NCBI GenBank assembly: GCA_037134875.1
Contig: JBAXLH010000001.1
Span: 5,322 to 69,321 of the forward strand
Direction: 5' to 3'
Source: a bacterium
GTDB taxonomy: Bacteria > Patescibacteriota > Minisyncoccia > Phycocordibacterales > DATDWN01
Length of the DNA stretch: 64,000 nucleotides
Shown here in pieces: positions 1 to 64,000 of the stretch; positions within the stretch are counted from its first letter, which is position 1, and each line of letters opens with the position of its first letter. The position numbers and the translations under genes were made by a program. The notes beneath the pieces are model-generated. The model made no database searches. It worked only from the letters and a program-made list of their open reading frames with translations, and was not told where the DNA came from.

Positions 1-298
1 GCTCCAGGGGTATTTGTAATCACGATTCCCCTTTTTGTTGCCTCGGCAACATCAATGTTGTTATACCCCACTGCATAATTTGCAAAAATTTTGGCAGTTG
101 GCACAGCATCAAAAATTTCTGCATTTATTTGGTTTGTCAAAAGCTGAAGTACCGCGTCGTATGGTTTTGCTTTGAGTGCGGAAATAAGCTCGTCTTTTGT
201 CAAAATTTTGTCACCAGCAACATCCACCTCATATCCTTTGTCTTGTAACATTTTAATTCCAACCTCTGGAATTCTTTGTGTGATGAATACTTTTTTCA
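1..298 (-). CDS. D-isomer-specific 2-hydroxyacid dehydrogenase family protein (N-terminal part; gene continues beyond the window start)
   Basis: The reverse-strand translation from an ATG at 298 reads MKKVFITQRIPEVGIKMLQDKGYEVDV...NYAVGYNNIDVAEATKRGIVITNTPG, the typical N-terminus of glycerate/hydroxypyruvate dehydrogenase-like enzymes. It is not in the ORF table because it is truncated. Confidence 0.55.
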
Positions 299-402
299 TA
301 TGTTGTGTTTGGAAACTCGTTTTGTTGGGTACTTTTTTGAAAACAGAGTTTCTATTTTACTAATTTATAATTTTTGATTCAGAAACTTTTTCTCACTGTC
401 TA

Positions 403-482
403 CTTTTCCGAAAACGAAATAAATTTCTGCTGAAATTTTTTCTCGTGCTCAGCCCGTCGGCCTGCGCAATGTTTCGGAAAAG
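403..482. repeat. Palindromic intergenic element, family R3 (core ...ttcttcgtgctcRgcccgtcggcctgYgcaatg... between the arms cttttccgaaaac / gtttcggaaaag)
   Basis: The conserved core is shared with copies at 1421-1494, 19366-19459 and 33080-33215 (reverse orientation). The flanking inverted arms are unique to this copy. Confidence 0.6.
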
Positions 483-505
483 CATCCAGTTCAACAAGTT
501 TCTGA

Positions 506-1417
506 TTACTCTTTAATATTATTAAACATTTTTAATTTTTTCTCGACGACATCTTGGACTGCTTTGACAGAAGGCTTCAAAAACTTGTACGGTGCTACCT
601 CCTCTGGATTTTCTGACAGGCCTTTCATAAGTCCCTGTTTGTATGCTACACGAATTTCGGTGTTGATATGCACAATTGCAATACCGTTTGCGATTGACTG
701 TTTGAAATCATCCTCTGAGTTACCTGATCCACCATGGAGAACAAGCGGGACTTTTGTGGCCTCGGCAATTGCCTTGACCCTCTCGATGTTGAGCTTTGGA
801 TCTACGCCTCCTCGGAGCATCCCGTGGAAATTTCCAACAGCTGGAGCGAGCATATCTACACCAGTCAGGTCTACAAACTCTTTTGCCTTGATTGGATCGG
901 TCAGAGATTTCTCATCGAGAAGCACACCTTCGGGAATTGCATCCAAGACTTTTGACGATTGACCAATAAAACCGAGCTCACCCTCTACCAAAACCTCTCT
1001 GCCACAACCCCTCGCATACTCCACACACTGTTTTGCAACTTTTATATTTTCTTCCAAAGAAATATTTGCTCCATCAAAAATAACTGAATCAAATCCAGCA
1101 TCGATGACTTCTTTTACGCGATTAAAAGAGTATGTGTGGTCTGCGTTGAGAAAAATTGGATAGTTGTACTGCTCACGAGTAGCTTTGACCACTGCGGCAA
1201 CCTGTGGAATGCCGACAAAATCTCTCTCGCCCTCTGACACTCCAATAATAATCGGAACATTGAGAGATTGTGCTGCTCGGAAGACTCCCCAAAATGCTTC
1301 CATATTTGAAATATTAAAATGACCTATCGCTACTTTTTTTTCTAACGCCTCATGCACACATTCTTTTAATGTTTTCATGTCAGTAATTATACCATACAGA
1401 TTTCCCAGACAAAACAC
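506..1417 (-). CDS. fba: Class II fructose-bisphosphate aldolase
   Basis: 303 aa. The N-terminal region is ...AIGHFNISNMEAFWGVFRAAQSLNVPIIIGVSEGE... and the C-terminal motifs are LHGGSGNSEDDF, typical of FbaA/KbaY class II aldolases. Confidence 0.85.
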   Translation of the reverse strand: MFCLGNLYGIITDMKTLKECVHEALEKKVAIGHFNISNMEAFWGVFRAAQSLNVPIIIGVSEGERDFVGIPQVAAVVKATREQYNYPIFLNADHTYSFNRVKEVIDAGFDSVIFDGANISLEENIKVAKQCVEYARGCGREVLVEGELGFIGQSSKVLDAIPEGVLLDEKSLTDPIKAKEFVDLTGVDMLAPAVGNFHGMLRGGVDPKLNIERVKAIAEATKVPLVLHGGSGNSEDDFKQSIANGIAIVHINTEIRVAYKQGLMKGLSENPEEVAPYKFLKPSVKAVQDVVEKKLKMFNNIKE

Positions 1418-1420
1418 TAT

Positions 1421-1494
1421 CTTTCAAAAAACGGATAAATTTTTGCTAAAATTTTCCTGCGTAGCCAGCCTCGCTTCGGCAATGTTTTTGAAAG
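1421..1494. repeat. Palindromic intergenic element, family R3 (arms ctttcaaaaaac / gtttttgaaag)
   Basis: The core ggataaatttttgctaaaattttcct-GC hairpin-caatg is near-identical to the reverse complement of 33110-33190. It lies between the divergent fba and pfkB-like genes. Confidence 0.6.
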
Positions 1495-1535
1495 TATATT
1501 TTGTATTGTTTTTACTTGATGGTACAATTACCTAT

Positions 1536-2519
1536 ATGAAAACAGATATTCTCGCCATTGGCGATGTTGTTATAGATGCTTTTATTAGACTCAAAGAAGC
1601 AGAGGTTCGGTGTGACGAACACAAGCAAAATTGCAAGCTGTGTTTGAGTTTTGCTGACAAAGTTCCCTACGAATCCGTTGAAATTTGCAAAGCTGTGGGA
1701 AATTCTGCAAATGCATCTGTATCAGCTGCACGTCTCGGTCTCAATTCTGCACTACTCTCATACGTTGGAAACGACCGAAATGGTGATGAATGTGTTGAAG
1801 AACTCCAAAAAAACAATGTGCACACAGAATATGTCAGAAAAGAGGATGGAAAAGTGACCAACTATCACTATGTGCTCTGGTATGATGTTGATCGCACGAT
1901 TTTGGTCAAGCACGAAACATACAACTACTCTCTCGGCAACATAGAAGCTCCAAAATGGATCTATTTGAGCTCTATGGGAGAAAATTCTCTGGAATTCCAT
2001 ATGGAAATTGCTGACTTTTTGGACAAAAACCCTGACACAAAACTCGTGTTCCAACCTGGAACATTTCAAATGAAATTTGGCAAAGACGCACTCGCACGAA
2101 TCTACAAAAAAACTGATATTTTTTTCTGCAACGTTGAGGAGTCACAGAGAATTTTGGGACGCAGTGACACACGAGATCTCCCAACACTTATGAAAGAAAT
2201 GATGGCTCTTGGCCCAAAAATAGTTTGTATTACAGACGGTATCGATGGTGCATATGCATACGACGGCACACATATGTGGTTTATGTCTGTGTATCCGCAC
2301 GTACCATTCGAGAGAACGGGCGCAGGTGACGCTTTTGCATCCACTGTTACCTCGGCACTTCTTCTTGGCAAAACACTGGAGGAAGCAATGATGTGGGGCC
2401 CGATCAACTCGATGTCAGTTGTCCAAAAAGTCGGCGCACAAAAAGGCCTCCTCACTCGCGAACGACTCGAGGAATATCTTCGCAATGCTCCAACAGACTA
2501 CAAACCAAGATTATTGTAA
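1536..2519 (+). CDS. PfkB-family carbohydrate kinase (ribokinase-like)
   Basis: The start is taken at MKTDILAIGDVVID, because the upstream part of ORF 1377.. is translated repeat sequence. The C-terminal motif is GAGDAF. Confidence 0.8.
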   Translation: MKTDILAIGDVVIDAFIRLKEAEVRCDEHKQNCKLCLSFADKVPYESVEICKAVGNSANASVSAARLGLNSALLSYVGNDRNGDECVEELQKNNVHTEYVRKEDGKVTNYHYVLWYDVDRTILVKHETYNYSLGNIEAPKWIYLSSMGENSLEFHMEIADFLDKNPDTKLVFQPGTFQMKFGKDALARIYKKTDIFFCNVEESQRILGRSDTRDLPTLMKEMMALGPKIVCITDGIDGAYAYDGTHMWFMSVYPHVPFERTGAGDAFASTVTSALLLGKTLEEAMMWGPINSMSVVQKVGAQKGLLTRERLEEYLRNAPTDYKPRLL

Positions 2520-2522
2520 TTA

Positions 2523-2657
2523 TCTGAATCAAAACTCGTCGAAAACGTATTCTTTTTTGAGGCTTCGCAAGCGCGACGGCGCGAGACTTGAGAAATTTGC
2601 CAGCAGGCAAATATTCGTACTCAAAAAAGAATATGTTGAGTAAGAGTTTTGATTCAG
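2523..2657. repeat. Palindromic element, family R1 (core gaggcttcgcaRgcg...gagacttgagaaatttgccagcaggcaaatattcgtactc)
   Basis: The ~70-nt core is shared with 19741-19870 and 28829-28958. The copy-specific inverted arms are tctgaatcaaaactcgtcgaaaacgtattctttttt / aaaaaagaatatgttgagtaagagttttgattcaga. It lies between convergent genes. Confidence 0.65.
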
Positions 2658-2667
2658 ATTTTGATAT

Positions 2668-3660
2668 TTATTTTTTTCGAGATATTGCTTTTTTGCAAGC
2701 CGAGAGAATGTGTGATTCGCCCATTTCGTAGTATTCCAAAAGTTCTTCGGGTGTACCAGACTGACCAAACTGATCTTTGACTCCGATAAATTCAATCGGT
2801 GTCGGTGACTGTGCGGACAAGAATTCAGCTATCGCACTTCCGAGACCTCCGGCGATTTGATGTTCCTCTACTGTTACAATCGCTCCAACGTTTTTTGCAA
2901 TTTTGAGCAAAGCTTCGGCATCAAGCGGTTTGACTGTTGCAAAATTCCAGACCTGTACTTTGACACCTTCTTTGCTGAGTTTTTCTGCAACTAACAGAGA
3001 TTTGTGCACGAGCGCACCGATTGCAACTATTGCAACATCGGCTTTTTGTTCTCCATAAAACATTTGTGCTTTGCCAAATTCAAATGGAGTATCTTTTGTT
3101 GTAATGATTGGCGTTTTTTCGCGTGCAAGTCTAATGTATACTGGCTTGCCAAGCTCTGCCGCGACGAGCGTGACTCTGTGTGCCTCGAGCGAGTCACATG
3201 GACAAATAACATTCATTCGGGGGAGAATTCGTGTGATAGCAATATCTTCAATCGCCTGATGTGTTCCTCCATCTGGTCCTACCGACACGCCGGCGTGAGA
3301 GCCAACAACTACTGCCGAACATTCGTTGTAACAAATCGTAGTGCGAATCTGCTCCCAATTTCGTCCGGGAGAAAACATTGCATAACTTGTAAAGAAAGGA
3401 ATTTTTCCCATCGCTGCCATACCACTCGCCACACTCGCCAGATTTTGTTCGGCAATACCGATCTGGACAAATCGCTCTGGAAATTTATTTTTAAATAAAT
3501 TCATCTGCGTGGATACAGTGAGGTCAGCACAGAGTCCAACAACCTTTGGATTTTTCTCGCCAGCCTCGAGAAGCCCGCGACCAAAACCCATTCGAATTGG
3601 TTCCTGCTCAATATCTTTGTCCCACAACTTTGGATTTAATTTTTGATTTTGATTTATCAT
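2668..3660 (-). CDS. Transketolase, C-terminal (pyrimidine-binding) subunit
   Basis: 330 aa, with the split-transketolase architecture typical of small genomes. The sequence is collinear with the transketolase C-terminal half (…GPDGGTHQAIEDIA…). Confidence 0.9.
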   Translation of the reverse strand: MINQNQKLNPKLWDKDIEQEPIRMGFGRGLLEAGEKNPKVVGLCADLTVSTQMNLFKNKFPERFVQIGIAEQNLASVASGMAAMGKIPFFTSYAMFSPGRNWEQIRTTICYNECSAVVVGSHAGVSVGPDGGTHQAIEDIAITRILPRMNVICPCDSLEAHRVTLVAAELGKPVYIRLAREKTPIITTKDTPFEFGKAQMFYGEQKADVAIVAIGALVHKSLLVAEKLSKEGVKVQVWNFATVKPLDAEALLKIAKNVGAIVTVEEHQIAGGLGSAIAEFLSAQSPTPIEFIGVKDQFGQSGTPEELLEYYEMGESHILSACKKAISRKK

Positions 3661-3672
3661 ATAGAATATTTA

Positions 3673-3915
3673 TTAAAAACCATGACCTATTGTTAAACTC
3701 ATAAGCACCAAAAGAGTCGTTGGAATAAGCATAATAACACCTACTACAATAACCAATATTCCAATAATCCTAAGAAAGGATGTTTTGTTATCTTCCTCTT
3801 TTGTTGTAACCAAAATCCTAATACCCGTACCTAAAATTACAAGTGCAATTAGAAATATAGGGAAAAAAGTTCCAAAGAGCCCCCAATCCGCAAGACTAAA
3901 AATGTTCCAATTCAT
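3673..3915 (-). CDS. Small integral membrane protein, hypothetical
   Basis: 80 aa with two hydrophobic helices, lying between the two transketolase subunit genes. Confidence 0.35.
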   Translation of the reverse strand: MNWNIFSLADWGLFGTFFPIFLIALVILGTGIRILVTTKEEDNKTSFLRIIGILVIVVGVIMLIPTTLLVLMSLTIGHGF

Positions 3916-3924
3916 ATGTTTGTT

Positions 3925-4824
3925 TTATTCATGCTCACCTCGGATCTGTCCACCGAGCGTGCGAAGTTCGTGTAAAGCAATTTCGACCTGCTTGTCTTTT
4001 GGTGGTTCACCGGCGATTTCTGTGCCGGGAATATTACCGTGCCATTTGAAATCTCGTTCCATATAGCTCACACCTTTGCCAGGAATTGTTCGGGCTATAA
4101 CAACAGATGGCCCATCAAATACCGCTTGTGCTCTGCCAATAGCTGCAATAATTTCGGCAAAATTGTGTCCATCGATTTCCTCCGTATGCCAGCCAAAACT
4201 CTCAAATTTATGAGTGAGAGATTCAAGGGGCATTACATCTTCTGTATATCCGTCAATTTGAATATTATTTCTGTCTATAATCGCAATCAGATTGCCGAGG
4301 CGTTCCTTTCCGGCGAGCATTATTGCTTCCCAGTTTTGACCTTCATCGAGTTCCCCGTCCCCCATTATGCAATAAAAGAATTTGTCGGATGATTTGCCAT
4401 GATCTATTCTATCGGCAATCGCCATTCCGACCGCCTGTGAAAGCCCAGAGCCAAGTGGTCCGGAGCTGGTCTCCACTGCACGCAAAAATTCTCGGTGCGG
4501 GTGTCCTTGGAGACGAGATTTAAACTTTCGAAGTGTCAAAAGTTCTTCTATTGGAAAATATCCGACGTGAGCGAGCGACGCGTACAGCACCGGTGCAATA
4601 TGTCCGTTTGAAACAATAAGCCGATCTCTCTCTGGCCAATCGGGATTGTGCGGATCGTGTTTCAAAATATAAAAATATAGCGCAGTAAATATATCCGCCA
4701 TACCGAGAGGCCCCGCAGAGTGTCCCGATCCAGCCGAGACAAGCATTTCAATAATAGAAATACGAATCTCTTTTGCTTTTTCTTCCAAAAACTTTAACTT
4801 ATCATCTGTTATATTGTTTTGCAT
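3925..4824 (-). CDS. Transketolase, N-terminal (TPP-binding) subunit
   Basis: 299 aa. The motif GHSAGPLGMADIFTALY…GDGELDEGQNWEA is the thiamine-diphosphate-binding fold of the transketolase N-terminal half. Confidence 0.9.
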   Translation of the reverse strand: MQNNITDDKLKFLEEKAKEIRISIIEMLVSAGSGHSAGPLGMADIFTALYFYILKHDPHNPDWPERDRLIVSNGHIAPVLYASLAHVGYFPIEELLTLRKFKSRLQGHPHREFLRAVETSSGPLGSGLSQAVGMAIADRIDHGKSSDKFFYCIMGDGELDEGQNWEAIMLAGKERLGNLIAIIDRNNIQIDGYTEDVMPLESLTHKFESFGWHTEEIDGHNFAEIIAAIGRAQAVFDGPSVVIARTIPGKGVSYMERDFKWHGNIPGTEIAGEPPKDKQVEIALHELRTLGGQIRGEHE

Positions 4825-4839
4825 ATAATTATATTTGAA

Positions 4840-5517
4840 TTATAAAGTGTACGATGAAAATTCTTCGAAAACTTCCTCTGGATTGTCTGCATCTAAAATA
4901 GCCGAGCCAGTAATGAGTTTTTTTGCACCTGCTTTGACAAGAGATTTTGCTGTCTCTTCGGTAACACCAATATCAATACCAATTATACAGTTCGGGTAGT
5001 GTCCATGCAATTGACTTATACGATTCAAAACTTTTAGATCGAGAGCGGCACCGTGTTTGCCGAGCGAATCATTTCCCATACATTGAATAAAATCAACTTG
5101 TGATACAAATTTGTCGAGTTTCGATAAGTCGGTCGATGGTTTGATAGCAATTCCAACGGTCACCAAATTTTCTTTGCAAATATCAATTACTTTTTGAAAA
5201 TTATCTGTTGCCTCGATATGCGCAACGATTGCTGATACACCGGTATAAATCCAATCTCGTACAACATCCTCTGGATTTTTGACCATAAGATGAATTTCAA
5301 AATCAACATCTTCCCACCTCGGCCAGCCTATTGCTTCTGTTTTCAACTTTTCAAAAAAATCAATGTCACGACCATTGTATGGCCATGTTTTGACGGGCGT
5401 AAACATACCATCGGAAATATCTATTTGGATGAGGTGTGCAAAAGACGCGACTCTGGAAATTTCTTCCTCTGTTTGTTCTCGCGTTTTTGGAATAATTGCT
5501 GGTACGACTATGGTCAT
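4840..5517 (-). CDS. rpe: Ribulose-phosphate 3-epimerase-like TIM-barrel protein
   Basis: 225 aa. The sequence …IDISDGMFTP…IHLMVKNPE…VAHIEAT… follows the Rpe pattern. The protein is divergent near the phosphate-binding loop. Confidence 0.65.
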   Translation of the reverse strand: MTIVVPAIIPKTREQTEEEISRVASFAHLIQIDISDGMFTPVKTWPYNGRDIDFFEKLKTEAIGWPRWEDVDFEIHLMVKNPEDVVRDWIYTGVSAIVAHIEATDNFQKVIDICKENLVTVGIAIKPSTDLSKLDKFVSQVDFIQCMGNDSLGKHGAALDLKVLNRISQLHGHYPNCIIGIDIGVTEETAKSLVKAGAKKLITGSAILDADNPEEVFEEFSSYTL

Positions 5518-5579
5518 ATGTTTTGAAAATTTTATTGTTTCCCAAATTTCGTTGAGCTGGATTGTTTTTGGAGAAACTA

Positions 5580-6026
5580 TTAAATTTTAATTTCATCAAT
5601 CTTTCTAATTCGTCGTTCGTGTCTCTCTTCGCCGGAAAATTTGGTGTGAAGCCAAAGTTCTACTGCCTGTTTTGCTTCTTGAGAAGTCAAAAAATGTGCT
5701 CCGAGAGAAAGCATATTTGCATTATTATGTTCACGAGAGAGAGTTACAATGTGTTTTGGTCCACCATAGAACACAGCACAGCGTACATTAGGAAATCTGT
5801 TGGCAACTATTGCCTCGCCTTGACCTGACCAGCCGATCACGATACCTTTTTTTTGTGGATTTTCGAAAATTTTGCGAGCAACGAGAGATACATAGTCTGG
5901 ATAGTCATCATCATGATTGTATTTCGATGGACCACAATCAAAAACCTCTAAACCTTTTTCCTCGAGAAAAGATATGAGTTCCCTTTTGAGCTCAAACCCA
6001 GCATGATCTGATCCAATATATATCAT
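5580..6026 (-). CDS. rpiB: Ribose-5-phosphate isomerase B
   Basis: 148 aa. The N-terminal MIYIGSDHAGFELK is the RpiB/LacAB family N-terminus. Confidence 0.9.
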   Translation of the reverse strand: MIYIGSDHAGFELKRELISFLEEKGLEVFDCGPSKYNHDDDYPDYVSLVARKIFENPQKKGIVIGWSGQGEAIVANRFPNVRCAVFYGGPKHIVTLSREHNNANMLSLGAHFLTSQEAKQAVELWLHTKFSGEERHERRIRKIDEIKI

Positions 6027-6032
6027 ATAAAA

Positions 6033-6509
6033 TTATTGTTGCGCTATGCAGTAGTTATAACTCACACCACCAGCACAACCAGACGACAAATCAGTTGCAC
6101 CACTGTTTCCAGCCGATGCTTGCTCCATTTGTGCACAGACTCTAAATTTGCCGTTTGCTGAGTTGATGATCTGGAAAGCGTAGTCGCCCGTAGCACCTTT
6201 TTTGTTTGGATCGTATGTCATTGTTTTCATATACGGCAACATATTACTTACAAATGTTGCGGTGGACCCTGCATCAGAAACCGTAGCACACGTTGTACCC
6301 GATCTCGGCAGAGTACCATTATCTGCAAAATACATATTGATACCTTTGACCAACTGATCCATATTTTGTTTGCGTTGTGTGTCACGACTTTTTTGTCCAG
6401 CCGTATATGTGTACGACACGATAATTCCTGCGAGTGCAGAAATAAGAGAAATCACCACAAGTAATTCAATGAGAGAGAAACCTTTATTAAAATGATTGAT
6501 ATATTTCAT
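6033..6509 (-). CDS. Type IV pilin-like protein (prepilin-type N-terminal cleavage/methylation domain)
   Basis: The N-terminus is MKYINHFNKGFSLIELLVVISLISALAGII, with G/F cleavage-site and hydrophobic-helix motifs. Confidence 0.8.
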   Translation of the reverse strand: MKYINHFNKGFSLIELLVVISLISALAGIIVSYTYTAGQKSRDTQRKQNMDQLVKGINMYFADNGTLPRSGTTCATVSDAGSTATFVSNMLPYMKTMTYDPNKKGATGDYAFQIINSANGKFRVCAQMEQASAGNSGATDLSSGCAGGVSYNYCIAQQ

Positions 6510-6511
6510 AG

Positions 6512-7543
6512 TTACATCAAAAATGATGCAGTCTTTACGACATGCTCCATAAGCGAATAAGTGTACCCCATTTCATTATCATACCATGCCATAACTTTGA
6601 CAAGATTGCCGTCGATAACTCGCGTGAGTCCGAGATCCGCAATTGACGCATAGTGACTACCCAGAATATCCGAAGAAACGATTGGGTCTTTGGTCACAGT
6701 AAATATTTTTGCCCAATGTGGATCCTGTGATGCTTTCTCCAGAATACTGTTTACTTCCTCAACTGTTGTATTTCTTTTTGAAATAAATGTAATGTCAGCA
6801 ATCGAGCCCGCAATGATAGGAACTCGAATTGAAAGTCCGTCGAACTTGCCCTTGAGATCTGTAATTACTTTTGTGGTTGCTTTTGCTGCACCAGTAGATG
6901 TTGGAATCATATTTTGTGCTGCAGCTCTTCCCTCTTTGAAATCTTTTTTGTTTGGACCATCGACAATACTCTGACTTGCGGTATACCCATGCACAGTATT
7001 GAGAACAGCTTTTTCAATACCGATTGTTTGATTCAAAATCTGAATAACTGGACTACCGGCATTTGTCGTACACGATGCGTTTGATGTCACTATTCTGTCT
7101 TTGAGTGTGTCGCAGTTGATACCCATAAGGATTGTGGCATCGGACTCTGATCGTGGTTCGTCTTTGACCGGAGCTGTAATCACGACTTTTTTCGCCCCTG
7201 CGGTAATGTGTACACTAGCTTTTTCAAATGACGTAAATGCACCCGTGGATTCAACCACAACATGAATACCCAATGTTCCCCATGGAAGTTGTGTTGGATC
7301 CTTTTCTGACAAGAACAAAATTTCTCGTCCATTTACTGATATCTTTTTCTTGTCCTCTGACACTGTAACAGATGAAAATTTCTGCCCATATGCAGTATCG
7401 TATTTTATAAGATAGGCGATATTGTCAATGTCTCCCAAATCATTGATTGCAACAACCTCCACATCTTCTCGAGTTTCAGCAATACGCAAAAATGCTCTGC
7501 CTATACGACCAGCACCATTGATAGCAACTTTTATTTTTGACAT
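6512..7543 (-). CDS. gap: Glyceraldehyde-3-phosphate dehydrogenase
   Basis: The N-terminal motif is KVAINGAGRIGRAF and the active site is SNASCTTNA. The start is taken at MSKIKVA. Confidence 0.9.
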   Translation of the reverse strand: MSKIKVAINGAGRIGRAFLRIAETREDVEVVAINDLGDIDNIAYLIKYDTAYGQKFSSVTVSEDKKKISVNGREILFLSEKDPTQLPWGTLGIHVVVESTGAFTSFEKASVHITAGAKKVVITAPVKDEPRSESDATILMGINCDTLKDRIVTSNASCTTNAGSPVIQILNQTIGIEKAVLNTVHGYTASQSIVDGPNKKDFKEGRAAAQNMIPTSTGAAKATTKVITDLKGKFDGLSIRVPIIAGSIADITFISKRNTTVEEVNSILEKASQDPHWAKIFTVTKDPIVSSDILGSHYASIADLGLTRVIDGNLVKVMAWYDNEMGYTYSLMEHVVKTASFLM

Positions 7544-7631
7544 TTTTTTGAGATTAGTAAGTAACATTAAAATTATAGCAATTTATATATAAAAAGAAAA
7601 ATCTCTTTGCGAGATTTTTCCACATAGTCAA

Positions 7632-7793
7632 AATTAAATCAGACTTCCTTGTACTTTTCGAAAAGCAATCTGTCTAGTCCTGGTGGACTAGCGAACTTCT
7701 CGTCGCTCAAGAAAACAATGTCGGATTACCTCGTTGTTTTCTAAGCTCCTGCGAAAGGCTTTTCTCAAAATACAAGGAAATCTGATTTAAAAA
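7632..7793. repeat. Palindromic element, family R4 (core aatctRtctagYcctgStggRctagcgaacttctcgtcgctcaagaaaacaatgtcggWttacctcSttgttttctaagctcctgcgaaagg)
   Basis: The core is shared with 62791-62950. The inner hairpin tagtcc-tgg-tggacta here corresponds to tagccc-tgc-tgggcta there, a compensatory double change. The arms aaattaaatcagacttccttgta… / …tacaaggaaatctgatttaaaaatt are copy-specific. Confidence 0.65.
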
Positions 7794-7810
7794 TTATTTG
7801 TTTTTAAGTT

Positions 7811-10156
7811 TTATTTACTCTTCGATGCTTCAGTGACAACATCATCAATCGTACACACTCCGCCGGCACAGGCCATTTCGGCTTTTTGTTCGAGCTCGTC
7901 TGTTGCTTCGTAACTCACAATTTTCGAGAAATCAATATGTTCAAATCGTTTGAGCATTTCCTCGTATGTCTTTTTGTCTATTGTTTCGTATGGTGCAAGC
8001 TGGTAGATATGGTTGTCTCGAGGCAAAAATGTCAGTCCTCCGACAATATCCCAATGTTTAAACAACCAGTGTGCAACCTCGATCCATTCATCCTCACCGA
8101 CTGAAATAGTTGTCGATGGGTTGTGTTCTGTATAGTTTTCTTTCAAAACTTTCCAGTATTCGAGCTGTTCGATAGCAGACTGATCGTCTTTGAATATTGA
8201 TCCATTTGGTGCTTTTACTGGGAAATCAAGTACATACGTCGTAGCAGATTCTGCTGGCTGACCAACCTCGGGATGAAATGGTACGCCTTGGTCACGGAGC
8301 ATTTTGAAAAGTGAATCTGTCGAGGCAATACGAACCCGTCGAATGTAGTACGCGCTGTGTCGTGGATGCATTCCAGACGACGAATCCACTGTTTGTGAAA
8401 GATTTCCTGATGGTTTAACACAGGTAATACAAGTTGACTCACTGATACCAAATCGTTTTGCATACAATTTGTTGACTTTGATTGCCTCCGCACGGAGTTT
8501 TCGCAACACTTCTGGTTTTCGTGACACAGGAGAATCCCATTGACCAGTTACAGACACGCCGAGGAGTCGTTCTGCTTCACAATTGGTTTTCCATTCTTTT
8601 GAAAGATATGGAAAATGTGTGAGTGTAGACTGATATGTGCCGAGGATTGTTGCGACGCGAATTTTCTTGAGAAGCGAAGCCTCCGTATCATCAGCCCGAG
8701 CCACCACCTCGGATAGATTACAAAACTGTTTTGACTGCAAAATAATTTCTCCACATGGGTTTGTTCCAACAGGTTTGACGATTGTGCCACCCTCTACAAT
8801 TCCCTCTTCCTCCCAAAGTTTGATACGTCTCGAAGGCAAAGTTTTCATAAGTCCGCCACGATTGAAAATACCTCGCTCTCCTGCGTTTGACTTGATGAGA
8901 GCCACCCATTCATCGAGAAACTCTGTACTCGTTGGTTTTGTCTCGTACACCGCCGAGTTGTTGGCGAGAGATCGCTGGGGATTTGTCATCCAGAACTGAC
9001 CCTTTTTAGCATCGCGAATCTCGTTGTCATCGAGGTCAGAGAGTGAAATCATCGCGCTTCGACGCACACCTCCAGCCACGACAATTTCGCCGATTTTGCA
9101 GAGAATGTCATACGCATCAATATTTTCGAGTCGCTTACCCTGTCTCGACAAAAATTTACTCTTTGTAAATGTCAAAAGTTGTCGGAGTGGCTCTGGTCCG
9201 CTCGACTTGCCTCCCATTGTTTTGAGTCGTGCTCCAGCTGGTCGGAGAAGTGAGTAGTCAAAATCAACATCAACACCACTTGCCCATGCCTCCATACCAT
9301 GCAAAAATGCATCACACCAACCCTCTTTGCTATCTGCAATAACATATGTAGGAAGTTTTTTGCCAGTCTGTCTGTGAATTTGTGGAAGTTTCTGAATGTT
9401 CTCACTCTGTACTGCCCAACCAGCACCCGTTCCACACATTGAGATATACATCACCTCGGAAAAATCTCGGAATTTTTCTGGCGCAACAAACGAACAGTTG
9501 TAGGCAGCGACGTTTGTAGTACGAGCAGCTGTTCCAGCAAACTGGAGAAGACGCATTGATGGCATTGCTCCCTGATCCAAAATCGCCTCGCGGACTTCTT
9601 TGTATTCTGCCGGTTTGAGTTTGTCTCCCAAATTTTCTTTCATAAAGGAAACATACCGATCTACTGTCTCAACCCATGTCTCGCGACGATTTTCCTCTGG
9701 AATCCATTTTGAATATGTTCGATAGTACACAAACTCGCCAAGTGGGTTTTTGAAATGACGTTTGCTCTCCTCTGCAAGCTTTTTGACCTTTTCTGGTACC
9801 TCAATTCCCTTGTATCTCAGTTTGTTTCGCTCTTCTCTGTACAAAATATAGGCTTTTGCTGTGGCAACATACTCTGAAAGCATAAGCTCTTTTTCAACCG
9901 AGTTCTGAATTCCCTCCACCGTTGGCACAAACGTGGGATGTTTCTTGGAGATGCGCACAAGGTCGGCAAAAACCTTGTTTGCAACCATTTCAGCCTCCTC
10001 GAGAGACCCTTCATTTGAGGCAAGCATTGCTTTGTTGATGGCAATGACGATTCGCTCAACATCAAAAGGCACAAGTTCACCGTTTCTTTTCTCTACTTTT
10101 TTTATCAAACCACTCTTTTTCTCTACTTTTTCGGTTTTTTTTGTGTCTTTTGCCAT
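7811..10156 (-). CDS. nrdJ: Class II (adenosylcobalamin-dependent) ribonucleotide reductase with an N-terminal ATP-cone
   Basis: 781 aa. It has an ATP-cone-like N-terminus, a large RNR barrel with conserved Cys/Asn/Glu regions, and a C-terminal CxxC pair (ACAGGVC), a monomeric class II RNR pattern. Confidence 0.85.
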   Translation of the reverse strand: MAKDTKKTEKVEKKSGLIKKVEKRNGELVPFDVERIVIAINKAMLASNEGSLEEAEMVANKVFADLVRISKKHPTFVPTVEGIQNSVEKELMLSEYVATAKAYILYREERNKLRYKGIEVPEKVKKLAEESKRHFKNPLGEFVYYRTYSKWIPEENRRETWVETVDRYVSFMKENLGDKLKPAEYKEVREAILDQGAMPSMRLLQFAGTAARTTNVAAYNCSFVAPEKFRDFSEVMYISMCGTGAGWAVQSENIQKLPQIHRQTGKKLPTYVIADSKEGWCDAFLHGMEAWASGVDVDFDYSLLRPAGARLKTMGGKSSGPEPLRQLLTFTKSKFLSRQGKRLENIDAYDILCKIGEIVVAGGVRRSAMISLSDLDDNEIRDAKKGQFWMTNPQRSLANNSAVYETKPTSTEFLDEWVALIKSNAGERGIFNRGGLMKTLPSRRIKLWEEEGIVEGGTIVKPVGTNPCGEIILQSKQFCNLSEVVARADDTEASLLKKIRVATILGTYQSTLTHFPYLSKEWKTNCEAERLLGVSVTGQWDSPVSRKPEVLRKLRAEAIKVNKLYAKRFGISESTCITCVKPSGNLSQTVDSSSGMHPRHSAYYIRRVRIASTDSLFKMLRDQGVPFHPEVGQPAESATTYVLDFPVKAPNGSIFKDDQSAIEQLEYWKVLKENYTEHNPSTTISVGEDEWIEVAHWLFKHWDIVGGLTFLPRDNHIYQLAPYETIDKKTYEEMLKRFEHIDFSKIVSYEATDELEQKAEMACAGGVCTIDDVVTEASKSK

Positions 10157-10339
10157 ATTTTTTACAAAAAATTAAATTATTTTAATAAATTTTTAAAAAT
10201 TTCTTATTTAGTCATCATATTGTACTCTATATTGACGTAAAAAAACTGTGGATAACGAACATTTTTTCATTCATAAAATGAATTGAAAAAAATGTAAAGT
10301 TGTCATTCCAAACGAGCCGATGCTACAACACTTTTTCCA

Positions 10340-10789
10340 TTATTCTTTTACAAAAATAATGGAATCACCTATTTTTATATTATATTTCTCTGTAAGTCCT
10401 GCAGAAATTTCCAAAACATACTGAGACAGAGTACTCGTACCATACGCAGTTGGATACGTTTCCGGTGACAAATTTTTCTCGATGTGGGAAATTTTTAAAT
10501 CTTGAGAAATCCAAATAATATCCAGTGGGAAGAGCATATCTTTCATCCAAAAAGAATGAATACTTTGATCTGGAAATACAAAAAACATTCCCTGATTTTC
10601 AGCAAGTGGTTTGTGGCCCGAAAGTCCTTTCATTTGGAGATATGATGTATCTGCTATTTCTACCACAAAAGTCTTTCCATCGACTGATAGCTCTTTTATT
10701 TCTATTTTATGGGGCGAAAATAACAAAAATACAGAAAAAAACACCACAACAACCAAAATAATTATTGTAATGATAATTTTCTGATTCAT
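10340..10789 (-). CDS. DUF192-family protein (COG1430-like), N-terminal membrane anchor
   Basis: The central motif is …GLSGHKPLAENQGMFFVFP…FWMKDMLFPLDIIWI…. Confidence 0.6.
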   Translation of the reverse strand: MNQKIIITIIILVVVVFFSVFLLFSPHKIEIKELSVDGKTFVVEIADTSYLQMKGLSGHKPLAENQGMFFVFPDQSIHSFWMKDMLFPLDIIWISQDLKISHIEKNLSPETYPTAYGTSTLSQYVLEISAGLTEKYNIKIGDSIIFVKE

Positions 10790-10805
10790 TGTGAAATTAT
10801 ATCAC

Positions 10806-10840
10806 ACAAAAACCCGCATCTCTGCGGGTTTTTGTTTTTA
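10806..10840. terminator. Bidirectional rho-independent terminator hairpin
   Basis: The sequence is aaaaacccgcatctctgcgggtttttgttttt. Confidence 0.55.
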
Positions 10841-10983
10841 GATTATTTATCTAATGTTTGAAACTTTCAGATTTGAGTAAGGTCGCGTATAAAATAAAAA
10901 TCAGACTGGAGACGTATATTGATACGTTGACAGCCTGATTTTTATTTTAGACGATGAGATTACTCAAATCTGGAAGTTTTTAA

Positions 10984-11277
10984 TTACCAGTTTCGACCTC
11001 CTCGATTGTCGTTTCGTGGTGCTCGAGGCTCCATTGGACGTGCCTCATTTACTGTGAGTTTTCGTCCTTCGAGCTCTTTACCATTCCACATATCGATTGC
11101 GGCCTGTGCATCTTCGTCAGATGCCATTTCGACGAAACCGAATCCTTTTGATCGGCCTGTCATTTTATCCATGATAATAGTTGCAGAAACTACTGTTCCT
11201 GCCTGTGCGAATGCATCTTTGAGTCCGCTATCGTTTGTAGCGTATGCGATGCCTCCGACATATAACTTCTTTGCCAT
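10984..11277 (-). CDS. RRM-domain RNA-binding protein
   Basis: The RNP-2 motif is LYVGGI and the RNP-1 motif is KGFGFVEM. There is a Gly/Arg-rich tail. Confidence 0.85.
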   Translation of the reverse strand: MAKKLYVGGIAYATNDSGLKDAFAQAGTVVSATIIMDKMTGRSKGFGFVEMASDEDAQAAIDMWNGKELEGRKLTVNEARPMEPRAPRNDNRGGRNW

Positions 11278-11452
11278 TTCTTTATCCCTAGTCTTTATAT
11301 TAAATTGTGTAAGGCGACTAGCTCTCTTACTTTTTCAACGCTTTCGCCTCGAAAACCTACGAGAAACTTACATTGGTATATAGTATACTCCTCTTGCTTT
11401 TATTTGTCAAGTGTGGTGTGAATAACCTTACCAGAGAAAAACAATGCATTTC

Positions 11453-12820
11453 TTATCTCCTCGAAATTCCATACTCATTGAGGTAATCAATATCACTCTG
11501 AATACTATTTTTGAGATTTTGTACACTCTTGCCATACGTACATGATGATCCCCCACTACCATAATACTTGCAGGCAGCTCTCATTTCGCTCGTGTATGTA
11601 CCAGCCGAGGCACCAAGGTCACCGAGGTAGAGCGCAGAAGCCATAAATGCATCCTGAGGTGCCCATGGATTGGCATCGTGTCCCAAAATTGATTTCAAAC
11701 GGTCTTCAAACAACTGCCACGTAGACGCAATAAACTGTGCAGGTCCCATTGCCCCACCGTATCCACCAGCACTCGGAATCGGACATGACACAACCGTCTT
11801 GAGAGGATCGAGTCCGAGATTTTTTGTAATTTCCAAAAACGGCGGAATGTCACGGCTCGGCTTCATTAGGTTTGACCAGACTTTGTTGGTTGTAATATTT
11901 ATTCCAGCGCCAGATGTTGTATCAGTCAAATAACATTTGCCCACGTTTGCACCGAGGCTACTTTCTTGTGTAAGAACTGCGAGGAGAAATGCTGGAGAGA
12001 CGCCGGTTTTGTCTGATGCGGATTGTGCATACGTCAGAGCGGTACCAAACGGAATAGCCGCACCTCCACCGGCAAGGTTGAAGAGTTTTGCTCGTATTTG
12101 TGCTGCCTTGGCCTGCTGATCTGCGAGAACCTGTGCGTATGTTTTCTCTTTTGTTTTGTTTACTTGAATGAGATACTGTTTTTGTTGCTCATTTTGCTGA
12201 ACTTGTTTTTGCTGAACTGCCATTGCCTGGCGCTGATTTGTCTCCTCATCTTTTTTCTTGGCGAGCGCTACTTTTTCCTGTTCGGTCAAATCCTTTGTCG
12301 CACGAATCTCTACAAACAAATCCGCCAAATCTTTTTTGATAGTCTGAAATGAATCAATGTCAGAGAAAAAATCTGAGATATTTTTGTTTCCGAGAACCAC
12401 CTCGGGCAAAGACATTTGATCGATCTCATTTGTTTTACGAATGAGTTGTGCCAAGGATTCGTGACCTTTGTCTATTTTTGTTTCCAGCTGAGTTATTTTG
12501 ACAGTTTTCTGCTCTATATCTACACCGAGTTGTGCAATGGCAATATTTCTCTGTTTTATAAACGCCTGTGCCTGTTTTATTTTTGCATTCAAAACATTCG
12601 CCTCTTGTTGGAGAGACGCGGTATCTTTTTTTGACGCATCAAGTATTGATTGCCATTTTGCAATATCTGCCTCCGTCTGTGCGAGCTCTGCCTGCCATTG
12701 TGCTTTTTGCTCTTCTGCCGTGAGTGCGTGTGAATATACAGGAAAAATAGATGCAAAAATGAGAAAAACTATGAAAAACTTAATTTTAGGATATGAAAAA
12801 AACATAATGATTTCTGTCAC
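11453..12820 (-). CDS. Secreted coiled-coil protein with a C-terminal lytic-transglycosylase (SLT-like) domain
   Basis: 455 aa with a signal/TM segment and a long Q/A/K-rich coiled coil. The C-terminus is …LTQESSLGAN…GGYGGAMGPAQFIASTWQ, which is SLT-like. Confidence 0.5.
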   Translation of the reverse strand: MTEIIMFFSYPKIKFFIVFLIFASIFPVYSHALTAEEQKAQWQAELAQTEADIAKWQSILDASKKDTASLQQEANVLNAKIKQAQAFIKQRNIAIAQLGVDIEQKTVKITQLETKIDKGHESLAQLIRKTNEIDQMSLPEVVLGNKNISDFFSDIDSFQTIKKDLADLFVEIRATKDLTEQEKVALAKKKDEETNQRQAMAVQQKQVQQNEQQKQYLIQVNKTKEKTYAQVLADQQAKAAQIRAKLFNLAGGGAAIPFGTALTYAQSASDKTGVSPAFLLAVLTQESSLGANVGKCYLTDTTSGAGINITTNKVWSNLMKPSRDIPPFLEITKNLGLDPLKTVVSCPIPSAGGYGGAMGPAQFIASTWQLFEDRLKSILGHDANPWAPQDAFMASALYLGDLGASAGTYTSEMRAACKYYGSGGSSCTYGKSVQNLKNSIQSDIDYLNEYGISRR

Positions 12821-12911
12821 TACTTATTATACTCATTTTTCGCCCAATATACAAAATCCAACAGTGATTTTCTGTTGGATTTTGTTTGTAGAAATTAGTG
12901 AGATACAAATG

Positions 12912-13550
12912 CTATTCAGCTGGCTCTGCTTCCTCGTCTTTCTTACCTTTCTTTTCAACCTCGATAGCTGAGAGATCAATTGGTGTAGAAACTTCTTCCA
13001 CTTCTTCCTTTGGAGCAGAAACAGATGCAACGACTTCCTCTTCATTTTCTTCCAATACAACCCCGTGAGGCATTTTTATTTGAGAAGCTGTAATCACATC
13101 ACCAAACTGTGCAAGTGATGAAATGTCCACCTCGATAACGTGTGGAATATGTTGTGGATCGGCAGAAATTTTGATTTCGTGGAGAATTTTGTTGAGGTTA
13201 CCACTCAAGTCTTTGACCGCTGGAGAAACACCGATAAACTCGAGAGGAACAGAAACGTCGATTTTCTTGCCTTTTTCAAAGACGTAAAAATCTGCATGGA
13301 AAGGATTGCCTGAAATTGGATCCATATCAACAGTGTGAATGAGTGTATCCACCGAAGCTGTCTTGTCTTTGAGGGTTACAACACCGGATTCCCCCACTGC
13401 TTTCCAAACTTTTATAAAATCTTTTAATGAAACGGAGATAGGAGTTGAAGCAGTTTTTTTGCCGTAAAAAACAGCTGGCATAAGGCCGTCTTTTCTCAAA
13501 CTATCCAATTTGTCCGCCTTGTTTCGAATGTGTATGTCTAAAGTATTCAT
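12912..13550 (-). CDS. rplY: 50S ribosomal protein L25 / general stress protein Ctc
   Basis: The start is taken at MNTLDIHIRNKADKLDSLRKDGLMPAVFYGK…, the Ctc-form L25 with an acidic C-terminal tail. Confidence 0.8.
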   Translation of the reverse strand: MNTLDIHIRNKADKLDSLRKDGLMPAVFYGKKTASTPISVSLKDFIKVWKAVGESGVVTLKDKTASVDTLIHTVDMDPISGNPFHADFYVFEKGKKIDVSVPLEFIGVSPAVKDLSGNLNKILHEIKISADPQHIPHVIEVDISSLAQFGDVITASQIKMPHGVVLEENEEEVVASVSAPKEEVEEVSTPIDLSAIEVEKKGKKDEEAEPAE

Positions 13551-13602
13551 ATTGCAGTAGTCTACCAGAATTAAATAAAAAATCAACTAAGAAGCGACTG
13601 CA

Positions 13603-13754
13603 CCTCCTCCTGCCATACTCATTTTCAGAGCAACCTTACATTTCCCTGCGGAAATGTAAGGCCGTCCTCGGTCTGAACTTGTCAAGAAGAAATGCCTTGA
13701 CAAGTCCGGCTTCAGACCTGCGGGGTCTCTGAAAATGAGTATGTCAGGAGGAGG
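13603..13754. repeat. Palindromic element, family R2b (related to R2; core contains cttgtcaag…cttgacaagtc)
   Basis: The arms cctcctcctgccatactcattttcagag / ctctgaaaatgagtatgtcaggaggagg are 28 nt with 1 mismatch. It lies immediately adjacent to an R2 copy. Confidence 0.55.
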
Positions 13755-13792
13755 TACATCCAATACTCTGACTATTCAACGGTCGGTTAAAG

Positions 13793-13957
13793 ACCGAAGT
13801 TACTTGCAAATGTTTTTTGAGCCCCCGCAGGCCGTGAGCTGGTCTTGTCAACGACCCGAGCACAGCGAGGGCTCTTGACAAGTCACGGCCGAGGACAGCC
13901 AATCAGTTCGCAGGAACTGATTGGGAAGCTCAAAAAACATTTGCAAGTAACTTCGGT
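13793..13957. repeat. Palindromic element, family R2 (core gcatccgcaggccgtgaRcWtggtcttgtcaaYgacccgagcacagcgagRgctcttgacaagtcacggccgaggac)
   Basis: The core is shared with 15935-16102 and 62097-62270. The perfect 29-nt arms accgaagttacttgcaaatgttttttgagc / gctcaaaaaacatttgcaagtaacttcggt are copy-specific. Confidence 0.7.
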
Positions 13958-13980
13958 TTTTCAACTACCAATTTTTTCCG

Positions 13981-15021
13981 CTACTCTTCCAATTCCGGTT
14001 TTTCTAGGACGACTGTTTCGATGCCGACGGCAGTGCCAGAAATGCGTACCACATCTTTGTCGATTTTTTTAAACTCTTTGCTCGACTTGTTGAAATGGTT
14101 GACGACTGTCTCGAGCGAGTTGCCAAGCTTGTTGTGATACTCTTCATAGCTCTTGAGGTGCGTGGAGAGCTCGCCAACCCGCTTTATAATGTCCTTTGCT
14201 GTCTCCTCGATCTGCATCGCCTTGAGACCTTGGAGAACTGTCTGGAGATATGCCAAAAATGACGTCGGCGAAACAATGATCACTTTGTATTTTCCAGCCG
14301 CACGTTGTATGAGATTTTCTGTGTCCTCACTCACCGCACCGATTTTGTTGATAAGGAGATCATAGTAAATCGCTTCGTGTGGAATAAACATAAAGGCAAA
14401 ATCCATCGTCCCTTCGTCCGGACGAATATATTTTGATGTCTCTGTAATGCGGAGCTTGAGATCATTCATAAAAAGTTTTTCCAGTCGGTCTTTCTCACTC
14501 GGATCTTTTGCCTCGGAAAGTCTGTTGTAGTTTTCTAGAGAAAATTTTGAGTCCACTGGAATGATTTTGTCTTTCACAAACACGACCGCGTCCACAATTT
14601 CGCCATTTTTGAATCCATACTGCATTTGGTACTGACTTGGTGGCAATACATTTTTGAGAAGTGTTTCCAGATAATATTCTCCGAGAATTCCGCGCTGTTT
14701 TGGATTTTTCAAAATGTCTTGCAAGTTCTGGAGCTGGTCTGCAAAGGAAACCACCTGACGATTTGTTTCGTCGAGTTTTGTCAGTCCTTTTGTGACCTCG
14801 CGAATAAGATTTGCCGACTCGCCGAGCTGACTTCGCACCGACTCATTCATATGTCGGCTACTCTCACCGATCTTTGCATCCATGGTGCGGTTGAGTTCGT
14901 TGATCTGCTGGAGAATGAGCTTGAGACCAGTATCGTCTGTCGTTTTCTGACTCGGTCGCAAAAAATAAACAATAAACCCACCAACAATGAGTCCAATCAA
15001 AATGTAAAGTAAAATTTCCAT
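13981..15021 (-). CDS. rmuC: DNA recombination protein RmuC
   Basis: 346 aa with an N-terminal TM helix, a long coiled coil and the RmuC C-terminal domain. Confidence 0.8.
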   Translation of the reverse strand: MEILLYILIGLIVGGFIVYFLRPSQKTTDDTGLKLILQQINELNRTMDAKIGESSRHMNESVRSQLGESANLIREVTKGLTKLDETNRQVVSFADQLQNLQDILKNPKQRGILGEYYLETLLKNVLPPSQYQMQYGFKNGEIVDAVVFVKDKIIPVDSKFSLENYNRLSEAKDPSEKDRLEKLFMNDLKLRITETSKYIRPDEGTMDFAFMFIPHEAIYYDLLINKIGAVSEDTENLIQRAAGKYKVIIVSPTSFLAYLQTVLQGLKAMQIEETAKDIIKRVGELSTHLKSYEEYHNKLGNSLETVVNHFNKSSKEFKKIDKDVVRISGTAVGIETVVLEKPELEE

Positions 15022-15088
15022 AAGAACATTATACTAAAAATGAATAAAATATGATATTCTAAACACAATCAACTAATTCATAATAATT

Positions 15089-15544
15089 ATGTCACTACAC
15101 ACACAAATAAAAGAACAGGTCAAAGAAGCAATGAAAAGCAAAGACTCAGTGCGACTCGGGGTTGTGCGCGGACTTCTCGCTGGATTTACAAACGAACTCG
15201 TTGCACAGAAAAAGCCACCACAGGGAGAGCTTTCTGATGATGAAGTGTTGAATGTTATTTCTCGTGCGGTCAAACAGCGCAAGGATTCCATTGAGCAGTT
15301 TACAAAAGGCGGACGTGCCGACCTGGCTGACTCCGAGAAAGCCGAGCTTGCAATCCTCGAAACATACCTCCCAGAACAAATGTCACGAGAAGAAGTTATG
15401 AAAGTAGCACAAGCAAAGATGTCAGAACTTGATGTCACAGATAAATCCGGTGCTGGAAAATTCATCGGTGCGCTGATGAAAGATCTCAAAGGCAAAGCTG
15501 ACGGCGGACTAGTAAAATCTGTCGTTGATGAACTCCTCAAGTAA
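15089..15544 (+). CDS. GatB/YqeY-domain protein
   Basis: 151 aa. The sequence MSLHTQIKEQVKEAMKSKD…ILETYLPEQMSREEV… matches the YqeY family. Confidence 0.8.
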   Translation: MSLHTQIKEQVKEAMKSKDSVRLGVVRGLLAGFTNELVAQKKPPQGELSDDEVLNVISRAVKQRKDSIEQFTKGGRADLADSEKAELAILETYLPEQMSREEVMKVAQAKMSELDVTDKSGAGKFIGALMKDLKGKADGGLVKSVVDELLK

Positions 15545-15636
15545 CCAGGCCAATAAAACTTCGTAAAAATGACTTTTCCACAGGCATATTGACTTTTTGT
15601 GTTTAGTAAAGTATAGTTTTTCTTAGAGGTGAGAAC

Positions 15637-15864
15637 TTGATCAGCTCCGAACGGGCGAACAAGATCGCCAATGAGGTTTCGCATGAATACGCGAGACTCA
15701 AGAATATGAAGGGTGTGAAGATTGATTTTTCACTCCTGTTGTTGGAGTTCGTTGGAAAGAATGTTAATTCCACCGACGAAATCTTTGAGATGAAATCCGC
15801 CGTTGCACGGATTCTCGCTGAGAGAAGAAAAAATAAACCAAAGCATTTTTATCATAGAAACTAG
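15637..15864 (+). CDS. Hypothetical small protein
   Basis: 75-aa ORF followed by a hairpin terminator (acggactggcccacacggcagtccgttttt at ~15884-15915). Confidence 0.3.
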   Translation: MISSERANKIANEVSHEYARLKNMKGVKIDFSLLLLEFVGKNVNSTDEIFEMKSAVARILAERRKNKPKHFYHRN

Positions 15865-15934
15865 GAATTCTTCTCTCTTTTATAACGGACTGGCCCACAC
15901 GGCAGTCCGTTTTTGTTTGTAAAAAAATAATCGT

Positions 15935-16102
15935 AATTATAAAACACCTTTTGAATTTTTCGGAGCATCCGCAGGCCGTGAACATGGTCTTGTCAACGAC
16001 CCGAGCACAGCGAGGGCTCTTGACAAGTCACGGCCGAGGACCGAATGAGCTTTTCGCCGGAAAAGCGAATGTATCCGAAAAATTCAAAAGGTGTTTTATA
16101 AT
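15935..16102. repeat. Palindromic element, family R2
   Basis: The conserved R2 core has the copy-specific arms aattataaaacaccttttgaatttttcgga / tccgaaaaattcaaaaggtgttttataatt. The right arm overlaps the stop codon of the 16103.. gene. Confidence 0.7.
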
Positions 16103-18835
16103 TTACTTGCGATATTTCTCCTGAATCTGCCTCTCAATCTCTTCCCTATCCCCTCCGTACGTGAGATACGATAATTGTTTGAGCGAATCAATAATAGCTG
16201 GATCGCCTTTTGGTGGAAATGGTTCTTTGATGTTGAATGCTTTTTGTGAGGTACCGTTCATAAGCATTTTTACATAGGCATTCAAGTTATCAATATTCAT
16301 AAGATCTTTTGCGGTAAACACCGGAGAAAATTGTTTTTCTAAATATTCTGCGTCCTCGGCACTCACTCGAAAAGAAACAATCGAGCCAACGTTACCAAAC
16401 ACTGCATCGCGGATATTTTCCTGAAGTTGGGCAATAAACTGATGTGCAACAGTCAGTGACAGTTTGTATTTTCGTGCTTCAGAGAGAATGGATGAGATTG
16501 AATCCGTCGTAATGTTTTGGAACTCGTCGATGTAGAGATAAAACGGCGCAAAATCTTTTCCGTAGGAGTCCACACGAGAGAGAGCCGCCATCAGAATTTT
16601 GCCGACAAGAATGAGACCGATGAGATTGGCATTTATATCTCCCAATTTACCTTTGGCCAAATTGACGAGAAGTATTTTTTTGTTATCCATTATGTCGCGA
16701 AAATTGAAAGATGATTTTTCCTGTGCCACGATAGGTCGCATAACTTCGTTTGCAAGAAATACGTCAAATTTATTCACAATATATGGAACAATATTTGCAA
16801 GCGATGACTCTCCGCCAGCTTTCTCAGCAATTTCTTTCCAAAACTCTACAATGACAGGATTTTTGCATCTGGAAACTTTCAAATCCCTAAATGTTTTGTT
16901 GGACAACACCCGAGACACATCCAAAAGTGTACAGCCGGTCTCTGGATCTTCAACAACAAGCATCGCAGCATTTCTAAAATATTGCTGGAAAGCCGGTCCC
17001 ATTGACTCTGGAACATTACCATACAGTTTTTGGAATATACTCAAAAGCTCGTTGACCACAAATGTTTTCTGCTCCGGAAACTTTGGATCATACTCAAGCA
17101 TATTGAGGGCCATTGGACGCTCGGTGTAGCTTGGATCAAAATAAATCACATCTTTGTAACGGTCTTTTGGAATATTTGCCAAAATATCAATAATATCTGT
17201 ACCGTGTGGGTCAATAAAACAACATCCATTACCTCTCTCGATATCCTGAATAATAAGATTTTTGAGAAGAACAGTTTTTCCAGCACCAGTTTGTCCAATG
17301 ACATATAAATGTCTGAGTCGGTCCTGATCCTGCATAAATATTTTTGTCTCAACGTTTCGATAGTTGTTGACACCAATAAATGTACCATCTTCTCCCATAC
17401 CGAGCGGTGCTGGCGCAGAAACAGCCTGATTTTGCTTGAGCTGTGGTGATGGTGAAAGATCTGTTGTGTTGAAATGTAGTAGTGATGTTATTTCGTGCAG
17501 ATTGAGAGGCAATAGCTCGTCTGGATTGTAACTCCTGAAAGAAAAATTTCTGAACATTTTTTGCAGAGCACCTTTTTCAAGACGTTTCCACTCGAGTGAG
17601 TTGGAGACAGGATCGGAAAATTGATTGAATGATGACTCGATACTTTTCAAAATCCGCTCGGAATCCGGCCGACTCTGTGTCGAGACAACGATACGCACAT
17701 TTGTTGCTACTATTTCGCTGGCGATTTTTTGTTTAATTTTTTGAATTGCATCATTGTCCACCGGCTTCTTTTCTTCACCCTCTTTTGGTAATGGTTTGAA
17801 AATTTCTTTGACTGTTTTTGCAAAATCTCCAACAAATGTTTCTGGCAGATTGACCGCGTCTTTTGTTGGCACACCTTTTTCTATTTGCTCAATTGCATAT
17901 TTGTATTTTTTGGTGAAATAGTCCCCTTTTGGAGAGAAAACAATTTGAATTGCAGCTCCTTCGCCATCTTTTGCAATCTTTGAAAAACTGTTGATAACAA
18001 CATTCATTGGATCGTAGTCAAATGACTCGTATGTTTTGAATGGATACACTGGCTTTTCTTTTGTGGTGAGATACGAACCGAGCGAAACACCTTCTCCATT
18101 GAAAATATTGTAGTCATTTGTCGCCTCGACAACTCGCGCTGTCGAGAAAATAGAGACAATGTGTTTCTCAAAAAGCTGTTTGAATTCATCGGGCACCGCA
18201 ACATAAAATACAAATTGGTTACTGCCATTTGCGTTTGCAATTTCGAGTGCAATATAATTTTCTTTTTCTTTTTTTGAAACAACCGAAAGCATTCCAGCAT
18301 AAAACTGCTCCATACTGGAAATCACTTCTTTGAGTCCTTTTTGTTGTTTTTCTTTTTCTTCTTCAAGAAGCACAACCTCATATAAAGTCATTCCAACACC
18401 GCGGAAATCTCTCTCGGAAAGGTTGAGATCATTTGGCTTGTATCCACTTTTTACAAATTGCACCAAAAAACGATGAAAATCATCATCGAGATGAGGGTCT
18501 TTCATTTCAGACAAAACAGAAAGTGCGTTTTTCACACCTTTTTCATTGAGTATTCCGAGGAGCTCCTCCATCTTTTTGTCGTGTCGCTCCGGAGCGAGAT
18601 TCAAAACAATTGACTCAGCATCAGCCTTTGAAAGTGCATACGTATCCGAGAGAACATCTTTTGATAATGTGTCTTTATATTTTGAAATTTGTTCGCGAAC
18701 AACGGTGTCGGTATCCACTTTTTGATCTCGTTCGTGAAGCTGTTTTTCTTTTTCGGCGATTTTACCACGCAAGAAATTTATTTCCTCTTCGGGTGATGTA
18801 AAGCGAGAAGTATTTTCGCTCAAAACTTTTTCCAT
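16103..18835 (-). CDS. VirD4/TraG-like (type IV coupling-protein / DUF87-type) P-loop ATPase
   Basis: 910 aa. The Walker A motif is GQTGAGKTV. The C-terminal …YLYIDEFQNITT…LSLTVAHQFIAQL… resembles the TraD/TraG C-terminal region. The family assignment is tentative. Confidence 0.55.
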   Translation of the reverse strand: MEKVLSENTSRFTSPEEEINFLRGKIAEKEKQLHERDQKVDTDTVVREQISKYKDTLSKDVLSDTYALSKADAESIVLNLAPERHDKKMEELLGILNEKGVKNALSVLSEMKDPHLDDDFHRFLVQFVKSGYKPNDLNLSERDFRGVGMTLYEVVLLEEEKEKQQKGLKEVISSMEQFYAGMLSVVSKKEKENYIALEIANANGSNQFVFYVAVPDEFKQLFEKHIVSIFSTARVVEATNDYNIFNGEGVSLGSYLTTKEKPVYPFKTYESFDYDPMNVVINSFSKIAKDGEGAAIQIVFSPKGDYFTKKYKYAIEQIEKGVPTKDAVNLPETFVGDFAKTVKEIFKPLPKEGEEKKPVDNDAIQKIKQKIASEIVATNVRIVVSTQSRPDSERILKSIESSFNQFSDPVSNSLEWKRLEKGALQKMFRNFSFRSYNPDELLPLNLHEITSLLHFNTTDLSPSPQLKQNQAVSAPAPLGMGEDGTFIGVNNYRNVETKIFMQDQDRLRHLYVIGQTGAGKTVLLKNLIIQDIERGNGCCFIDPHGTDIIDILANIPKDRYKDVIYFDPSYTERPMALNMLEYDPKFPEQKTFVVNELLSIFQKLYGNVPESMGPAFQQYFRNAAMLVVEDPETGCTLLDVSRVLSNKTFRDLKVSRCKNPVIVEFWKEIAEKAGGESSLANIVPYIVNKFDVFLANEVMRPIVAQEKSSFNFRDIMDNKKILLVNLAKGKLGDINANLIGLILVGKILMAALSRVDSYGKDFAPFYLYIDEFQNITTDSISSILSEARKYKLSLTVAHQFIAQLQENIRDAVFGNVGSIVSFRVSAEDAEYLEKQFSPVFTAKDLMNIDNLNAYVKMLMNGTSQKAFNIKEPFPPKGDPAIIDSLKQLSYLTYGGDREEIERQIQEKYRK

Positions 18836-18913
18836 ACATTATATTATAGCAAACGAGCTGAGGATGACTAGTGGGCTCAAAAAAATATATTTGCACAGAC
18901 TCGATTTAACACT

Positions 18914-19726
18914 TCACTTCCTCAAATAATACAACCTCATCTCTTCTGGAAATCGCTCAATGGAATATCGTAGAGCGGTGCGTGGAATATGGGAGTAGTG
19001 TTTGTCCAAAAATTTTCGCAATGTCCCCTCGTCTTTTTTGCCGACTTCACGGAGCATCCAACCAACAGCTTTGTGGATCAGATCATGTGTGTCAGAAAGT
19101 AACATCTCTGCGATCTTGAGTGTGTCACCAAAATCGCCCTGACGTATGAAAGTGAGCGTTGAAATAATAGAGATTCTCTTTTTCCACAAATCTTTCGACT
19201 CAGCAAATGTGTACAAAATATCTCGAGGTTTATCCAGCAGATATGTTCCGACAATCTGCGGAGCTGACAAATCCACCAAATCCCAATTGTTTATGTATTT
19301 TGTGTTTTTAATGTACAGGTCAAAAATTTGTTTTTGAACTCTTAACATACCAGATTTCTGTCTCAACATATGCTGGTCTGAAAACAGAATATTCGCCTGC
19401 TGGCGAATTTCTTCGTGCTCGGCCCGTCGGCCTGTGCAATGTTTCAGACCAGCATATGTCTTCGACGAAATCTGATACTTTTGAATCAAAATCAACAGGG
19501 CAACCATTCGACATTCATGAATTTCTGATTTGAGTAGCTTTACAACATCCGCAAATGGTAAATCGACAAATTGTTTGGCGACGTTGCGCTGATCTGGCAT
19601 TACAATTCCCAAAAAAACATCTCCTTCGCCATACTCCCCTTTGCCAGTCTTAAAAAACCGAGAAAGTATTTTGGCTTTCCCTTTACTCGACTTCTTTTTC
19701 AATTTTGAAATTAGGTTATTGTACAT
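18914..19726 (-). CDS. DNA alkylation repair protein (AlkD/AlkC-like HEAT-repeat glycosylase) carrying an in-frame repeat-element insertion
   Basis: The N-terminus is FFKTGKGEYGEGDVFLGI and the C-terminus is WMLREVGKK…RTALRYSIERF. The reading frame continues through the R3 element at 19366-19459. Confidence 0.7.
   Translation of the reverse strand: MYNNLISKLKKKSSKGKAKILSRFFKTGKGEYGEGDVFLGIVMPDQRNVAKQFVDLPFADVVKLLKSEIHECRMVALLILIQKYQISSKTYAGLKHCTGRRAEHEEIRQQANILFSDQHMLRQKSGMLRVQKQIFDLYIKNTKYINNWDLVDLSAPQIVGTYLLDKPRDILYTFAESKDLWKKRISIISTLTFIRQGDFGDTLKIAEMLLSDTHDLIHKAVGWMLREVGKKDEGTLRKFLDKHYSHIPRTALRYSIERFPEEMRLYYLRK
19366..19459. repeat. Palindromic element, family R3, inserted in frame within the alkD-like CDS
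   Basis: The arms are acatatgctggtctgaaaac / gtttcagaccagcatatgt and the core is …ttcttcgtgctcggcccgtcggcctgtgcaatg. It is translated as …HCTGRRAEHEEIRQQANILFSDQHMLRQKSGM…. Confidence 0.65.
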
Positions 19727-19740
19727 GGTGGTAGTATTTC

Positions 19741-19870
19741 TCTTTAATTTCGTTGACTCAAAATTTTTTTTGAGGCTTCGCAGGCGGGTAGCCGAGACTT
19801 GAGAAATTTGCCAGCAGGCAAATATTCGTACTCAAAAAAAGTTTTGAGGAAAAAGAAATTAAAGAGAAAT
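19741..19870. repeat. Palindromic element, family R1
   Basis: The R1 core has the copy-specific arms tctttaatttcgttgactcaaaattttttttgag / ctcaaaaaaagttttgaggaaaaagaaattaaaga. Confidence 0.65.
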
Positions 19871-19897
19871 TTGCAACTGAAAAATCTTTTATACTTT

Positions 19898-20248
19898 CTA
19901 CAAAAAATGATGCCAGAAAACAAGAATGCCCAACACAAAGGCGCCGAGAGAACTTACAAAGACTAAACCAGCCATTGTGTCTTTTATTTTCCCTATAGCA
20001 CTATCATAGGCAGGCTCAACTTTGTTGCACAAATCCTCCACAACAGTATTGACAATCTCTGCGGACAAAACAAGCACAATAGCGACAATACACAAGGCCG
20101 ACTCGCCAAAAGAAAATCGAAACATAATCATTAACACAAGAACAACAAGAGTAACAGCTAGTTCTATGCGAAAATTTAACTCCTCTTGCCACGTTGTCCG
20201 TATACCTCGAAAGGCATTTTTGAACGAATTAATTGTTTTTGAAATCAT
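19898..20248 (-). CDS. dgkA: Diacylglycerol kinase
   Basis: 116 aa with three TM helices. The pattern …NAFRGIRTTWQEELNFRIEL…SAEIVNTVVEDLCN… is DgkA-like. Confidence 0.85.
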   Translation of the reverse strand: MISKTINSFKNAFRGIRTTWQEELNFRIELAVTLVVLVLMIMFRFSFGESALCIVAIVLVLSAEIVNTVVEDLCNKVEPAYDSAIGKIKDTMAGLVFVSSLGAFVLGILVFWHHFL

Positions 20249-20325
20249 AAAAATATTCTACCACATATTGATATACAGCGATATATTGTATAAAATATAC
20301 GCATTAACATCTTATTATTTATTTT

Positions 20326-21192
20326 ATGAACATATTCAAAAAAATAGGTGCCTCCGTGTATAATCCAGATTTTTATAGTGATATAAAAAATCAAACAACA
20401 GGACAAGCGGTGAAATATTTTTTCAAACTATCACTTCTCATTTCACTCGCTCTGACTATTATTTTTTCTGCCATAGCGATTCCAGCTATTCACGTATTCA
20501 CATCAGACGCAAATCTGACTCAAATAATTTCCCTCTTCCCTGCCGACCTTACTGTGACGATCAAAAATGGTGAATTCAGCACAAATGTTCCAAACCCATA
20601 TATGATTCCAATTCCCGGAGTAGTCGCCTCATCAACAGCCACCCAAAAAGCAGATCAAATCCAAAATCTTCTCGTCATCAACACTGATATCAAAGATATT
20701 CCAACAAATGTCCTGACCGAAAACAAAACAATTGCATTTATGACAAAAAATGCGCTGGTGATGAATAAAAATGGAACATTGCAAGTCACAACGCTCGACA
20801 AATTCCAAAGTGTAAATATGAGTATCAATCAGCAAACCATTCATACATTTGTTTACAAGATTTTGCCATACATAAAAATGTTTTCTTGGTTTCTCCCTCT
20901 ACCAATCTTCATTGTTCTCTTTGTTATGTACGCAATAAAACTCCTTAGTTTCTTTGTTTCTGCTCTTGTAATTTGGTTCATTCTCTCTATCAAAAAAATG
21001 GACAGAGGATATATGTATGCATTCCGTATGACTATTTATGCACAAACTCTCGCTATCCTCCTGTCACTTGTCTATGGAGGACTCGGCAATTGGCTGATCT
21101 CACTTCTCATTACAGTTGTTGTTGTACTCCTCAACATGAAAGATTCAAACAAAGTTGAAACTCCAGTTGTTATTCCACCTCAGACACATTAA
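20326..21192 (+). CDS. Integral membrane protein (DUF1189-like), hypothetical
   Basis: 288 aa with an N-terminal TM, a hydrophilic domain and C-terminal TM helices. Confidence 0.45.
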   Translation: MNIFKKIGASVYNPDFYSDIKNQTTGQAVKYFFKLSLLISLALTIIFSAIAIPAIHVFTSDANLTQIISLFPADLTVTIKNGEFSTNVPNPYMIPIPGVVASSTATQKADQIQNLLVINTDIKDIPTNVLTENKTIAFMTKNALVMNKNGTLQVTTLDKFQSVNMSINQQTIHTFVYKILPYIKMFSWFLPLPIFIVLFVMYAIKLLSFFVSALVIWFILSIKKMDRGYMYAFRMTIYAQTLAILLSLVYGGLGNWLISLLITVVVVLLNMKDSNKVETPVVIPPQTH

Positions 21193-21203
21193 ACACAAAA
21201 AAT

Positions 21204-21234
21204 AGAGCCCGACCTAAATCTAGGTTGGGCTCTT
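21204..21234. terminator. Bidirectional hairpin terminator between convergent genes
   Basis: The sequence is agagcccgacctaaatctaggttgggctct. Confidence 0.5.
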
Positions 21235-21642
21235 CATCATAATAACTAAATCAGGAACTAGAAAATTTTCAAAATCGATCCGCGAACCATGATGGAATGC
21301 GAAACCAATGAGAAGCCGGTCATCCCAAATAGTACCGACTCGCAGAGCACCTTTGAGTCGGTGGACTGGCCACCCCTTTTTTGAAATGAATTCACAAAAA
21401 GTAATTGGGTCAGCAAACATATAACCCAATCTCTCAAGGTCAGACAAGATTGCCATCCAGTGATGAACAGCAATGACCTCAATTGGTCCGTGTCCTCTGA
21501 TCACAATATGAGATGCCTCATGACTTGCAACCCACGGATGATTACAAACTTCTCCAGCAACTTCTGAAAGTCTAGAATCTTTAGTGCTTATAATGATTGG
21601 CTTACGAAACTCAATCGGCTCGACAAGCCTGATTTCTTCCAT
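21220..21642 (-). CDS. Hypothetical protein
   Basis: 140-aa ORF with His-rich segments and no recognisable motif. Confidence 0.35.
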   Translation of the reverse strand: MEEIRLVEPIEFRKPIIISTKDSRLSEVAGEVCNHPWVASHEASHIVIRGHGPIEVIAVHHWMAILSDLERLGYMFADPITFCEFISKKGWPVHRLKGALRVGTIWDDRLLIGFAFHHGSRIDFENFLVPDLVIMMKSPT

Positions 21643-21721
21643 AGCTGTGAACCTCCGTGGTACATTAAATCAGAAAATCACACTTTCCACAAACAAAGAA
21701 AAAGATCTTCGTGAGAAGACC

Positions 21722-22168
21722 TTATGGATGAAATGGGTTGAATGCGCTTTTCTTCAAATTTTGAATCGGCAGAAAGAGTGGTTCGGGGAGATGTTCCCAC
21801 TCAAACCATTCCCACCCTTCACATTTGTCGGGCTCCTTGACCATCGGTTCGCCACCAGTGTAATAATAAGCCTGTACAAAAATAGTTATGTAATGCTTGC
21901 CTTCAGCGACAAACATATCATTGGTAAAAGTGCTTCTGCCAATACAAACCAACCGAAGACCTGTCTCCTCGGCGAGCTCGCGCCGAGCACAATCCTCGAT
22001 GGTTTCAAAGAATTCGAGGTGTCCGCCCGGAAAAGACCATGTACCTTCCCCATGCGAACCTTTTCTCTTGCCGAGAAGAACTTTATTATCTCGTATAACA
22101 ATAACGCCGACTCCAACCCTGGGTCTCTTGGGTTCGGCTGTTTGAGGTTCTACTCCGCTGACGCTCAT
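21722..22168 (-). CDS. NUDIX hydrolase
   Basis: The Nudix box is GGHLEFFETIEDCARRELAEETGL. Confidence 0.85.
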   Translation of the reverse strand: MSVSGVEPQTAEPKRPRVGVGVIVIRDNKVLLGKRKGSHGEGTWSFPGGHLEFFETIEDCARRELAEETGLRLVCIGRSTFTNDMFVAEGKHYITIFVQAYYYTGGEPMVKEPDKCEGWEWFEWEHLPEPLFLPIQNLKKSAFNPFHP

Positions 22169-22282
22169 TCCTCTGAGAAAATATCATAGGTGAAAGAATA
22201 TGTAAATGAGTTTAAAAACTTTTTTAAAAAAATCCACCCACCACCGAATTTTGTTGCTCGATGTGGGCGGTTATTAGACAAA

Positions 22283-22639
22283 CTACAGAATAATTTCTCC
22301 CGCAAGTCCATCATAATTATGAGGGTTGGTGCCGAGATCTTGTTTCTTCTCGACAGTATTAAATTCTTTTGCAGCATGCAAGCCGGAAATTTTGCCATGA
22401 CGAGCCAAAATGTCGACCACCTTCTGCAACTCTTCATTAGTCACAAGACCAGGGAGATTCGCGAGATGTTCGTGCATACATACATCAATATGATAATTAC
22501 CGCGGACTCCACAGCGGATAAGAATTTCCTTTCGACCGAACCCAGGTAGCATGACCCAGTTTTCAGCGAGTTGGTCAGCAGTAACCCCGCGAAGATTAAT
22601 TGTCTCCGGGAGATCATTCGTCTCTGGTTTTTCCCACAT
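22283..22639 (-). CDS. Hypothetical protein
   Basis: 118-aa ORF with no recognisable motif. Confidence 0.35.
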   Translation of the reverse strand: MWEKPETNDLPETINLRGVTADQLAENWVMLPGFGRKEILIRCGVRGNYHIDVCMHEHLANLPGLVTNEELQKVVDILARHGKISGLHAAKEFNTVEKKQDLGTNPHNYDGLAGEIIL

Positions 22640-22887
22640 AATTGTCTCCTATATATGATATTAAACAAATATCATTACTTGTCAAGTGTGACCCTACGCG
22701 GAATCACGATTACGTTTTCGGTCAGGAATAATTTTATCGCCATCGCTCAAAAATTTTCCCTACCCGGACTCGCGACCAGTCATGCTCGACTGGTACCCGC
22801 TCCGTCTTTCGATTCCGCATGAAATTGCATACTATGCAATTTCTGTAGGGTCATGCAAAAATCGCCACAAGGGCGATTTTGCTGACA

Positions 22888-22959
22888 TGACCCTACGCGG
22901 AATCGAACCGCGCTTCTAGCCTTGAGAAGGCTATGTCCTAGCCGATAGACGATAGGGCC
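22888..22959 (-). tRNA. tRNA-Glu (anticodon CUC), 72 nt, no encoded CCA
   Basis: The reverse strand reads GGCCCTATCGTCTATCGGCTAGGACATAGCCTTCTCAAGGCTAGAAGCGCGGTTCGATTCCGCGTAGGGTCA. It folds into a cloverleaf with a 7-bp acceptor stem (one G·U), a D-loop with GG, an anticodon loop TTCTCAA and a T-loop TTCGATT. Confidence 0.7.
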
Positions 22960-23057
22960 AATAAAAACAAAACTATGCACTGAAATAATATAACATTTTT
23001 TATTAAAAAATCAAAAACCGTCACGACGAGGTGGCGGAGTTGAAAAATTGTTTGTTT

Positions 23058-23510
23058 CTATTTATTCAAAAAACAGAGTTGATGGGTAACATCTCCTCTG
23101 CTCGAAAACTTGTTTCTAAAAAGATCAATAGAGTAAACTGTCACTCTATTATTTATCACAAGACACCCGAGAGTCTTGCGACTCATGATTTTATATGCAA
23201 ACAGTGTTTCCACGTTGCAAATATTTGGGTGCTGATCGATGAGATAGAGAACCTCTTCGATAGTGAGACCTTTTCCTTCCATCTCACCTCTCTGCAAAGT
23301 ATATCTGAGTCCTTTTGTTGACTCATATTTGTGCACCGCGAAACTTTCACCACATCTCACGGCCGAGAGTTCGATTTCATTGGTTTCCATCATACTCTTG
23401 AAGAAAGAAACTTTGCCTTTGCTCTTCTCCAAGTTATTACAATCTATTTTATATATTTCCTGACAAAAAGCAGGAAAACAAAAGAAAATAAGAAAAATGA
23501 TTGGTTTCAT
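23058..23510 (-). CDS. Secreted hypothetical protein
   Basis: The signal peptide is MKPIIFLIFFCFPAFCQE. Confidence 0.4.
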   Translation of the reverse strand: MKPIIFLIFFCFPAFCQEIYKIDCNNLEKSKGKVSFFKSMMETNEIELSAVRCGESFAVHKYESTKGLRYTLQRGEMEGKGLTIEEVLYLIDQHPNICNVETLFAYKIMSRKTLGCLVINNRVTVYSIDLFRNKFSSRGDVTHQLCFLNK

Positions 23511-23590
23511 TTTTTCGTCTCTGCAAAAACAGTACCACACTATTTAGTTTTTTACTAGTCACGGAGAAAATGTTCTGATCTTTATAAGAT

Positions 23591-23920
23591 CTAACTTTTT
23601 TTTGCCATTATTTCGTCTCGTATAGTTTGCACTTGCCCCTCTGTCGGCATAGGTGGCTTTTTATCTCTCATTGATATTGCTCTTACTTTTTCATACACAG
23701 CTACTGCAACATCTGTGTTATTTCCCAAAAATGCGATATGAATATTTTCCTCACTACCATCTTTATTCTCTTTGATAAGATACATTGCGTATGGATCATT
23801 TGGTTCTTTCCTATCAATTCTCAAAGAAGCTTTGATTGATTCTCCACCTGGAGTGAGATATTCTCTAGCCTCACTCGTGATAGCTCTGTCACCTGTGTCA
23901 ATTTGTTCTTCAAATCCCAT
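23591..23920 (-). CDS. Hypothetical protein
   Basis: 109-aa ORF. Confidence 0.35.
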   Translation of the reverse strand: MGFEEQIDTGDRAITSEAREYLTPGGESIKASLRIDRKEPNDPYAMYLIKENKDGSEENIHIAFLGNNTDVAVAVYEKVRAISMRDKKPPMPTEGQVQTIRDEIMAKKS

Positions 23921-23961
23921 ATAATTTTTATATTAATTTTATAATTTAAAATTTTAACACA

Positions 23962-25263
23962 TTACTCTCTTTCGAGCCATTCTGGCTCCTGTCTCACAAG
24001 TAGTTTTGTTTTGTCTTCTGGGTGTCGCATTATTTCCTCCACTACCCGCTCTAGACGCATTGCTTGTGAGCCTTTGACGAGCACCGTATCCCCTTCCTCG
24101 ACGAAATTTTGTAAGTCTTTTCCGGCTTGGGTGGCAGTATCAAAGCATCGAATGTTTGCCGAGTCATACCCAAGAGTCAAAAGCTCGTTGGATGTTATAT
24201 ACGCCCTGATGCCAACACAATACACAATCCCCGCAACATCCTTTATGAGTCCAGCAATTTTCTTGTGTTCGTCAGCAGAAAATTTTCCGAGCTCGAGCAT
24301 ATCGCCGAGCACAACAATTTTCCTTTTTCGAGAATCAATCCGAGAAAAAACATTCATTGCCTCTGCAAATGATGCAGGAGATGAATTGTATGAATCGTCA
24401 ATCACCAGTGCATTTTTTATTCCCGCAACAATATTCATTCTGCCCGGCAGAGATCTAAATTGGTTGAGAGATGAGATAATATCAAAATGAGATATACCAA
24501 ATCGCTGTGCTACTGCATACGCCATGAGACATGCATATTCATTGTGAATACCGAGAGATCCAAAAATAGTAACTGAAGATTTTTCTCCTTGTGAGGATAT
24601 TTCAAATAACATACCTGTTGGATGTTGACCTGATTTTTCATTACTATATAGTATGCGAAATTCTGAACCACTGACATCTATTCCTCCACCGACTCCACAG
24701 GAAATTTGTTTTATTTCTGTCTCCTTTGCGAGTACAGAAGAATGAATATCGTCTGCATTGAACACCACAAAACCATCACGTGCTACCGCACTGGCCAAAT
24801 ATCTTTTTTCATCGAGAAAATGTGAGATGTTTTGAAAGAATTCAATATGTGAAGGTGCTTCGCCAATTGCTGTAATAACAAGAATATCAATCTTGAGCCA
24901 CGAACTCACACCACGCAGATCTCCTGGCTTGTCACCATCCATTTCTAAAATAAGCCAGCTTGGATAATTATGTTTGAAAAGCAAAAGTTTGAAACCAAAA
25001 AAAATATTCTGAATCCATTGTACAAACGAGCCAGTACCAATCGGGCACCCTAAAATAGTGAGTGGTACACCAAGCTCGGTTGTAAAACTCTTTTCACTTT
25101 TTCGTACGAAAAATTTCCGCGACAACACAAGATACAGAGCCTCTTTTGTTGTCGTCTTACCAACACTACCCGTAATGGCAATTATTTTTGGTTTGTATTT
25201 TCGGAGTACAAGTCTGGCCTCATACTGAAAAATCTTTTTTGCGAGCTGTTTGAGAATATCCAT
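23962..25263 (-). CDS. Mur ligase family protein (MurF/MurE-type UDP-MurNAc-peptide ligase)
   Basis: The P-loop is ITGSVGKTTTKE and the Mur ligase middle and C-terminal domains are present. It sits downstream of ftsI in the dcw cluster. Confidence 0.75.
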   Translation of the reverse strand: MDILKQLAKKIFQYEARLVLRKYKPKIIAITGSVGKTTTKEALYLVLSRKFFVRKSEKSFTTELGVPLTILGCPIGTGSFVQWIQNIFFGFKLLLFKHNYPSWLILEMDGDKPGDLRGVSSWLKIDILVITAIGEAPSHIEFFQNISHFLDEKRYLASAVARDGFVVFNADDIHSSVLAKETEIKQISCGVGGGIDVSGSEFRILYSNEKSGQHPTGMLFEISSQGEKSSVTIFGSLGIHNEYACLMAYAVAQRFGISHFDIISSLNQFRSLPGRMNIVAGIKNALVIDDSYNSSPASFAEAMNVFSRIDSRKRKIVVLGDMLELGKFSADEHKKIAGLIKDVAGIVYCVGIRAYITSNELLTLGYDSANIRCFDTATQAGKDLQNFVEEGDTVLVKGSQAMRLERVVEEIMRHPEDKTKLLVRQEPEWLERE

Positions 25264-25280
25264 AGGTTTTTCTGTTATAG

Positions 25281-34082: not shown

Positions 34083-34976
34083 TTAATCATCATCTCCACC
34101 GCGAGTACGTCCCGTTGAAACAGGGGCTGGAGCTGTTGTTGTTTGACTACCACTGACTGATTGATTGAGATCACCAATATAATACTGTGCGAGCATTGCA
34201 TAAGCAGATGACGAATGATTGCTTCCACGAGCATCTTTGGTTTGAAATGCTACCGTCGCATCTGTTCCACAGAATTTGATTATTTCATTTGCACCACCCG
34301 GATGATTTCCAATAGCATTTGTCACATTGTAAATTTTGCCACTTATAAGAAGCCAACAGCTAGTCTGTGAATTGTGTTTTGCAAGCTCGGAGAGAGTCAA
34401 TGCAACATTTATAGTGCCAGTGCCAGAAGTAGCACCTGTCCCTGTGTTTTGTCCAGATGAATTCTGTGATGATGCCGTACCTCCTGTTTGAGATGTGGTC
34501 TTGCCAGTACCCGTCGTGCCTGAACTCTGGGTTGTCTTGTTGATTGTTTGATTCAAGTCACCGATATAATCCTGTGCGAGCATTTTGTATGCAGTGCTCG
34601 AATGATCATTTCCCCTGCTATCTTTTGTTTCAAACGCAAGTGTTCCGTCTTTTCCACAAAACTTCAAAATCTCTTGCGCACCGCCCGGATGACTGCCGAT
34701 AGAGCTGGTCACGTCATACACTTTTCCACTAACCAAAAGCCAACAACTCGTTTGTGAATTGTGTTTTGCGATTTCAGAAATACTCAGGACGAGATTTTGT
34801 ACACCGGGGATTTTTTTGATTGTGCCAGAAGTAGATGTCCCCCCTGTTTGCTGTCCTGTGTTATCTGTAACATTTCCAGCTTGGTTATTTTGATGTGACA
34901 AAAGCCCAGCCACAACGACCGCGACCGAGAATACAAAAAATATAAAAAGTGATATTGCAACCGATTTTTTTATCAT
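34083..34976 (-). CDS. Secreted protein with two tandem cytochrome b5-like heme-binding domains
   Basis: The sequence SQTSCWLL(V/I)SGK(V/I)Y(D/N)VT…IG(S/N)HPGGA(Q/N)EI(L/I)KFCG(K/T)D occurs twice (HPGG motif). There is a signal/TM N-terminus and Gly/Thr/Ser-rich linkers. A DNA-level tandem duplication is visible. Confidence 0.7.
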   Translation of the reverse strand: MIKKSVAISLFIFFVFSVAVVVAGLLSHQNNQAGNVTDNTGQQTGGTSTSGTIKKIPGVQNLVLSISEIAKHNSQTSCWLLVSGKVYDVTSSIGSHPGGAQEILKFCGKDGTLAFETKDSRGNDHSSTAYKMLAQDYIGDLNQTINKTTQSSGTTGTGKTTSQTGGTASSQNSSGQNTGTGATSGTGTINVALTLSELAKHNSQTSCWLLISGKIYNVTNAIGNHPGGANEIIKFCGTDATVAFQTKDARGSNHSSSAYAMLAQYYIGDLNQSVSGSQTTTAPAPVSTGRTRGGDDD

Positions 34977-34986
34977 ATGTTTAAAA

Positions 34987-36303
34987 TTATAAACTAAACT
35001 CTTCAGAATGCATACTCCCCTTTTTCACACCAAACTCGGCAAATTGTTCCTTCAGACTCGTGACGAGAGGCAATGGGCCACAGAGCATAATATCTTTGTC
35101 CAAAAATCCATCACTTCTACTACCTATAAACTTTGCATTGATTCTACCATCTGTATCAGAGAGAAATGGAATCAAACGAAAACGCGGACATTGATTTGCA
35201 ACTGATGTGAGTACATCCTGCAAAACAAGTTCCTCTTGATTTCTTACGCAATAGTACAAATCTATTGAATAATCTCGTGCGTATTTTGACAGAGATAAAT
35301 CCACAGCCATACTGACAAATGGTGTAATACCTATTCCACCTGCAATCCAAATTTGTTTTTTGTTTGGAATGTTTTTATATGAAAACACACCAAACGGACC
35401 GTCAATTTTTGCAAGCGTTCCTTTGGAAAGAGTAGGTAAACCCGCTGTATAATCTCCCAAGTTTTTTATTGCAAATTTTATTGTATTTTCCTTTGGCGAC
35501 GAAACAAACGAAAATGGATGTTGTTCGGTGCCTATTTTCCCATCCGCAAAACTAATAAAGGCAAACTGACCCGCAGAATACCTCATCTCTTTATTAAGAC
35601 GAAATGGACTCAGAGTTATTTCCACAATTGAACCGTTGAGTTTTTTGACCTCGTCCACAATATAGTCAAATTGTTTGGTCAAAAATCTGCCCAAAATCGT
35701 GTGGTAGATATAAAATAAAATTCCAAGTCCAGCAAGAGTCAGCATATATTCACGCAATATAATATTTCCAGAGATGTCACTTGTGATAAAAAGTGAGTGC
35801 AAACCGCCAAAGAAAAATGCCAGACCCATATATTTGTGAGTATTTTTCCATGTATTATATTTGAGTGATACAAAAAAAGTGAGGATGAGCAAAACAATCA
35901 TTCCAAAAAGTCCGATCTTGCCAAAAGTAAGTGCCCAGTTGCTACTTGGCAACCAAAAATCCGCAGCACTTCTCAGTGAAAATGTGAGGTAGTTGTAAGT
36001 CAGAAAAATCGGATGAAAGAGGAGAAGTATAAATGCTATTGCTCCGATACGATGGTGATTTATGTAAATGCGATTGAGACCATTGAACCACTCGTTCCAA
36101 AATCTCACTCGTGCCGACAAAATGAGACTTATTGAAAACATCGCCATACCGACAAGACCGGTGACTTGACCGAGGCTCGTAAACACACTGCCGGCGTCAG
36201 CGAAACGCACGGATAGAGATAACATAAAAATCCAAATAATTGCCGGAATAACCGACAATATAGTCACGACCCACCATCCAAAATTTTCTTTTATGTATCT
36301 CAT
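34987..36303 (-). CDS. Ferric-reductase-like transmembrane domain fused to an FAD/NAD(P)-binding oxidoreductase domain (NOX/FRE-type)
   Basis: 438 aa with a 6-TM N-terminal region containing His residues. The motifs are the FAD-binding HPFS(F) and the NAD-binding IWIAGGIGITPF. Confidence 0.7.
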   Translation of the reverse strand: MRYIKENFGWWVVTILSVIPAIIWIFMLSLSVRFADAGSVFTSLGQVTGLVGMAMFSISLILSARVRFWNEWFNGLNRIYINHHRIGAIAFILLLFHPIFLTYNYLTFSLRSAADFWLPSSNWALTFGKIGLFGMIVLLILTFFVSLKYNTWKNTHKYMGLAFFFGGLHSLFITSDISGNIILREYMLTLAGLGILFYIYHTILGRFLTKQFDYIVDEVKKLNGSIVEITLSPFRLNKEMRYSAGQFAFISFADGKIGTEQHPFSFVSSPKENTIKFAIKNLGDYTAGLPTLSKGTLAKIDGPFGVFSYKNIPNKKQIWIAGGIGITPFVSMAVDLSLSKYARDYSIDLYYCVRNQEELVLQDVLTSVANQCPRFRLIPFLSDTDGRINAKFIGSRSDGFLDKDIMLCGPLPLVTSLKEQFAEFGVKKGSMHSEEFSL

Positions 36304-36505
36304 AGGTTTTTAAAAGTTTGCGAGTTTTGTAAATTAAAACTACGGCGAGATCATTTTCTTTTCTGAATTATAGTTTTACGACCCTTGTCTCGGCACAGTA
36401 ATTTTGGAGCACGCGATAAGTCCTGCTGGACTTTCGCTCAATCTCGCGCCGTCGCGCTCCGAAGTCTCCAAAATCACTGCGCCTTCGACGTGGTCGTAAA
36501 TCTTT

Positions 36506-37597
36506 TCAAAGTAACTTTAATATATCATGTCCGGTAATAACAATCATCAACACCAAAAGCAGAGCAAAGCCGATCGCATTCGTCCATTGGAATATTTTTG
36601 GTGGGATTGGTCGGCGAATTATTTTTTCTATCAGAATGAAAAACAATCGGCCTCCATCGAGTGCTGGAAATGGAATGAGGTTAATGACTGCGAGGTTGAT
36701 AGAGATGAGAGCAACGAGAGACAAGATGTACACAAAACCCAAATCTTTTGCCTCGGAAAATGATCCGGCAATTCCCACCGGACCGGCGACTTGGGAGAGA
36801 TCAAAATGAAATGTCACAATGTTGTACAAAAATCCAAAGAGACCAGTCACAGTACTTTTTACTAGGAGAATTGTCGTTCGGCCTCCCTCGTACAGCGCAC
36901 CAAAGAAAGAAAGTTTGACTGTGCCAATCGTATCCATCGAAATACCGATCATTCTTTTGCCACCGAGATTTGGTGTGAGTGAAATGTTTTTTGACGCTTC
37001 GGCTCCCCGCTTGTACGTCATATCAATTTTTTCCGACAAGCTTTTTGCAATAAGTTCTGAAATTTTTTCCGGTGGAATTGCATCTCCAGCAAGCACATTT
37101 TTACCAGCACCAACAGAGAGAATGGTATCTCCCGCACGCAAGCCCGCCTTTTCTGCTGGCGACCCAGGAAAAACATTTATAATAACTGTATGAGCGTTGG
37201 AAACATTTGCACCACTAATATATCCAACCGGTGACGGGAGACCAAGCATAAATCCAAGTGAAATTAGAATCCATGCAAAGATAATGTTAAATGTAACTCC
37301 AGCCACAAGCACGAGAGCTTGAATCCATTTTGGTTTGTAGAAAAAACTGCGAGGTTTGTCTGCCTCACTGATTTCCTGACTATGAGGATCTTCACCAAAA
37401 ATTTTTACAAATCCGCCAAACGGAATTGCATTTATGGAATACACCGTCTCGCCTATTTTCTTGCCGTATACCTTTGGTGGAAAACCGAGACCAAATTCAT
37501 CTACACGAATACCTGACTTTTTTGCAACAATAAAATGTCCAAACTCGTGGACCAAAATCAAAATTGCAAGCGCAACAATAAAAATAAGAATGGACAT
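36506..37597 (-). CDS. rseP: RIP metalloprotease RseP (site-2 protease, M50)
   Basis: The motif is LVHEFGHFIVAK (HExxH). There is a PDZ region and a C-terminal LDGG motif. Confidence 0.9.
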   Translation of the reverse strand: MSILIFIVALAILILVHEFGHFIVAKKSGIRVDEFGLGFPPKVYGKKIGETVYSINAIPFGGFVKIFGEDPHSQEISEADKPRSFFYKPKWIQALVLVAGVTFNIIFAWILISLGFMLGLPSPVGYISGANVSNAHTVIINVFPGSPAEKAGLRAGDTILSVGAGKNVLAGDAIPPEKISELIAKSLSEKIDMTYKRGAEASKNISLTPNLGGKRMIGISMDTIGTVKLSFFGALYEGGRTTILLVKSTVTGLFGFLYNIVTFHFDLSQVAGPVGIAGSFSEAKDLGFVYILSLVALISINLAVINLIPFPALDGGRLFFILIEKIIRRPIPPKIFQWTNAIGFALLLVLMIVITGHDILKLL

Positions 37598-37627
37598 TGG
37601 AAATTATATTTAGTCGAACGCAAATAA

Positions 37628-38179
37628 TTATTCAGCTATCTCCTTTTCTTTTTTGCTAAAAATTTCATCAAGAGTTCTGCCAGAGTCATCAACAATTTTC
37701 TGTAATTCTGTTTTCAATCTAAATTTTTCATCTTCTGACAATTCACCAGATTTTTCTTTTGCATCTACATCTTTGATAATTTTTTCTCTTTCTGTGCGTA
37801 GGGTCACTCGAGCATCCTCCAGTTTTTGTTTTGCAACTTTGACGAGTGCGAGTCTCCTGTCCCCAGTAAGTTCAGGAAACACAACTCTGATACCATTTCC
37901 ATCAACAACCACTGAGAGCCCGAGATCCGAAGCCACGATTCCCTTTTCAATCGCTTTGACCTGACTCGCATCCCATGGCGCGATTCGTATCATCCGAGCA
38001 TCCTCCACAGAAATATTTGCAAGCTGATTGATCGGTATTTCCGAGCCATACGCCTCTACTTTGACACCATCCAAAATCGCAGGTGTCGCTCTACCTGTGC
38101 GTATCCCGCTCATCTCCTTTTTGAGCCATTCTTCTAGATCTTTAATGTTTTGTTTAAATTGTGAAAAATTGTATGACAT
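37628..38179 (-). CDS. frr: Ribosome recycling factor
   Basis: The start is taken at MSYNFSQFKQNIKDLEEWLKKEMSGIRTGRATPAILDGVKV. Confidence 0.9.
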   Translation of the reverse strand: MSYNFSQFKQNIKDLEEWLKKEMSGIRTGRATPAILDGVKVEAYGSEIPINQLANISVEDARMIRIAPWDASQVKAIEKGIVASDLGLSVVVDGNGIRVVFPELTGDRRLALVKVAKQKLEDARVTLRTEREKIIKDVDAKEKSGELSEDEKFRLKTELQKIVDDSGRTLDEIFSKKEKEIAE

Positions 38180-38244
38180 AATAAAGCTATTATACCAAAA
38201 TAGACAAAAGAAATCATCCCTTGCCATCCCTGCCAATTTTCATT

Positions 38245-38916
38245 CTAAATCGACAAAAGTAGGTTCTCCAAAATCATTTTGACAGGTGCGCCGTTGTCAA
38301 AGAGTGAGCTCCTGGCAGACTCGCAGAGTTTCAGCGATTTTTCCGAGCTCGCGACACCTTTCATATATAATGATCTCTCAATCTTATTTACCAAATCAAC
38401 AGCATCTTGTTTGGTTTTCTCTTCATCTTTGATACCATCCACCACTTCTTTTACAAGACCCATTCGCTCGCTCATATTCATTTTTGAAATTGTGAGCAGA
38501 TTTTTTTCCTCGTTCTCATCAGTATGCAAAATTATGTGGAGCCTCGAACGCAATGTCGGCAAGAGATTATCTTGTGGCATAACCAAAAAGAAATGTGTAC
38601 CGGCTGTTGGCTCTTCAAACACTTTGAGCAGAGCATTTTGCGCCTGCTCCGTAATACTGTTGGCTTCCAATATAAAAATTTTTCTTTTACCACCGAGATC
38701 TTTGACCTCCTGTGAAAATGAAAGCTGTCTGGCCTCATCAACACTTATTACATCAAACTTCCTGTGCAAAAAATCTGGGTTGCCGGAAATAGCAATACGG
38801 AGTGACTTCTCAAAAAATACTGAGAGTTTCGGTACCGTCTCCCGTGGATCACCCACAATAAAATACGCGTGATGAAGTGTACCTGTCGTTTTGTACGTTT
38901 GTTCCAGAATTTTCAT
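38245..38916 (-). CDS. holB: DNA polymerase III delta'-like AAA+ clamp-loader subunit
   Basis: The motifs are HAYFIVG… and a …KRKIFILEANSITEQAQNALLKVFEEP… box VII-like region. Confidence 0.6.
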   Translation of the reverse strand: MKILEQTYKTTGTLHHAYFIVGDPRETVPKLSVFFEKSLRIAISGNPDFLHRKFDVISVDEARQLSFSQEVKDLGGKRKIFILEANSITEQAQNALLKVFEEPTAGTHFFLVMPQDNLLPTLRSRLHIILHTDENEEKNLLTISKMNMSERMGLVKEVVDGIKDEEKTKQDAVDLVNKIERSLYMKGVASSEKSLKLCESARSSLFDNGAPVKMILENLLLSI

Positions 38917-38975
38917 AGTGACTATTATAGCAAAAGAAAAGCCCCGCCGAAACGGGACATTAATGGACAACAGTA

Positions 38976-39335
38976 TCAATCGAGAGAAACATCAACTTGG
39001 GTTATGATCCTCCGACCTCGTTTTATGAGTTCATCGAGCTCATGTTCAGGATATCCCACTGATGTAGCTAGGTATGGTTTCAAAGTTATGAGCATATGAA
39101 GTGCATGCACGGGCCACCACTGCTCTTTTTCTTTCTCTTCTCGGCAGAGTTTTTCGGCTTCTGCCTCGATATAAGATTCGCAATTACACGTGGTACCGGA
39201 GTGAGCTTGACTCCAGCTACATTCACTTACAAATCCACGATGGGTCATCCTGTGATGACCACATCCGGGTCTCGCACAAACGTGCTGTTCCCCGCGACAT
39301 TGTGTGCAAATCGCCATAAGTTCTCCTAAAATCAC
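38976..39335 (-). CDS. Cys/His-rich hypothetical protein
   Basis: 119-aa ORF with a CxxC…CxxH pattern. It is uncertain. Confidence 0.3.
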   Translation of the reverse strand: MILGELMAICTQCRGEQHVCARPGCGHHRMTHRGFVSECSWSQAHSGTTCNCESYIEAEAEKLCREEKEKEQWWPVHALHMLITLKPYLATSVGYPEHELDELIKRGRRIITQVDVSLD

Positions 39336-39394
39336 ATTACCACAAAAAGTAAAAATTGCAAATTTATTATTTAGTATTATGGAGTATGGATTCT

Positions 39395-39520
39395 CATTAA
39401 ATAAATTTTTCGCATTCGCAGGTTTTTGATTCAGATGACAACAATTTTTTCTAGTCGTGAGCGTTTAGTCCTGTGTAACAAGGACCGACCGTAGGGAGTC
39501 CGCGGAAGACAGAAAAAATT
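39395..39520. repeat. Palindromic element (singleton in this window, family R5)
   Basis: The imperfect arms ggtttttgattcagatgacaacaattttttct / agaaaaaattgtgcttcatctgacaaaaacc surround the core gtcctgtgtaacaaggac…ggagtccgcgg. Confidence 0.4.
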
Positions 39521-39576
39521 GTGCTTCATCTGACAAAAACCGAGGACGTGAAAAATTTACTCAATGAGAATTATAT

Positions 39577-40590
39577 TTACCTCTTTGAAATAATCGTCTT
39601 CTTGTACGTATCAAGATGCTCGAGAGCCACACCAGTTCCCTTTGCAACACAGTACAGTGCATCTTTTGCAAGTGTCGCTTTGACGCCGATACGTCTGAAA
39701 ACGAGCTCGGTTAGGTTGCGTAGTTGCGACGTGCCACCAGTCATTATGATCCCGTGATCAATAATATCCGACGAAAGTTCCGGTGGAGTTTCTTGCAAGA
39801 CATCTTTGATGGCCGAAATCATTTCGCGCAAATCTTTGCTGATAGCTTTGACGACTTCGTTCGTTTTTATTTCCACACTGCGCGGAAGTCCGGTCACAAA
39901 ATCTCGTCCTTTGATGACGATGGAAAGTTCCTCGTCCATTGGGATCGCCGAACCAATTTTTATTTTGATATCCTCTGCTGTTTTGTCGCCAATACCGAGA
40001 TTGAATGTTTTTTTGATATAGTCAGCAATCGCATAATCTATTTTATCGCCGGCACATTTGACCGACGTCGAAGCGACGATACCGCCGAGAGAAATCACGG
40101 CCACGTCAGTCGTGCCACCGCCAATATCCACCACCATATGCCCTTTTGCCTCGTGAATAGGAATACCTGCTCCAATGGCCGCCAGAATCGGTTCTTTTAC
40201 AACATAGGCATTCTTGGCTCCGGCACGAATAGCGGCCTCTATGACTGCCCTACGCTCTGTAGAGGTCACTCCAGCCGGCACGGACACCAAAACCTCTGGT
40301 TTTACGAAATTCCACTTGCCGAGGGCTTTGTTTATATAGTACCGGAGCATCGCCTCTGTGACGCGATAGTCTGCAATCACACCATCTTTCATTGGTCTGT
40401 ACGCCACAATACTTTCCGGAGTTCGGCCGATCATCTGCTTGGCCTCAATACCAATAGCCATTATTTTGTTATCCTCCTCTGACACAGCAACAACAGACGG
40501 CTCATTGAGCACAATTCCCTTGCCCGGCACATATACCAGCGTGTTGGCAGTACCGAGATCAATGCCTAGTTTTTTTGAAAAAATACCCAT
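39577..40590 (-). CDS. mreB: Rod shape-determining protein MreB
   Basis: The start is MGIFSKKLGIDLGTANTLVYV, followed by actin-fold phosphate motifs. Confidence 0.95.
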   Translation of the reverse strand: MGIFSKKLGIDLGTANTLVYVPGKGIVLNEPSVVAVSEEDNKIMAIGIEAKQMIGRTPESIVAYRPMKDGVIADYRVTEAMLRYYINKALGKWNFVKPEVLVSVPAGVTSTERRAVIEAAIRAGAKNAYVVKEPILAAIGAGIPIHEAKGHMVVDIGGGTTDVAVISLGGIVASTSVKCAGDKIDYAIADYIKKTFNLGIGDKTAEDIKIKIGSAIPMDEELSIVIKGRDFVTGLPRSVEIKTNEVVKAISKDLREMISAIKDVLQETPPELSSDIIDHGIIMTGGTSQLRNLTELVFRRIGVKATLAKDALYCVAKGTGVALEHLDTYKKTIISKR

Positions 40591-40637
40591 ACAAGCATAT
40601 AATAGCCTACATACGCAATAATGCAAAATAAAGACCG

Positions 40638-42539
40638 ATGAACATCGTCACTGTCATTCCTATCACCAAAAGTTTAATAAAAAATACTCTTACTTATTTT
40701 ACAAAAGAGGATATTTTGAAAGGCTCTATTGTCTCCGTACCTATTCGTAACAAAAAAGTATTTGGTATTGTGTTGGATAGCCAAAACGCTGAGGAGAAAA
40801 AAATAGACCTCAAAAACCTAACATACCAAATCAAAAAAGTTTCAAATATAAACGCACGACGACTGTTCTCGGAAAATTTTATGGAGAGCGCGCGTGAGAT
40901 AGCCGACTATTATGCAGGAAATATCAGTTCTGTATTGTTTACCTTAATTCCAAATACGATTTTGGAACAAAGCGAAAAAATAAATTTTGAACCGAAAGAA
41001 AAACGTTCTGATATTTTTCACGAAGTGACGTTGCTCCAAGCAAACAATGAGGAGAGATATGCCACCTACAAAAGCCTTATTCGAGAAGAGTTTGCGCGAA
41101 GTCACAGTATCTTCTTTTGTATGCCAACAACGGAGGATTTGAAAAACGCAAAAAATTCTTTGGAAAAAGGAATTGAAAAATACACATATGTTCTGCATTC
41201 AGGATTAACAAAAAAAGAAATTGCAAAACTGTGGCAAGAAATACTAAACGAAACACACCCAGTACTCATTATCGCCACCGGACAATTTCTCTCACTCCCA
41301 CGACAAGACATTGGCACGATTGTGGTAGAAAAAGAAAGCTCTCGCGCCTACAAAATGATTTCTCGTCCATTTATTGATATGAGAAAAGTTGCCGAAATTG
41401 TTTCAAAGAAAAATAATTGCCGATTGGTACTCGGCGACACATTACTCCGCGTTGAAACATTGTGGGAAGAAAAAAATGGCGCGTACGCACAACTCTCGCC
41501 TCTCAAATTTAGATCACTCACAACATCTCGTTGCACGCTCGTAGATATGAAAATTCCAAAAGACCAAAAGAAAAAGGAGTTTACGATTTTGGGAGATGAA
41601 CTCAAAAAAATGATAACAGAAGCAAAAGAAAATAATGAACAAACATTTCTTTTTTGCGGACGAAAAGGTCTCTCTCCTGTCACAGCCTGCGATGATTGCG
41701 GAACAGTAGTGACATGCAACAACTGCAAATCCCCTGTCGTCCTTTACAACAAAAAAACTAGCGGAGATATCCAAAAAAATCTTTTTGTGTGTCATCACTG
41801 TGGAGAGAGAAGGGATGCGAGTGAGCTGTGCTCGTACTGCAACGGCTGGCGACTGACGACGCTCGGTATAGGATCGGAACGAGTGTACGAGGAAGTCAAA
41901 ACTATTTTTCCTGATACAAACGTGTTTATTTTGGACAAAGAGCATGTGACCACACAGAAACAAATGCAAAAAGTTGTGGAAGAATTTTACGCTTCCCCCG
42001 GGAGTGTCCTTGTAGGAACAGAAATGGCGCTCGGCTACCTCAACAAAAAAATCGAAAATGTCGCCGTTGTTTCAATTGATTCATTTTTTGCAATACCCGA
42101 CTTTCGAATCAATGAAAAAATATTTCATATTCTGCTCGACTTGCGTGACCTCTCCGAACACAATTTTATTATCCAAACGAGACAAAAAAATACAAAAATC
42201 TTTGATGAGGCACTCGCAGGCAATCTCGCTGACTTTTATCGAGACGAGATCGATGACAGGAAACTCGTCGGCTACCCACCATTTACAACATACATCAAAC
42301 TCACACTCGAGGGCGACAAAAATGCAATACGAAAAGAAATGGAGAAAGCAAAAGAAATACTTGCACCATTTGAGCTGTTTGTGTTTGATGCATGGAATCC
42401 GGGTGCAGACAAAAAGTTTACAATTCACGGACTCGTCTCACAAAAACGTGGCGAATGGGTACAAACCGAGCTCCTCCAGAAGCTCCTGTCTCTCCCTCCG
42501 TTCTATATGATAAAAATAGACCCTGACACACTTTTGTGA
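40638..42539 (+). CDS. priA: Primosomal protein N' (PriA)-like replication restart helicase
   Basis: 633 aa. The Cys4-Cys4 zinc-binding insert is CDDCG…CNNC…CHHCG…CSYCNG. The helicase core motifs are degenerate. Confidence 0.7.
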   Translation: MNIVTVIPITKSLIKNTLTYFTKEDILKGSIVSVPIRNKKVFGIVLDSQNAEEKKIDLKNLTYQIKKVSNINARRLFSENFMESAREIADYYAGNISSVLFTLIPNTILEQSEKINFEPKEKRSDIFHEVTLLQANNEERYATYKSLIREEFARSHSIFFCMPTTEDLKNAKNSLEKGIEKYTYVLHSGLTKKEIAKLWQEILNETHPVLIIATGQFLSLPRQDIGTIVVEKESSRAYKMISRPFIDMRKVAEIVSKKNNCRLVLGDTLLRVETLWEEKNGAYAQLSPLKFRSLTTSRCTLVDMKIPKDQKKKEFTILGDELKKMITEAKENNEQTFLFCGRKGLSPVTACDDCGTVVTCNNCKSPVVLYNKKTSGDIQKNLFVCHHCGERRDASELCSYCNGWRLTTLGIGSERVYEEVKTIFPDTNVFILDKEHVTTQKQMQKVVEEFYASPGSVLVGTEMALGYLNKKIENVAVVSIDSFFAIPDFRINEKIFHILLDLRDLSEHNFIIQTRQKNTKIFDEALAGNLADFYRDEIDDRKLVGYPPFTTYIKLTLEGDKNAIRKEMEKAKEILAPFELFVFDAWNPGADKKFTIHGLVSQKRGEWVQTELLQKLLSLPPFYMIKIDPDTLL

Positions 42540-42557
42540 TATTGTACAATATATCCA

Positions 42558-43115
42558 ATGAAAACAATTGTTCAAAAAGAAGCCAAAGTTTTGCGAGAAA
42601 TAGCAAAAGACGTCCCAATCAAAAAAATTGGTACAGATAAAATAAACACCATTCTTACCGAGATGCGAGAAGCTCTGGACTCTCAGGAAGACGGTGTTGC
42701 TATCGCTGCGCCACAGATCGGATATCCTCTCCGTATTTTTGTCGTATCCACCAAAGTTTCTGAGCTTTTGAAAAAAACAAAGAAAGAAACCGACTCAGAA
42801 AAACCAACTATTCTCAAAAATACTGTTTTTATAAACCCCGTCATCAAAAAACTCTCAAAAGAAAAAAATATTATGGAGGAGGGATGTCTCTCGGTCAGAT
42901 ATTTGTACGGGAAAGTCAAAAGATCCAACAAGGCAACTGTCGAGGCATACGATGAACACGGCAAAAAATTTACTCTCGGTGGCACTGGAATCCTCGCACA
43001 AATTTTTCAACACGAAATGGACCATCTCGATGGTGTACTCTTTATAGACAAAGCAAAATATGTCGAAGAAATTATTCCGGCACACATAAAACACAATCAT
43101 GCAGAACACAAATAA
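42558..43115 (+). CDS. def: Peptide deformylase
   Basis: The motifs are GVAIAAPQIG, EGCLSV and QHEMDHLDG. Confidence 0.95.
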   Translation: MKTIVQKEAKVLREIAKDVPIKKIGTDKINTILTEMREALDSQEDGVAIAAPQIGYPLRIFVVSTKVSELLKKTKKETDSEKPTILKNTVFINPVIKKLSKEKNIMEEGCLSVRYLYGKVKRSNKATVEAYDEHGKKFTLGGTGILAQIFQHEMDHLDGVLFIDKAKYVEEIIPAHIKHNHAEHK

Positions 43116-43971
43116 AGTAACCTTTGCTTTTTTTGGTACATCTCGGTTTTCTGTTTTTGTATTGGAAGAATTAAAAAAAGCAGGATATATTCCGGCTCTC
43201 ATCATCACAACCGAAGACAAAGCAAAAGGCAGAAAGCTTATTCTCACTCCATCAGAAGTAAAAAAATGGGCACTTGCTGAAAACATTCCTTTTATTACTC
43301 CAAAGTCTCTCAAAACTCCGGAGACACTGGATGAAATAAAAAAATATTCGGAAAATTATGACTTCTTCATTGTGGCATCGTACGGCAAGATCATTCCGCA
43401 AAATATTCTCGATCTTCCAAAACATCAAACCATAAATGTGCATCCCTCACTCCTGCCTCGTCTCCGCGGAGCATCACCAATACAGAGCGCGATTTTGTCC
43501 GAAAACGAAACGGGCGTGACTATTATGCGACTCGATGCCGAGATGGATCATGGTCCCCTTCTCGCACAAGAAAAAGTTTCCGTGCCAGAGTGGCCACCAT
43601 ACAAAAAAGATTTGGAGGAAAACCTCGCAAAAAAAGGCGGAGAACTTTTGGTACGTATTATTCCAGATTGGATTTCCGGCAAACTGGCAGAAATACCCCA
43701 AGACCACGACTCTGCAACATACTGCAAAAAAATTGAAAAGTCAGACGGAGAAATAAATCTCGATGGCGACCCGGAACTCAACATACGAAAAATCCGCGCC
43801 TTTCATATGTGGCCCGGTGCATATTTTTTTATTCATCACAAAGGCACACAAAAAAGAGTTGTCATAAAAAGCGCACACATTGAAGATGGAAAACTCATCC
43901 TCGAGCGAGTAGTGCCAGAAGGCAAAAATGAAATGTTCTACAAAGATTTCTTAAATGGTTTCAAAAACTAG
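43099..43971 (+). CDS. fmt: Methionyl-tRNA formyltransferase
   Basis: The motifs are NVHPSLLPRLRGASPIQ and the C-terminal Fmt domain. It overlaps the def stop. Confidence 0.95.
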   Translation: MQNTNKVTFAFFGTSRFSVFVLEELKKAGYIPALIITTEDKAKGRKLILTPSEVKKWALAENIPFITPKSLKTPETLDEIKKYSENYDFFIVASYGKIIPQNILDLPKHQTINVHPSLLPRLRGASPIQSAILSENETGVTIMRLDAEMDHGPLLAQEKVSVPEWPPYKKDLEENLAKKGGELLVRIIPDWISGKLAEIPQDHDSATYCKKIEKSDGEINLDGDPELNIRKIRAFHMWPGAYFFIHHKGTQKRVVIKSAHIEDGKLILERVVPEGKNEMFYKDFLNGFKN

Positions 43972-44131
43972 TCCATCAAATCTCCTATTTTTGTCTGAGT
44001 TGAAATAGCGCTCCCTGTTTCTTGTACACTTTCAAGCATATACAAAAGTCCTGTTGTAAGAAGAATACAAAAGAACACAAAATAAACTAGTTTAGAATTT
44101 GCTTTGTCTCGCAAATGTCCGATGTCCATAT

Positions 44132-44500
44132 TTATTTGCCGTTAATTTTCTTGATAATGTTTTTTATCTTGGATGCTCCACGTCTGAAAAGAGTGTTTGC
44201 TTTCTTTTTCTTTGCCACGATAATTCTCTCCATTTCGTCTCTCACAACATCAATCGCTGCATACAGATCGGACTCCTCGGCAAGTGCGTAAAACTGGTTA
44301 CCATGAGACTCTGTGATGTTTACTTCTGCCTTAAAAATATCACCCGACTTGTGATGACTTGTTGTCTTGCCTATTTCAACTTCACATAACACATTTCCAT
44401 CCTTGTTCAAAAACTTTTCGAGTGATGGTAATTTTTTGTAAATATAATCTTCTATCGCAGGTGTTAAATCAAAATTCGCAGTTCTTATTTTGATATTCAT
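44132..44500 (-). CDS. hpf: Ribosome hibernation-promoting factor (RaiA/HPF)
   Basis: The sequence MNIKIRTANFDLTPAIEDYIYKKL…FKAEVNI…ESDLYAAIDVV matches the HPF family. Confidence 0.9.
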   Translation of the reverse strand: MNIKIRTANFDLTPAIEDYIYKKLPSLEKFLNKDGNVLCEVEIGKTTSHHKSGDIFKAEVNITESHGNQFYALAEESDLYAAIDVVRDEMERIIVAKKKKANTLFRRGASKIKNIIKKINGK

Positions 44501-44541
44501 ATACATAATTATACCACCTCACACCCTGTCTACCAAACAGA

Positions 44542-44757
44542 CTAATCCCCAACCGAAAAGAGTTTGCTCGGAGAATTGTGACCACTGACCAAAAGTACCT
44601 TGTGGCTACCAAAATGTTTGGAGACTAGCTCGATTACCCTCTTGTTTGCGAGATTTCGCTCCGCCCTCTCTCGTACCGAAACCAAAAAATGATCTTTATT
44701 TTTCTTGACAAAACTCTCTTTTTTGGCAGACGGCGTTACTTTGACATGAATGTACAT
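44542..44757 (-). CDS. DUF167 (YggU-like) protein
   Basis: The sequence MYIHVKVTPSAKKE…ANKRVIELVSKHF…LVSGHNSPSK matches DUF167. Confidence 0.55.
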   Translation of the reverse strand: MYIHVKVTPSAKKESFVKKNKDHFLVSVRERAERNLANKRVIELVSKHFGSHKVLLVSGHNSPSKLFSVGD

Positions 44758-44819
44758 ATAGACAGTATAAACGATTTTTGTTATCTTATAAATGTGTTTG
44801 AGTAAAAACACAAACATTC

Positions 44820-44842
44820 CGCGGTAGCTCAGTGGTAGAGTG
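44820..44842 (+). pseudogene. Truncated duplicate of the tRNA-Asn 5' end (23 nt identical: tccgcggtagctcagtggtagag)
   Basis: It is identical to 45013-45035. The downstream sequence lacks a T-arm or 3' half. Confidence 0.55.
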
Positions 44843-45012
44843 AGATTGGGGTGGGACCCAATCGCAAGACCGGAGCGCGACGGCGCGAGGTGGGGTCGCA
44901 GGATTTTTCAACAGAAAAATACCTGTGACGAGCCTGTGTGGTATATAACATTTTTGAACCCCTCTTGATTACTATTTTGAGAATAATAATCAAGACAAGT
45001 TTTGAAATATAT

Positions 45013-45366
45013 TCCGCGGTAGCTCAGTGGTAGAGCGATCGCCTGTAAAGTGCTTGCAGCTTCCTAAAGTAATTTAGGCTGAAAAATGAGGTGAATTCGG
45101 GGAAACCCCACGTGGGCAATCCCGAGCCAAGCCACTTTCAAGTTTTGATTTTTTATATTTAGAAATTAAAACTTGAAAGTGGAAGGTGTAGAGACTATCT
45201 CGAAAGAGAGTAGTTATTATTTTTCAAATAAAATAATCACGAAGCGCCCCACATCCCACTTGTTTATCAAAAATAGATAAAGGATGATGATATAGTCCAT
45301 ACCAAAGGCAACTTTGGAATCAATGTAAGCGATTGGTCGTAGGTTCGATCCCTACCCGCGGAGCCA
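45013..45366 (+). tRNA. tRNA-Asn (GUU) interrupted by a group I intron in the anticodon loop; CCA encoded
   Basis: The 5' exon TCCGCGGTAGCTCAGTGGTAGAGCGATCGCCTGT spans 45013-45046. The 3' exon TAAGCGATTGGTCGTAGGTTCGATCCCTACCCGCGGAG+CCA spans 45326-45366. The splice satisfies the group I rule (5' exon ends in U, intron ends in G). The alternative reading is Tyr(GUA) if the boundaries are shifted by 3 nt. Confidence 0.6.
45047..45325 (+). ncRNA. Group I self-splicing intron (no ORF)
   Basis: About 279 nt. It contains the conserved group I core element GATGATATAGTCC (consensus AAGAUAUAGUCC, P7/S region) near 45283-45298 and ends in G. Confidence 0.65.
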
Positions 45367-45744
45367 AAAAGTTTAAACCCCGAAAGGGGTTTTTACTTTT
45401 CTTGGCTCCGTGGAGCAGAACAGGGTTCTGCGTGTAGGGATCGAACAGTTTGTCGGTTTACAAGTTTAGCAAAACTTGTCGACAAACTGGTGGCCAGGAT
45501 TTTCTGTTTTGACGAAAACAGAAAATCTGAGGCCGATACCCCTACCCGCGGAGCCAAAAAGTTTAAACCCCGAAAGGGGTTTTTACTTTTCTTGGCTCCG
45601 TGGAGCAGAACAGGGTTCTGCGTGTAGGGATCGAACAGTTTGTCGGTTTACAAGTTTAGCAAAACTTGTCGACAAACTGGTGGCCAGGATTTTCTGTTTT
45701 GACGAAAACAGAAAATCTGAGGCCGATACCCCTACCCGCGGAGC
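45367..45744. repeat. Tandem direct repeat, 2 x 190 nt; each unit ends in a copy of the tRNA-Asn 3' end (cctacccgcggagcc) and begins with its inverted copy (ggctccgtggag)
   Basis: The two units are identical (45367-45556 and 45557-45744). Each has a terminator hairpin aaaccccgaaaggggttttt, an inverted degenerate T-arm-like segment (gtagggatcgaac) and two long hairpins. Confidence 0.8.
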
Positions 45745-45832
45745 AAGAGACCCGAAAGGGTCTTTTCTCATACCACACAAACACAACTTGACCAATTATT
45801 GACAACGATAAGTCATTGCTATAATTTTATTA

Positions 45833-46078
45833 TTGGAAAATATGAAAGGAAACATTAGTGATTTGAGTAGTAATGCAATAATCGCAATCATTGTTCTTTT
45901 GGAAATCGAGCACGAACCTACACACGAAGGGTTTACACTTTCTGAGCTACACAGAGAAATCAGTGAAAGTTTTGATGGGTCGGAAGACGACCTACGACAA
46001 AAACTGGATATACTCAAAGAAAAATACCCTGGATGTTTTAAGGAAGGCACTTACTGGGGAACTCCTAAACGCAAGTGA
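45833..46078 (+). CDS. Hypothetical small protein
   Basis: 81-aa ORF followed by the hairpin cgtcagctacggctggcggttttctttt. Confidence 0.3.
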   Translation: MENMKGNISDLSSNAIIAIIVLLEIEHEPTHEGFTLSELHREISESFDGSEDDLRQKLDILKEKYPGCFKEGTYWGTPKRK

Positions 46079-46349
46079 GTGACTCCCGCTTTAACTATCG
46101 TCAGCTACGGCTGGCGGTTTTCTTTTAGCGTTTTAGTTGACACATTTTCTTATTTATAGTATAAAATGCAAAGGAGAAAATTGTGCCCAAAAAAAGGATT
46201 TGCCCGATTTGTAAAAAACCTCAATCTGTTGAGGAAGATAAGTCAGTAAGTCCTGAAATGCTTGCCTATGGGAGCAATGATGCAGGACTGAGAATCAAAG
46301 TACATTTCACAGACGGTAAAAAATGTGAAGGAAGTAATATTATACTGCA

Positions 46350-46592
46350 ATGAAAACCTTGAAAAGTATGGTAATTAGTCGAATAGAAGAAGATGAAGGA
46401 GATCGTGTTCTCCTCTATACGACCAACTATTCTTTTTATGTAATTGCCTCCCCAAAGGAAGCAAGAAATTTGAACATCGGCGATACCATTGATTATGAAC
46501 CCTATGGGGCAAATTTTGGATGGTTTGTCGCAAAAAGGATTCAGAATCGAACACCTCTCGGCACAAACCCCGAAGGCGAGATTAAATTTTAA
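46350..46592 (+). CDS. Hypothetical small protein
   Basis: 80-aa ORF followed by a second copy of the cgtcagctacggctggcggttttcttt terminator (46620-46650). Confidence 0.35.
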   Translation: MKTLKSMVISRIEEDEGDRVLLYTTNYSFYVIASPKEARNLNIGDTIDYEPYGANFGWFVAKRIQNRTPLGTNPEGEIKF

Positions 46593-46704
46593 CAATCCAC
46601 CCAGAGTGGTTATGCAATCGTCAGCTACGGCTGGCGGTTTTCTTTGTGGAAAACTTGCACTATACATAAAAATATGTTTATATTTGGCCGGAAGGAGAAG
46701 GTGA

Positions 46705-47085
46705 GTGAAAAAGAAAAAAATCGAGGACTATCTCAGTCCTGGATTCATGAGAAAGAAGGAGAGGATTGTCCTCACGATAGGGAGAGAAGAAATCACCTAC
46801 CGAATGTTGGGCAAACTCATCGGACAGTTCAGTCCCCAAGCAGCATGGAGACTGAATATGGTTCTGGAGAGTTTCAAATCGAAAAAGCCAAAAAACATCC
46901 GGGACTTGGCCCTGAAAATTGATTTGAATGATCTGCTTGATGTCGGAGGAGTCGGTGAAGCCACCGTCGAACTCTGGCTATCAATATTGAATGCAAAAGG
47001 ACTCGATCCAGTGAAATGGCTCGATTCCAATACAAAAATCTTGACCGAATGCCAAAAGAGGCGTCGGCCCAGAAGACATTTTTAG
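46705..47085 (+). CDS. Hypothetical protein
   Basis: 126-aa ORF. Confidence 0.35.
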   Translation: MKKKKIEDYLSPGFMRKKERIVLTIGREEITYRMLGKLIGQFSPQAAWRLNMVLESFKSKKPKNIRDLALKIDLNDLLDVGGVGEATVELWLSILNAKGLDPVKWLDSNTKILTECQKRRRPRRHF

Positions 47086-47175
47086 TTTTATTTGTCTGCA
47101 CACCCACTAGCCAAGGCTGGTGGGTATATTTTTTTACGATAAAAAATTACATTCAACATATGCTATACTTGTCTT

Positions 47176-48084
47176 GTGAAAGACACACTCAAACGGTTTT
47201 TACAGTCGGTACCAACTTCCACATATATTTTGACTTTTCTGCTACTTCTCATAGTGGCATTTACTATCTATGGAGCTTTTCAGTATCGCGATGTAACGAC
47301 TACACTCAAAAACACAACATCTGACCTCGCTTCCACCACACTCACTCTGGAACAAAAAACAAAAGAACTTTATGATTTTCAAAATGCAAATAGCAACCTG
47401 AGCGCGACCCTCGGAGACGAGCAAACAAAAAACGATTTGCTCAACGAACAGATGCAGTCAATGTCATACACGCTCGGAATTTTGGACAAGCTGAGCAAGA
47501 CAGACAGAGAGCTCCTGCAAAAATATTCCAAAGTTTATTTTCTGAGTGAAAACTATGTTCCCTCTTCTCTGAGTAACATCGACCAAACCTTTCTGTTTAG
47601 AAAAAACAAGCCGGAACAAATACACACAAATGTAAAACCCTATCTTGAAAATCTTCTCCGAACAGCAAATGCCGAGGGAGTATATTTTTCTGTCTTATCG
47701 GCTTATCGATCATTTGGCACACAAGCCAATCTCAAAGCGACATACAAAGTGATATATGGTTCGGGAACCGCAAATAAATTTTCGGCAGATCAAGGATATT
47801 CGGAACATCAGCTCGGCAGTGCCCTAGATTTTACTGCTACCTCAACCGGCGAGGCTCTGACTGGTTTTGAAAAAACAAAAGGCTATGAATGGCTTATGCA
47901 AAATGCGTACAAATTTGGTTTTATTTTGTCATATCCAAAAGGAAACAAATATTACATCTACGAGCCGTGGCACTGGCGATTTGTCGGAGTAGAGCTCGCC
48001 ACAAAACTACACAACGAAAATAAATATTTTTACGATCTGGATCAGAGAGAAATAAATACCTACCTCGTCAAAATTTTTGACTGA
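47176..48084 (+). CDS. D-alanyl-D-alanine carboxypeptidase (peptidase M15B/VanY-like)
   Basis: There is an N-terminal TM. The motifs are SAYRSF…, SEHQLGSALDF and …EPWHWRFVG, the VanY-type zinc-binding motifs. Confidence 0.75.
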   Translation: MKDTLKRFLQSVPTSTYILTFLLLLIVAFTIYGAFQYRDVTTTLKNTTSDLASTTLTLEQKTKELYDFQNANSNLSATLGDEQTKNDLLNEQMQSMSYTLGILDKLSKTDRELLQKYSKVYFLSENYVPSSLSNIDQTFLFRKNKPEQIHTNVKPYLENLLRTANAEGVYFSVLSAYRSFGTQANLKATYKVIYGSGTANKFSADQGYSEHQLGSALDFTATSTGEALTGFEKTKGYEWLMQNAYKFGFILSYPKGNKYYIYEPWHWRFVGVELATKLHNENKYFYDLDQREINTYLVKIFD

Positions 48085-48157
48085 AAACTTGTACTCGTTT
48101 TGTGACTTATCTTTACATAATCTTATTTTTGTATTAGTATTCCATCTGGAAAATACA

Positions 48158-48745
48158 ATGCCCATTATCAAGGTGTGGTGTTTACCGAAGCTTCCGGAAG
48201 AAAAGCTTCGGGAAATTTTTCAAGCGATGATTTCTGCTGTTGAGTCCATCGAGGCCCTCGGACTCAAGGCTGGAAACTCTGTCACTGTACTATTTCCTAC
48301 CGATATGATGTCCTACGGGATTGGTGAGGAAATTATTATTGAAGTATCCGGATTGTTTAAAAAAGCAGAACGAACATTTAGTGTCAGAAACCAACTTGCA
48401 TACAATCTCGGCACAGCAATACAAGAATTTTTTCCCGATGCACTCATTGAATGTTTTATTCAGAGCTTCAATATGGATCAAGGATTCTGGTCGTCGAGAC
48501 AAGAACCTTTGCCAAAAGACTTTGAAGGAATCTGCGCGCGCAGTATCGAGGAACTCAGTCTCGGTACACGTGGATACAATGCTCTGAAAAATGCAGAAAT
48601 AAATAGATTGAGAACAATTTTCTTTAGGACCGAAGAAATGTTAAGTAATATCAGACATTTCGGTCCAGTAGAAATGAGCGAGCTCAAAAGTGCTCTGTAC
48701 TCGATTCATCCGGCACTCCGTGTCGGAATGCTGTTAAAGAAGTAA
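48158..48745 (+). CDS. Hypothetical protein with a C-terminal RNA polymerase alpha-CTD-like HhH domain
   Basis: The C-terminal …SIEELSLGTRGYNALKNAEINRLRTIFFRTEEMLSNIRHFGPVEMSELKSAL… resembles RpoA alpha-CTD. The start is taken at MPIIKVW. Confidence 0.45.
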   Translation: MPIIKVWCLPKLPEEKLREIFQAMISAVESIEALGLKAGNSVTVLFPTDMMSYGIGEEIIIEVSGLFKKAERTFSVRNQLAYNLGTAIQEFFPDALIECFIQSFNMDQGFWSSRQEPLPKDFEGICARSIEELSLGTRGYNALKNAEINRLRTIFFRTEEMLSNIRHFGPVEMSELKSALYSIHPALRVGMLLKK

Positions 48746-48858
48746 TACAATACCGCCTCTTTGGAACAATCCGGAGCAGGCGGTTTTCTTTTTGTAAAAA
48801 TTAAAGAAAATCTTGCAACTTCTCCAAAAATACGTAGTATTTTGACTGGAGAAAAAAC

Positions 48859-49479
48859 TTGCGATTCATCGAGTTCGAGCAATGGGGCTGGAACGCCGTT
48901 TCCATGAGCTTCATTGGGACGATTATATTCGGACTTATTTTTGGCTGGGGTTTGTACCAACAAATCCTCACCATCAAAAAATCCAATTCCGGGAAATCAA
49001 TCCCGATGGTAATGAGTGTCTATTTCGCATTTCATTTTTTTGCCTTTTCTGTGTACGGCTTTCGCATACACAGTCTAGCAATGATGCTCAATGGCACATT
49101 CGGATTTCTCTGGCTCGGCATTTATGTCTGTGCCAGCAGAAAAGTAGATAGTGACGGGAGGACCAATCTCGAATATCTGTTTGCTTTGATGCCTTTCATT
49201 ATGGCACTCGTCCCGAATCCATCTGTTTTTCTGAGTATTATGCTCGTCACAGCCAGTTTCTTTTTGCTCGACTCGCCAGTCGAAATCTTGCGCAAAAAAA
49301 GCGCCGGCTCGGTGGAGCCGAAACTGCTCTTTTGTTTTATGACAAGTGCTGTGTTCTGGCTGATCTACTCAGCATGCATTTCCGAGTGGCCACTGTTTAC
49401 AGCAAATGTCTTTGGTATTGTGATTATGATTATTACCTTGGTACTGTGGACAAAATACAAGTCCCCGTATCAAACCTAA
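48859..49479 (+). CDS. Integral membrane protein, hypothetical
   Basis: 206-aa multi-TM ORF followed by the hairpin terminator ccacgtgggtttttctttt. Confidence 0.4.
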   Translation: MRFIEFEQWGWNAVSMSFIGTIIFGLIFGWGLYQQILTIKKSNSGKSIPMVMSVYFAFHFFAFSVYGFRIHSLAMMLNGTFGFLWLGIYVCASRKVDSDGRTNLEYLFALMPFIMALVPNPSVFLSIMLVTASFFLLDSPVEILRKKSAGSVEPKLLFCFMTSAVFWLIYSACISEWPLFTANVFGIVIMIITLVLWTKYKSPYQT

Positions 49480-49568
49480 CCACGCCCCGTGGCACGTCCA
49501 CGTGGGTTTTTCTTTTATAGTATTTACAAAACATTATTTCTATGCTATTTTAGTCGCGGAGAAAAACC

Positions 49569-49970
49569 TTGAATCTCACTCAATTCGCAAAAGAGCCTAT
49601 TGTTTTTATAGTCGTAATTTTATTTTTTGTAGTAGTTTTCTTCGCACTCATCTTTATTCCCTTTCTGTGGAAAAAAGATACATCAAAGGCACGAGAAAAG
49701 GCCTTTCATATGGCGCAGAAAAAATGGTACATCAAAGACTATTTTCTGCACAAATCAGGAAGTGCTATACTTCTCATTTATAGTGAGGGTCAAAAAAGAG
49801 AGAAAATCAAACTCGTTTTTAGACCGCATCATCCGAGTATCAAAGCAATCAGAAACCTCTGGTATTTGGATATTGTGGAATTTGAATTTCAAGACAAGCC
49901 ACTTGAATGTGCACTTGAGTCAGAACTCTGCGCATACCTCAAGGTTAAGTCTAGTTATCATTTTTCTTAG
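49569..49970 (+). CDS. Hypothetical membrane-anchored protein
   Basis: 133-aa ORF with an N-terminal TM. Confidence 0.3.
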   Translation: MNLTQFAKEPIVFIVVILFFVVVFFALIFIPFLWKKDTSKAREKAFHMAQKKWYIKDYFLHKSGSAILLIYSEGQKREKIKLVFRPHHPSIKAIRNLWYLDIVEFEFQDKPLECALESELCAYLKVKSSYHFS

Positions 49971-50006
49971 TTCTTTCTTTGGTCGGTCTCCGGATCGGCT
50001 TTTTCT

Positions 50007-51062
50007 TTAGTTGCCGTACATTTGTTCCGTATATTGAAATATTTTTCCTGATATTGTTGATATAACATTTTCCAAACTAGAAAAATCTTTACCTTTTGTC
50101 ATAACGCAGATGAGATATGGATGATTTGGGTAGTACACAAGACCACAGTTGTGAAGTTCGCGTTTAATAACACTTCCATCAGTTGTCTTTGCGGTAAACT
50201 CTCCAAACTTTTGAGCTATGGTGATATTGTTTGGTATTCCACCAGAAAGACCTTTTGTAAAATCAGTTTGAGAAAGTAGTGCAAGAGCTTTTTCGGACAT
50301 CCGTGGGTCAAGATATGTTGCATTATAGAGAATTCTAAAGAAAAGAGAGTATGCATTGATTGTAATAAAATCCTTACCAATATCTATTTCATTGATACCT
50401 AAACTTTTGAAAAATTGACCTTGATAATCATAACTGCTCAAATTATTTAAATGCTGAACAAGGAGTGTGGCTGCATTATTGTCCGAATATTTTATCATAT
50501 GTTCAATAAGTTCCCCTATTGAATATTTCTGTCCTTTTTGTAGTTGAATCGGCGATAAAATATTTTCCTGCGCATTGAGATCAGTATTCTCATTATATAC
50601 AATTTCCTGATTCAATATAGCAGGATTCTCCTCAGCAAGTTTATAATACACAGTCATTATTGGAACCTTGAGAAGACTCGCTGGACTATATTTTTCGGAT
50701 GAATTGATACTGAAACCGGCTGCGGTTTTTTCGTCACGAAAATATACTGATGCTGTTTCTAAATTATTTTTTTGTACTTCATCATGTACAAAAGAGTTGA
50801 TGGATTGTTGCAAAGCAACATATTGTTTTGATGAAAAATTGTCCGGAATAGTGAGTCCAAGAAGAGGATCGACAAACTTGTAATTTGTCTTATTCAAGCT
50901 ACTCTCTCTCAGAGGATAAATTTTTTGTGTAGCACTTGGGGTGAAATACTGAATCAGAGGAAAAACAGCGAGACCTATCAAAAAACAGAGTATGCATGGA
51001 ATCCAAGATGATGCTCGTGGTTTTTTCTCCAAAACATTTTCGGTTATGTGGTGATGAGACAT
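50007..51062 (-). CDS. Class A beta-lactamase-like serine hydrolase (membrane-anchored)
   Basis: The motif PASLLK is SxxK and YSDNNAA is SDN. A KFG (KTG-like) motif is present. There is an N-terminal TM. Confidence 0.6.
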   Translation of the reverse strand: MSHHHITENVLEKKPRASSWIPCILCFLIGLAVFPLIQYFTPSATQKIYPLRESSLNKTNYKFVDPLLGLTIPDNFSSKQYVALQQSINSFVHDEVQKNNLETASVYFRDEKTAAGFSINSSEKYSPASLLKVPIMTVYYKLAEENPAILNQEIVYNENTDLNAQENILSPIQLQKGQKYSIGELIEHMIKYSDNNAATLLVQHLNNLSSYDYQGQFFKSLGINEIDIGKDFITINAYSLFFRILYNATYLDPRMSEKALALLSQTDFTKGLSGGIPNNITIAQKFGEFTAKTTDGSVIKRELHNCGLVYYPNHPYLICVMTKGKDFSSLENVISTISGKIFQYTEQMYGN

Positions 51063-51488
51063 TAAAGTCTATATAAGTGTCCTTCTAAAAACTTCATTTA
51101 ATTGTATCAAATGTGCCAGATAACAAAAGGCCACCTCTACCCGAGATGGCCCGTAACATACAGTGCGGCGAGAGCGCCTACTACCGCACCGATGATGAAT
51201 TTCCAATGCTCGTCCCAAATCCAACTGAAAAACCGGCCGATCTGGCGACGAACACTATTGAAAATCGAGCTAACGGTACGACGGTACCACGCATGGCACC
51301 GTGCTCCGCCAACTCTCATAAGAAAATCGAGAACGACAATCGTGATCCCGATTATCAATATGAAATAGAAAAGAATTTGAAACAAATTCGGTTCACCCAT
51401 TTATTATCTCCGCCTTATATTATACAGCATTTTGTGCCATATTGTCAAGTGTCACTGTTTTGTCCCCTCCGTGATACACTACATACAT

Positions 51489-52535
51489 ATGAGAATAGAA
51501 GAAGAGGTAAAACTTGATTATAAGGATGTTTTGATATGCCCAAAAAGGTCAACTCTGACGAGTCGAAAAGATGTCAACTTGTTGAGAACATTTAAATTCA
51601 AACACAGCAAAAGTGAGATCGAGGTACTCCCTATTATTTCGGCAAATATGGATGGAACAGGCACGATGCGCATGGCAAAAGCTTTTTTCCCGTACAAAAT
51701 GATGACAGCTCTACACAAACACTACACTGTCGCCGAATTGAAAAAGTTTTTTGATACAATTGGCGAAGAAAATTCAAAATATGTTTTTTATACGATTGGA
51801 CTCAGCGAAACTGATTTGGAAAAATTGGAAGAAGTTATAAAAAAATTGAAAAAAGATACAATCAAAAATATCTGTATTGATGTGGCAAACGGCTACACAG
51901 AACGATTTGTTGATTTTGTACGAAAAGTCAGAAACAAGTTTCCTGATAAAGTTATTATGGCTGGAAATGTTGTTACTCCTGAGATGACAGAACAGCTTAT
52001 TCTCTCTGGTGCCGATATTATCAAAGTCGGCATTGGACCTGGATCAGCGTGCCTCACACGGAGAGTGGCCGGCGTAGGATATCCCCAACTCTCGGCAGTC
52101 ATAGAATGTGCTGACGCAGCTCACGGCATCGGAGGCAGACTCTGTGCCGATGGGGGATGTGAAGTACCCGGAGACATTGCCAAGGCAATCGGCGGTGGTG
52201 CAGATTTTGTTATGCTCGGAGGAATGTTCGCGGGACACACGGAATCAGAAGCAAAAGTGTATACGAAAAATGGTCAGAAATTTATAAAATTTTACGGTTC
52301 ATCGTCAGAAGAAGCAATGAATAAACACAATGGCGGAATTTCGAGCTACCGAGCGAGTGAGGGTCGTGTTGTAGAAGTTCTCTACCGTGGTCCAGTCGAA
52401 AAAGAAATTCAGGACATTTTGGGAGGTCTCCGAAGTGCTTGCACATATGTTGGCGCAAGCGAGCTCCGAGAACTTTCCAAACGTACAACATTTATACGAG
52501 TCAATCGACAAATCAGTACGTATTGGGAAAAATAA
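51489..52535 (+). CDS. guaC: GMP reductase (IMPDH/GuaC family)
   Basis: The sequence [23 protein letters not shown]…[11 protein letters not shown]…[23 protein letters not shown] matches GMP reductase. Confidence 0.85.
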
Positions 52536-52922
52536 TTATTTTTTCTCTAAATCTAAACAAACAGAATTGATACAATATCGCTTACCTGTTGTTTCCTGTG
52601 GACCATCGTCGAACATATGACCGAGATGTGCACCACATTTTGAACACACAACTTCTGTTCTCTTTACATCGAGAGAATTGTCTGGGATATATTGAACAGA
52701 ACCCGGAATGGCATCATCAAAACTCGGCCAACCTGTCCCTGAATCAAATTTTGTGTCTGAGGAAAAGAGAGGGTTTCCACACGCCGAACATTTGTACACA
52801 CCTTCTGTTTTATCATCAATATATTTTCCACTAAAAGGCATCTCTGTTCCCTTTTGTCTCATAACACGATATTGTTCTGATGTTAAAACATCCTTCCAAT
52901 TTGTATTGTTGTCTGTGTTCAT
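52536..52922 (-). CDS. msrB: Peptide-methionine (R)-S-oxide reductase
   Basis: The two CxxC zinc motifs are CSACG…CSKCG, with the RCxN-type active site GWPSF. Confidence 0.9.
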
Positions 52923-52926
52923 ATGT

Positions 52927-53478
52927 TTATTTTGATTTATTTTTTAAAAGTGTTGCAAACTCTTTTTGAACCTTTTCAAGCTTTGGATTTATGATGAGCT
53001 CACAATAGGCCGAATGTTTGTTCGTCTCATAAAAATTTTTGTGATAATTTTCTGCTGGATAAAATGTATCAAACGGTACGACCTCTGTCACAATTGGGTT
53101 ACCGAATTTATTTGAATCATTTAATTTTTTAATAAAAAGAGTTGCTTCATTTTTTTGCTCGTCACTCGTATAAAAAATCGCTGATCTATATTGTGTTCCA
53201 ATATCGCCCCCTTGTTTATTTAATGTTGTTGGATCATGTGAGCCAAAAAAGACAGTGAGTAAATCGCTAAATGAAATAATATTTGGGTCAAACTCAACAC
53301 GTACAGACTCTGCATGGCCAGTGCCACCAAGAGAAACTTCATCATATGTTGGCTCATCTGTTTTTCCTCCTGTATAGCCCGGCTCTACAGATATCACCCC
53401 TTGCAACATCTTGAAAACAGCTTCTGTACACCAAAAACATCCACCAGCAAACACAGCAAACTCCATTGTGTTATTCAT
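52927..53478 (-). CDS. msrA: Peptide-methionine (S)-S-oxide reductase
   Basis: The active-site motif is GGCFWC. Confidence 0.9.
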
Positions 53479-53505
53479 AAAAAAGAGAGTAAATTAAAAT
53501 TTATT

Positions 53506-54513
53506 TTATTGAATTTGCGTACTGGTAGATACGGCCATGGATGGAATATTATTTATACCAACTTTTGGGGCCTGATCCAAGATAATATGTGCCTCTTTTA
53601 TATCGCAAGCTGCATCATTAAGAATTGAATATGCGTCTTCCATCTGACCTGAATTATTTTTATCTATTGCCTGACCAATCTCGGCTTCTGCTTCACCAAG
53701 AAGACTTGAAATCACTTCGACATACCCCTGATCATAGCTCGGATTTTGCGACAAAATATTTCTTGTAGTATTTATATCTTCAACCAATGTTTTTTGGATA
53801 TCATCAATAGACACTTTATTTGTTTTTAAAACGCTTTCTTCGTCAGTTTTTCGTGTCTGGGATACTTCGTCTGCCATTCCAGATATATCTCGATAAAACG
53901 TACCCAATACACCACCTTGAGGTGTAGATGAACCAATATTGTGCATATTTTCTAGAATTTTTGAGTGAGCTTCAATAGCCGCCTCATAATCCAATCGAGC
54001 AGCGATTACAGCATCCGGTATACCAGCTTGTTCGGCATTTTTTATATGAAGAGAAAAATCTTCCATACTGTCGTTAATATTTTCTTTCAGATTAGTAGCA
54101 TCATCAACAACAAATTTTCCTTGCGATGCAAGTTCCTCTGCTTCTTGTAATCGACGCTTTGTTTTTTCCACTTCCCATCGAGCACGATCCATCTCATTAA
54201 ATATAAAACTGTCTCGTAAGGGTTCACTGACATTTATTTTTACAGAATAGAGCACATCTCCCGGAAGAGAATTCTCTGCCATAACCATACTACCGCCTGA
54301 TACAAAAGCTACACCACATAACGCAATTGTTGCATACAACACCCATGGTGACTTTGGATGAAAAAGGCGACCAAAAAAGGATCGGTGCATATATGGACTT
54401 GGAACATTTCCGATATTTTCTGAGATTCGCTCAAAAAGAAGGCTCTTTTCTGTTGGAGTCATTCGTACAGTGTGTATTTCGGATATTCTTTTTTTGATTT
54501 CTTTATCTTTCAT
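53506..54513 (-). CDS. Membrane-anchored protein, putative anti-sigma factor partner of the adjacent ECF sigma (DUF5667-like)
   Basis: 335 aa with a single TM after a ~60-aa cytoplasmic N-terminus. It lies directly downstream of the ECF sigma gene. Confidence 0.4.
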   Translation of the reverse strand: MKDKEIKKRISEIHTVRMTPTEKSLLFERISENIGNVPSPYMHRSFFGRLFHPKSPWVLYATIALCGVAFVSGGSMVMAENSLPGDVLYSVKINVSEPLRDSFIFNEMDRARWEVEKTKRRLQEAEELASQGKFVVDDATNLKENINDSMEDFSLHIKNAEQAGIPDAVIAARLDYEAAIEAHSKILENMHNIGSSTPQGGVLGTFYRDISGMADEVSQTRKTDEESVLKTNKVSIDDIQKTLVEDINTTRNILSQNPSYDQGYVEVISSLLGEAEAEIGQAIDKNNSGQMEDAYSILNDAACDIKEAHIILDQAPKVGINNIPSMAVSTSTQIQ

Positions 54514-54518
54514 ATAAA

Positions 54519-55049
54519 TTATGCATCTTTTTTACTTCCCATTATATTTCGCAACTGTTCCATTCCCCTATTGATTCTAACCGATATAACATTTGGTGAT
54601 TCTCCCAGAATTTCGGCGATATCTTTTGGTTTGAGATTTTCAACAAATCTGTAATAGATTACCTGATGATATATTGGCTCTAGATCTTTAATTTTGTCTA
54701 TCACATACCTCGCTTCAGTCGATAAGTCGATGTCTTCTTTTGTATTATTATACACAGAGGAGAACAAATCGTCATTATCAACCTCCATCATACTATCAAG
54801 TGAAAAACTTTTCTTCTTTCTGTACCAGTCAATGACAAGATTTCTGGCTATGGTAAACAAGAAAGCTCGATCATTTTTCACATCTTTTTCTTTTATAAGA
54901 ACATCCCAAAAACGCACAAAAACGTCTTGAGTTATATCGAGAGCAACCTCTCGGTCCGATGTTCGTAGTAAACAATACCTAAAAATTGCGTCGGACTGGG
55001 CGTCGTACAACTCGGAAAACCTATTTTTTACGACATCCATCTTTTTCAT
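54519..55049 (-). CDS. RNA polymerase ECF-type sigma-70 factor
   Basis: Region 2 (…DITQDVFVRFW…) and region 4 (…DIAEILGESPNVISVRINRGMEQLR) are present. Confidence 0.85.
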   Translation of the reverse strand: MKKMDVVKNRFSELYDAQSDAIFRYCLLRTSDREVALDITQDVFVRFWDVLIKEKDVKNDRAFLFTIARNLVIDWYRKKKSFSLDSMMEVDNDDLFSSVYNNTKEDIDLSTEARYVIDKIKDLEPIYHQVIYYRFVENLKPKDIAEILGESPNVISVRINRGMEQLRNIMGSKKDA

Positions 55050-55542
55050 GTATAGAGACGACTTAGAGGACCATATCTTACCAAATTAAAGAAAGTGTGT
55101 CTAATTGAAAAAAATGAAAATAATTTTGTAAGAAATAAATAATAAGCGCGTCTGAAGGTATACAAAGGTCGATGCATTGTACAATACACAATCATGTAAA
55201 ATAAATCACATAAATTACATATGAGTACAACAAATAGTTTCAAAAACTATACAAAGAAAGTGCCGATGAGCACATATGGGTATGCAAAGAAAAAATTTCT
55301 CTGGATACTCAATAACCAAAAAAAAGCTTTTCGTGTTACATACAACAATCAAAAGCAAAAAGTTAAAAGATATCTAAATAACATAAGGTATTCTATGACT
55401 TACATAAAACCAATATACAAAATGACAACTTCACCACCTTTTACATAGCAAGGCAACGAGCGAAATTATATCGCTCTCAATAACTAAATATAATGCCGCC
55501 AAAATAAAAAACTCAAAATATAATCTCTATTCTAAAAAGAAA

Positions 55543-55572
55543 ACCCAACCTCGTGTTGGGTTTTCTTTTTGT
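55543..55572. terminator. Rho-independent terminator downstream of ackA
   Basis: The sequence is aacccaacctcgtgttgggttttcttttt. Confidence 0.5.
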
Positions 55573-55573
55573 C

Positions 55574-56761
55574 TTAAACTAGAGGAATCTCTCGTGTCTC
55601 CTTGGCTATACAAGACATTTCTTCTGTTCTCAGCACAACAATTTTCACCTGTGAGTCAGTTTTACCTATTTCTGAGTCCGTACTGTGTATATTTTCATTC
55701 TCCTGTCTATCCAATATAATTCCCAGACCTTGAAGTCCTTCACAAATTCTCTCTCTTAGAATATGAGATCGCTCGCCTATTGTGCCAGAAAAAACAATCA
55801 TATCCACTCCACCAAGTACGACAATAGAAGAACCAATTTCTTTTTTTATTCTGTATTGAAACATATCAATTGCACGTTTTGCAAAGGGATTTCCTTTTTC
55901 CTCGAGTTTCAAAAGTTCTCGCAAGTCTGAGCTCAAGCCACTTACACCCAAAAGCCCAGATTGTTTATTGAAATACTGTTCTGATTCTTCTCCTGACATT
56001 TTGAGTCTCTTTTGTAAATAAATGACAGCTCCCGGATCTATATCTCCAACACGTGTTGCCATAACAGCACCCGACAGAGGTGTAAATCCCATTGTTGTGT
56101 CGATACTTTTTCCATTTTTTACTGCTGTAATACTAATACCACCACCAATGTGACAAAGAATAACCCTCTCAGGAATCTCATCATACATATTTTTTATTTT
56201 TTCAATGACAGATGAATGTGATATCCCGTGATAGCCATATTTAAACAGCTCAAACTTTTCTGTATCTTCCTTTGGAATTGCGTAATATTTTGCCATATCC
56301 GGAAGGTCTTTATGAAATTTGCTGTCAGAAATACCAACAACAGGAATATGTGAGAATATATGACCAATATGTTTTAATGTCTCCAGAACAGGAGTAATAT
56401 GGAGAGGTAAAATTGTTTCTGCTTTTTTTAAGTTTTCTTTATATGTATCATCTATAACTCTATTTGTCTGAAAATAGGTTCCTGGAGCGACAATACGAAG
56501 TCCAATCATCTGTATCTCAGATTTGTCTTCTATTATTTTTTCTGACAAGAATTCTCCGAGCACATACTCTATATTTTCCTCGAACTGATTTTTTGATATC
56601 GTCTTTTGTTTTTTATCCCCACTCTTTGAAAGAGTAGAAATAAATCCATCACCCTCACTCTCCAGATGCACCATACACAATTCTCTTTCACTCTCGTAGA
56701 GTGCCAATTTTTTTGACGTACTACCTGTATTTATAATTAAATATTTTTTTTCCATTGCCAT
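55574..56761 (-). CDS. ackA: Acetate kinase
   Basis: The N-terminal motif is LIINTGSTSKKLALYE and the fold is ASKHA. Confidence 0.9.
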   Translation of the reverse strand: MAMEKKYLIINTGSTSKKLALYESERELCMVHLESEGDGFISTLSKSGDKKQKTISKNQFEENIEYVLGEFLSEKIIEDKSEIQMIGLRIVAPGTYFQTNRVIDDTYKENLKKAETILPLHITPVLETLKHIGHIFSHIPVVGISDSKFHKDLPDMAKYYAIPKEDTEKFELFKYGYHGISHSSVIEKIKNMYDEIPERVILCHIGGGISITAVKNGKSIDTTMGFTPLSGAVMATRVGDIDPGAVIYLQKRLKMSGEESEQYFNKQSGLLGVSGLSSDLRELLKLEEKGNPFAKRAIDMFQYRIKKEIGSSIVVLGGVDMIVFSGTIGERSHILRERICEGLQGLGIILDRQENENIHSTDSEIGKTDSQVKIVVLRTEEMSCIAKETREIPLV

Positions 56762-59094
56762 GTTTCTATTTCCTCGGTATCAACGCCGTACTGTTTTACA
56801 TACTGGCGATGATCATCGATTTTTTGTTTATAAACCTTGATAAGCATACTTGCCTTCTCCGAATCCAAAACTCCTTCATCCCGCATCTTTTCAAATGTTT
56901 CAATTGCAAGATGATATCGACTTGTTTTGTTTCGCAAATGTAGATCAAATGGTGTTGTTGTCGAGCCATTTTCAATATATCCATGCACAGAAAATCTTCC
57001 TTTCATATTTTGTGCATCAAAGAGAGCTTGTTTGAGTGTCTCTGGATATCCGTGAAAATTGAATATAACTGGCCTGTCTTTTGTAAAATAATACTCGAGT
57101 GGAATGTTGTTTTCCTTGCTTCCAATCCCTGATGCATTAATTTCAAAAATATTTACAAATCGGACACGAATCTCTGGTGCTTCTTTTTTGACTATTTCAA
57201 TTGCTGCCAGCGACTCTTTTGTCAGATATTCACCAACTGCCGAGAAAACAATATGTGGGTCTTCTTCACTGGCAAACTCCCAAATCATAATTCCTTTATC
57301 GACATTTTCTCTGACAAGCTCCGGTGTGAGCCACCGAGCTTCTTGAGTTTTGCCAGCCACGATAATATTGACACAGTTTTTTGACTCCAAACTTTTCTTG
57401 AGAAGGGCAAGTGACATATTTCCGTCTGGCGGGAAAAAAGCTCGGATGAAATCTCCATGCATCTGGAGCATATTGTCAATGAATCCCGGATTTTGATGAG
57501 AAAATCCATTATGCTCCTGACGCCATCCCGAAGAAGTCAACACATAGTTGAACGACGGAATATCTTTTCGCCACGAAATATCCCGCGCAACACGGAGGAA
57601 TTTTACATACTGGTCTGCCATACTTGCCACGACTTGTATAAATGCCTCGTATGAAATAAAAACCATATTGCGTCCTGTGAGCACATACCCCTGGGCAATA
57701 CCTTGGAGAGAATGTTCGGAGAGCATTTCAATCACTCGCCCTGTGGATGACAAATCCTTGTCCCATTCTTTTATTGGACCGGCAAACACACGTGATGTTG
57801 TTTCAAAAACCTGATCTATTTTATTTGAATATGTTTCGTCTGGAGATAATATTCTGAAATTATTTCTGCCTTCATTTAGTCTGAACACTTCATTTAGATA
57901 CGCTCCTGTTCGTCGCATACAGCTAGAACCCACAAAACCTGGTGTCGGAACCTCTTCCATAAATTTCTCCGCTGTCGGCAAAATCAATTTGTCAGATTCT
58001 TTGTTGATTCCAAATGTATGTTTGTTGTCTCCCATTCGCAGGTGAGCAGGTGGTACGATATCACGGACATCAGAAACAAAACCACTTTCCTTTTGAAAAA
58101 GCTCGCCAAAGTTGTACGACTCCAACCATTTTTTGACCGCTTTAAATTCTTCTTTATCAGTCTTGGCCTCTGTACCAACAACTTGATGTGACAAACAGTT
58201 ACCCTCTATTTTTTTGCCTTTGAGTTTTTTGATACCTGTCCATCCTTTTGGAGTTTTGAGAATAATCATCGGATATCGCGGAAAATCATGCTTCAAATCA
58301 GCCTCATCAAATTCGTTTTTGATCTTTTGAATTTGTTCATAGCATTCATCCAGTGCTCGATACATTTTTTCATCAATCGTATTTCCTTCAACAATGATTG
58401 GCTTGTATCCATATCCAGTAAACAGAGCTTTGAGGTCTTTATTTGTCATTCTGCCAAATATCGTTGGGCCAGATATTTTGTATCCGTTGAGATGTAATAT
58501 TGGTAATACTGCACCATCCCTTTTTGGGCTCAAAAACTTGCTGAGATGCCAGGATGTAGCAAGTGGACCCGTCTCTGCCTCTCCATCGCCCACAAGGCAC
58601 GCTACAGTGAGCTCTGGGTTGTCTAGGACAGCACCAAAAGAGTTTGAGAGAGAATAACCGAGTTCACCTCCTTCCAAAATAACCCCTGGAGCTCCTGGAC
58701 TCGAGTGACTAGGAAAACCATACGGCCAACTGAAATTTCTGCAAATAAACCCTATTCCTTTTTCATCCACCGTTGCCTCTTTGTAGTACTTTCCAAGCGT
58801 TCCTTCCAAAAAAAGATTGGCCTGCACCGCCGGAAATCCATGACCTGGACCAAGCACAAACATCATCTCCGCATTTTTTCTTTTTATGAGACTGTTTAAA
58901 TGAGCATATGTAAAATTGATTCCTGGGCACGTCCCCCAGTGTCCGAGAAGTCTAGGTTTGATATCATCCTGAGTAAGTTTGTTTTCCAATAAAAAGTTAC
59001 TTTGTAAATATATCTGCGAAGCAGAAAGATAGTTTGCAGCACGCACATACTTTTGTATATTTTCAATCTCTTTTTCCATACTGTCATTATACAC
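56737..59094 (-). CDS. xfp: Phosphoketolase (xylulose-5-phosphate/fructose-6-phosphate phosphoketolase)
   Basis: 785 aa. The motifs are GHWGTCPGINFTYAHLN and EGGELGYSL, with a TPP enzyme layout. Confidence 0.9.
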   Translation of the reverse strand: MYNDSMEKEIENIQKYVRAANYLSASQIYLQSNFLLENKLTQDDIKPRLLGHWGTCPGINFTYAHLNSLIKRKNAEMMFVLGPGHGFPAVQANLFLEGTLGKYYKEATVDEKGIGFICRNFSWPYGFPSHSSPGAPGVILEGGELGYSLSNSFGAVLDNPELTVACLVGDGEAETGPLATSWHLSKFLSPKRDGAVLPILHLNGYKISGPTIFGRMTNKDLKALFTGYGYKPIIVEGNTIDEKMYRALDECYEQIQKIKNEFDEADLKHDFPRYPMIILKTPKGWTGIKKLKGKKIEGNCLSHQVVGTEAKTDKEEFKAVKKWLESYNFGELFQKESGFVSDVRDIVPPAHLRMGDNKHTFGINKESDKLILPTAEKFMEEVPTPGFVGSSCMRRTGAYLNEVFRLNEGRNNFRILSPDETYSNKIDQVFETTSRVFAGPIKEWDKDLSSTGRVIEMLSEHSLQGIAQGYVLTGRNMVFISYEAFIQVVASMADQYVKFLRVARDISWRKDIPSFNYVLTSSGWRQEHNGFSHQNPGFIDNMLQMHGDFIRAFFPPDGNMSLALLKKSLESKNCVNIIVAGKTQEARWLTPELVRENVDKGIMIWEFASEEDPHIVFSAVGEYLTKESLAAIEIVKKEAPEIRVRFVNIFEINASGIGSKENNIPLEYYFTKDRPVIFNFHGYPETLKQALFDAQNMKGRFSVHGYIENGSTTTPFDLHLRNKTSRYHLAIETFEKMRDEGVLDSEKASMLIKVYKQKIDDHRQYVKQYGVDTEEIETWQWKKNI

Positions 59095-59135
59095 GATTCA
59101 TTGTATTTTCAAACCATTTCATATACTATTTCTCT

Positions 59136-59885
59136 ATGAAAACTGTCGGAAAAATGGATGGAATAATGCTCTGCTCCCGCTATTCATTTGGACCAAATAG
59201 ACTTCATTATTGTGGTCCAGACGCAAATGCTGAACTCAAAAGCTACATAACAAGAAATCAAACTGACGGAGGGCTTTCTGTACTCCTCAAAAAATTTGAG
59301 ACACTGTATCCATATTTGTGCCATATTGCTAGAGCAAATAATATACAAGATCCGTTTGACACACGAGTTGTCGAAGCATATTGGATAGGAAACGAACTTT
59401 TGGATCATATTTCAAAAAATGATTTGCATACTTTTCTCATCGACGGAATTAGCACAAAGAAAAAAATGAAAAGTGGCGAGTGGAGATGGCTCGAGGAAAA
59501 AATTTCGCAGGGTGCAATGCCTCATCATTCATTTCATGTGCTCAATGTCTGGCAACAAACCGGACACAATGATTTTTTGGAAACTGTAAAACGAATGGAT
59601 GAATGCAGAATTAGCTCTGGCACGATCATAAGCACCAACGGACCAGCAGTGGTTGTTTCAACCGAGCCACTCATATATATGAACGGCAAACTTCTCCTCG
59701 GACCAACTATCACAAAAACAATTTATAGAAGTTTGGAATCTGAGTACGATATCGAGCAGATCAAACCCGGGGAAATAGTTTCAATCCACTGGAGTGTGCC
59801 GTGCGAAATTATTTCCAAAGAAAAAGCCGAGAGACTCCGCAAGTACACAATGCAAAATATCGCTTTTGCAAATCAAACTTTATAA
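59136..59885 (+). CDS. Hypothetical protein
   Basis: ORF starting MKTVGKMDGIMLCSRYSFGPN… with no motif recognised. Confidence 0.35.
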   Translation: MKTVGKMDGIMLCSRYSFGPNRLHYCGPDANAELKSYITRNQTDGGLSVLLKKFETLYPYLCHIARANNIQDPFDTRVVEAYWIGNELLDHISKNDLHTFLIDGISTKKKMKSGEWRWLEEKISQGAMPHHSFHVLNVWQQTGHNDFLETVKRMDECRISSGTIISTNGPAVVVSTEPLIYMNGKLLLGPTITKTIYRSLESEYDIEQIKPGEIVSIHWSVPCEIISKEKAERLRKYTMQNIAFANQTL

Positions 59886-59902
59886 GTGAATACGAAAACA
59901 CA

Positions 59903-60292
59903 ATGCAAAAAATATTTATTTTTGGAAATATAGATTTGCCAAATGACTCTCTGCCACTTCGTATACTACCCAAACTCGAGGAACTCTTTCCTCACATTTC
60001 ATTTGAAATAAAAGATCCAAACGAGGAATGGGAAGTCGAAGAGAATATTGTAGTTATCGATACTGTTGTTGGAATCCAAGATATCACTATTTTTGACAAT
60101 CTTGAATCATTTTCAAAAATACCACGAGTGGGTATGCACGACTTTGATGCACTGACCAATTTACGCTACCTCAAAAAACTTGGAAAAATAAAAAATGTTG
60201 TAATTGTTGGCATTCCTCCAAAAATGGATGAAAAAATAACTCTCTCCAAAGTTTCAAATTTAATTAAAGAAAATAGCGCCATCTTTCGATAA
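59903..60292 (+). CDS. [NiFe]-hydrogenase maturation endopeptidase (HycI/HyaD-like)
   Basis: The N-terminus is MQKIFIFGNIDLPNDSLPLRI…VVIDTV…, an Asp/Glu-metal-binding pattern. It is adjacent to the hydrogenase structural genes. Confidence 0.6.
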   Translation: MQKIFIFGNIDLPNDSLPLRILPKLEELFPHISFEIKDPNEEWEVEENIVVIDTVVGIQDITIFDNLESFSKIPRVGMHDFDALTNLRYLKKLGKIKNVVIVGIPPKMDEKITLSKVSNLIKENSAIFR

Positions 60293-60301
60293 CGCCAATA
60301 A

Positions 60302-60751
60302 TTACAGTACTTCTATTACAGAATGACGATGAACAAAGACTTGTTGTCCATCAGTCAGAACGAGACCGTATTCATTAATAAAAGGAGCTCTTCTACCAGA
60401 AATCTCAATTCCTACTATTTTATTTTTGAACGCGGTATGAACAATCACACCAGCCGAGACGGCACAATAACCATGTTTGCCGTGATGATGTCGCCAATAT
60501 TCGGCAACCACATCAAATGCCCACATATTTTCAAAATGACGATCTTTTGCAAATTTTCTGAGACCAGCGGTGGCGTCAGGAAAACAATGACTGAGAAAAG
60601 CTGTGTCAATTTCCTCCGACTCAGCCAACATCCTCAACAGTCTTTCATAATCTTTTTGAGTTATCTTATGCGCCCGAAGACGATCTTCGGCACACACAAA
60701 AGCATAACGTAAAAATAACATCATTCCTGTGATTTTCATTCCACTGTCCAA
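60302..60751 (-). CDS. Hypothetical protein in the hydrogenase cluster
   Basis: 149-aa ORF with no recognisable motif. Confidence 0.3.
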   Translation of the reverse strand: MDSGMKITGMMLFLRYAFVCAEDRLRAHKITQKDYERLLRMLAESEEIDTAFLSHCFPDATAGLRKFAKDRHFENMWAFDVVAEYWRHHHGKHGYCAVSAGVIVHTAFKNKIVGIEISGRRAPFINEYGLVLTDGQQVFVHRHSVIEVL

Positions 60752-60764
60752 AATAACACACTAT

Positions 60765-62075
60765 TTATTCCCAGTCAACTTTTAGAAAATGTGAGGCACA
60801 GGACATACATGGATCGTATGCCCGAATAAGTTTTTCTATTTCGAGTGTTATAAATTCCCTATCTTTTTGACTAAGTTCCCCCGGAATCTTGTCTATAAGT
60901 CCCTGCACGAGAGTGGCTACATCAATCTCGATATTTATTTGGTTCTGCCCGGTTGGTACAACAACCTCACCTTCCTTCACCTTTCCATCTTTACCTAGCA
61001 CTACTTTGTGATAAAGTGTACCTCGTGGAGCCTCTACTACCCCAATTCCAATCGCGTCTCTCATCTCTTTTTTGATAATAGGTTCTGATTTAAATGTATT
61101 TTTGGATAGAATATCAATTGACTCATCAACTGAATGCAAAATCTCTATTGCTTGTGCGAGGTTGTTGTAATAAATATCTGTTGACGGAAAAAGACTGAGT
61201 GTACTTGCAAGAGACTCCTGAGTCTTTGGATGAAGTTTATATTTGGCGAGATTGATTCTGGCAAGAGATCCTACCATATACCCTTCGCCGTTGTACATAT
61301 ATGCTGACGCTTCTGAATACGGTAATACAGTATGTTCCAAGTGGGCTCTAAAGCCATCCTTCCCATATTTTTCTCCAGCACTTGTGATAATCGAGCCGTC
61401 AATATAACCAAAACTCTCTTCTGGAACAAGCGCCATATATTTTGTTTGCCTGTCAAAATGAAATGGTGCATTTTTGAAAACTTCCACGAGACGCAACACT
61501 GCTTCGCGTATAGATTGTAATTTTTTAATTGCTTCATCAATATCTTTTTGTTCTGGAAAATGCAAATATCCACCAATCACAGGATACATCGCATGCACAC
61601 TTCTACCTGCAATCATTGTTGCCAAAAAGTTTCCAGCTGATTTGATATCAAACGCATCATGAAGCATTTGGTGTTCCTGCGGATTACTTTCATCAAAATC
61701 TAAAAAGGCATCCTTACCAAAAATATCTGGCATACTGAAAAGATACAAGTGCAAAGCATGGTCACGAATAATAAGACCGTGCATTGTGAGAGCACGGAGA
61801 AGTTTTGTTTGTGGTGATGGCTCAATACCGAGTGCATTTTCACATGCCTCGATACTACACATTACGTGTGCATTTGAACACGTACCACAAATGCGCGACA
61901 AATGTGCCGGAATAGCAGAAAGAGCTTTGCCTTTCATTGCTTCTGTAAAGAAACGTTTGTATTCAACAATCGCAAACTTTACATCAGTAACTTTTCCATT
62001 TTCCACTTTCAAATTGAGGTTGGCATTACCCTCAACTTTTGTAATATGTTCGAGATCAAGATCAAATGTATGCAT
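60765..62075 (-). CDS. [NiFe]-hydrogenase large (catalytic) subunit
   Basis: The N-terminal L1 motif is RICGTCSNAH. The C-terminal L2 motif is DPCMSCASH (the Ni-Fe ligating cysteines). Confidence 0.85.
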   Translation of the reverse strand: MHTFDLDLEHITKVEGNANLNLKVENGKVTDVKFAIVEYKRFFTEAMKGKALSAIPAHLSRICGTCSNAHVMCSIEACENALGIEPSPQTKLLRALTMHGLIIRDHALHLYLFSMPDIFGKDAFLDFDESNPQEHQMLHDAFDIKSAGNFLATMIAGRSVHAMYPVIGGYLHFPEQKDIDEAIKKLQSIREAVLRLVEVFKNAPFHFDRQTKYMALVPEESFGYIDGSIITSAGEKYGKDGFRAHLEHTVLPYSEASAYMYNGEGYMVGSLARINLAKYKLHPKTQESLASTLSLFPSTDIYYNNLAQAIEILHSVDESIDILSKNTFKSEPIIKKEMRDAIGIGVVEAPRGTLYHKVVLGKDGKVKEGEVVVPTGQNQINIEIDVATLVQGLIDKIPGELSQKDREFITLEIEKLIRAYDPCMSCASHFLKVDWE

Positions 62076-62096
62076 GGTTTTTAATTTGTTAGTTTT

Positions 62097-62270
62097 TCAA
62101 AATTTAATTGAGACTACATCCTTTTTGGAGCATCCGCAGGCCGTGAGCATGGTCTTGTCAATGACCCGAGCACAGCGAGAGCTCTTGACAAGTCACGGCC
62201 GAGGACCGAATGAGTTTTTCGCTGGAAAAGCGAGTGTATCTGAAAAGGATGTGGTTTCGATTAAATTTTG
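62097..62270. repeat. Palindromic element, family R2, filling the spacer between the hydrogenase small- and large-subunit genes
   Basis: The R2 core has the arms caaaatttaattgagactacatcc / ggatgtggtttcgattaaattttg. Confidence 0.65.
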
Positions 62271-62273
62271 AAA

Positions 62274-62756
62274 CTATTTTCTAAATTCCGCAACCAATCC
62301 ATTAACTGCTTTCAAAAAAACATCTGGACTCATTGGACATCCGGGAATTTCAGCGTCAACTTTGACAACGTCAGAAACTTTTTTGACACTTGGCAAAGCT
62401 CCAAAACGAGTAACCAAAAAATCGATTGACTCTTTTTGTTCTGGTGTAAAAGTATTTCTCTGTCCTGATGGCAATCCTACCACAGCACACGAACCAACTG
62501 CTACGAGCTTTTTTGATCGGCTACGAATATCTTTGACCGATGTTTCCTGTTCTGGACCAGCAATAGCACCTTCTATAAATGCAATATCAAATGCATCATA
62601 GATATTTTTTGTTTTCAACACTCGCACATGTCTGAAATCAAAAATCTGCTTCCACTCCTGCCAATGATCATTCATTATTTCCGTCATTACAACAGTGTTA
62701 TCCTCACAACACGAGAATGAAAACCATGCTATTTTAATTTTTTCTTGAGAAGTCAT
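62274..62756 (-). CDS. [NiFe]-hydrogenase small subunit (NuoB-like minimal small subunit)
   Basis: 160 aa. The Cys ligands (SCCED, GSCAV, IPGCP) are arranged as in NuoB-like proximal-cluster small subunits. Confidence 0.75.
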   Translation of the reverse strand: MTSQEKIKIAWFSFSCCEDNTVVMTEIMNDHWQEWKQIFDFRHVRVLKTKNIYDAFDIAFIEGAIAGPEQETSVKDIRSRSKKLVAVGSCAVVGLPSGQRNTFTPEQKESIDFLVTRFGALPSVKKVSDVVKVDAEIPGCPMSPDVFLKAVNGLVAEFRK

Positions 62757-62790
62757 ATGAATAGTATATCATAAGTTAATTTGTTAGATT

Positions 62791-62950
62791 CAAAAACCGA
62801 TAGGAGCATATCTTTCACGGAGCAATCTATCTAGCCCTGCTGGGCTAGCGAACTTCTCGTCGCTCAAGAAAACAATGTCGGTTTACCTCCTTGTTTTCTA
62901 AGCTCCTGCGAAAGGCTCCGGAAAAGATATGCTCCTATCGGTTTTTTAAA
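62791..62950. repeat. Palindromic element, family R4
   Basis: The R4 core has the arms caaaaaccgataggagcatatctttcacggagc / gctccggaaaagatatgctcctatcggtttttt. Confidence 0.65.
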
Positions 62951-62958
62951 ATCTACCA

Positions 62959-63960
62959 TTACACTAATGTCTTTAAATCAAAATTTGGATCAGAGAGTGA
63001 TGAATGTTTATCGGCCACCTTTATATTATTTTTGATGATCTTGGAAAAGGTTGTGAGTTCTCCGGTACGATTTATCATTGTGGCACCAACGAGTTCGTCT
63101 CCAACCATCACAACCTGACTGTATGAATTTATTTCTTTTGACCCACGTGGCAAAACTACCCTATTTGCTCCATAGGCAACATCTCCAACAAAGGCAATGC
63201 TGATCCCAAACCCTTGTGTTGTGTAGAAAGAAACAAACTTGAATGGATCGTGTGCTCCGGTCATATTACGTCCAGCAACTCTACCCTGCTCTACCGCATT
63301 GACCCAGTTGCCCATAATCACATTTTCTTCTAGCAAAATATCTTTGTATTCAGCAATGTCGCCCGCAGACCAGATATCAGATGCACTAGTTTGCAAATAT
63401 TCATCAGTCACAATTCCTTTATTGACTGTGATGCCTGATTCAGCAATCCATTTTGTGTTATTAACAACTCCGATACCACACATAAGCAAATCGCATGGAA
63501 TTTCTGTACCGTCTTTGAGAACAATTGATTCAACAAAATCAATTCCTTTTATTTCAGCAATCTCATTATTTTTGATGAGGTGCACACCATTTTTTGTGAG
63601 TGCATCTTCTATCATCTGTCCGGAAACACCATCGAGAGTCGGTGACCAAAAATGTTGCTCCCGAATAATCATAGTGGTATTGAGTCCAGCGAGCTTAAAG
63701 AGGTCTGCCATTTCGAATCCGATAAAACCTCCACCGACAACAACGGCATTTTTTGCATTTTTGATGTGTTGCATTATTGCTTTGCCATCATCGATTGTTC
63801 GAAGATAATGAATACCTTTTTTATCCGCACCTGGCACTGTCAATCTCCTGACAGAAACACCTGTGGCCAAAAGCAGTTTGTCATATTTGACTTTGGTACC
63901 ATCGAGGAGTGAAAGAATTTTGTTTGCCGAATCGATATGTGTTGCCGTTTTGTTTTTCAA
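62959..63960 (-). CDS. FAD-dependent pyridine nucleotide-disulfide oxidoreductase (hydrogenase gamma / sulfide-dehydrogenase-like NAD(P)H subunit)
   Basis: There are two Rossmann GxGxxG/A regions (…VVVGGGFIGFEMA…) and the fold is the FAD/NAD oxidoreductase fold. It is adjacent to the hydrogenase genes. Confidence 0.65.
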   Translation of the reverse strand: MKNKTATHIDSANKILSLLDGTKVKYDKLLLATGVSVRRLTVPGADKKGIHYLRTIDDGKAIMQHIKNAKNAVVVGGGFIGFEMADLFKLAGLNTTMIIREQHFWSPTLDGVSGQMIEDALTKNGVHLIKNNEIAEIKGIDFVESIVLKDGTEIPCDLLMCGIGVVNNTKWIAESGITVNKGIVTDEYLQTSASDIWSAGDIAEYKDILLEENVIMGNWVNAVEQGRVAGRNMTGAHDPFKFVSFYTTQGFGISIAFVGDVAYGANRVVLPRGSKEINSYSQVVMVGDELVGATMINRTGELTTFSKIIKNNIKVADKHSSLSDPNFDLKTLV

Positions 63961-64000
63961 AAAAGTAACTTTGTTTTTTTTGAACCAATCTTCTTTTCGG

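Follow-up and report, generated by a model that had tools for sequence, protein, structure and literature searches.

The R3 copies that border fba are best read as members of a family of hairpin-forming mobile DNA of the CPR/Patescibacteria, ~90-125 bp in length, whose copies insert at hairpin tips already present in the DNA, even within protein-coding genes; we give this reading a probability of about 0.55. Settlement at hairpin tips would explain why each copy seems to own a private pair of inverted arms. A search of the window (the whole 64-kb stretch of DNA analyzed here) with a covariance model (CM) built from 12 copies returned eight strong matches of 60-87 bits [407-477(+), 1424-1490(+), 2557-2625(-), 19377-19447(+), 19770-19836(-), 28860-28926(-), 33114-33181(-), and 36404-36471(+)]. 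An earlier, sequence-only reading had named four copies with a shared core; those four are all present where it placed them, but its total fell short of the eight. When the window was taken together with 10 loci from other MAGs and from metagenome contigs (153 kb), the strong matches numbered 29, and others were found in L035 and in MnmA genes from four additional lineages. The family thus comprises ~30 copies, ~20 of them in other Patescibacteria MAGs, and the core motif had two exact matches against none expected from 100 shuffles. With a size of 74-140 bp, the element is non-coding, multi-copy and within the size range of classical MITEs (<~500 bp). The contig that bears it was recovered from five data sets at 100% identity throughout, so the arms are no assembly artefact; among these five identical assemblies there was no polymorphism of the window's own copies. 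Metagenome matches L012, L016, L017, and L022 were rejected as chance matches in high-GC coding DNA. Two scans of viral contigs yielded no true copy, the match in L034 being a chance one in high-GC DNA without a CM match.

The core of R3 is 56-58 nt long and adopts, on either strand, a three-way-junction fold that contains the hairpins P2 and P3. P2 is the element that had been described as a variable 5' hairpin; a hairpin it is, but one that is really a covarying helix, capped by a TGCT loop and carrying a conserved bulged T. P3, the GC-rich part of the core, is a second covarying helix with a CGTC loop. In the alignment of copies the two helices are 94.6% paired with double changes in all 14 pairs, the observed covariation score was reached in 0 of 500 shuffles, and 98 alignment cells carry double changes vs. 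only seven with one-sided (G-U type) changes. Folding z-scores range from -5 to -12, with copy 2 weaker (~-2.4, inner part). The same P2 type is found with differing terminal repeats and differing P3 types. The core is probably the handle for a putative structure-specific enzyme acting on single-stranded or cruciform DNA.

Covariation this strong, the conserved loops, bulge, and junction sequences, the stability of the three-way-junction folds and the location of the majority of copies between co-directional genes are all features of a structured non-coding RNA (a ribozyme, a hairpin that regulates in cis, or a signal for processing or stabilization), whose stems would covary under selection and whose arms would form its closing helix; L011 and L024, which are orthologous copies, differ by compensated changes of the same kind. 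Nevertheless, we consider it highly improbable that R3 is such an RNA. The eight window copies are in mixed orientation relative to the flanking genes and transcription, copies lie in frame within AlkD and MnmA in either orientation, the element is missing at orthologous sites of 90%-identical relatives, intermediates with G-U pairs are nearly lacking, and copies are mosaic and sometimes degenerate (copy 2 and L007). Searches of Rfam 15, which includes all known self-cleaving ribozymes, produced no family match overlapping the copies, either at the gathering score or with E<=5, save a spurious match to a microRNA hairpin, and by eye the junction sequences fit none of the consensus motifs of the hammerhead, twister, pistol, hatchet, and hairpin ribozymes, in agreement with Rfam. 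The occurrence in both orientations, in frame in AlkD and MnmA, and in mosaic copies speaks for selfish DNA and not for an RNA gene. The copies were also rejected as intrinsic terminators: in a scan by terminator consensus the sole feature flagged was copy 3's inner P2 hairpin, neither strand of copy 1 shows a T run past the stem, and copies occur in promoter spacers and genes as well.

The positions given by the sequence-only reading hold, although three of its copies are larger than it had drawn them (copy 1, 380-504; copy 2, 1385-1529; copy 3, 19351-19474). Copy 1 (plus strand) is a layered hairpin directly past the fba stop codon with a DNA fold z-score of -7.6. It consists of an outer stem (380-388/496-504), an internal loop (TTTCTCA at 389-395 and TTCAAC at 490-495), an inner stem with a 4-nt mismatch patch (396-413/472-489) and the core (414-471). 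The gene fba itself (506-1378, minus strand), encoding a class II fructose-bisphosphate aldolase (Pfam PF01116, E 2e-77), lies between copies 1 and 2 and is context only, outside the element. Copy 2 (plus strand, CM 60 bits) is a composite hairpin in the divergent pfkB-fba spacer. It is degenerate, with a mutated P3 helix, and has terminal repeats at 1421-1430/1485-1494 around a core at 1431-1484 and an outermost stem formed by AATTATACCAT (1385-1395) and ATGGTACAATT (1519-1529). A copy of the "b" subfamily (2522-2659, minus strand, 77 bits) has convergent gene ends on either side, an outer stem (2522-2537/2644-2659), an inner stem (2548-2561/2620-2633) and a core (2562-2619) with P2 of the type TTTGCC/GGCAAA. 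Two other "b" copies, both on the minus strand, are located at 19736-19870 and, upstream of mraZ, at 28827-28957 (outer stem 28827-28838/28946-28957); their central 74 nt (19766-19839 and 28856-28929) are 100% identical and the arms outside these centres differ. Copy 4 (33088-33206, minus strand, 87 bits) has 32-bp perfect arms without an internal loop around a core at 33120-33174. A "d" subfamily copy (36375-36500, plus strand, 64 bits) has P2 AGTCC/GGACT, an inner stem at 36392-36409/36466-36483 and an outer stem at 36375-36383/36492-36500. The housekeeping operons that R3 copies border include mraZ-mraW-pbp-murE as well as fba. Long-arm hairpin elements occupy many spacers of the window, and a specific tie of the flanking pair to fba is not supported.

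That a conserved core is combined with copy-specific inverted arms proved real, with near-perfect or perfect inverted repeats of 11 nt in copy 1, 18 nt in copy 3, and 32 nt in copy 4 that are far above chance. Across the ~30 copies the arms are layered. Next to the core is a terminal repeat of 8-9 bp that is constant within a subfamily (e.g., TCTGAAA/TTTCAGA or TTTTTTGAG/CTCAAAAAA), and beyond it a variable stretch completes an inner stem of 14-18 bp. There often follows an internal loop, asymmetric but conserved, with TTWYTCR on the left and YTC(A/G)AC on the right, at a fixed 14-18 bp from the core, and outermost is a variable outer stem. The orientation of the core relative to the loop, or TCTCA-type, motif is constant in ~19 of 19 layered copies, although the exact junctions are ambiguous, and copy 4, L013-805, and L021-8557 have long perfect arms without the loop motif. 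The claim that arms are unrelated between copies therefore stands only roughly: past the seven core-proximal bases, 3-10 of 17-18 positions are identical among the four copies first named, but the architecture, the 8-9 bp terminal repeats, the loop motif and several cross-genome series of arms are shared. Within subfamilies, conservation of the arms is confined to their core-proximal 7-9 bp. The variable segment of 6-9 bp between terminal repeat and loop motif may have arisen by mosaic recombination.

Arms that recur across genomes are also what one would look for in an old MITE family of the ordinary kind, one whose terminal inverted repeats are genuine, the arms having diverged by point mutation and compensatory change without any targeting of hairpins. 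The series ACATATG..., GTATATG..., and GTGTAT... recur beside TCTGAAA, copy 3 matches L021-8557 at 90.6% over 96 nt with the arms included, and the copies of the JBAYWK01 MAG have arms in common. Such a family is very unlikely to account for R3 when identical centres of 61-74 nt sit on unrelated arms (e.g., copy 4, whose 61-nt core is 100% identical to that of the L010 copy in another MAG), when empty hairpins are found at orthologous sites, and when an insertion hot spot is a native A7/T7 quasi-palindrome; an autonomous relative or parent IS with R3 ends was not seen in ~300 kb. TCTCA-like motifs lie on either side of many copies, often non-identical left vs. right, and no clean target-site duplication was established, the direct repeat being inconsistent across the copies compared. 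With no consistent target duplication, and with most of the inverted-repeat length not conserved between copies, R3 is indeed not a textbook MITE, as had been supposed.

Two explanations had been offered from the sequence alone, insertion into pre-existing hairpins and a mechanism that duplicates flanks in inverted form, and each finds support in relatives of the window's genome. Homologues of fba at 90-91% identity keep the gene order pfkB-fba-dehydrogenase. The spacer downstream of fba varies among relatives, with lengths of 1 nt, of 76 nt where it forms a simple hairpin, and of 181 nt. In L035, whose fba is 90% identical, the orthologous pfkB-fba spacer contains an empty perfect palindrome of 17-19 bp (z -6.1); the outermost stem that encloses copy 2 corresponds to the outer part of this palindrome, TACCAT/ATGGTA. 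The two spacers were compared by an anchored reading and by their folds, as a global MAFFT alignment puts the right arm in the wrong place. A palindrome without the core, for which empty sites in relatives were to be searched, thus occurs in L035, and a hairpin-only allele of the MnmA gene in L023 is a second case. The L035 palindrome and the L023 hairpin could, however, be what precise deletions left behind and not the state before insertion.

Copy 3 (19351-19474, plus strand) lies in frame within a gene for an AlkD-like DNA glycosylase (18914-19726, minus strand; PF08713 across the whole ORF by Pfam). Its outer stem (19351-19358/19467-19474) and perfect inner stem (19366-19383/19442-19459) enclose a core at 19384-19441. 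The protein has 270 residues vs. 227-264 (mostly 231-242) in the 119 homologues listed, and the extra segment maps to the 124-nt hairpin. R3 copies in frame within AlkD and MnmA occur in both sense and antisense, those in MnmA in several lineages. A single MnmA site was compared in 120 homologues, of which 62 are uninserted, 35 have small insertions and 23 large ones, so that 58 of 120 are occupied. The uninserted native site is a hairpin-prone A7/T7 quasi-palindrome, GAAAAAAATGGTTTTTTTGAA. The alleles of L011, L020, and L024 have 126 nt inserted and that of L023 is without the inner 90 nt; L023 thus has the outer hairpin alone, whereas its relatives L011 and L024 have the same hairpin with the core unit in its loop. 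In filled alleles CTCAA occurs on either side of the inner unit (up to 5 bp; L011 vs. the empty L023).

Several arms are visibly copies of neighboring sequence. The left arm of the L023 outer hairpin is the native coding flank (FDKS) and the right arm is its inverted complement, and the left outer arm is likewise native-like coding sequence (FDKS vs. FEKN) in L023, L011, and L024, with the right arm as its inverted copy. The L025 element repeats its left arm, the left loop motif included, in inverted form on the right side, which is identical to the canonical left arm at 23 of 25 positions; the right arm of L013-7725 contains the complement of the left loop motif. Template switching reportedly creates, homogenizes, and expands inverted repeats (PMC8794818, PMC13100816), and quasi-palindrome mutagenesis perfects and expands imperfect inverted repeats and copies nearby sequence in inverted form (PMC8794818, PMC13100816, PMC8604942). 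Template-switch mutagenesis fits the arm copying in L025, L023, and L013-7725, but as a mutational process it leaves the conserved core and the spread to many loci and genomes unexplained. The interpretation in the sequence-only reading is, taken overall, partly supported.

On balance we favor a scheme in which R3 copies are small, non-coding, non-autonomous mobile DNA modules of Patescibacteria that land on hairpin tips, with arms that are target-derived and then rewritten. The unit moved would be ~74-90 bp, comprising the 56-58 nt core and terminal inverted repeats of 8-18 bp. Its landing sites would be terminator-like hairpins with an A-run and a T-run, a palindrome in the divergent promoter spacer, and the loops of earlier hairpin modules, and its orientation would be fixed relative to the pyrimidine-rich loop motif TTTCTCA ... 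TCTCAAC, with a direct repeat of up to 5 bp. Target stems would be inherited as "private" arms, and repeated events would build nested, layered hairpins of ~120-140 bp. Later intrastrand template switching during replication may copy one arm onto the other, and may also build an arm by copying the flank in inverted form; such copying would keep arms near perfect within a copy while they diverge between copies. Recombination would shuffle terminal repeats, P2, and P3 between copies. Of this scheme, the anatomy, covariation, distribution, in-frame genic insertions, empty or partly filled orthologous sites, inverted arm or flank copies, and mosaicism are observed, whereas we infer whether each event was a gain or a loss, that template switching was the mechanism, and that an enzyme exists and of what kind. 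In the genic copies, uninserted alleles lack the bulk of the arm DNA (in L030, ~120 of 137 nt), and target-derived stems there account only for the outermost few base pairs.

Given the constant inner stem of 14-18 bp and the constant orientation of the core, the whole ~105-125 bp structure could equally have moved as one unit. In its full form, this alternative has a mobile layered hairpin with asymmetric ends, CTCTTTCTCA ... TCTCAACGAG, around which outer arms arise at insertion as inverted flank duplications by fold-back or template-switch synthesis, and hairpin-only alleles arise by deletion between internal TCTCA direct repeats. The near-constant size of genic insertions (+40-41 residues in L011, L024, and L030, and the AlkD hairpin) is consistent with such a unit, as are the inverted left arm of L025 and the native-like left outer arms of the three MnmA alleles above. 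We nonetheless regard the full form as unlikely, as the empty palindrome of L035, at the site orthologous to that of copy 2, has the outermost stem in common with it, the native A7/T7 hairpin already exists in the 62 uninserted MnmA alleles, long perfect arms occur without the loop motif, and MnmA alleles with only ~+31-35 residues suggest an inner unit able to sit without the outer module.

Literature searches found no description of the R3 element, and we rate it as a new variant of MITE/REP/RPE-like elements. Rickettsia palindromic elements (RPEs) are similar in several respects, as they too are palindromic repeats of ~100-150 bp in a host with a reduced genome, found in spacers and as stop-free, in-frame insertions that add a peptide to housekeeping genes. 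RPE families are conserved over their full length, arms included. R3 is set apart from them, as they are described, by a three-way-junction core that is conserved while the arms are largely copy-specific and layered, and by a host of another phylum. Insertion sequences IS1397/ISKpn1 and the IS110/IS1111 family (e.g., IS621) integrate in the loop or centre of existing palindromes in a fixed orientation with no or a very short duplication. R3 resembles these hairpin- and REP-loop-targeting elements in its probable location at a palindrome centre and its fixed orientation, but they are autonomous, 1-1.5 kb in length and encode their own enzyme, whereas R3 is 74-125 bp and non-coding. An IS110-like ORF (30902-32443) is the only transposase-like ORF in the window, and R3 is not visibly derived from its ends. 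Classical bacterial MITEs (Correia, RUP, Nezha) are likewise small, non-coding, multi-copy, and hairpin-forming with short terminal repeats; R3 differs from them in the inconsistent duplication noted above and in having no parent IS with matching ends. REP/REPIN sequences, mobilized by RAYT (Y1 HUH) transposases, are short extragenic hairpin repeats with a CGTC tetranucleotide, in which paired changes keep the hairpin, and such changes imply recognition of folded single-stranded DNA (PMC3733652). R3 is likewise short and hairpin-forming with paired changes and a CGTC, but in REPs the GTAG/CGTC tag is at the foot of a palindrome of 20-40 bp with conserved arms, while in R3 the CGTC is the P3 loop within a branched core and the arms vary.

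Several other identities were considered. Integron attC sites were rejected: in these the outer R''/R' boxes (RYYYAAC/GTTRRRY) pair, the centre is variable and the sites lie at cassette ends beside an integrase, whereas R3 has a conserved centre between variable outer stems, its TCTCAAC and TTTCTCA lie opposite each other without pairing, and the context is that of housekeeping operons. Elements derived from IS200/IS605 (PATE) insert in one orientation beside a fixed penta- or tetranucleotide without duplication, and have distinct subterminal end hairpins along with a TnpA (Y1) gene in the genome; R3 forms one long hairpin that branches at its centre. A tblastn of 184 kb of partial genomes with approximate queries, a weak test, gave no match to a Y1 transposase (TnpA)/RAYT below E 0.3, and neither a transposase nor another enzyme could be linked to R3. 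TIGR-Tas arrays were rejected, as they consist of tandem 36-nt units, not dispersed hairpins. A box C/D-like motif was dismissed as well, for although the TCTGAAA repeat contains CUGA, a C box is lacking.

More tentatively, and with appreciable doubt, R3 and its sister families may constitute an undescribed class of structure-guided mobile DNA, in which a putative enzyme recognizes the branched fold and integrates at hairpin tips or cruciform dyads whatever the stem sequence, while fold-back synthesis writes inverted arms from the flank. If true, this would explain the nested hairpins that fill most spacers, the recurrent in-frame insertions in housekeeping genes (as at the MnmA site) and the de novo appearance of long perfect palindromes. 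Patescibacteria genomes are very small, yet many spacers here consist mostly of nested hairpin elements, which are tolerated even within essential enzymes. Should R3 home to hairpin tips, it would provide a tractable case of integration directed by structure rather than sequence, and a natural record of how long perfect palindromes originate and are kept up via template switching. It would also be a warning for annotation, with proteins lengthened by ~40 residues and covarying RNA genes and terminators mimicked. The conserved branched core offers a concrete bait for the responsible enzyme, by profiling genomes with vs. without the element; candidates are HUH/Y1 proteins, DEDD proteins of the IS110 type, tyrosine recombinases, and DUF8128/TraG-like proteins that lie nearby. 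Perfect but empty hairpins, 12-20 bp in length, occur commonly in these genomes. An unoccupied hairpin, read from the sequence as GAAACTCGTTTT...AAAACAGAGTTTC, adjoins copy 1 at 312-353 and has a stem, AAACTC/GAGTTT, of the type that forms the outer stems of layered copies.

A covariance model (R1) of the R3 repeat family, built from 12 aligned copies, identified eight strong copies in the window: 407-477 (+; copy 1) and 1424-1490 (+; copy 2), which flank the aldolase gene fba, 19377-19447 (+; copy 3), 33114-33181 (-; copy 4), 2557-2625 (-), 19770-19836 (-), 28860-28926 (-) and 36404-36471 (+). The full extents of copies 1 and 2 are 380-504 and 1385-1529. Copies 1 to 4, named in the sequence-only reading, had the content described there, and the conserved core string it gave has two exact matches in the window and none in dinucleotide shuffles. 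All eight copies lie between perfect or near-perfect inverted arms of 11-32 nt. Whole-element folding z-scores range from -5 to -12; copy 2, with its mutated core, folds more weakly in its inner part. The contig belongs to the Patescibacteria/CPR MAG GCA_964547445.1 and is 100% identical in assemblies from five data sets, so the hairpins are not assembly artefacts.

The core (56-58 nt) forms a three-way junction on either strand, with the arms as closing stem. Its two helices are P2 (~10 bp, conserved bulged T, TGCT loop) and P3 (GC-rich, loop CGTC, or TACCC in one subfamily). Across 32 distinct sequences 94.6% of helix cells are paired, and the helices covary, with two-sided changes in 14 of 14 pairs, a score that no shuffle attained, and 98 double changes vs. 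only seven cells with a one-sided (G-U type) change. Comparison of ~30 copies, drawn from the window and from other genomes, shows that the arms are layered. Next to the core is an 8-9 bp terminal repeat constant within each subfamily (TCTGAAA, TTTGAAAAA, TTTTTTGAG or TTTTGGAG), followed by a variable 6-9 bp that complete an inner stem of 14-18 bp. Most copies then have an internal loop, asymmetric and conserved in sequence (TTWYTCR or CTTGTCT on the left, YTC(A/G)AC or TTCGACG on the right), beyond which the outer stem, 7-18 bp long, is variable and often pairs an A-run and CTC with GAG and a T-run. Copy 4, L013-805 and L021-8557 (L-numbers denote loci from other MAGs or metagenome contigs) are loop-less, with perfect arms of 25-32 bp. 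Core orientation relative to the loop motif is constant in ~19 independent layered copies. The proposal that arms are unrelated between copies holds only approximately: there are pairs with 100% identical cores (61-74 nt) on unrelated arms, namely copy 4 and L010, and 19766-19839 and 28856-28929, but the layered architecture and the subfamily-constant repeats are shared. Three weak R1 matches (17-24 bits) were also noted in the window, at 28261-28306(-), 24276-24331(-) and 44873-44924(-), the last of which, with the P3-like motif GAGCGCGACGGCGCGAG, could be a family member that has decayed or is only distantly related.

Several lines of evidence point to mobile DNA and not an RNA gene. The eight window copies are mixed in orientation relative to flanking genes, and terminal-repeat, P2 and P3 types reassort among copies. 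Copy 3 lies in frame and stop-free within an AlkD-type glycosylase gene whose product has 270 residues, vs. 227-264 (mostly 231-242) in 119 listed homologues, the extra segment being the R3 hairpin, placed in a loop between helices. The MnmA genes of L011, L020 and L024 carry a 126-nt layered element read in the sense opposite to that in AlkD; that of the window organism itself, on another contig (L030), has a mosaic copy at the same codon position as the other MnmA insertions, and L028 has an inverted copy encoding GRRSEREEIRQQANILF, a peptide similar to the insert in AlkD. The insertion site, in a linker, was noted at L030 7560-7766, L011 forward 4310-4519 (-; 3482-3691 of the reverse complement) and L024 558-767, and is also seen in L026, L028, L023 and L025. 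Among 120 MnmA homologues the linker has its basic length of 15-22 residues in 62, and bears small insertions in 35 and large ones in 23, all at one site. This linker of the tRNA thiolase MnmA is an insertion hot spot, 58 of the 120 Patescibacteria homologues having in-frame inserts of 5-43 residues, which represent several different hairpin element families in both orientations. A structured RNA would account for the covariation of P2 and P3; set beside the insertions within genes and the mosaicism, we consider it improbable.

Both explanations offered previously for the arms, insertion into pre-existing hairpins and a mechanism generating inverted flank duplications, found support. Evidence on the first comes from three comparisons, of the fba locus, of filled and hairpin-only MnmA alleles, and of the uninserted MnmA site. 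The locus L035 has an fba 90% identical to that of the window and the same gene order, pfkB-fba-dehydrogenase, and its 60-nt pfkB-fba spacer is an empty perfect palindrome, TACCATAACAAATTTTAAA / TTTAAAATTTGTTATGGTA (DNA fold z -6.1), while the 158-nt window spacer holds copy 2 inside a hairpin with outermost stem AATTATACCAT / ATGGTACAATT; TACCAT/ATGGTA flanks are common to both. L035 also carries an R3 copy (50.6 bits) at 3993-4128, where it separates the dehydrogenase gene from that for L21, so the family is present in that genome and merely missing from the orthologous site. The spacer 3' of fba varies from a single nucleotide in L036 to 206 nt, including copy 1, in the window; in L037 and L038 it is 76 nt long and holds a simple 14-bp hairpin, and in L035 it is 181 nt long and holds another kind of hairpin element. 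As a side observation, the divergent pfkB and fba both begin ATGA(A/G)AACA (window 1375-1545; L035 1894-1971), and in L035 the inverted symmetry of the spacer takes in both start codons, with arms of 39 nt that are 79% complementary, which suggests a symmetric operator/promoter arrangement older than the R3 insertion.

In MnmA, the uninserted site is an A7/T7 quasi-palindrome, GAAAAAAATGGTTTTTTTGAA; in L023, to which L024 is most closely related, only the outer hairpin is present (TTTGATAAATCT - CTTTCTCCTCAACA - AGATTTATCAAA), and L011 and L024 have an L023-type hairpin whose loop holds a further 90 nt (inner stems and core). The 90-nt unit is bordered on both sides by a direct repeat of at most 5 bp (CTCAA), the boundaries of any target duplication being ambiguous because of redundant sequence at the junctions. 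Perfect but empty hairpins of 12-20 bp, built as A-run/stem/loop/stem/T-run, are common in these genomes. These comparisons support integration of R3 at the tips of pre-existing hairpin-prone sequences, by which each copy would acquire arms of its own, though the empty sites of L035 and L023 could be deletion remnants. The window itself has unoccupied hairpins of the form A-run/stem/short loop/stem/T-run (10806-10835, 12851-12885, 55534-55570 and 7596-7620), perfect over 10-16 bp, whose loops read TCTC, CTCGT and TTTGC. They resemble both bidirectional terminators and the outer stems of layered R3 copies, and so are candidate target sites.

Pre-existing hairpins are nevertheless not the whole story, and in the genic cases ~120/137 nt of hairpin are missing from uninserted alleles. 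The left arm of the L023 outer hairpin is recognisable as native coding flank (TTT GAT AAA TCT, FDKS, vs. native TTT GAA AAA AAT, FEKN) and the right arm is its inverted complement, so what was added is a loop and the flank copied in inverted form. In L025 the left arm, left loop motif included, recurs inverted (23/25 identical to the canonical left arm) in place of the core and right arm. The right arm of L013-7725 has, where the usual right motif would be, an exact complement to the loop motif of the left side, and the orthologous L011 and L024 copies differ by three compensated double changes. Such changes are the footprints expected of intrastrand template switching at quasi-palindromes, a process that is reported (PMC8794818, PMC13100816 and PMC8604942) to give rise to inverted repeats, to make them homogeneous and to lengthen them. 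Through this process, part of the R3 covariation and the near lack of G-U intermediates can also be read as neutral. Alternatively, the whole layered structure might move as a unit and write its own outer arms; the inverted flank copy in L023 fits this, the empty palindrome of L035 fits it poorly, and we regard it as unlikely.

We favor, at a probability of roughly 0.55, R3 being a non-autonomous mobile DNA module. Its branched core would serve as the recognition handle of a putative structure-specific enzyme, integration at hairpin tips, in fixed orientation relative to a TCTCA-type motif, would produce nested hairpins, template switching would afterwards perfect, extend or newly write the arms, and recombination would shuffle the modules. 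Of this scheme, the anatomy, the distribution, the in-frame insertions within genes, the empty and half-filled orthologous sites, the inverted copies of arm and flank and the mosaicism are observed; the direction of each event, the template switching and the enzyme are inferred. R3 resembles Rickettsia palindromic elements in its in-frame genic insertions, REP/REPIN elements in a hairpin upheld by paired changes and, in its targeting, insertion sequences whose sites are the loops of REPs or other hairpins, but differs from REP-RAYT in tag position; no RAYT/Y1 gene was seen in the partial genomes searched with approximate query sequences. An ordinary diverged MITE would be consistent with the short terminal repeats but is improbable: long terminal repeats show little conservation between copies, the flanking duplication is not consistent, and no parent IS was seen in these partial genomes. 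Also rejected were an attC site, the conservation pattern being inverted, and membership of any Rfam family.

One scan of 185,579 species genomes and one of JGI metagenomes, both with a strict core pattern, returned true R3 copies from Patescibacteria alone, in a small number of MAGs and contigs. Viral contigs yielded none; an R1 search of the Patescibacteria loci recovered further subfamilies. No Rfam family matches R3, and no description of it was found in the literature.

Nor is R3 tied specifically to fba, as long-arm hairpin elements of several core families occupy many window spacers. At least four further families have structured cores of 80-140 nt in copy-specific, often perfect inverted arms of 20-34 bp: family B (13781-13969, 15935-16103, 62095-62273), family C (7634-7790, 62789-62949) and others at 13599-13758, 10861-10979 and 39390-39571, the last family also occurring in L011 and L021. 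Together with R3 they fill many intergenic spacers, and several open with a P2-like hairpin with a 4-nt loop (TGCT, CTGC or GGCG). A non-coding repeat of ~340 nt, in three diverged copies with 75-82% identity (29866-30213, 30312-30670, 32524-32859), flanks an IS110-like transposase ORF (30902-32443, -; partial PF02371 match only); copy 4 lies ~230 nt from this region (29866-32859), with no link to R3 established. A group I intron (45042-45318; Rfam 70 bits) lies within an apparent tRNA gene (45015-45365; no ARAGORN call) with 5' exon ...GCGGTAGCTCAGTGGTAGAGCGATCGCCT and 3' exon end ...GGTTCGATCCCTACCCGCGGAGCCA. Directly 3' of it a 205-nt sequence occurs twice with 100% identity, at 45350-45554 and, shifted by 190 nt and so overlapping the first, at 45540-45744; the two copies contain the tRNA 3' end CCCTACCCGCGGAGCC three times and perfect 13-bp hairpins with GACG loops.

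Follow-up and report, generated by a model that had tools for sequence, protein, structure and literature searches.

Rickettsia palindromic elements (RPEs) are palindromic repeats of ~100-150 bp that fall into multiple families, with nearly half of the copies lying in frame within unrelated genes (PMC10969869). Correia/NEMIS and ERIC MITEs fold into long hairpins in transcripts that can be processed by RNase III or RNase E (PMC10969869). Here we describe a family of hairpin elements in a 64-kb stretch of DNA (the whole stretch analysed, hereafter the window) and in other CPR genomes, whose closest known analogue is, judged from the description of RPEs in PMC10969869, the RPE. As with RPEs, the repeats are dispersed and palindromic, with several families per genome (at least 16 hairpins of 125-190 nt in 64 kb), they are inserted in frame at tolerated positions of unrelated housekeeping genes (an AlkD-like gene here and ~20 genes elsewhere) with the rest being intergenic, and orthologous copies persist across species. 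However, RPE families, as described there, are sequence-defined with one conserved peptide each, whereas the CPR element is translated in two sense frames as well as antisense and conserves a covarying fold. In addition, it spans a superphylum while RPEs are found in one genus, and its conserved three-way-junction apex and tRNA-3'-end variant belong to the CPR element.

The likeness to MITEs of the Correia/NEMIS and ERIC type lies in the small size, non-autonomy, abundance and mostly intergenic location of the copies and in the spurious small ORFs that they produce. The terminal inverted repeats of MITEs are conserved, however, while CPR copies with identical or 94%-identical cores differ in their arms; MITEs are also flanked by target-site duplications, of which the CPR copies showed none, and they are species- or genus-specific and lack deep structural covariation. 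REP/BIME palindromes with their RAYT transposases are abundant, long-maintained extragenic elements with possible roles in mRNA stability or termination. Abundance and maintenance over long periods are shared by the CPR palindromes, but REPs measure 20-40 nt, are conserved in sequence within a genome, carry a conserved tetranucleotide flank and do not lie in frame in genes; no RAYT-like gene was seen here. On balance, we lean towards regarding the R1 element of the window as a recently homogenised or amplified subfamily of CPR-wide, non-coding, structure-defined dispersed palindromic elements that are functionally akin to RPEs, MITEs and REPs.

A 33-nt segment of the R1 core is 100% identical at 2590-2622, 19801-19833 and 28891-28923, each time on the plus strand and with 0 chance matches expected, which bears out the original prediction of three dispersed copies with a constant core and differing arms. 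The copies, with approximate extents, are as follows.

2522-2659, plus strand: R1a, complete hairpin; core (three-way junction) at 2552-2631; covariance model score 75.6 bits
2570-2584, plus strand: P2, the GC mini-hairpin of R1a (GCGC-GACG-GCGC), seated on a GCA/GA internal loop
19736-19870, plus strand: R1b, complete hairpin; core at 19765-19842; 65 bits; both flanking genes antisense to it
28827-28957, plus strand: R1c, complete hairpin; core at 28855-28932; 64.4 bits; between divergent mraZ and a plus-strand gene

R1a lies 3 nt past the stop codon of pfkB, with convergent genes on either side, and weaker pairing extends it to 2507-2674. Its flanks are pfkB (a kinase gene) and a transketolase subunit gene, those of R1b the AlkD-like repair gene and an unknown gene, and those of R1c mraZ and an unknown divergent gene; since the neighbours differ in each case, the copies cannot be one duplicated segment that carries its flanking genes along, the origin that would have told against the original prediction. 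The ~35-nt arms, previously thought to be perfectly complementary, do differ between copies, but they are complementary at 76-78% over their full length, as the inner helix of 18-19 bp is followed in each stem by a conserved internal bubble. Nor are they unrelated, as R1a and R1b retain ~50% identity in their arms (hand count) within the same helix-bubble-helix layout. The ORFs 2419-2643 (plus), 19744-19938 (minus) and 28830-29015 (minus) read through R1 in different strands and frames and are therefore read-through artefacts, translations of the repeat and no genes, as had been suspected. R1 as a protein-coding repeat is ruled out on the same grounds, together with the use of two frames by the genic copies of the family.

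The elements share a common layout on one strand, which runs from the outer stem P1 through a Y-rich strand, GCA, P2 (G...C), GA-G and P3 to the return strand of P1. P1 is a long helix-bubble-helix stem that ends in a three-way junction with two hairpins, namely P2, the GC mini-hairpin on its GCA/GA internal loop, and P3, with a loop of the AGCA type and an AA/UAU internal loop. Many copies, among them the three of R1, have a P1 in which a purine-rich bubble (5'-GYCGAA opposite 5'-GAGNAA) separates an 18-19 bp inner helix from an outer helix; given that this geometry is fixed while the paired positions vary, the arms represent a conserved chassis. The bubble of R1a reads AGUA/GAA and presumably resembles the sarcin-ricin motif. 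It is mainly P2 that separates the subfamilies, its length being 12 nt in R1 and its closest relatives, ~45 nt in the elements at 7634 and 62785, and ~70 nt in those at 13785, 15935 and 62095.

The P2 sequence AGCGCGACGGCGCGA occurs exactly four times in the window, at 2570-2584 (plus), 33127-33141 (plus), 36444-36458 (minus) and 44874-44888 (plus), with 0.04 occurrences expected by chance, and all four exact copies occupy the homologous P2 position within related elements. Thus, the mini-hairpin is indeed common to different repeat families, although three sites had been listed, the one at 36444-36458 being missed, with coordinates that were off by 2-5 nt. What had been taken for a variable insert, or a marker of insertion sites, is helix P2 of the three-way junction, in homologous position throughout. 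The P2 pattern, read by eye as GNNN-GRCG-NNNC, recurs in many other CPR genomes, and homology and constraint therefore account for more of the identity across families than the swapping of modules that was first proposed. Apart from the arms, P2 is the sole difference between R1a and R1b/R1c, and local exchange may have occurred. On inspection, pairing of the P2 loop (GACG) with CGUC in the P1 bubble showed no covariation.

Instead of three repeat families, the window contains one superfamily that is conserved across CPR, with at least 16 related hairpin elements making up ~4% of the sequence according to an inverted-repeat scan, folding and the covariance model. Variable complementary arms of 30-37 nt enclose cores of 55-120 nt, for a total of ~125-190 nt. 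The members other than R1 are listed here.

379-505, minus strand: type-A relative D8a; core at 402-482; 70.7 bits; directly 3' of the stop of gene 506-1417
1419-1495, minus strand: type-A relative with short P1; 34.3 bits, E = 1e-9; found by the covariance model alone, outside its training set
19347-19478, minus strand: type-A relative D8b; core at 19372-19452; 83.1 bits; inside the AlkD-like gene 18914-19726
33088-33206, plus strand: type-A relative, formerly called R3; 69.6 bits; 32-nt arms 100% complementary; P2 at 33127-33141 equal to that of R1a
36376-36499, minus strand: type-A relative; core at 36398-36476; 59.3 bits; P2 at 36444-36458 equal to that of R1a
44843-44942, plus strand: type-B relative; 33.9 bits; P2 at 44874-44888 the same as in R1a; P3 module; no long P1
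7634-7790, minus strand: enlarged-P2 relative D7a; same GCA/GA base, ACCA-loop P3, 33-nt arms
62785-62955, minus strand: enlarged-P2 relative D7b; core 94% identical to D7a, arm sequences unrelated
13599-13758, minus strand: long-P2 relative (CCGCA-GG...CC-GAGGAC) with GCAG-loop P3; abuts the oppositely oriented next element
13785-13966, plus strand: long-P2 relative, family D4
15935-16103, plus strand: long-P2 relative, family D4; 30-nt arms 100% complementary; ends at the stop codon of a TraG-like gene
62095-62273, plus strand: long-P2 relative, family D4; 94% identical to the copy at 15957; exactly fills the intergenic gap
39390-39571, plus strand: more distant relative with long arms and a UUC-GCA-GG...CC-GA-GGAC base; different apex, P3 absent

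The covariance model recovered every type-A copy in the window in addition to the untrained one at 1419-1495. A coreless 119-nt hairpin at 10860-10980 was considered as an 'empty' stem, which is unsupported, its bubble geometry being different. The genes of the window, which include those for MraZ, PBP, RNR, PriA, phosphoketolase, MreB and L25, are those of a CPR-type cellular genome.

Beyond the window, a 19-nt P3 pattern matched at least 116 stretches in species-representative genomes; by estimate, ~17 chance matches are to be expected in 596 Gb. Among the matches listed, 82 loci were assigned to Patescibacteria/CPR and all 82 match the model, mostly over its full length (34-92 bits); the carriers comprise dozens of genomes of Saccharibacteria, Paceibacterota, Parcubacteria, Giovannoni-, Nomura- and Berkelbacteria and others. 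The 34 non-CPR loci among the matches listed align at the P3/19-mer region only, with the exception of L046 (weak full-length match, 24.5 bits), and look like chance matches. A phage origin is likewise dismissed, as the two matches in viral contigs are due to chance. In 577 kb of CPR loci, the covariance model gave 102 matches. The search outside the window that was originally suggested has thus found related copies in abundance in other CPR genomes, while the exact R1 core variant was seen in the window only and R1-specific copies were absent from the JGI metagenomes searched. At the gathering threshold, Rfam 15 returned no family matching the element over the whole window, its only hits being a group I intron and tRNA elsewhere in it, and at E up to 10 over R1a and type B it gave miRNA-hairpin noise only. 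By hand comparison, the junction is unlike hammerhead, twister, pistol, hatchet, hairpin-ribozyme, k-turn and 11-nt-receptor patterns, so known RNA families were rejected as an identity. A literature search that included the motif sequence itself found no published description of the element, and the family is apparently undescribed so far.

The covariance model and the covariation test used a 51-sequence alignment, for which RNAalifold predicted P1, P2 and P3 independently. Paired cells amounted to 92.7% compared with 71.8% in shuffled alignments, and double (compensatory) changes were found at 20 of the 21 pairs against a shuffled mean of 12.7. The covariation score was 0.522, compared with 0.157 for shuffled alignments (0 of 500 reached 0.522) and 0.05-0.15 for slid partners; P3 is partly fixed by the search pattern, while P2, the P3 extension and P1 are free of it and carry most of the covariation signal. 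Across the long stems of 82 instances, 237 G·U pairs faced 18 A·C 1x1 mismatches (p = 7e-50), G·U accounting for ~9% of pairs, and the motif strand was more stable than its complement in 61 of the 82. Together, this asymmetry and the stability of the motif strand indicate that one defined strand folds. In the reading that we prefer, selection acts on the single-stranded fold of the element, which is most likely formed by RNA.

In other CPR genomes, about one quarter of the copies examined are found within housekeeping genes, where they keep the reading frame and bring in no stop codon. The same holds for D8b, which is sense, in frame and without a stop in the AlkD-like DNA-alkylation-repair gene. 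The encoded protein has 270 aa compared with ~232-234 aa in typical homologues, and the surplus of ~40 aa equals the entire hairpin, both arms included. According to AlphaFold2, the fold of this protein is intact (mean pLDDT 88, pTM 0.82), with the insert prolonging two helices into a protruding helical hairpin that has a low-confidence tip. Elsewhere, Pfam domains span or flank the insert in KsgA, MPG glycosylase, RsmE, IscU, TsaD, MiaA, RecG and a glycosyltransferase. The copy in RecG occupies the loop that links helicase motifs II and III, and its excision restores the usual spacing of the two motifs in a comparison made by hand with the E. coli and B. subtilis proteins, whose spacing we take to be the usual one. 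In long ORFs of CPR loci, 17 type-A copies are sense and 3-4 antisense (17 to 4 gives p = 0.007); the antisense hosts, identified by eye, are a NifS-like gene, a HolA-like gene and a membrane glycosyltransferase gene, with one antisense frame being translated. The sense copies use two frames, 10 and 7 times, and the Arg/Cys-rich third frame in 0 of 17 cases. Since two frames are in use, conservation is not at the peptide level; that the third frame is never used nevertheless points to selection on the peptide as translated. A peptide-profile search meant to count the genic inserts told little, as the word index returned only 11 short hypothetical ORFs. Of the frames through the cores, 84% are free of stops compared with 47% after shuffling. 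Each of seven tightly flanked intergenic copies lies between complete, separate genes, and no gene-splitting or frame-breaking copy was seen among these seven. Thus, genic copies are in frame, stop-free and out of the third frame, and no split genes were seen, which suggests that they are translated and filtered by peptide tolerance and speaks against RNA splicing.

Insertions at the same site in different species were found in IscU, RsmE and MPG, and for these pairs the structure was taken from one orthologue and the substitutions were scored in the other; two further pairs were uninformative.

RsmE pair (L034/L081): 15 compensatory changes; shifted controls 3-4
IscU pair (L043/L114): 4 compensatory changes; shifted controls 0-1
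MPG pair (L027/L037): 8 compensatory changes; shifted controls 2-4

At least some copies are therefore old, with their fold kept in place. Purely selfish repeats do not usually conserve a fold in place over such long times, which hints at a function for the host or of the RNA.

Type B, a variant whose P1 is short but whose P2 and P3 are the same, is located beside tRNA genes. An exact copy (18-22 nt) of the 3' end of a nearby tRNA, from the T-loop to CCA, follows it in 8 of 10 cases and makes up the 3' arm; the 5' arm can pair with the T-loop/T-stem portion of this copy, which places the junction at the tip of a T-arm-like hairpin. One locus (L038) has a tandem array of type B. In the window, the type-B element directly follows a 28-nt 5' fragment of tRNA-Asn (44816-44843), and two 190-nt units with the same arm logic and a different apex lie 3' of the intact tRNA-Asn. 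Arms matched nearby sequence in 6 of 8 type-B cases, compared with 4 of 49 for type A, where shuffled arms gave 2 of 49; inverted duplication of the target flank as the source of the arms thus holds for type B and is ruled out for type A. Orthologues of RecG (hand analysis) and AlkD lack both type-A arms. In L026, the tRNA and the type-B copy are separated by a 2.9-kb island with a large serine recombinase, and relatives of this recombinase always abut tRNA gene 3' ends, of various tRNAs. A serine recombinase adjoins an element in four loci, but ten close relatives are without any junction element; the recombinase is therefore not the constant partner of the element and was rejected as its mobiliser. 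The tRNA-3'-end variant may offer an entry to the insertion mechanism.

With regard to the dispersed-element reading of R1 that we prefer, the ~9% of G·U pairs and the sarcin-ricin-like bubble suggest a functional RNA that would be co-transcribed with its surroundings. The element may spread or persist as selfish or semi-domesticated DNA that an enzyme acting in trans mobilises, genic copies would survive only where translation gives a harmless helical hairpin at the protein surface, and recent copying or gene conversion would keep the cores of one genome identical, with the stems drifting apart by paired substitutions. Whole hairpins stand out as insertions when orthologous genes are compared. 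The analysis found neither a mobilising enzyme nor target-site duplications, a terminal consensus or any empty/filled polymorphism, so that mobility is deduced from the distribution of the copies. Specifically, inspection of R1a, R1b, R1c and the copy at 33088 revealed no target-site duplications, and arms and flanks of the elements share no repeats; GTAT...GTAT at the genic D8b copy can be read as a helix extension. No related autonomous element encoding a transposase with matching ends was found near the elements, and neither the IS110-family gene at 30902-32443 nor the tRNA-targeting serine recombinases are consistently linked to them. The 100% identity of the R1 cores beside arms that have diverged by ~50% can be explained only by assuming gene conversion or replacement of the core.

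One may further speculate, with a modest chance of being right, that the three-way-junction hairpin represents an unrecognised CPR-specific functional class, either a structured RNA that is itself active (as a catalyst, by recruiting proteins or by propagating itself) and is embedded in tRNA operons and in the mRNAs of essential genes, or a recombination module that folds as a single strand and is directed at apical hairpin loops, those of tRNA T-arms among them. If this were true, a new class of RNA or recombination module would exceed a passive RPE-like repeat.

The covariation on a single strand with its tolerance of G·U, the depth of the structural conservation and the maintenance of orthologous copies in place also agree with a host-functional structured RNA, that is, a multi-copy cis-acting or stand-alone module kept for a cellular role as a processing site for RNase III or another enzyme, an mRNA stabiliser, an intergenic insulator or a protein platform, type B being its free small-RNA form. 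We consider this explanation unlikely, even though the purine-rich internal loops are typical of RNA-protein sites, the elements occupy intergenic gaps exactly, from the stop codon to the next gene, and type B is interleaved with tRNA genes in the same orientation and is of tRNA-like size. The orientation of intergenic copies is random with respect to the neighbouring genes, which makes for a poor fit to a simple cis-acting role in the mRNA; if the RNA is active, many copies would need antisense or autonomous transcription. Other copies lie within the coding regions of unrelated essential genes. Moreover, identical-core subfamilies within a genome form a pattern of amplification, and the copy density varies widely, from ~1 per 4 kb in the window to ~1 per 29 kb elsewhere (non-anchor copies). 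Neither terminator-like sites nor an intrinsic-terminator signature were found, which leaves a terminator function without a basis.

Integron attC sites and the folded attP of CTX phage are recognised by structure, are strand-specific and consist of a helix, an unpaired spacer, a second helix and a variable terminal structure. The CPR element resembles them, in what is a resemblance only, as a strand-specific folded hairpin with an unpaired central spacer (237 G·U versus 18 A·C) and fixed spacing of helix, bubble and helix. By analogy, it could be a folded single-stranded DNA recombination site, with P1 supplying two protein-binding helices and the unpaired bubble, the junction corresponding to the variable terminal structure and integration taking place by single-strand exchange. 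The layout of type B, including its tandem arrays, is as expected after a hairpin site integrates into the target that it mimics (intact tRNA, spacer, inverted partial copy, apex, direct copy of the tRNA 3' end), the tRNA-Asn locus of the window has the same layout with a different apex, and islands with tRNA-targeting serine recombinases occupy the same niche. We nevertheless judge this possibility to be unlikely as well. The R'' and R' consensus of attC (RYYYAAC...GTTRRRY) is absent from the ends on hand inspection, the outer ends being variable with a generic AAAAC...GTTTT in some copies. There is no intI/attI, no integrase and no cassette array, orientations are mixed, copies lie inside genes and among core housekeeping genes, and the apex is conserved rather than variable. 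In addition, type-A arms do not duplicate their flanks, the ten close recombinase relatives have no adjoining three-way-junction element, element orientation shows no bias with respect to the replication strand within the window, and 9% G·U(T) pairs and sarcin-ricin-like loops are more RNA-like than DNA-like.

An intron-like element, in which P1 would join the flanks and the hairpin would be excised from transcripts by host nucleases and a ligase or by self-cleavage to restore the mRNA, is highly improbable, because the sense preference of genic copies, the likeness of the conserved junction to small-ribozyme architectures, the group I intron in the window and the unusual insertions in rRNA and tRNA genes for which CPR genomes are known are set against genic copies that are without exception in frame and stop-free, the lack of gene splitting in the seven tight cases, the avoided third frame, the lack of any matching Rfam ribozyme or intron model and, on inspection, unmet requirements of the hammerhead core (G8 and A14, as we take them to be).

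Within the reading of R1 as one subfamily of dispersed palindromic elements, ~4% of the window belongs to a single hairpin family, although CPR/Patescibacteria genomes are tiny and streamlined. The family would provide a second, independent case of 'selfish DNA inside protein-coding genes', which has been highlighted chiefly for Rickettsia (PMC10969869), as well as a new RNA or DNA fold, unusually well conserved, on which experiments could be done. For annotation, the elements yield spurious small ORFs and false N-terminal extensions and explain 40-aa inserts in conserved proteins that would otherwise lack an explanation, and the covariance model could be used to mask or annotate them in CPR metagenome-assembled genomes. 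In the window, the pfkB ORF call that starts at 1377 runs through the element at 1419-1495.

At a locus from another genome (L026), an island occupying 3196-5980 of that locus is integrated at tRNA-Arg, between the tRNA gene and a type-B copy, the short-P1 variant with one arm copied from the tRNA. By eye, perfect inverted repeats of ~95 bp flank its large serine recombinase gene and likewise a 212-aa ORF, and this bracketing of both genes suggests that the island contains invertible or nested cassettes. Serine recombinases with 64-88% identity to that of L026 were found in L122-L131, L044 and L080, where they end a few nucleotides from the 3' end of a tRNA gene, with a different tRNA gene in each case (Lys, Arg, Leu three times, Ser and Asn). 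This implies that what these recombinases target is shared among tRNA genes, for example the T-loop, and is not specific to a single tRNA.

A T-loop-like sequence, GGGATTCGAAC, adjoins the P3 hairpin module (TTCGCCAGCAGGCGAATAT) in L003 and L044 (Patescibacteria SO_2017_GW1_115), where the module lies in a different context that is neither type A, the long-P1 element, nor type B; the host here may be a tRNA-like gene that has the module in its variable arm.

Further features were observed in the window:

1377-1536, the first ~53 codons of the pfkB ORF call, which translate through the element at 1419-1495 (-)
10860-10980, a near-perfect 119-nt hairpin with a loop of just 4 nt
13599-13758 (-) and 13785-13966 (+), two adjoining elements in opposite orientations
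30902-32443 (-), an IS110/IS116/IS902-family transposase gene (Pfam PF02371)
45012-45366, an otherwise intact tRNA-Asn(GUU) gene with a group I intron in its anticodon loop
45350-45729, two 190-nt units in tandem

The intron of the tRNA-Asn gene was matched by Rfam RF00028 (45042-45318, 70 bits), and ARAGORN made no call for this intron-bearing gene. Each of the tandem units includes two hairpins as well as two copies of the 3' end of tRNA-Asn, one inverted and one direct (CCCTACCCGCGGAGCC), and a 100-nt hairpin at 45345-45444 is formed by the tRNA's own 3' end together with sequence of the units. The two units are 100% identical to each other, for which an assembly artefact could be an alternative source.

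The 119-nt hairpin (dG -64 kcal/mol, z = -12.9, the + strand being more stable) is probably a palindromic element separate from the three-way-junction family, since it lacks the junction core and its bubble pattern differs from that of the junction elements. The two abutting elements share homologous long P2 domains, and a similar head-to-head pair is present at L061 (1132-1327).

Hairpin elements also lead to mis-annotation, as is the case for pfkB: in the ORF call the Pfam domain begins at residue 107, and a true start at ~1536 (MKTDILAIGD...) is plausible. In L043 of Saccharibacteria (163-2110), an IscU/NifU-like gene carries a hairpin element together with a second insertion that appears to be intein-like; its orthologue in L114 has the hairpin element only.

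The region of the IS110-family transposase has the highest GC content of the window (0.485), and several direct repeats of 40-250 nt, 73-86% identical, lie on either side of the gene (29866-30689 and 32552-32820).

Follow-up and report, generated by a model that had tools for sequence, protein, structure and literature searches.

Several kinds of short hairpin-forming elements have been described at gene boundaries. The Correia or NEMIS elements of Neisseria and the ERIC elements of enterobacteria are short repeats that are co-transcribed with genes and form hairpins cut by RNase III or RNase E, which alters mRNA stability. The RNase III signals of phage T7 (R1.1 type) are simple intercistronic hairpins of ~60 nt with a small internal loop. 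Rickettsia palindromic elements (RPE) are hairpin-forming interspersed repeats of 100-150 nt that make up several families in a reduced genome and are intergenic, occasionally lying in frame in genes; they are retained across species, and we know of no enzyme that mobilizes them. Patescibacteria (CPR) account for a large share of bacterial diversity and have genomes of ~1 Mb, and to our knowledge almost no non-coding RNA biology has been described for them beyond rRNA introns.

Here we analyzed R4, an intergenic element of ~155 bases that folds into a three-way junction with four helices (P1, P1a, P2, and P3) and is present in two copies, A and B, in a 64,000-nt stretch of DNA, hereafter the window. 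The housekeeping genes of the window are typical of Patescibacteria/CPR and include those for GAPDH, class II RNR, NiFe hydrogenase, split transketolase, MraZ/MraW, MreB, and RRF. R4 is best read as one family within a superfamily of interspersed intergenic elements that is specific to Patescibacteria.

The R4 fold and its covariation

We revised the limits of the two window copies to ~7636-7788 (copy A) and ~62792-62946 (copy B); their parts are listed in Table 1 together with the related elements of the window. Copies A and B have a common core of 97 nt (7664-7760 and 62821-62917) that is 94% identical, and a 34-mer taken from this core occurs exactly twice in the window versus zero occurrences expected. 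Their arms are inverted repeats, 33 nt with 88% complementarity in copy A (I9) and 35 nt with 91% in copy B (I4). Both strands of both copies fold far better than shuffled sequences (z about -10 to -11), and the minus strand is the more stable one by 6-9 kcal/mol, at -69.6 kcal/mol (z -10.3) versus -60.9 for copy A and -83.4 kcal/mol (z -11.2) versus -77.4 for copy B. Two C:A mismatches in P1 of copy A on the plus strand are G.U pairs on the minus strand. Covariance model R1 scored copy A at 122 bits and copy B at 122.9 bits.

Table 1. Positions in the window of R4 copies A and B, their parts, and the elements of similar layout
Feature	Position	Strand	Basis
Canonical intrinsic terminator, 15 nt downstream of copy A	7595..7621	-	sequence
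R4 copy A, whole element	7636..7788	-	fold energy, covariance model R1
Copy A P1 5' arm, AAAUCAGAUUUCCUUGUAUUUUGAGAAAAGC	7758..7788	-	pairs with 7636-7666
Copy A P1a 5' strand UUUC	7753..7756	-	pairs with GAAG 7696-7699
Copy A internal-loop 5' strand GCAGGA, near-invariant	7747..7752	-	alignments
Copy A P2 hairpin, lower stem GCUUAGAAAA/UUUUCUUGAGC, apical UANU loop	7705..7746	-	covariation
Copy A internal-loop 3' strand GACGA	7700..7704	-	alignments
Copy A P1a 3' strand GAAG	7696..7699	-	alignments, covariation
Copy A junction UUCG, P1a to P3	7692..7695	-	alignments
Copy A P3 hairpin CUAGUCC-ACCA-GGACUAG (flagged hairpin)	7674..7691	-	covariation
Copy A junction ACAGAUU, P3 to P1	7667..7673	-	AYAGAUU conserved
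Copy A P1 3' arm	7636..7666	-	pairing with 5' arm
R4 copy B, whole element	62792..62946	-	fold energy, covariance model R1
Copy B P1 5' arm	62915..62946	-	inverted repeat I4
Copy B P2 hairpin	62862..62903	-	fold, alignment
Copy B P3 hairpin CUAGCCC-AGCA-GGGCUAG	62831..62848	-	alignment, covariation
Copy B P1 3' arm	62792..62823	-	fold, inverted repeat
Sister element, S' type	391..485	-	repeat D8
Sister element, S type	2507..2674	+	repeats D6, I1
Similar-architecture element	10861..10979		inverted repeats I23/I13
Sister element, CCGCAGG...CCGAGGAC type	13599..13758	-	inverted repeat I5
Sister element, D4 type	13781..13969	+	repeats D4, I2
Sister element, D4 type, 30/30 perfect arms	15935..16103	+	inverted repeat I6
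Sister element, S' type, in frame in AlkD-like gene 18914-19726	19350..19475	-	homologue comparison
Sister element, S type	19736..19870	+	inverted repeat I11
Sister element, S type, core identical to 19736-19870	28829..28957	+	repeat comparison
Sister element, 32/32 perfect arms	33088..33206	+	inverted repeat I3
Sister element, S-like	36392..36483	-	repeat comparison
Sister element, UCGCAGG, long P2, CCGAGGAC, no P3	39390..39571	+	inverted repeat I8
Sister element, D4 type	62095..62273	+	repeats D4, I10

The earlier note on the window had reported a compensatory double substitution in a core hairpin between the two copies, and this was confirmed. On the plus strand, the hairpin reads ctagTcc-tggt-ggActag in copy A (7674-7691) and ctagCcc-tgct-ggGctag in copy B (62831-62848); T7678 pairs with A7687, the homologous pair of copy B is C-G, and the double change from T/A to C/G preserves a 7-bp stem, P3. 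The loop has 4 nt (tggt/tgct) rather than the 3 into which the note had split it, and the strand that folds is the minus strand of the window and not the plus strand on which the hairpin had been read. The copy-specific character that it ascribed to the flanking arms holds for their outer part, while the inner 10-16 nt are common to members of a subfamily. One compensatory pair between two copies proves little on its own. The note had named unpaired variation in additional copies as the observation that would speak against its claim; with more copies at hand, the flagged pair was C-G in 17, G-C in six, U-A in one, and unpaired in two, a distribution that does not refute the claim.

Additional copies came from two scans. 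An exact pattern on the junction sequences, searched in one genome per GTDB species, returned 24 loci, all of them in Patescibacteria MAGs labelled Nomurabacteria, Paceibacterota, Minisyncoccia, or 'Saccharibacteria'; together with the two window copies, these loci form an alignment of 26 copies from 20+ genomes. A scan of metagenome contigs anchored on the lower P2 stem only returned at least 118 loci, with 115 unique sequences among the matches listed, three of which are chance pattern matches without junction motifs. The first pattern left P1, P2 (lower stem and tip), and P3 free and the second left P1a free; since copies were fetched by exact patterns, the sample favors intact ones. We also built the covariance model R1 and ran it over 520 kb, where intact copies scored 80-136 bits, sister families were matched weakly at 21-38 bits, and no decayed R4 copies with intermediate scores were present. 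The flanks yielded only two further intact copies in this search, suggesting that R4 is present in a handful of copies per genome. R4 was absent from IMG/VR viral contigs.

For the 26 copies, RNAalifold predicted 50 pairs, 31 of them with double changes. Paired cells amounted to 94.5% versus 76.1 ± 0.8% in shuffled alignments, none of which reached the observed value in 500 trials, and only 36-50% were paired when partner columns were slid by 1-3; the covariation score was 0.49 versus 0.16 in shuffles. By the generic test for structured RNA under selection, compensatory changes exceeded both the shuffled and the slid-partner controls. Mutual information in the 115 metagenome copies among the matches listed recovered P1, P1a, P2, and P3 and gave no convincing pseudoknot. 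The proposal that secondary structure is under selection was borne out, with strong covariation in every helix of a family of more than 100 copies.

The helices differ in what is conserved. P1 is constrained in length (median 30 bp, narrow distribution) and carries double changes in 19 of 21 pairs (26 copies). Its inner 10-16 bp are typical of the subfamily and contain recurrent G.A mismatches; purine-purine mismatches recur at position 6, or at 8-9, counting from the junction (6-9 bp range). The outer part of P1 is copy-specific with an A-rich 5' end and a U-rich 3' end; the outer 8 nt contain 51% A in the 5' arm and 50% T in the 3' arm (background 33% and 30%). P3 is hypervariable, with double changes in six of seven pairs and 98.4% of cells paired in the 26 copies, and the pairs of P3 and P1 show three to five Watson-Crick or wobble types. 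P1a is a 4-bp helix that is invariant (UUUC/GAAG) in the first set and undergoes a compensatory switch to UUGC/GCAG among the metagenome matches listed, where P1a was unconstrained (G-C 64, U-A 47). This switch is not visible within the window. Between P1a and P2 lies the purine-rich, near-invariant GCAGGA/GACGA loop, which by inspection could stack through G.A/A.G pairs around a G-C pair. The lower stem of P2, GCUUAGAAAA/UUUUCUUGAGC, contains a U.G pair and a bulged U and hardly varies among the 26 copies, in which it was unconstrained; the apical pairs of P2 covary and its tip is capped by a G-UANU-C loop. Across many genomes, roughly 45 positions in the junction and P2 are invariant, a degree of conservation comparable to that of riboswitch aptamers or ribozyme cores. 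By inspection, the motifs of kink-turns and hammerheads do not fit the junction loop.

In a strand-neutral alignment of the P1 arms, G.U pairs outnumbered A.C pairs by 88 to 26 (p = 5e-9), and therefore one specific strand, the minus strand of the window, is the folding strand. The ratio of G.U to A.C in P1 was 59:11 where the element is sense to one neighboring gene or both and 12:9 in copies antisense to both neighbors, a difference that suggests maintenance of P1 in any transcript running across it. The element's own sense strand folded better whatever the context, including in 15 of the 18 antisense-placed copies. R4 has RNA-like features in its invariant U.G pairs, G.A tandems, and capped tetraloops. 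The single-strand asymmetry and the invariant U.G pairs favor RNA over duplex DNA as the form in which R4 would fold, and RNA also seems more likely than single-stranded DNA.

Placement, insertion, and sister elements

Copy A lies 20 nt past the stop codon (7811) of the RNR gene (7811-10156, minus strand). It can be placed in the RNR 3' UTR because a canonical terminator follows it; beyond this terminator stand a TATAAT box and then GAPDH. Copy B lies between a FAD oxidoreductase gene and a hydrogenase small-subunit-like gene, and all four genes that flank the two copies are on the minus strand. R4 is not associated with particular genes, and its neighbors at 26+ other loci are unrelated housekeeping genes (mutM, spoU, atpD/atpC, trmD, mnmA, S20, mreB, and others). 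Facing gene ends lie 18-32 nt from the core (stop codons at 22-28 nt, on either side that a gene end faces), which brings P1 up to the stop codon; the distance from the core to gene starts is 25-80 nt. Among the ~110 copies in the matches listed, for which gene calls were crude greedy ORF calls, 18 copies between co-directional genes were sense and 19 antisense. A bias towards sense orientation seen by eye in the 26 copies of the GTDB set was gone in this larger set. Convergent spacers were over-represented, with 28 of the 84 copies among the matches listed that had both neighbors called, and divergent spacers held 19. None of the copies examined lies inside a gene. We considered intron-like excision and rejected it, because all R4 copies are intergenic and three apparent matches in ORFs were chance pattern matches.

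R4 shows insertion-like presence and absence at the RNR-GAPDH site. We traced GAPDH homologues of 80-84% identity to their contigs, L150, L151, L152, and L153. L150 has the same synteny, class II RNR followed by GAPDH, with a 98-nt spacer that contains only a canonical terminator and a TATAAT promoter, and the spacers of L151 and L153 are likewise empty. The L152 spacer holds a member of a different family in the opposite orientation, which stands at the terminator position of the relatives without a separate terminator. With R4 in the window, another family reversed in L152, and nothing in the others, this site appears to have been occupied independently. Judged from these spacers, copy A is an insertion relative to the relatives. 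Direct repeats at the P1 ends matched the shuffled expectation in 72 copies, so there is no sign of a target-site duplication in that set. Insertion of the core into pre-existing long hairpins or terminator loops was rejected; empty long hairpins are rare in the window, the short terminator of the empty RNR-GAPDH site is unrelated to the R4 arms, and such a terminator is intact downstream of R4. An intrinsic terminator is a short GC-rich hairpin with a U tract directly after it at a gene end. The elements abut stop codons, P1 has an A-rich 5' end and a U-rich 3' end, and the L152 element takes the place of a terminator, but the stem has 30 bp with a 97-nt insert, and copy A has its separate terminator.

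At orthologous loci with flanking proteins 59-80% identical, the element is retained with an intact junction and compensated stems, and one MAG contains three R4 copies whose homologous arms differ by compensated changes. Strain polymorphism was looked for, and four other assemblies from the same population were identical over 300 nt. The arms do not appear to be captured 'spacers' against phages, as a 17-mer gave one match (chance level) and a 21-mer none, and R4 does not occur in IMG/VR; nor did the arms, considered as copies from elsewhere in the genome, have a second match within the window.

At least 15 elements of the window have an R4-like layout, which by summed coordinates amounts to ~2.2 kb or ~3.5%. 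These superfamily elements are 90-190 nt long, fall into several sequence families, and are scattered among housekeeping genes in mixed orientation. They combine a long closing stem with a copy-specific outer part, a short helix, a loop of the GCA/GA type, and one or two hairpins. The 56-nt cores of two S copies are identical, whereas their outer arms are unrelated. Intermediates in L152 and L091 join an R4-type P3 and junction to the short GACG-loop P2 of the S family, and in a family that we call 'R4b' the UUAGAAAAC...GUUUUCUUGA stem is kept while the P2 tip is enlarged. The element at 19350-19475 lies in frame in an AlkD-family gene that is otherwise full-length; it lengthens the product by 35-39 residues relative to more than 100 homologues, which measure 227-264 aa and for the most part about 232-234 aa. 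The idea that one arm is native and the other its inverted copy was set aside, since a core with both arms would account better for the size of the AlkD insert (35-39 aa) than a core with one arm, which is not decisive.

Possible functions of R4

We see an even chance that R4 is an uncatalogued, insertion-derived structured RNA repeat that is under purifying selection, is transcribed with neighboring mRNAs, and acts at gene boundaries, a reading drawn from sequence comparison. The elements would have arisen and spread as insertions in the manner of MITEs, RPE, Correia, or ERIC elements and would be transcribed inside adjacent mRNAs, in 3' UTRs, between cistrons, or in 5' UTRs; their retention may reflect some activity of the RNA at gene boundaries. 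The ~30-bp P1 could act as a module for double-stranded-RNA processing or as a 3'-end or terminator-like module, and a conserved trans-acting factor could dock at the invariant junction. For termination, the element is not needed at copy A, because the separate canonical terminator follows. The roughly 45 invariant positions of the junction and P2 are not accounted for by a simple processing or terminator hairpin, and no partner protein or mobilizing enzyme for R4 was identified among the window ORFs or in the flanks. If a sense transcript from host promoters is needed, the unbiased orientation between co-directional genes is unexpected; an element that works at the DNA level, or one that is purely selfish, would account for it equally well. 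It seems rather unlikely to us that the junction core is an active RNA, the scaffold of a lineage-specific RNP, or a mobile element that moves via a folded single-stranded intermediate. If it were, it could represent a new ribozyme class, an RNA-recognizing enzyme system, or a mobile element that acquires a fresh locus-specific stem of ~30 bp.

A single-stranded-DNA mobile element or recombination site is possible but doubtful. Such an element would fold, for example, at the replication fork, and a strand-specific enzyme of the HUH/Y1 type or another enzyme would recognize the core and copy or move the element. Its orientation relative to genes would then be free, as observed, and its sense strand would fold better even in copies antisense to both neighbors, as it does in 15 of 18; the variable presence at syntenic sites and the in-frame insertion of a sister family in the AlkD gene also fit, and G.T is the most tolerated mismatch in DNA too. 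However, none of the copies is linked to a transposase, no split or ORF-carrying version occurs in the flanks of 150 loci, and the only transposase-like ORF of the window is a weak IS110-family match with unrelated flanks. R4 also has neither a target-site duplication nor conserved terminal repeats. The invariant U.G pairs, tandem G.A pairs, and capped tetraloops are typical of RNA, the G.U:A.C bias in P1 tracks the direction of neighboring transcription, and orthologous copies are kept with compensation, all of which argue against a DNA element. The ultra-conserved junction, a P1 constrained only for pairing and a length of ~30 bp, and the lack of intermediate-score copies in the R1 search of 520 kb would suit a free-standing small RNA gene, in which RNase III would cut P1, as in rRNA precursors, to release a three-way-junction RNA of ~100 nt that acts in trans as an abundant RNP. 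We consider this unlikely, because many sequence-distinct families with 15 elements in 64 kb would be odd for one RNP, a coding gene contains one sister copy in frame, and copies placed antisense in operons (19 of 37 co-directional ones among the matches listed) would need dedicated promoters, none of which is conserved.

Bacterial hammerhead and twister ribozymes are multi-copy and not bound to particular genes. R4 resembles them in being multi-copy and untied to specific genes, and its small three-way junction with many invariant unpaired nucleotides could belong to an undescribed class of self-cleaving ribozyme that processes polycistronic transcripts. Yet no known family matched at E-values up to 10 with permissive filters, inspection showed no hammerhead core motifs (CUGANGA, GAAA, UH), and no cleavage site is evident from the sequence, which makes this reading quite improbable. 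We regard a riboswitch or gene-specific leader, such as a sensor of a redox cofactor, as very improbable. Copies A and B do lie in sense orientation upstream of NAD(P)-linked enzymes (GAPDH and hydrogenase), but a terminator and a promoter separate copy A from GAPDH, unrelated housekeeping genes neighbor the element at 26+ loci in either orientation and often in convergent spacers, and a 30-bp P1 cannot serve as a ligand-controlled switch helix. Finally, R4 copies might be decaying selfish palindromes with unselected structure, in which case relatedness or the search patterns would have produced the covariation as an artefact; these patterns did fix parts of the sequence, and copies within a genome are related. 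This explanation is refuted by the data: P1, the P2 tip, and P3 covary outside the first pattern and P1a outside the second, slid-partner controls keep the relatedness yet drop to 36-50% paired, and P3 and P1 pairs are of three to five types.

Comparison with known families and systems

R4 matched none of the 4227 families of Rfam 15. A gathering-threshold scan of the whole window found only a group I intron and a tRNA, and E-value scans with copy A and three sister elements gave generic miRNA-precursor-like hairpin or chance matches far below threshold. The known self-cleaving ribozymes (hammerhead, twister, twister-sister, pistol, hatchet, hairpin, and HDV-like) gave no match at E-values up to 10. 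Our literature search found no description of such elements in CPR/Patescibacteria.

Among mobile elements, MITEs have terminal inverted repeats that are conserved between copies and a target-site duplication, whereas the R4 arms agree within subfamilies over their inner 10-16 nt only, their outer parts are unrelated between copies, and no duplication was seen in 72 copies compared with the shuffled expectation. An autonomous IS with R4 ends, in the form of a split or ORF-carrying copy, was not found in about 930 kb of flanking DNA. Integron attC sites have conserved R''/L''-L'/R' boxes at their ends and a variable center, and they belong to arrays of co-oriented cassettes beside intI; R4 is the opposite, with a conserved center and variable ends, and no integrase is present among the window ORFs. 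Retron msr-msd regions, with their a1/a2 repeats, stand immediately upstream of a reverse transcriptase gene, whereas the genes downstream of R4 (GAPDH, a hydrogenase subunit, and others) do not include one.

The comparison with RPE draws in part on a review (PMC10969869). The likeness extends to a hairpin repeat in frame in a coding gene, here only the sister element at 19350-19475 and not R4. RPE copies are similar along their whole length, whereas R4 has a near-invariant core and a sequence-free closing stem, and the sequences are unrelated; unlike RPE, R4 shows explicit covariation for a multi-helix three-way junction. Correia/NEMIS and ERIC elements offer the closest model for how a 30-bp P1 might act at gene boundaries. 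They differ from R4 in their conserved terminal inverted repeats (and, for Correia, a TA duplication), while R4 has copy-specific outer arms and a conserved structured center. REP and REPIN are likewise palindromes outside genes that are enriched past gene ends, and they have been proposed to act in termination and in stabilizing mRNA (PMC3337134, PMC3733652). REP are 20-40 nt long with a GTAG/CGTC tag and a link to RAYT transposases; R4 is ~155 nt long and branched, the tag was not found in it, and none of the window ORFs is a RAYT-like gene. By analogy, the purine-purine mismatches of P1 at 6-9 bp from the junction may be likened to the small internal loop of the T7 R1.1 signals, which in contrast have no conserved branched core.

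If the elements are functional RNA modules, they would constitute a widespread layer of mRNA-boundary control or an RNP that is new for these organisms. If they are selfish, they would be a new type of bacterial repeat, with a conserved structured center and a free closing stem and without terminal repeats or target duplication. Were the core an active RNA, an RNP, or a mobile element, this system and its sister families would take up several percent of some Patescibacteria genomes and shape mRNA boundaries genome-wide. Whether the elements are functional or selfish, the alignment and covariance model R1 suffice to define a new RNA family. Orphan structured RNA motifs, such as those listed in Rfam as 'Gene; sRNA' or as cis-regulatory candidates, are likewise defined by conserved sequence and covarying helices. 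R4 belongs with the interspersed structured repeats and these orphan motifs, and is unusual among them for its invariant branched core and its free closing stem.

Hybrid and in-frame elements

The S family, one of the sister families with an R4-like architecture and a different sequence, contains two copies (19736-19870 and 28829-28957) whose cores are identical at 56 of 56 positions. Their inner arms (UUUUUUGAG/CUCAAAAAA) are also identical, and their outer arms are completely unrelated. We found a hybrid family on two other contigs, L152 and L091, in which a P3 hairpin and junction (CUAG...CUAG-ACAGCGA) of the type seen in R4, the intergenic three-way-junction element, are joined to the short S-family hairpin GGCC-GACG-GGCC. 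The spacer between RNR and GAPDH contains a hybrid element in L152 and R4 in the window, in opposite orientations, and the hybrid element of L152 takes the position of the terminator.

Another sister-family element lies in frame and without a stop codon inside a gene for an AlkD-type DNA glycosylase. It makes the protein 35-39 residues longer than more than 100 homologues, and the extra residues fall between two conserved helices.

Features in the window and on other contigs
Feature	Location	Strand	Remarks
GAPDH ORF	window 6512-7567	minus	mechanical call, 351 aa
TraG/TrwB-like type IV coupling protein	window 16103-18835	minus	910 aa
Sister-family element	window 19350-19475		within AlkD-type DNA glycosylase ORF 18914-19726, minus strand
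ORF	window 30902-32443	minus	513 aa; weak Pfam Transposase_20/IS110-family match, 26 bits
Second tRNA 5' half	window 44816-44843		near-identical to 45011-45038
tRNA 5' half	window 45011-45038		
Group I intron	window 45042-45318		Rfam RF00028, 70 bits
tRNA 3' half	window about 45343-45365		
Perfect tandem duplication	window 45350-45539 and 45540-45729		190 nt
Hybrid-family element	L152 2341-2421	minus	
Hybrid-family element	L091 11726-11806		

Elements and their neighbouring genes

Two related elements, 13599-13758 (minus) and 13781-13969 (plus), are arranged head to head with a spacing of 22 nt. The start of the L25 gene (13586) is preceded by the Shine-Dalgarno-like run GGAGGAGG, which is inside the 3' arm of the first element and is complementary to CCUCCUCC in its 5' arm; judging from this pairing, the ribosome-binding site would be hidden within the stem.

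GAPDH homologues have about 342 aa and their alignment begins at the second methionine of the window ORF; translation probably begins at 7540 (MSKIKVAING...). The TraG/TrwB-like gene directly adjoins an element at 15935-16103, in otherwise housekeeping surroundings.

An interrupted tRNA gene and a repeat-rich stretch

Within 44816-45729 a tRNA gene is split by a group I intron, and the same stretch contains a second 5' half and a tandem duplication.

The ORF with the IS110-family match is flanked on each side by direct repeats of 177-250 nt, and hairpin modules with gttcgaaagaac-type loops recur many times within this long stretch (29700-33000). A search of this stretch against Rfam gave no match. 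The stretch may represent an IS110-family element that carries a structured (bridge-like) RNA, or else a large ornate RNA.

Follow-up and report, generated by a model that had tools for sequence, protein, structure and literature searches.

The alkD-family gene in the 64-kb stretch of DNA analyzed here (the window) most probably carries, in the part that encodes a loop between two helices, an inserted copy of a non-autonomous, hairpin-forming repeat that resembles Rickettsia palindromic elements (RPEs) and intragenic REPs. The inserted segment is homologous at the DNA level to repeats that lie between genes in the same window and is therefore not native protein sequence, which bears out the original prediction of a repeat element within the gene. 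Since the inserted unit is 3n nucleotides long and its family, R3, is poor in stop codons, the alkD reading frame stays open and the element is read as a 41-residue appendage. We infer from sequence that this appendage is translated and harmless.

The insert in alkD

The host ORF is intact, as first predicted, and is read from the minus strand. It matches PF08713 (DNA_alkylation) end to end with an E value of 3e-60, and the match runs about 42 residues over length, residues 6-259 of the protein being aligned to profile positions 2-213 (254 residues for 212 positions). An index of 5.8 billion proteins contains an identical protein, the NCBI entry 'MAG: DNA alkylation repair protein [bacterium]', and the 119 other homologues among the matches listed measure 227-264 aa versus the 270 aa of the alkD ORF. 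The best solved relative, by sequence and also by fold, is B. cereus AlkD, with whose WWDSVD and GW motifs W148, D152, and W223 of the ORF line up. Together with D149, these three residues are among the columns invariant in an alignment of 19 AlkD sequences, namely the query and 18 homologues, so that invariant residues are present in the query by construction; we take these columns to be the active-site Trp/Asp/Trp of AlkD. The PF08713 match, the AlkD fold, and the W-D...D plus GW motif place the protein among the AlkD/AlkC HEAT-like-repeat glycosylases. The ORF contains no further lesion, and its N and C termini are normal.

None of the 18 aligned homologues contains the inserted segment. 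Each shows a gap of 30-39 columns at the insert position, with 39 columns relative to most homologues and 30 relative to the closest, P0002. The position falls in an inter-helix loop, between the conserved ILIxKY and IFxFY helices, in agreement with the loop insertion that had been anticipated from the sequence. The same loop varies from 10 to 19 residues in length among AlkD homologues, and the residues beside the insert (VQKQIFDLY) align with native sequence of the homologues. Translation of the insert yields QISSKTYAGLKHCTGRRAEHEEIRQQANILFSDQHMLRQKS and confirms the inserted peptide as originally quoted.

The extent of the element required revision. The original prediction placed an in-frame element of 93-96 nt at 19366-19459; the in-frame reading and the perfect palindrome at this position, with its 18-nt arms and 58 nt between them, both stand, but the size does not. 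A perfect palindrome of 94 nt is not a multiple of three and would shift the frame, and the unit is therefore the larger segment of 123 nt, which corresponds to 41 codons without a stop in the frame in use. This copy leaves four of the six frames open. An outer inverted repeat at 19348-19358 and 19467-19477 is separated from the inner one by 7 nt of internal loop on either side, and the full palindrome comprises 124 nt (19351-19474; Table 1). As no empty-site allele of alkD occurs among the five contigs that carry the insert, its borders are uncertain by a few bases. The CAGA...TCTG termini of the outer stem are also found in a copy located in an mnmA gene of another genome (L019) and in the window copy at 381-506, and the P1 arm sequence has no second occurrence in the window. 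GC content is 0.48 for the insert and 0.57 for its core, versus 0.39 for the rest of alkD. The covariance model assigns the alkD copy to the plus strand, and alkD mRNA thus carries its reverse complement.

As single-stranded DNA, the 136 nt at 19345-19480 fold with energies of -40 and -41 kcal/mol on the two strands, versus -13 and -14 kcal/mol for dinucleotide shuffles of the same segment (z of -9 and -12 by strand). Energies this far below those of the shuffles indicate that the palindrome in alkD is not due to chance.

The insert DNA is identical base for base in five contigs, three from ENA samples (ERZ27300010, ERZ27300137, and ERZ27300065), one from JGI (3300020163), and one from the NCBI MAG GCA_964547445.1, which excludes an assembly artefact. 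The protein index contains no close alkD orthologue; the closest AlkD sequences without the insert, and the next best among the matches listed, are only 63-69% identical. The further suggestion that the element was recently active could not be upheld for the alkD copy, given an insert identical in all five contigs, no empty allele among them, and insert-free relatives this distant.

Table 1. Positions, within the window, of the alkD gene, the parts of its insert, and the R3 copies. Bit scores are those of the covariance model.
Feature	Position	Strand	Description
alkD-family DNA glycosylase ORF	18914..19726	-	270 aa, intact, holds insert; ORF list and PF08713
Inserted palindromic element (R3 family)	19352..19474	+	123 nt, codons Q85-S125; without counterpart in 18 aligned homologues
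Outer stem, left arm	19351..19358		CAGATTTC; pairs with 19467-19474 (8 bp)
Internal loop, left	19359..19365		TGTCTCA; CTCA motif found again in other copies
P1 stem, left arm	19366..19383		18 nt; 100% complementary to 19442-19459
Conserved core, three-way junction	19384..19441	+	58 nt; 29-copy alignment, covariation
P2 hairpin	19391-19408		ATTCGCC TGCT GGCGAAT; within core
P3 hairpin, GC-rich	19415-19437		GTGC-TC-GGCC CGTC GGCC-T-GTGC; within core
P1 stem, right arm	19442..19459		Inverted-repeat detection
Internal loop, right	19460..19466		CTTCGAC; TCGAC motif found again in other copies
Outer stem, right arm	19467..19474		GAAATCTG; inverted repeat and fold
alkD copy, covariance-model match	19371-19474	+	103 bits, E 2e-27
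Copy in spacer just upstream of alkD start codon	19743..19843	-	62.8 bits
Intergenic copy, direct-repeat partner of alkD copy	401..504	+	84.8 bits; 72% over 95 nt
Copy upstream of true pfkB start (M54 of ORF 1377..2519)	1417..1517	+	56.4 bits
Copy between convergent genes	2530..2631	-	82 bits
Copy upstream of mraZ	28832..28933	-	71.2 bits
Copy with perfect 32-bp stem	33087..33188	-	74.8 bits
Intergenic copy, more divergent	36398..36497	+	42.5 bits

Structure, reading frames, and distribution of the R3 family

The window contains eight solid copies, seven intergenic and one in alkD, as identified by repeat finding, nhmmer searches, and covariance model R1; this is a density of about one copy per 8 kb. 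The alkD copy matches the intergenic copies with an nhmmer E value of 1e-19. Most copies of the family sit in short spacers beside gene ends, and the copy next to the alkD start codon possesses its own long arms (19736-19771 and 19835-19870). In intergenic copies the arms extend over 20-35 bp, and each copy has outer 10-25 bp of its own, which nevertheless pair perfectly. Neither cut-and-paste nor copy-and-paste, in its simple form, explains such copy-specific, perfectly paired arms.

The copies have in common a central core of about 60 nt that consists of the P2 hairpin, a linker, the P3 hairpin, and junction sequences. Across the family, P2 reads ATTYGCC-TGCT-GGCRAAT, the linker TTCT(Y)C, and the junction sequences ACAGAAT and TGCGCAAKG, while P3 is a bipartite, GC-rich hairpin whose loop is often CGTC. 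The core is closed by a long stem, P1, to which many copies add an internal loop (CTCA / TCGAC) and an outer stem. Among 29 non-identical copies, 25 of the 30 base pairs display changes on both sides, and paired cells amount to 83.9%, versus 66.8% after shuffling and at most 53.5% with partners slid. One P2 position is divided 14:14 between C-G and U-A, and P2 is fully re-paired in a divergent subfamily. Wobble pairs in P1, counted by hand from the pair table, number about 22 for G-U and 21 for A-C, with no strand bias. These equal wobbles, together with the equal folding of both strands, indicate that the structure belongs to the DNA palindrome and not clearly to one transcript. Rfam 15 contains no match at gathering thresholds and, up to an E value of 10, only chance matches to long-hairpin microRNA models.

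The family is also depleted of stop codons. Over both strands of 42 non-redundant copies (window copies plus fetched loci), we count 122 stop trinucleotides versus 229.8 +/- 9.6 in dinucleotide shuffles, a depletion whose z-value is overstated because the copies are related. Open frames total 153 of 252 in the same copies, versus 98 +/- 6 in shuffles, and the consensus core lacks a stop in any frame. With a 3n unit, roughly two thirds of insertions would keep a host ORF open.

An exact 22-mer of P2 occurs at 14 places in species-representative genome contigs, nearly all of them MAGs labelled Giovannonibacteria, Taylorbacteria, Nomurabacteria, Paceibacterota, or 'Saccharibacteria', and at 29 metagenome loci, of which three match by chance. 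Copies read in frame, with hosts assigned by Pfam, are located in genes for methylpurine glycosylase (MPG; L007/L047 and L028), for MnmA at two sites (site A in L019, L020/L033, and L049; site B in L012), for UvrC (L013), and for RecG (L025). Protein alignments reveal each of these copies to be an insertion relative to other sequences. In all, the coding loops of at least five gene families hold copies, in both orientations, and the host genes (AlkD, MPG, UvrC, RecG, and MnmA) are biased to DNA repair and tRNA modification.

The copies are not read in one common frame. The frame ..RRxExEEIRQQANI.. is used in alkD, L019, L007, and L025; ..EYSPAGEFLRA.. in L020, L049, and L013; ..RNSPAGEY.. in L012; and ..NIRLLANF.. 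in L028, which makes four of the six frames in a catalogue biased by its selection for open frames spanning copies. Because the copies are read in either orientation and use no fewer than four of the six frames, the R3 family encodes no single conserved peptide. A profile of the element peptide returns 12 matches from the index of 5.8 billion proteins, all of them tiny ORFs called on intergenic copies, and 16 matches, mostly tiny ORFs, from 1.84 billion cluster representatives. Gene callers thus make spurious small ORFs on intergenic copies.

At orthologous MnmA and MPG sites the whole element is reverse-complemented between species. In MPG, L007 and L028 are identical at 98 of 114 positions when one copy is inverted, versus 70 of 114 in the same orientation. 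The corresponding values for MnmA are 99 versus 76 of 127 for L019 and L020, and 116 versus 53 of 124 for L019 and L049. Outside the insert, L019 and L049 have 91.6% protein identity but only 70.5% identity at four-fold sites; the element itself differs at one position in its inner 108 nt, the other seven differences lying in the 8-bp outer stems. In P2, compensatory replacement of C-G by T-A pairs changes the encoded amino acids (R/C, S/L, and E/K). These flips and P2 replacements argue against a selected peptide and in favor of flipping in place, of repeated insertion into loops that tolerate it, or of both. The MnmA and MPG flips constitute the best evidence of recent movement of the family, in other genomes and not at the alkD locus.

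Among the best 120 MnmA homologues, 21 contain inserts of about 40 aa in the site-A beta-turn, with many sequence types represented among them. On a neighbor-joining tree the insert-bearing genes are scattered (16 parsimony changes versus 19.5 for random labels), a pattern that is only suggestive, as the tree is poorly resolved at these distances.

The conservation of core sequence and structure, with covariation, across several Patescibacteria classes would also be expected of a functional nucleic-acid signal, such as a protein-binding DNA hairpin or an RNA element for processing, stability, or termination; the alkD copy would then regulate its gene, acting for instance as a target of RNase III or as a brake on translation. 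We consider this explanation unlikely. Pairing is maintained even within coding sequence, and only one of the inner 108 positions differs between L019 and L049 despite 70.5% identity at mnmA four-fold sites, but P1 wobbles unbiased by strand and the occurrence of both orientations relative to transcription argue against any one RNA function, and no Rfam family matches. Although the placement of most copies in short spacers near gene ends fits a signal, copies are found at unrelated places that include the coding loops of at least five gene families, and stop depletion in all frames suits survival inside ORFs rather than regulation.

The AlkD protein with its insert

A model of the 270-aa protein was computed with AlphaFold2 from the 19-sequence alignment (mean pLDDT 89.4, pTM 0.84). 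Residues outside the insert mostly exceed a pLDDT of 90, and a Foldseek search with the model recovers the AlkD fold, ranking B. cereus AlkD first (TM 0.78 on target). In the model, the insert lengthens the two flanking helices (H70-96 and H106-140), which are joined by a loop at 97-105, and pLDDT is 57, 56, 73, and 87 in the successive 10-residue blocks covering 91-130, with 56-73 as the range for the insert. The insert is probably a protruding, low-confidence helical hairpin on an otherwise confident AlkD fold, and the helix topology of the model would set it at that end of helix 128-140 which points away from the catalytic W148/D152. An AlkD with such a floppy helical appendage is probably still functional. 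The peptides HCTGRRAEHEEIR and QQANILFSDQHMLR are candidate markers of the translated insert.

It is highly unlikely that alkD is instead decaying, with an enzyme inactivated by the insertion and a frame open only through the 3n length and stop-poor nature of the element. An open frame is expected after about two thirds of insertions, and its openness alone therefore says little about function; the catalytic W148/D152 motif follows about 20 residues downstream of the insert, which is modelled with low confidence, and reduced genomes often lose DNA-repair genes, which are dispensable. The gene nevertheless has no other lesion, keeps its invariant residues (by construction of the alignment) and normal termini, and is modelled at pLDDT above 90 outside the insert. 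Insert-bearing MnmA and MPG, moreover, are otherwise conserved across species (91.6% of amino acids between L019 and L049), which indicates that such inserts are tolerated in working genes.

The least credible explanation, that the segment is a native lineage-specific loop or a product of misassembly and resembles the repeats by coincidence, can draw on the variable loop length of AlkD (10 to 19 residues) but conflicts with the covariance-model and nhmmer matches (103 bits, E 2e-27; E 1e-19 against intergenic copies), the perfect 18-bp stem, the identity of the segment in all five contigs, which represent four environmental samples and an NCBI MAG, and its presence in none of the homologues.

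Proposed spread of R3 and its relation to known repeats

If, as we favor, a hairpin-forming repeat inserted into alkD, the element would have reached the gene by transposition of a non-autonomous unit, and the family may spread as a single-stranded DNA hairpin recognized by a structure-specific enzyme. We propose this form as the one recognized because the conserved parts of the element are loops and junctions and not termini; the TGCT-loop hairpin and the junction sequences would serve as the recognition part. The arms could be kept complementary by self-templated correction of quasi-palindromes. Where a copy lies in coding sequence, homologues lack both arms, and the arms must therefore have arrived with the element. 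The idea of one arm being native coding sequence, from which insertion generated the other as an inverted copy, is rejected for coding copies, in which the excess of 39-41 aa covers both arms. The same idea could still apply to the long, copy-specific arms of intergenic copies.

No target-site duplication is present in the three sibling copies with readable borders (L006, L010, and L016), and no linked transposase was found in the window (Pfam on 12 of its ORFs); R3 is accordingly called mobile on the strength of its distribution only. The flanks of the alkD copy display ATAC on both sides, which is incompatible with a 3n insertion. An IS110-like ORF at 30902-32443 was considered as the parent element, but its flanks have no similarity to the repeat and no covariance-model match. 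An integron attC site was also rejected: although ACTCAAC fits RYYYAAC, the opposite side is not complementary, and the copies are single and scattered among housekeeping genes. The junction strands, compared by eye, do not fit a hammerhead ribozyme core.

More tentatively, and with considerable doubt, R3 may be an undescribed hairpin mobile element across Patescibacteria that is built for survival within genes and re-enters, or flips in, the same housekeeping loops. Its traits for survival in genes would be a length of 3n, few stops in all frames, and translatability either way. The inserts in 21 of 120 MnmA homologues, their scatter on the tree, the 99%-identical inverted copy, and the T-shape of the structure all fit such an element. 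The T-shape and the two orientations, flip and flop, would suit single-strand nicking and refolding similar to rolling-hairpin resolution. Parvoviruses, AAV included, have T-shaped hairpin termini in flip and flop orientations at the ends of linear single-stranded DNA genomes, on which an HUH Rep nickase acts. By analogy, R3 might be compared with these termini in its long stem capped by two small hairpins and its two reverse-complement orientations, although R3 hairpins are repeats located within the chromosome, and no gene resembling Rep was identified.

The closest parallel to R3 is provided by RPEs. To our knowledge, R3 has no sequence relationship to them. As summarized in PMC10969869, in-gene copies of RPE-1 and its relatives are in frame and add a peptide to the host protein (Ogata et al. 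2000). The two share a palindrome of about 100-150 bp, many copies in a small genome, locations both intergenic and in unrelated housekeeping genes, and an in-frame peptide, in R3 probably where the fold tolerates one, and a transposase is known for neither (PMC10969869). R3 presents a 124-nt palindrome with 8 copies in 64 kb, and a stop-free, in-frame peptide in alkD, MPG, MnmA (two sites), UvrC, and RecG. The likeness to RPEs that had been noted for alkD therefore holds and extends to in-frame copies in other Patescibacteria genes. The differences are that R3 resides in Patescibacteria and RPEs in Rickettsiales, that in R3 the central three-way junction is conserved while the arms vary by copy, that R3, through its use of several frames and both orientations, has no one conserved peptide, and that orthologous R3 copies are flipped between species.

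The GTAG/CGTC REPs are likewise small hairpin repeats, mostly extragenic and in some cases inside ORFs (PMC3733652). Many of the intragenic REPs described by Di Nocera et al. (2013) lie in replication and repair genes (uvrA/B/D, recBCD, polA, and dnaE) and in tRNA-related genes, and the host genes of R3 (AlkD, MPG, UvrC, RecG, and MnmA) lean the same way (PMC3733652). The bias to repair and tRNA modification thus repeats that of Proteobacteria REPs and becomes testable in a second system (PMC3733652). As in CGTC REPs, the first pairs of the P2 stem of R3 are A-T and its loop measures 4 nt; unlike in REPs, neither P2 nor P3 has an unpaired GTAG or CGTC head adjoining the stem, and the R3 unit is a composite of about 123 nt and not a hairpin of 20-40 nt or a head-to-head dimer (PMC3733652). 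In R3, CGTC is found instead as the loop of P3, and some copies have a CGTC/TGTC-like motif 6-8 nt 3' of P2.

MITEs such as Correia, ERIC, and BOX resemble R3 as small, non-coding, multicopy sequences with inverted-repeat ends and occasional in-frame fusions (PMC10969869). They have conserved terminal repeats that match a parent IS, and their insertion makes a target-site duplication (PMC10969869). In R3, by contrast, the termini vary and the center is conserved, and the three readable copies are without duplication; the window contains no parent IS whose ends match.

R3 is a new family of RPE/REP-like selfish palindromic repeats, tolerated in frame, in a new phylum. The full-text literature, in a collection whose incompleteness makes its silence absence of evidence, contains no description of such elements in Patescibacteria/CPR. 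Patescibacteria genomes are very small and gene-dense. Despite this density, the window holds a repeat about every 8 kb, and relatives tolerate copies in conserved enzymes. The many species with inserts at the same loops supply a larger natural data set. In CPR proteins, unexplained extra segments of about 40 residues can be derived from repeats and need not be functional domains, and the covariance model R1 can mask copies of the family.

Extra segments in MnmA and MPG glycosylase, and repeat-like gene calls

The MnmA beta-turn following the ATGHYAxVKN motif holds an insert of about 40 residues in 21 proteins among the 120 closest homologues (P0138-P0257). These inserts comprise many sequence types, and their presence is scattered across the gene tree (P0138-P0257; MnmA loci L019, L020 and L049). 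Sporadic extra segments also occur at other MnmA sites and at N-termini. In the MPG glycosylase gene of metagenome contig L028 (6981-7718, minus strand), the palindromic element is directly followed by 24 further residues inserted in frame (GPDPLEASPGVTAVPSRLRRGPLT); this second insert is missing from the L007 orthologue.

Among public gene calls, many 'hypothetical proteins' of 31-143 aa (P0121-P0137) resemble translated repeat copies. Given the ..EI[RC]QQANI.. peptide that they have in common, these proteins seem to have been translated from members of the alkD-element family, namely the palindromic repeat found in frame within the alkD-family glycosylase gene. As gene calls they are probably annotation noise, removable by a repeat mask.

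Surroundings of alkD

The spacer separating alkD from the diacylglycerol-kinase gene is largely taken up by a second family copy. One arm of this copy stops upstream of the alkD start codon (19726), at a distance of only about 10-20 nt, and thus overlaps the putative ribosome-binding or promoter signals of alkD, whichever are used. The product of the 910-aa ORF on the other side of alkD looks like a coupling-protein-like ATPase; the surroundings of this ORF are otherwise housekeeping.

Features in and around the repeats and the intron (window coordinates)
Feature	Position	Strand	Remarks
Family copy upstream of alkD	19743-19843		arms 19736-19771 / 19835-19870
910-aa ORF directly downstream of alkD	16103-18835	-	DUF8128 and weak TraG-D_C match (precomputed Pfam)
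First further repeat family	13812-13936, 15957-16081, 62122-62246		in spacers
Second further repeat family	7664-7760, 62821-62917		in spacers
IS110-like ORF, 513 aa	30902-32443	-	
Repeats flanking IS110-like ORF	29906-30527 and 32552-32820		177-250 nt, partly inverted
Group I intron	45042-45318		Rfam match, 70 bits
T-arm, acceptor and CCA of apparently intron-split tRNA	near 45343-45366		

Further repeats, an IS110-like region and a group I intron

Both further spacer families have units of about 100-125 nt and are flanked by long, near-perfect inverted repeats (30-42 nt) individual to each copy. The second may be a distant relative of the alkD element, as suggested by the CC-TGCT-GG hairpin and TTCTCGTCGCTC linker common to the two and by a weak match (20.6 bits) to the covariance model built from alkD-element copies.

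The IS110-like ORF matches Pfam Transposase_20 (IS110/IS116/IS902 family) at 26 bits, above the cut-off of 21.3 bits, and together with its flanking repeats possibly constitutes an IS110-type element whose non-coding ends are structured. This region shows no similarity in sequence to the alkD repeat.

The region of interest around the group I intron spans 45015-45729. The intron appears to interrupt a tRNA gene, for which ARAGORN makes no call. After the intron, a stretch of 190 nt is perfectly duplicated in tandem (copies 45350-45539 and 45540-45729); the duplication carries the tRNA 3' end again.

What the first reader, a model, noticed from the sequence alone, without database searches (positions are those of the whole stretch)
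22689..22959. tRNA-Glu locus with a direct 17-nt duplicate and an inverted, palindrome-split copy of the tRNA 3' end
Downstream of tRNA-Glu (22888-22959, minus strand) the tRNA 3' terminus GATTCCGCGTAGGGTCA is repeated directly at 22689-22705. An inverted copy sits at ~22808-22850, split by a 26-nt perfect palindrome (agaaattgcatagtatgcaatttcat) inserted between ...TGACCCTAC and GCGGAATCGAA. Direct 3'-end repeats are the footprint of integrase-mediated insertion at tRNA genes (attL/attR). Here the intervening segment is only ~180 nt. That suggests either a decayed integrated element or a tRNA-end-mimicking mini-element. The tRNA-Asn locus (finding at 45367) shows the same theme.
Basis: seen in the sequence. 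Interest (0 to 1): 0.55.

Follow-up and report, generated by a model that had tools for sequence, protein, structure and literature searches.

The report
Structured mini-element behind a tRNA gene
The repeats next to this tRNA-Glu gene are real and belong to a ~200-base, gene-less, highly folded element from a large family, not in Rfam 15 or in the papers I searched, that sits behind tRNA genes in tiny "Patescibacteria" bacteria and copies each tRNA's tail into its own structure.

Summary
The tRNA's last 17 nt recur exactly 199 nt downstream. An inverted copy lies between them, split by a 26-nt hairpin. Seven independent assemblies are identical here.

It is not a decayed island or a second tRNA. 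The 198 nt after the tRNA form one unit on the tRNA strand:
- a terminator-like hairpin;
- the inverted tRNA-end copy (X'), split by hairpin P0;
- a conserved two-hairpin core (P2, P3);
- mini-hairpin P4;
- the direct copy (X).

A covariance model built without window sequences finds the core at E=3.6e-16. About 60 relatives were found in Patescibacteria genomes and metagenomes. Nearly all lie just downstream of a same-strand tRNA, covering at least 13 amino-acid identities. Repeat spacing is typically 126-240 nt, and some loci carry tandem arrays. Base pairing is strongly supported by covariation and is strand-specific.

Cores 85-92% identical sit beside different tRNAs, each with that tRNA's own end copied. 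Presence is patchy: 15 of 100 species loci. I read this as a non-autonomous mobile element. No recombinase was found, so the mechanism is open. Rfam has no such family. The window's tRNA-Asn carries the same theme on both sides.

The parts
22888..22959 (-). tRNA-Glu(CUC), intact. Its last 17 nt (22888-22904) are repeat copy 1 (X/DR1).
   Evidence: ARAGORN; Rfam RF00005 52.1 bits; 17-mer match.
22855..22882 (-). Terminator-like hairpin (GCAAAAUCGCC cuugu GGCGAUUUUUGC) directly after the tRNA. With X and X' it can extend into one long hairpin.
   Evidence: Inverted repeat I7; paired in the MFE fold. The simple terminator scan did not call it, because the T-run lies inside the maximal stem.
22845..22853 (-). 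X'a: UGACCCUAC, the complement of the acceptor 3' strand plus the discriminator.
   Evidence: Inverted repeats I4 and I6; pairs with 22689-22697 in the RNA and DNA folds.
22819..22844 (-). P0 hairpin: the 26-nt 'palindrome', with perfect 11-bp arms at 22821-22831 and 22833-22843. It branches off between X'a and X'b.
   Evidence: L034 has a homologous hairpin at the same position: the proximal 7 bp are the same and the distal part differs but still pairs. L219 and the window Asn units have analogous hairpins.
22808..22818 (-). X'b: GCGGAAUCGAA, the complement of the T-stem 3' strand and T-loop.
   Evidence: Inverted repeat I2; pairs with 22698-22705 in the folds.
22767..22807 (-). Junction (A)AG, then P2: outer 3-bp helix, conserved GGA/GA internal loop, variable hairpin.
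   Evidence: CM alignment; covariation in both P2 helices.
22720..22764 (-). P3: GGUAGG...CCUGACC. This is a compensated variant of the family's GGUCGC...GUGACC stem, with a variable hairpin.
   Evidence: CM R2 54.1 bits, E=3.6e-16, for 22714-22818; P3 covariation and a near-invariant G.U pair.
22706..22715 (-). P4 mini-hairpin ACG-UAAU-CGU, between P3 and X.
   Evidence: Paired in the folds. Compensated counterparts: AUG-UAAU-CAU in L255 and GCG-UACU-CGC in L321 and in L094.
22689..22705 (-). X/DR2: an exact direct copy of the tRNA's last 17 nt (T-loop G57 to discriminator A73). It closes helix P1 with X'.
22658..22685 (-). Promoter-like site (TTGACA-16-TAATAT) for the downstream 118-aa ORF, starting right after DR2. 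It marks the outer edge of the element.
   Evidence: 10 of 12 matches.
44819..44936 (+). Same family, 'type A': a 5' fragment of tRNA-Asn (44819-44843), a private hairpin, then a canonical P2-P3 core ending in GTGAC. It lies 76 nt upstream of the intact tRNA-Asn.
   Evidence: CM R2 55.5 bits, E=1.2e-16, for 44857-44936; sequence.
45350..45744 (+). Same architecture behind tRNA-Asn: two 100%-identical tandem 190-nt units. Each has a terminator hairpin, an inverted tRNA-end copy split by a hairpin, two hairpins, and the direct copy CCCTACCCGCGGAGCCA. The core is divergent and the CM does not detect it.
   Evidence: Tandem Repeats Finder: period 190, 2.1 copies, 100% matches; sequence; fold z=-10.6.

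Best explanation
The 198 nt between the tRNA-Glu body and the next gene's promoter (22689-22886, minus strand) are one copy of a small, non-coding, non-autonomous mobile element. Its family lodges at the 3' end or T-loop of tRNA genes in Patescibacteria.

On the tRNA-sense strand the unit reads: terminator-like hairpin, X'a, P0 hairpin, X'b, (A)AG, P2, P3, P4, X. X' is the reverse complement of the tRNA's last ~20 nt. X is a direct copy of its last 17 nt. X' can pair either with the tRNA's own end (through the terminator) or with the downstream X. In the second case it closes a multi-helix junction around the conserved P2-P3 core.

Shown here:
- the repeats;
- the fold;
- family membership;
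- covariation and strand specificity of P2 and P3;
- the constant position behind tRNAs;
- the typical unit size;
- tandem arrays;
- patchy occurrence;
- near-identical cores beside different tRNAs, each with matching X and X'.

Inferred:
- The element spreads as a folded single strand (RNA or ssDNA), not as a double-stranded circle.
- The join is at the P3|X boundary.
- The helper enzyme acts in trans and was not identified.
- Because the unit leaves (or supplies) a complete tRNA 3' end plus a terminator, the tRNA stays functional and the insertion is tolerated.
For: Repeats and fold:
- The repeats are exact and non-random.
- The 171-nt unit folds into the predicted P1a/P0/P1b/P2/P3/P4 structure with RNA parameters (z=-8.4) and with DNA parameters (z=-9.0).

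Membership:
- CM R2, built only from non-window copies, hits 22714-22818 at 54.1 bits, E=3.6e-16.

Covariation over 58 distinct copies:
- 97.5% of cells are paired, against 82% in shuffles.
- 11 of 14 pairs show changes on both sides.
- The covariation score is 0.452, against 0.155 in shuffles (0 of 500 reach it) and at most 0.084 with slid partners.
- A G.U pair is present in 56 of 58 copies, so only the tRNA-sense strand can form the structure.

Position and size:
- About 40 of about 50 real copies have P3 starting 48-130 nt after a same-strand tRNA, covering at least 13 amino-acid identities.
- 41 tRNA-end repeat pairs are spaced mostly 126-240 nt.
- Tandem arrays occur in L092, L255, L302, L332 and at the window's Asn locus. 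In L255 the context before the second repeat differs from the first, suggesting a different unit type.

Signs of mobility:
- Cores 85-92% identical lie beside tRNA-Asn, Arg(TCT), Arg(CCT), Ile, Lys, Trp and Glu with unrelated flanks; the mean pairwise core identity is 43%.
- Only 15 of 100 species-representative loci carrying this very tRNA-Glu end have a module.
- A 2-kb version carries a GmrSD gene and ends in the same module plus the 17-mer (L011).
- Type A copies are clean insertions of the same core into the D- or T-loop of truncated tRNA copies (L100, L103, L063, L301, window 44819-44936).
Against: - No recombinase, reverse transcriptase or HUH nuclease lies in or beside any copy.
- No presence/absence polymorphism was seen at this locus: 7 assemblies are identical.
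- No clean orthologous empty site was recovered.
- There are no expression data.
- Which helix is selected is unclear. X' follows the downstream copy in L034 (two compensatory changes). It follows the tRNA itself where the downstream copy has decayed in 8 loci.
- Metagenome copies were fished with part of the motif, so invariance of those bases is partly by construction.
- The covariation alignment was fitted to the model.
Confidence: 0.6

Rival explanations
1. It is a host-useful small RNA gene linked to tRNA genes. A read-through transcript folds into the junction. Helix P1 imitates the tRNA's acceptor/T-stem stack, so RNase P and RNase Z/CCA enzymes could cut out the P2-P3 RNA, which then has a cellular role. 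Mobility would be ancient or irrelevant.
For: - Covariation is strong and strand-specific, as expected of a functional RNA.
- The orientation is always that of the tRNA and the position is always just behind it.
- P1 is a continuous mimic of acceptor plus T-stem, including the discriminator and, for Asn, CCA.
- L034 keeps X':X pairing through two compensatory changes.
Against: - Occurrence is patchy among species with the same tRNA.
- Tandem and heterologous arrays exist.
- Near-identical cores sit at unrelated tRNAs.
- Type A copies disrupt tRNA copies.
- The downstream copy decays in several loci.
- A terminator stands between the tRNA and the unit.
Confidence: 0.2
2. It is a relic attL/attR pair of a conventional integrase-borne island or prophage that integrated in the T-loop region of tRNA-Glu and has since been deleted down to ~180 nt.
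For: - An exact 17-nt repeat runs from the T-loop to the tRNA end, the classic signature of integration in the T-loop region (established knowledge of tRNA-targeting integrases).
- L011 shows a 2-kb cargo-bearing version.
- L110 has decayed fragments and an island behind the same tRNA.
Against: - The same ~130-240-nt size recurs at 41 loci.
- The internal sequence is a conserved, covarying unit, not random leftovers.
- No integrase remnants were found.
- The motif is absent from viral contigs; the low-GC hits examined there are chance matches that lack the module context.
Confidence: 0.07
3. It is a degraded second tRNA-Glu copy. A duplicated tRNA took the module into its T-loop (as in L100), then lost its D and anticodon arms. 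That would leave acceptor 5' strand, stub hairpin, T-stem 5' strand, module, and 3' end.
For: - The layout of X'a, P0 and X'b mirrors positions 1-7, the central arms, and 49-53 of a tRNA.
- L100 shows the module inside the T-loop of a tRNA-Glu copy.
Against: - ARAGORN and Rfam find no tRNA there on either strand.
- X' is the exact reverse complement of the 3' end. It has A opposite U71, where the tRNA has a G2.U71 wobble pair.
- X' includes the complement of the discriminator and, in the Asn units, of CCA. A copied 5' strand would not carry these.
Confidence: 0.08
4. The unit grew locally without mobility. Template switching at the terminator hairpin (quasi-palindrome correction) copied the tRNA end into X', and then X' into X, beside a pre-existing module.
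For: - The inverted repeat runs seamlessly from the terminator stem into the tRNA end.
- L109 and L061 have a terminator plus TGACCCTAC with no module detected (L109; L061 ends there).
Against: - It does not explain how near-identical cores reached many tRNAs.
- It does not explain the fixed junctions at T-loop position 55/56 or the clean type A insertions.
Confidence: 0.05

Closest known systems
Integrase-borne islands and their cis-mobilisable remnants (CIMEs) at tRNA genes
   Same: A direct repeat of the tRNA 3' end flanks the insert. The tRNA is restored. tRNA genes act as a hot spot. One cargo-bearing version exists (L011).
   Different: There is no integrase. Units of 130-200 nt are the norm. 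An inverted copy of the tRNA end and a conserved, covarying, strand-specific folded core are present. The size is implausible for a double-stranded circle.
Elements that use folded single-stranded recombination sites and borrowed enzymes (CTX-phi/IMEX with XerCD; integron attC cassettes)
   Same: An inverted pair of site copies folds to imitate the target duplex. No recombinase of their own. Tandem arrays occur. Structure is conserved more than sequence, with variable-length hairpins.
   Different: The target is a tRNA gene, not dif or attI. No R/L boxes or dif-like arms are present. The repeat is 17-22 nt. The enzyme is unknown.
MITEs and IS200/IS605-derived PATEs
   Same: Short, non-coding, hairpin-rich, multi-copy and non-autonomous.
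   Different: The end sequences are re-specified for every target tRNA. No TnpA or TnpB is nearby. Insertion is not next to a fixed tetranucleotide. No terminal inverted repeats are shared between copies.
Retrozymes and viroid-like circular RNAs with greater-than-unit-length genomic copies
   Same: The genomic copy is one unit plus a repeated segment, as expected if a unit-length single-stranded circle is cut and joined at a fixed site. The structure is compact and branched.
   Different: No known self-cleaving motif: Rfam found nothing. The host is bacterial, no reverse transcriptase was identified, and no circular form has been shown.
Bacterial class C group II introns
   Same: They home to the 3' side of intrinsic terminator hairpins, a structure-based and harmless landing site.
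   Different: The core here is only ~65 nt, with no domain V/VI and no intron-encoded protein.
tRNA-like processing handles (mascRNA, viral tRNA-like structures)
   Same: The helix imitates an acceptor/T-stem stack ending at the discriminator (plus CCA in the Asn units).
   Different: There is no T-loop or elbow, and processing has not been tested.

Membership tests
tRNA-trailer junction elements (family defined here; models R1, R2) | P2-P3 core: outer 3-bp helix, GGA/GA loop, hairpin, GG linker, GGUCGC...GUGACC stem | tested here: met
   R2, built without window sequences, scores 54.1 bits, E=3.6e-16, at 22714-22818. P3 is a compensated variant (GGUAGG/CCUGACC).
tRNA-trailer junction elements (family defined here; models R1, R2) | Lies on the tRNA-sense strand, just downstream of a tRNA gene | tested here: met
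   Here P3 starts 124 nt after the tRNA end. Family range is 48-130 nt in about 40 of about 50 copies.
tRNA-trailer junction elements (family defined here; models R1, R2) | An inverted and then a direct copy of the neighbouring tRNA's 3' end bracket the core | tested here: met
   The same is seen in L012, L108, L034, L219, L223, L252, L305 and others.
Integrase-mediated integrated element (attL/attR at a tRNA gene) | Direct repeat identical to the tRNA 3' segment on both sides of the insert | tested here: met
   17 of 17 nt.
Integrase-mediated integrated element (attL/attR at a tRNA gene) | Integrase gene, or a remnant, inside or beside the insert | tested here: not met
   The 198-nt insert has no credible ORF. 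Neighbouring ORFs have no integrase domain. None is among the 45 larger window ORFs scanned or downstream of 17 related copies (by inspection of ORF sequences).
Integrase-mediated integrated element (attL/attR at a tRNA gene) | Excision or integration as a double-stranded circle | not testable with these tools
   Only a general-knowledge argument: 130-200 bp is below the easy circularisation length of duplex DNA.
tRNA gene or pseudogene (second copy) | Cloverleaf detectable by tRNA models | tested here: not met
   ARAGORN finds one tRNA in the window. A permissive Rfam scan of 22600-23000 finds only that tRNA.
MITE | Terminal inverted repeats shared by family members, plus a short target-site duplication | tested here: not met
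   Flanks and P1 strands differ completely between copies with 85-92% identical cores.
IS200/IS605-type PATE | Subterminal hairpins recognised by a Y1 HUH transposase; insertion 3' of a fixed tetra- or pentanucleotide | tested here: inconclusive
   Hairpins sit at both ends, and the left flank ends in T in the copies inspected. No TnpA or TnpB is nearby. Genome-wide gene content was not available.
Any Rfam 15 family (ribozymes, riboswitches, sRNAs) | Covariance-model match | tested here: not met
   No match up to E=10 over either module copy. The only hits are the tRNA and the group I intron.
TIGR array / tigRNA or IS110 bridge RNA | [quoted passage not shown] | tested here: not met
   By inspection, no box C/D-flanked spacer pair. 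X' and X are fully complementary to each other. tblastn of the window's Tas-like protein finds no homologue in any of 345 loci. The Tas gene lies 8 kb away.

The most novel reading that the evidence does not exclude
The P2-P3 core may be the active part of a previously unrecognised kind of mobile element. It would be a ~65-nt structured RNA or single-stranded DNA that targets tRNA genes by base-pairing. It would build its own closing helix from the target tRNA's 3' end at each insertion, and join at the P3|X junction. The catalyst would be either the core itself (ribozyme-like cleavage and ligation, as in reverse splicing) or an unknown structure-specific enzyme. By re-supplying the tRNA end and a terminator it would stay harmless, and it could occupy many tRNA genes of a reduced genome.
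Probability: 0.3. Interest if true: 0.85.

Novelty: new variant of a known kind. Interest (0 to 1): 0.68.

Why it matters
Patescibacteria have tiny genomes with mostly single-copy tRNA genes. Yet here a gene-less, folded element repeatedly occupies the space behind, and sometimes inside, those genes without destroying them.

If it is mobile, it shows a way of targeting essential genes safely, with target-derived pairing strands. That is mechanistically interesting and could point to a new RNA- or structure-guided joining activity.

If it is a host RNA, it is a widespread structured RNA class that I did not find in Rfam or the literature.

Practically, these units explain contig breaks and odd 'tRNA fragments' in CPR assemblies, and annotation pipelines should mask or annotate them.

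Tried and rejected
- Viral origin. Scans of IMG/VR for the split inverted copies of Glu and Asn found nothing. The core pattern scan gave 100 loci; the low-GC hits examined are chance matches that lack the module context.
- Empty-site comparison through the downstream 118-aa ORF. Its homologues at 63-82% identity are not next to tRNA-Glu.
- Flank similarity between the sequence after DR2 and the sequence after tRNA-Glu in L103. Not better than shuffles. Only a weak resemblance to L047.
- Known RNA families. Permissive Rfam scans over both loci found nothing. By eye, the hammerhead, HDV-like, twister, hairpin, k-turn/box C/D and group II domain V consensus motifs do not fit.
- Recurrent neighbouring gene. 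ORFs downstream of 17 copies are unrelated, mostly housekeeping or small unknown genes.
- Link to the TIGR-Tas/IS110-like gene at 30902-32443. No homologue in any fetched locus.
- The third, 76% 'direct copy' at 22755-22771. It is the P2-3'/P3-5' part of the core, and I treat the resemblance to the tRNA end as probably coincidental.
- Literature. Five searches on CPR/Patescibacteria tRNA-linked repeats, elements or RNAs found no description.

Full report
OBSERVATION. The window holds one tRNA that ARAGORN recognises: tRNA-Glu(CUC) at 22887-22960 on the minus strand (Rfam 52.1 bits). Its last 17 nt (minus-strand GATTCCGCGTAGGGTCA) recur exactly at 22689-22705. There is no other match with up to 3 mismatches in 64 kb, and 0 of 100 shuffles gave two matches. 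Between the two copies lies the reverse complement of the same tRNA end, in two pieces: 22845-22853 (complement of the acceptor strand plus discriminator) and 22808-22818 (complement of the T-stem and T-loop). They are separated by 26 nt that contain a perfect 11+1+11 palindrome. A 501-nt stretch around the locus is 100% identical in five independent assemblies. Two shorter contigs are identical over the part they cover. The repeats are therefore not an assembly artefact.

ANATOMY. Read on the tRNA strand, the 198 nt after the tRNA are, in order:
- a terminator-like hairpin (22855-22882);
- X'a;
- a hairpin, P0 (the 'palindrome');
- X'b;
- AAG;
- P2, a helix with a GGA/GA internal loop and a hairpin;
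- a two-base linker;
- P3, a long hairpin on a GGUAGG/CCUGACC stem;
- GAAA;
- P4, a 3-bp mini-hairpin;
- X, the direct copy.
A promoter-like site for the next ORF begins right after X. The minimum-energy fold of the 171-nt unit reproduces this layout with RNA parameters (-75 kcal/mol, z=-8.4) and with DNA parameters (z=-9.0). In it, X'a and X'b pair with X around the P0 branch.

SAME THEME AT tRNA-Asn. tRNA-Asn(GUU) at 45013-45366 carries a group I intron in its anticodon loop, which is why ARAGORN misses it. It is followed by two 100%-identical tandem 190-nt units. Each has a terminator hairpin, an inverted copy of the tRNA end (including the complement of CCA) split by a hairpin, two further hairpins, and the direct copy CCCTACCCGCGGAGCCA (fold z=-10.6). 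Upstream, a 25-nt 5' fragment of the same tRNA (44819-44843) is fused to a hairpin and a further structured segment.

A FAMILY. I scanned one genome per species for the Glu 17-mer. This returned 107 loci, mostly Patescibacteria. Several show an insert between tRNA-Glu and a second copy of its end, and they share a motif with the window...GAAUCGAAAG-nCGGAGC-[hairpin]-CGAG-nn-GGGGUCGC-[hairpin]-GUGAC-C + tRNA end. The same motif follows the tRNA-Asn 5' fragment in the window.

A covariance model (R1) and a metagenome scan gave about 60 copies. Model R2 was built from 59 non-window copies. It finds the Glu element at 54.1 bits (E=3.6e-16) and the Asn-5' copy at 55.5 bits, and nothing else significant in the window.

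On 58 distinct copies:
- 97.5% of pair cells are standard pairs, against 82% in shuffles.
- 11 of 14 pairs show double changes.
- The covariation score is 0.452, against 0.155 in shuffles and at most 0.084 with slid partners.
- One P3 pair is G.U in 56 of 58 copies, so only the tRNA-sense strand can form the structure.

Two caveats apply. The alignment was fitted to the model. The metagenome copies were fished with CGAGNNGGGGTCGC...GTGAC, so invariance of those letters is partly by construction. The covarying positions and the genome-derived copies are free of that bias. Rfam 15 has no matching family, and five literature searches found no description.

DISTRIBUTION.
- About 40 of about 50 real copies have P3 starting 48-130 nt after a same-strand tRNA. 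The tRNAs are Glu, Asn, Arg, Leu, Ser, Ile, Thr, Trp, Val, Met, Lys, Gly and Pro.
- In 139 low-GC loci there are 41 pairs 'tRNA end + downstream copy'. Spacing is mostly 126-240 nt.
- Tandem arrays occur in L092, L255, L302 and L332. In L255 the sequence before the second repeat copy differs from that before the first, which suggests two unit types behind one tRNA-Trp.
- Only 15 of 100 species loci with this very tRNA-Glu end carry a module.
- Cores 85-92% identical sit beside tRNA-Asn, Arg(TCT), Arg(CCT), Ile, Lys, Trp and Glu. Their flanks and pairing strands are completely different, and the mean core identity is 43%.
- L011 has a 2-kb version carrying a GmrSD restriction gene. It ends in a minimal module plus the 17-mer.
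Together these are signatures of a mobile, non-autonomous element whose pairing strands are re-specified for each target.

THREE CONTEXTS, ONE UNIT. The common unit is [P1 hairpin]-AAG-P2-GG-P3, ending in GTGAC.
- Type B (this locus): the unit follows the tRNA, with X' and X copied from it.
- Type C: the pairing strands are copies of the trailer rather than the tRNA. L319 has a 22-nt repeat of the trailer.
- Type A: the same core, preceded by a private hairpin, is cleanly inserted after a T in the D-loop (L103, L063, L301) or T-loop (L100) of a truncated tRNA copy. That copy lies just upstream of an intact tRNA.

In type B, P1 is the tRNA's own end, the terminator, and X'. Type A is then a circular permutation of the closed junction, broken at P3|P1. 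This fits, but does not prove, a single-stranded unit that is opened and joined at that point.

The split of X' by a hairpin is not an accident of this locus. L034 has a homologous hairpin at the same place, and its X' and X carry two compensatory changes relative to the window. L219 and the Asn units have analogous hairpins. Elsewhere the downstream copy has decayed while X' still matches the tRNA. It therefore remains open which helix is under selection.

WHAT IT IS NOT.
- Not a second tRNA. X' is the reverse complement of the 3' end: it has A opposite U71 and includes the complement of the discriminator and of CCA. It is not a copy of the 5' strand.
- Not the decayed stump of a prophage: the size is constant, the core is conserved, there are no integrase remnants, and the motif is absent from viral contigs.
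- No tyrosine or serine integrase, HUH nuclease or reverse transcriptase was seen beside 17 copies or among the 45 larger window ORFs scanned.
- The window does encode an IS110-related TIGR-Tas protein 8 kb away. No homologue occurs in any other fetched locus, and the element lacks the box C/D dual-spacer layout of tigRNAs (PMC12045711).

MECHANISM. Shown: the structure, its strand specificity, its position, and the signatures of spread. Inferred:
1. The intermediate is single-stranded. Duplex circles of 130-200 bp are implausible (general knowledge), and the structure is strand-specific.
2. The join is at P3|X.
3. A helper acts in trans.
4. By leaving or supplying a full tRNA end and a terminator, the insertion is neutral.

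I put 0.6 on 'non-autonomous mobile element of this family'. I put about 0.3 on the stronger reading that the core itself or a new structure-guided activity performs the targeting and joining. The main rival (0.2) is a host small RNA that uses its tRNA-like helix as a processing handle.

VERDICT. The locus is an intact member of a widespread family of tRNA-flanking structured elements that is absent from Rfam 15 and from the literature searched.

Noticed in passing
window 30902-32443 (-), with flanks 30300-30900 and 32450-33200: A 513-aa ORF sits in a GC-richer island (48.5% against about 40%). It matches NCBIfam 'TIGR-Tas system RNA-guided endonuclease' at 129.7 bits (cutoff 100) and, weakly, the IS110 transposase domains. 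Both flanks hold repeated structured non-coding units with small GAAA-loop hairpins (GTTC-GAAA-GAAC, ATTC-GAAA-GAAT). These are candidate stem-loop TIGR arrays.
   Followed up: partly
window 45013-45366 (+): tRNA-Asn(GUU) is interrupted by a 277-nt group I intron (Rfam 70.2 bits at 45042-45318). By sequence inspection the intron lies in the anticodon loop (CUGU|...|UAA). ARAGORN therefore misses the gene.
   Followed up: partly
window 44819-44936 (+): A 25-nt 5' fragment of tRNA-Asn is fused to a canonical copy of the P2-P3 module, 76 nt upstream of the intact tRNA-Asn. This one tRNA therefore carries three kinds of insert: a 5' module, a group I intron and tandem 3' units.
   Followed up: yes
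L341 (another assembly of the same species) against window 45350-45744; L343-L345: One independent assembly has a single 190-nt Asn unit instead of two. This could be repeat collapse or real copy-number polymorphism. Three other assemblies break at window ~44762, just upstream of the 5' module.
   Followed up: partly
L011 4407-6460: A 2-kb insert behind tRNA-Glu in a related MAG carries a GmrSD-type restriction enzyme gene (Pfam GmrSD_N and GmrSD_C). It is bounded by the same 17-mer and ends in a minimal module lacking P2.
   Followed up: partly
many loci, e.g. L012, L249, L252, L277, L302, L319, L326: A hairpin with the recurring loop AAACUGCUUU(G) lies between the tRNA terminator and X' in many family members. 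P2 and P3 loops often read CGACGG or CAGCAG. The meaning is unknown.
   Followed up: no
L109 (~2512-2560), L061 (~2894-2963) and L023 (downstream of the tRNA-Glu at 7096-7168, minus strand): In L109 and L061, tRNA-Glu is followed by a terminator whose stem extends into the tRNA's acceptor strand (TGACCCTAC right after the hairpin) with no P2-P3 module detected; L061 ends at that point. L023 has the same inverted copy, followed by a different structured segment that the covariance model does not detect.
   Followed up: no
window 16103-18835 (-): A 910-aa ORF has TraG/TrwB-type coupling-protein ATPase signatures about 4 kb from the tRNA-Glu locus.
   Followed up: no
L305 2740-3405 (-): A 221-aa ORF lies immediately upstream of a tRNA-Gly that carries a module. 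By eye it resembles a LAGLIDADG-type homing endonuclease. It was not scanned.
   Followed up: no
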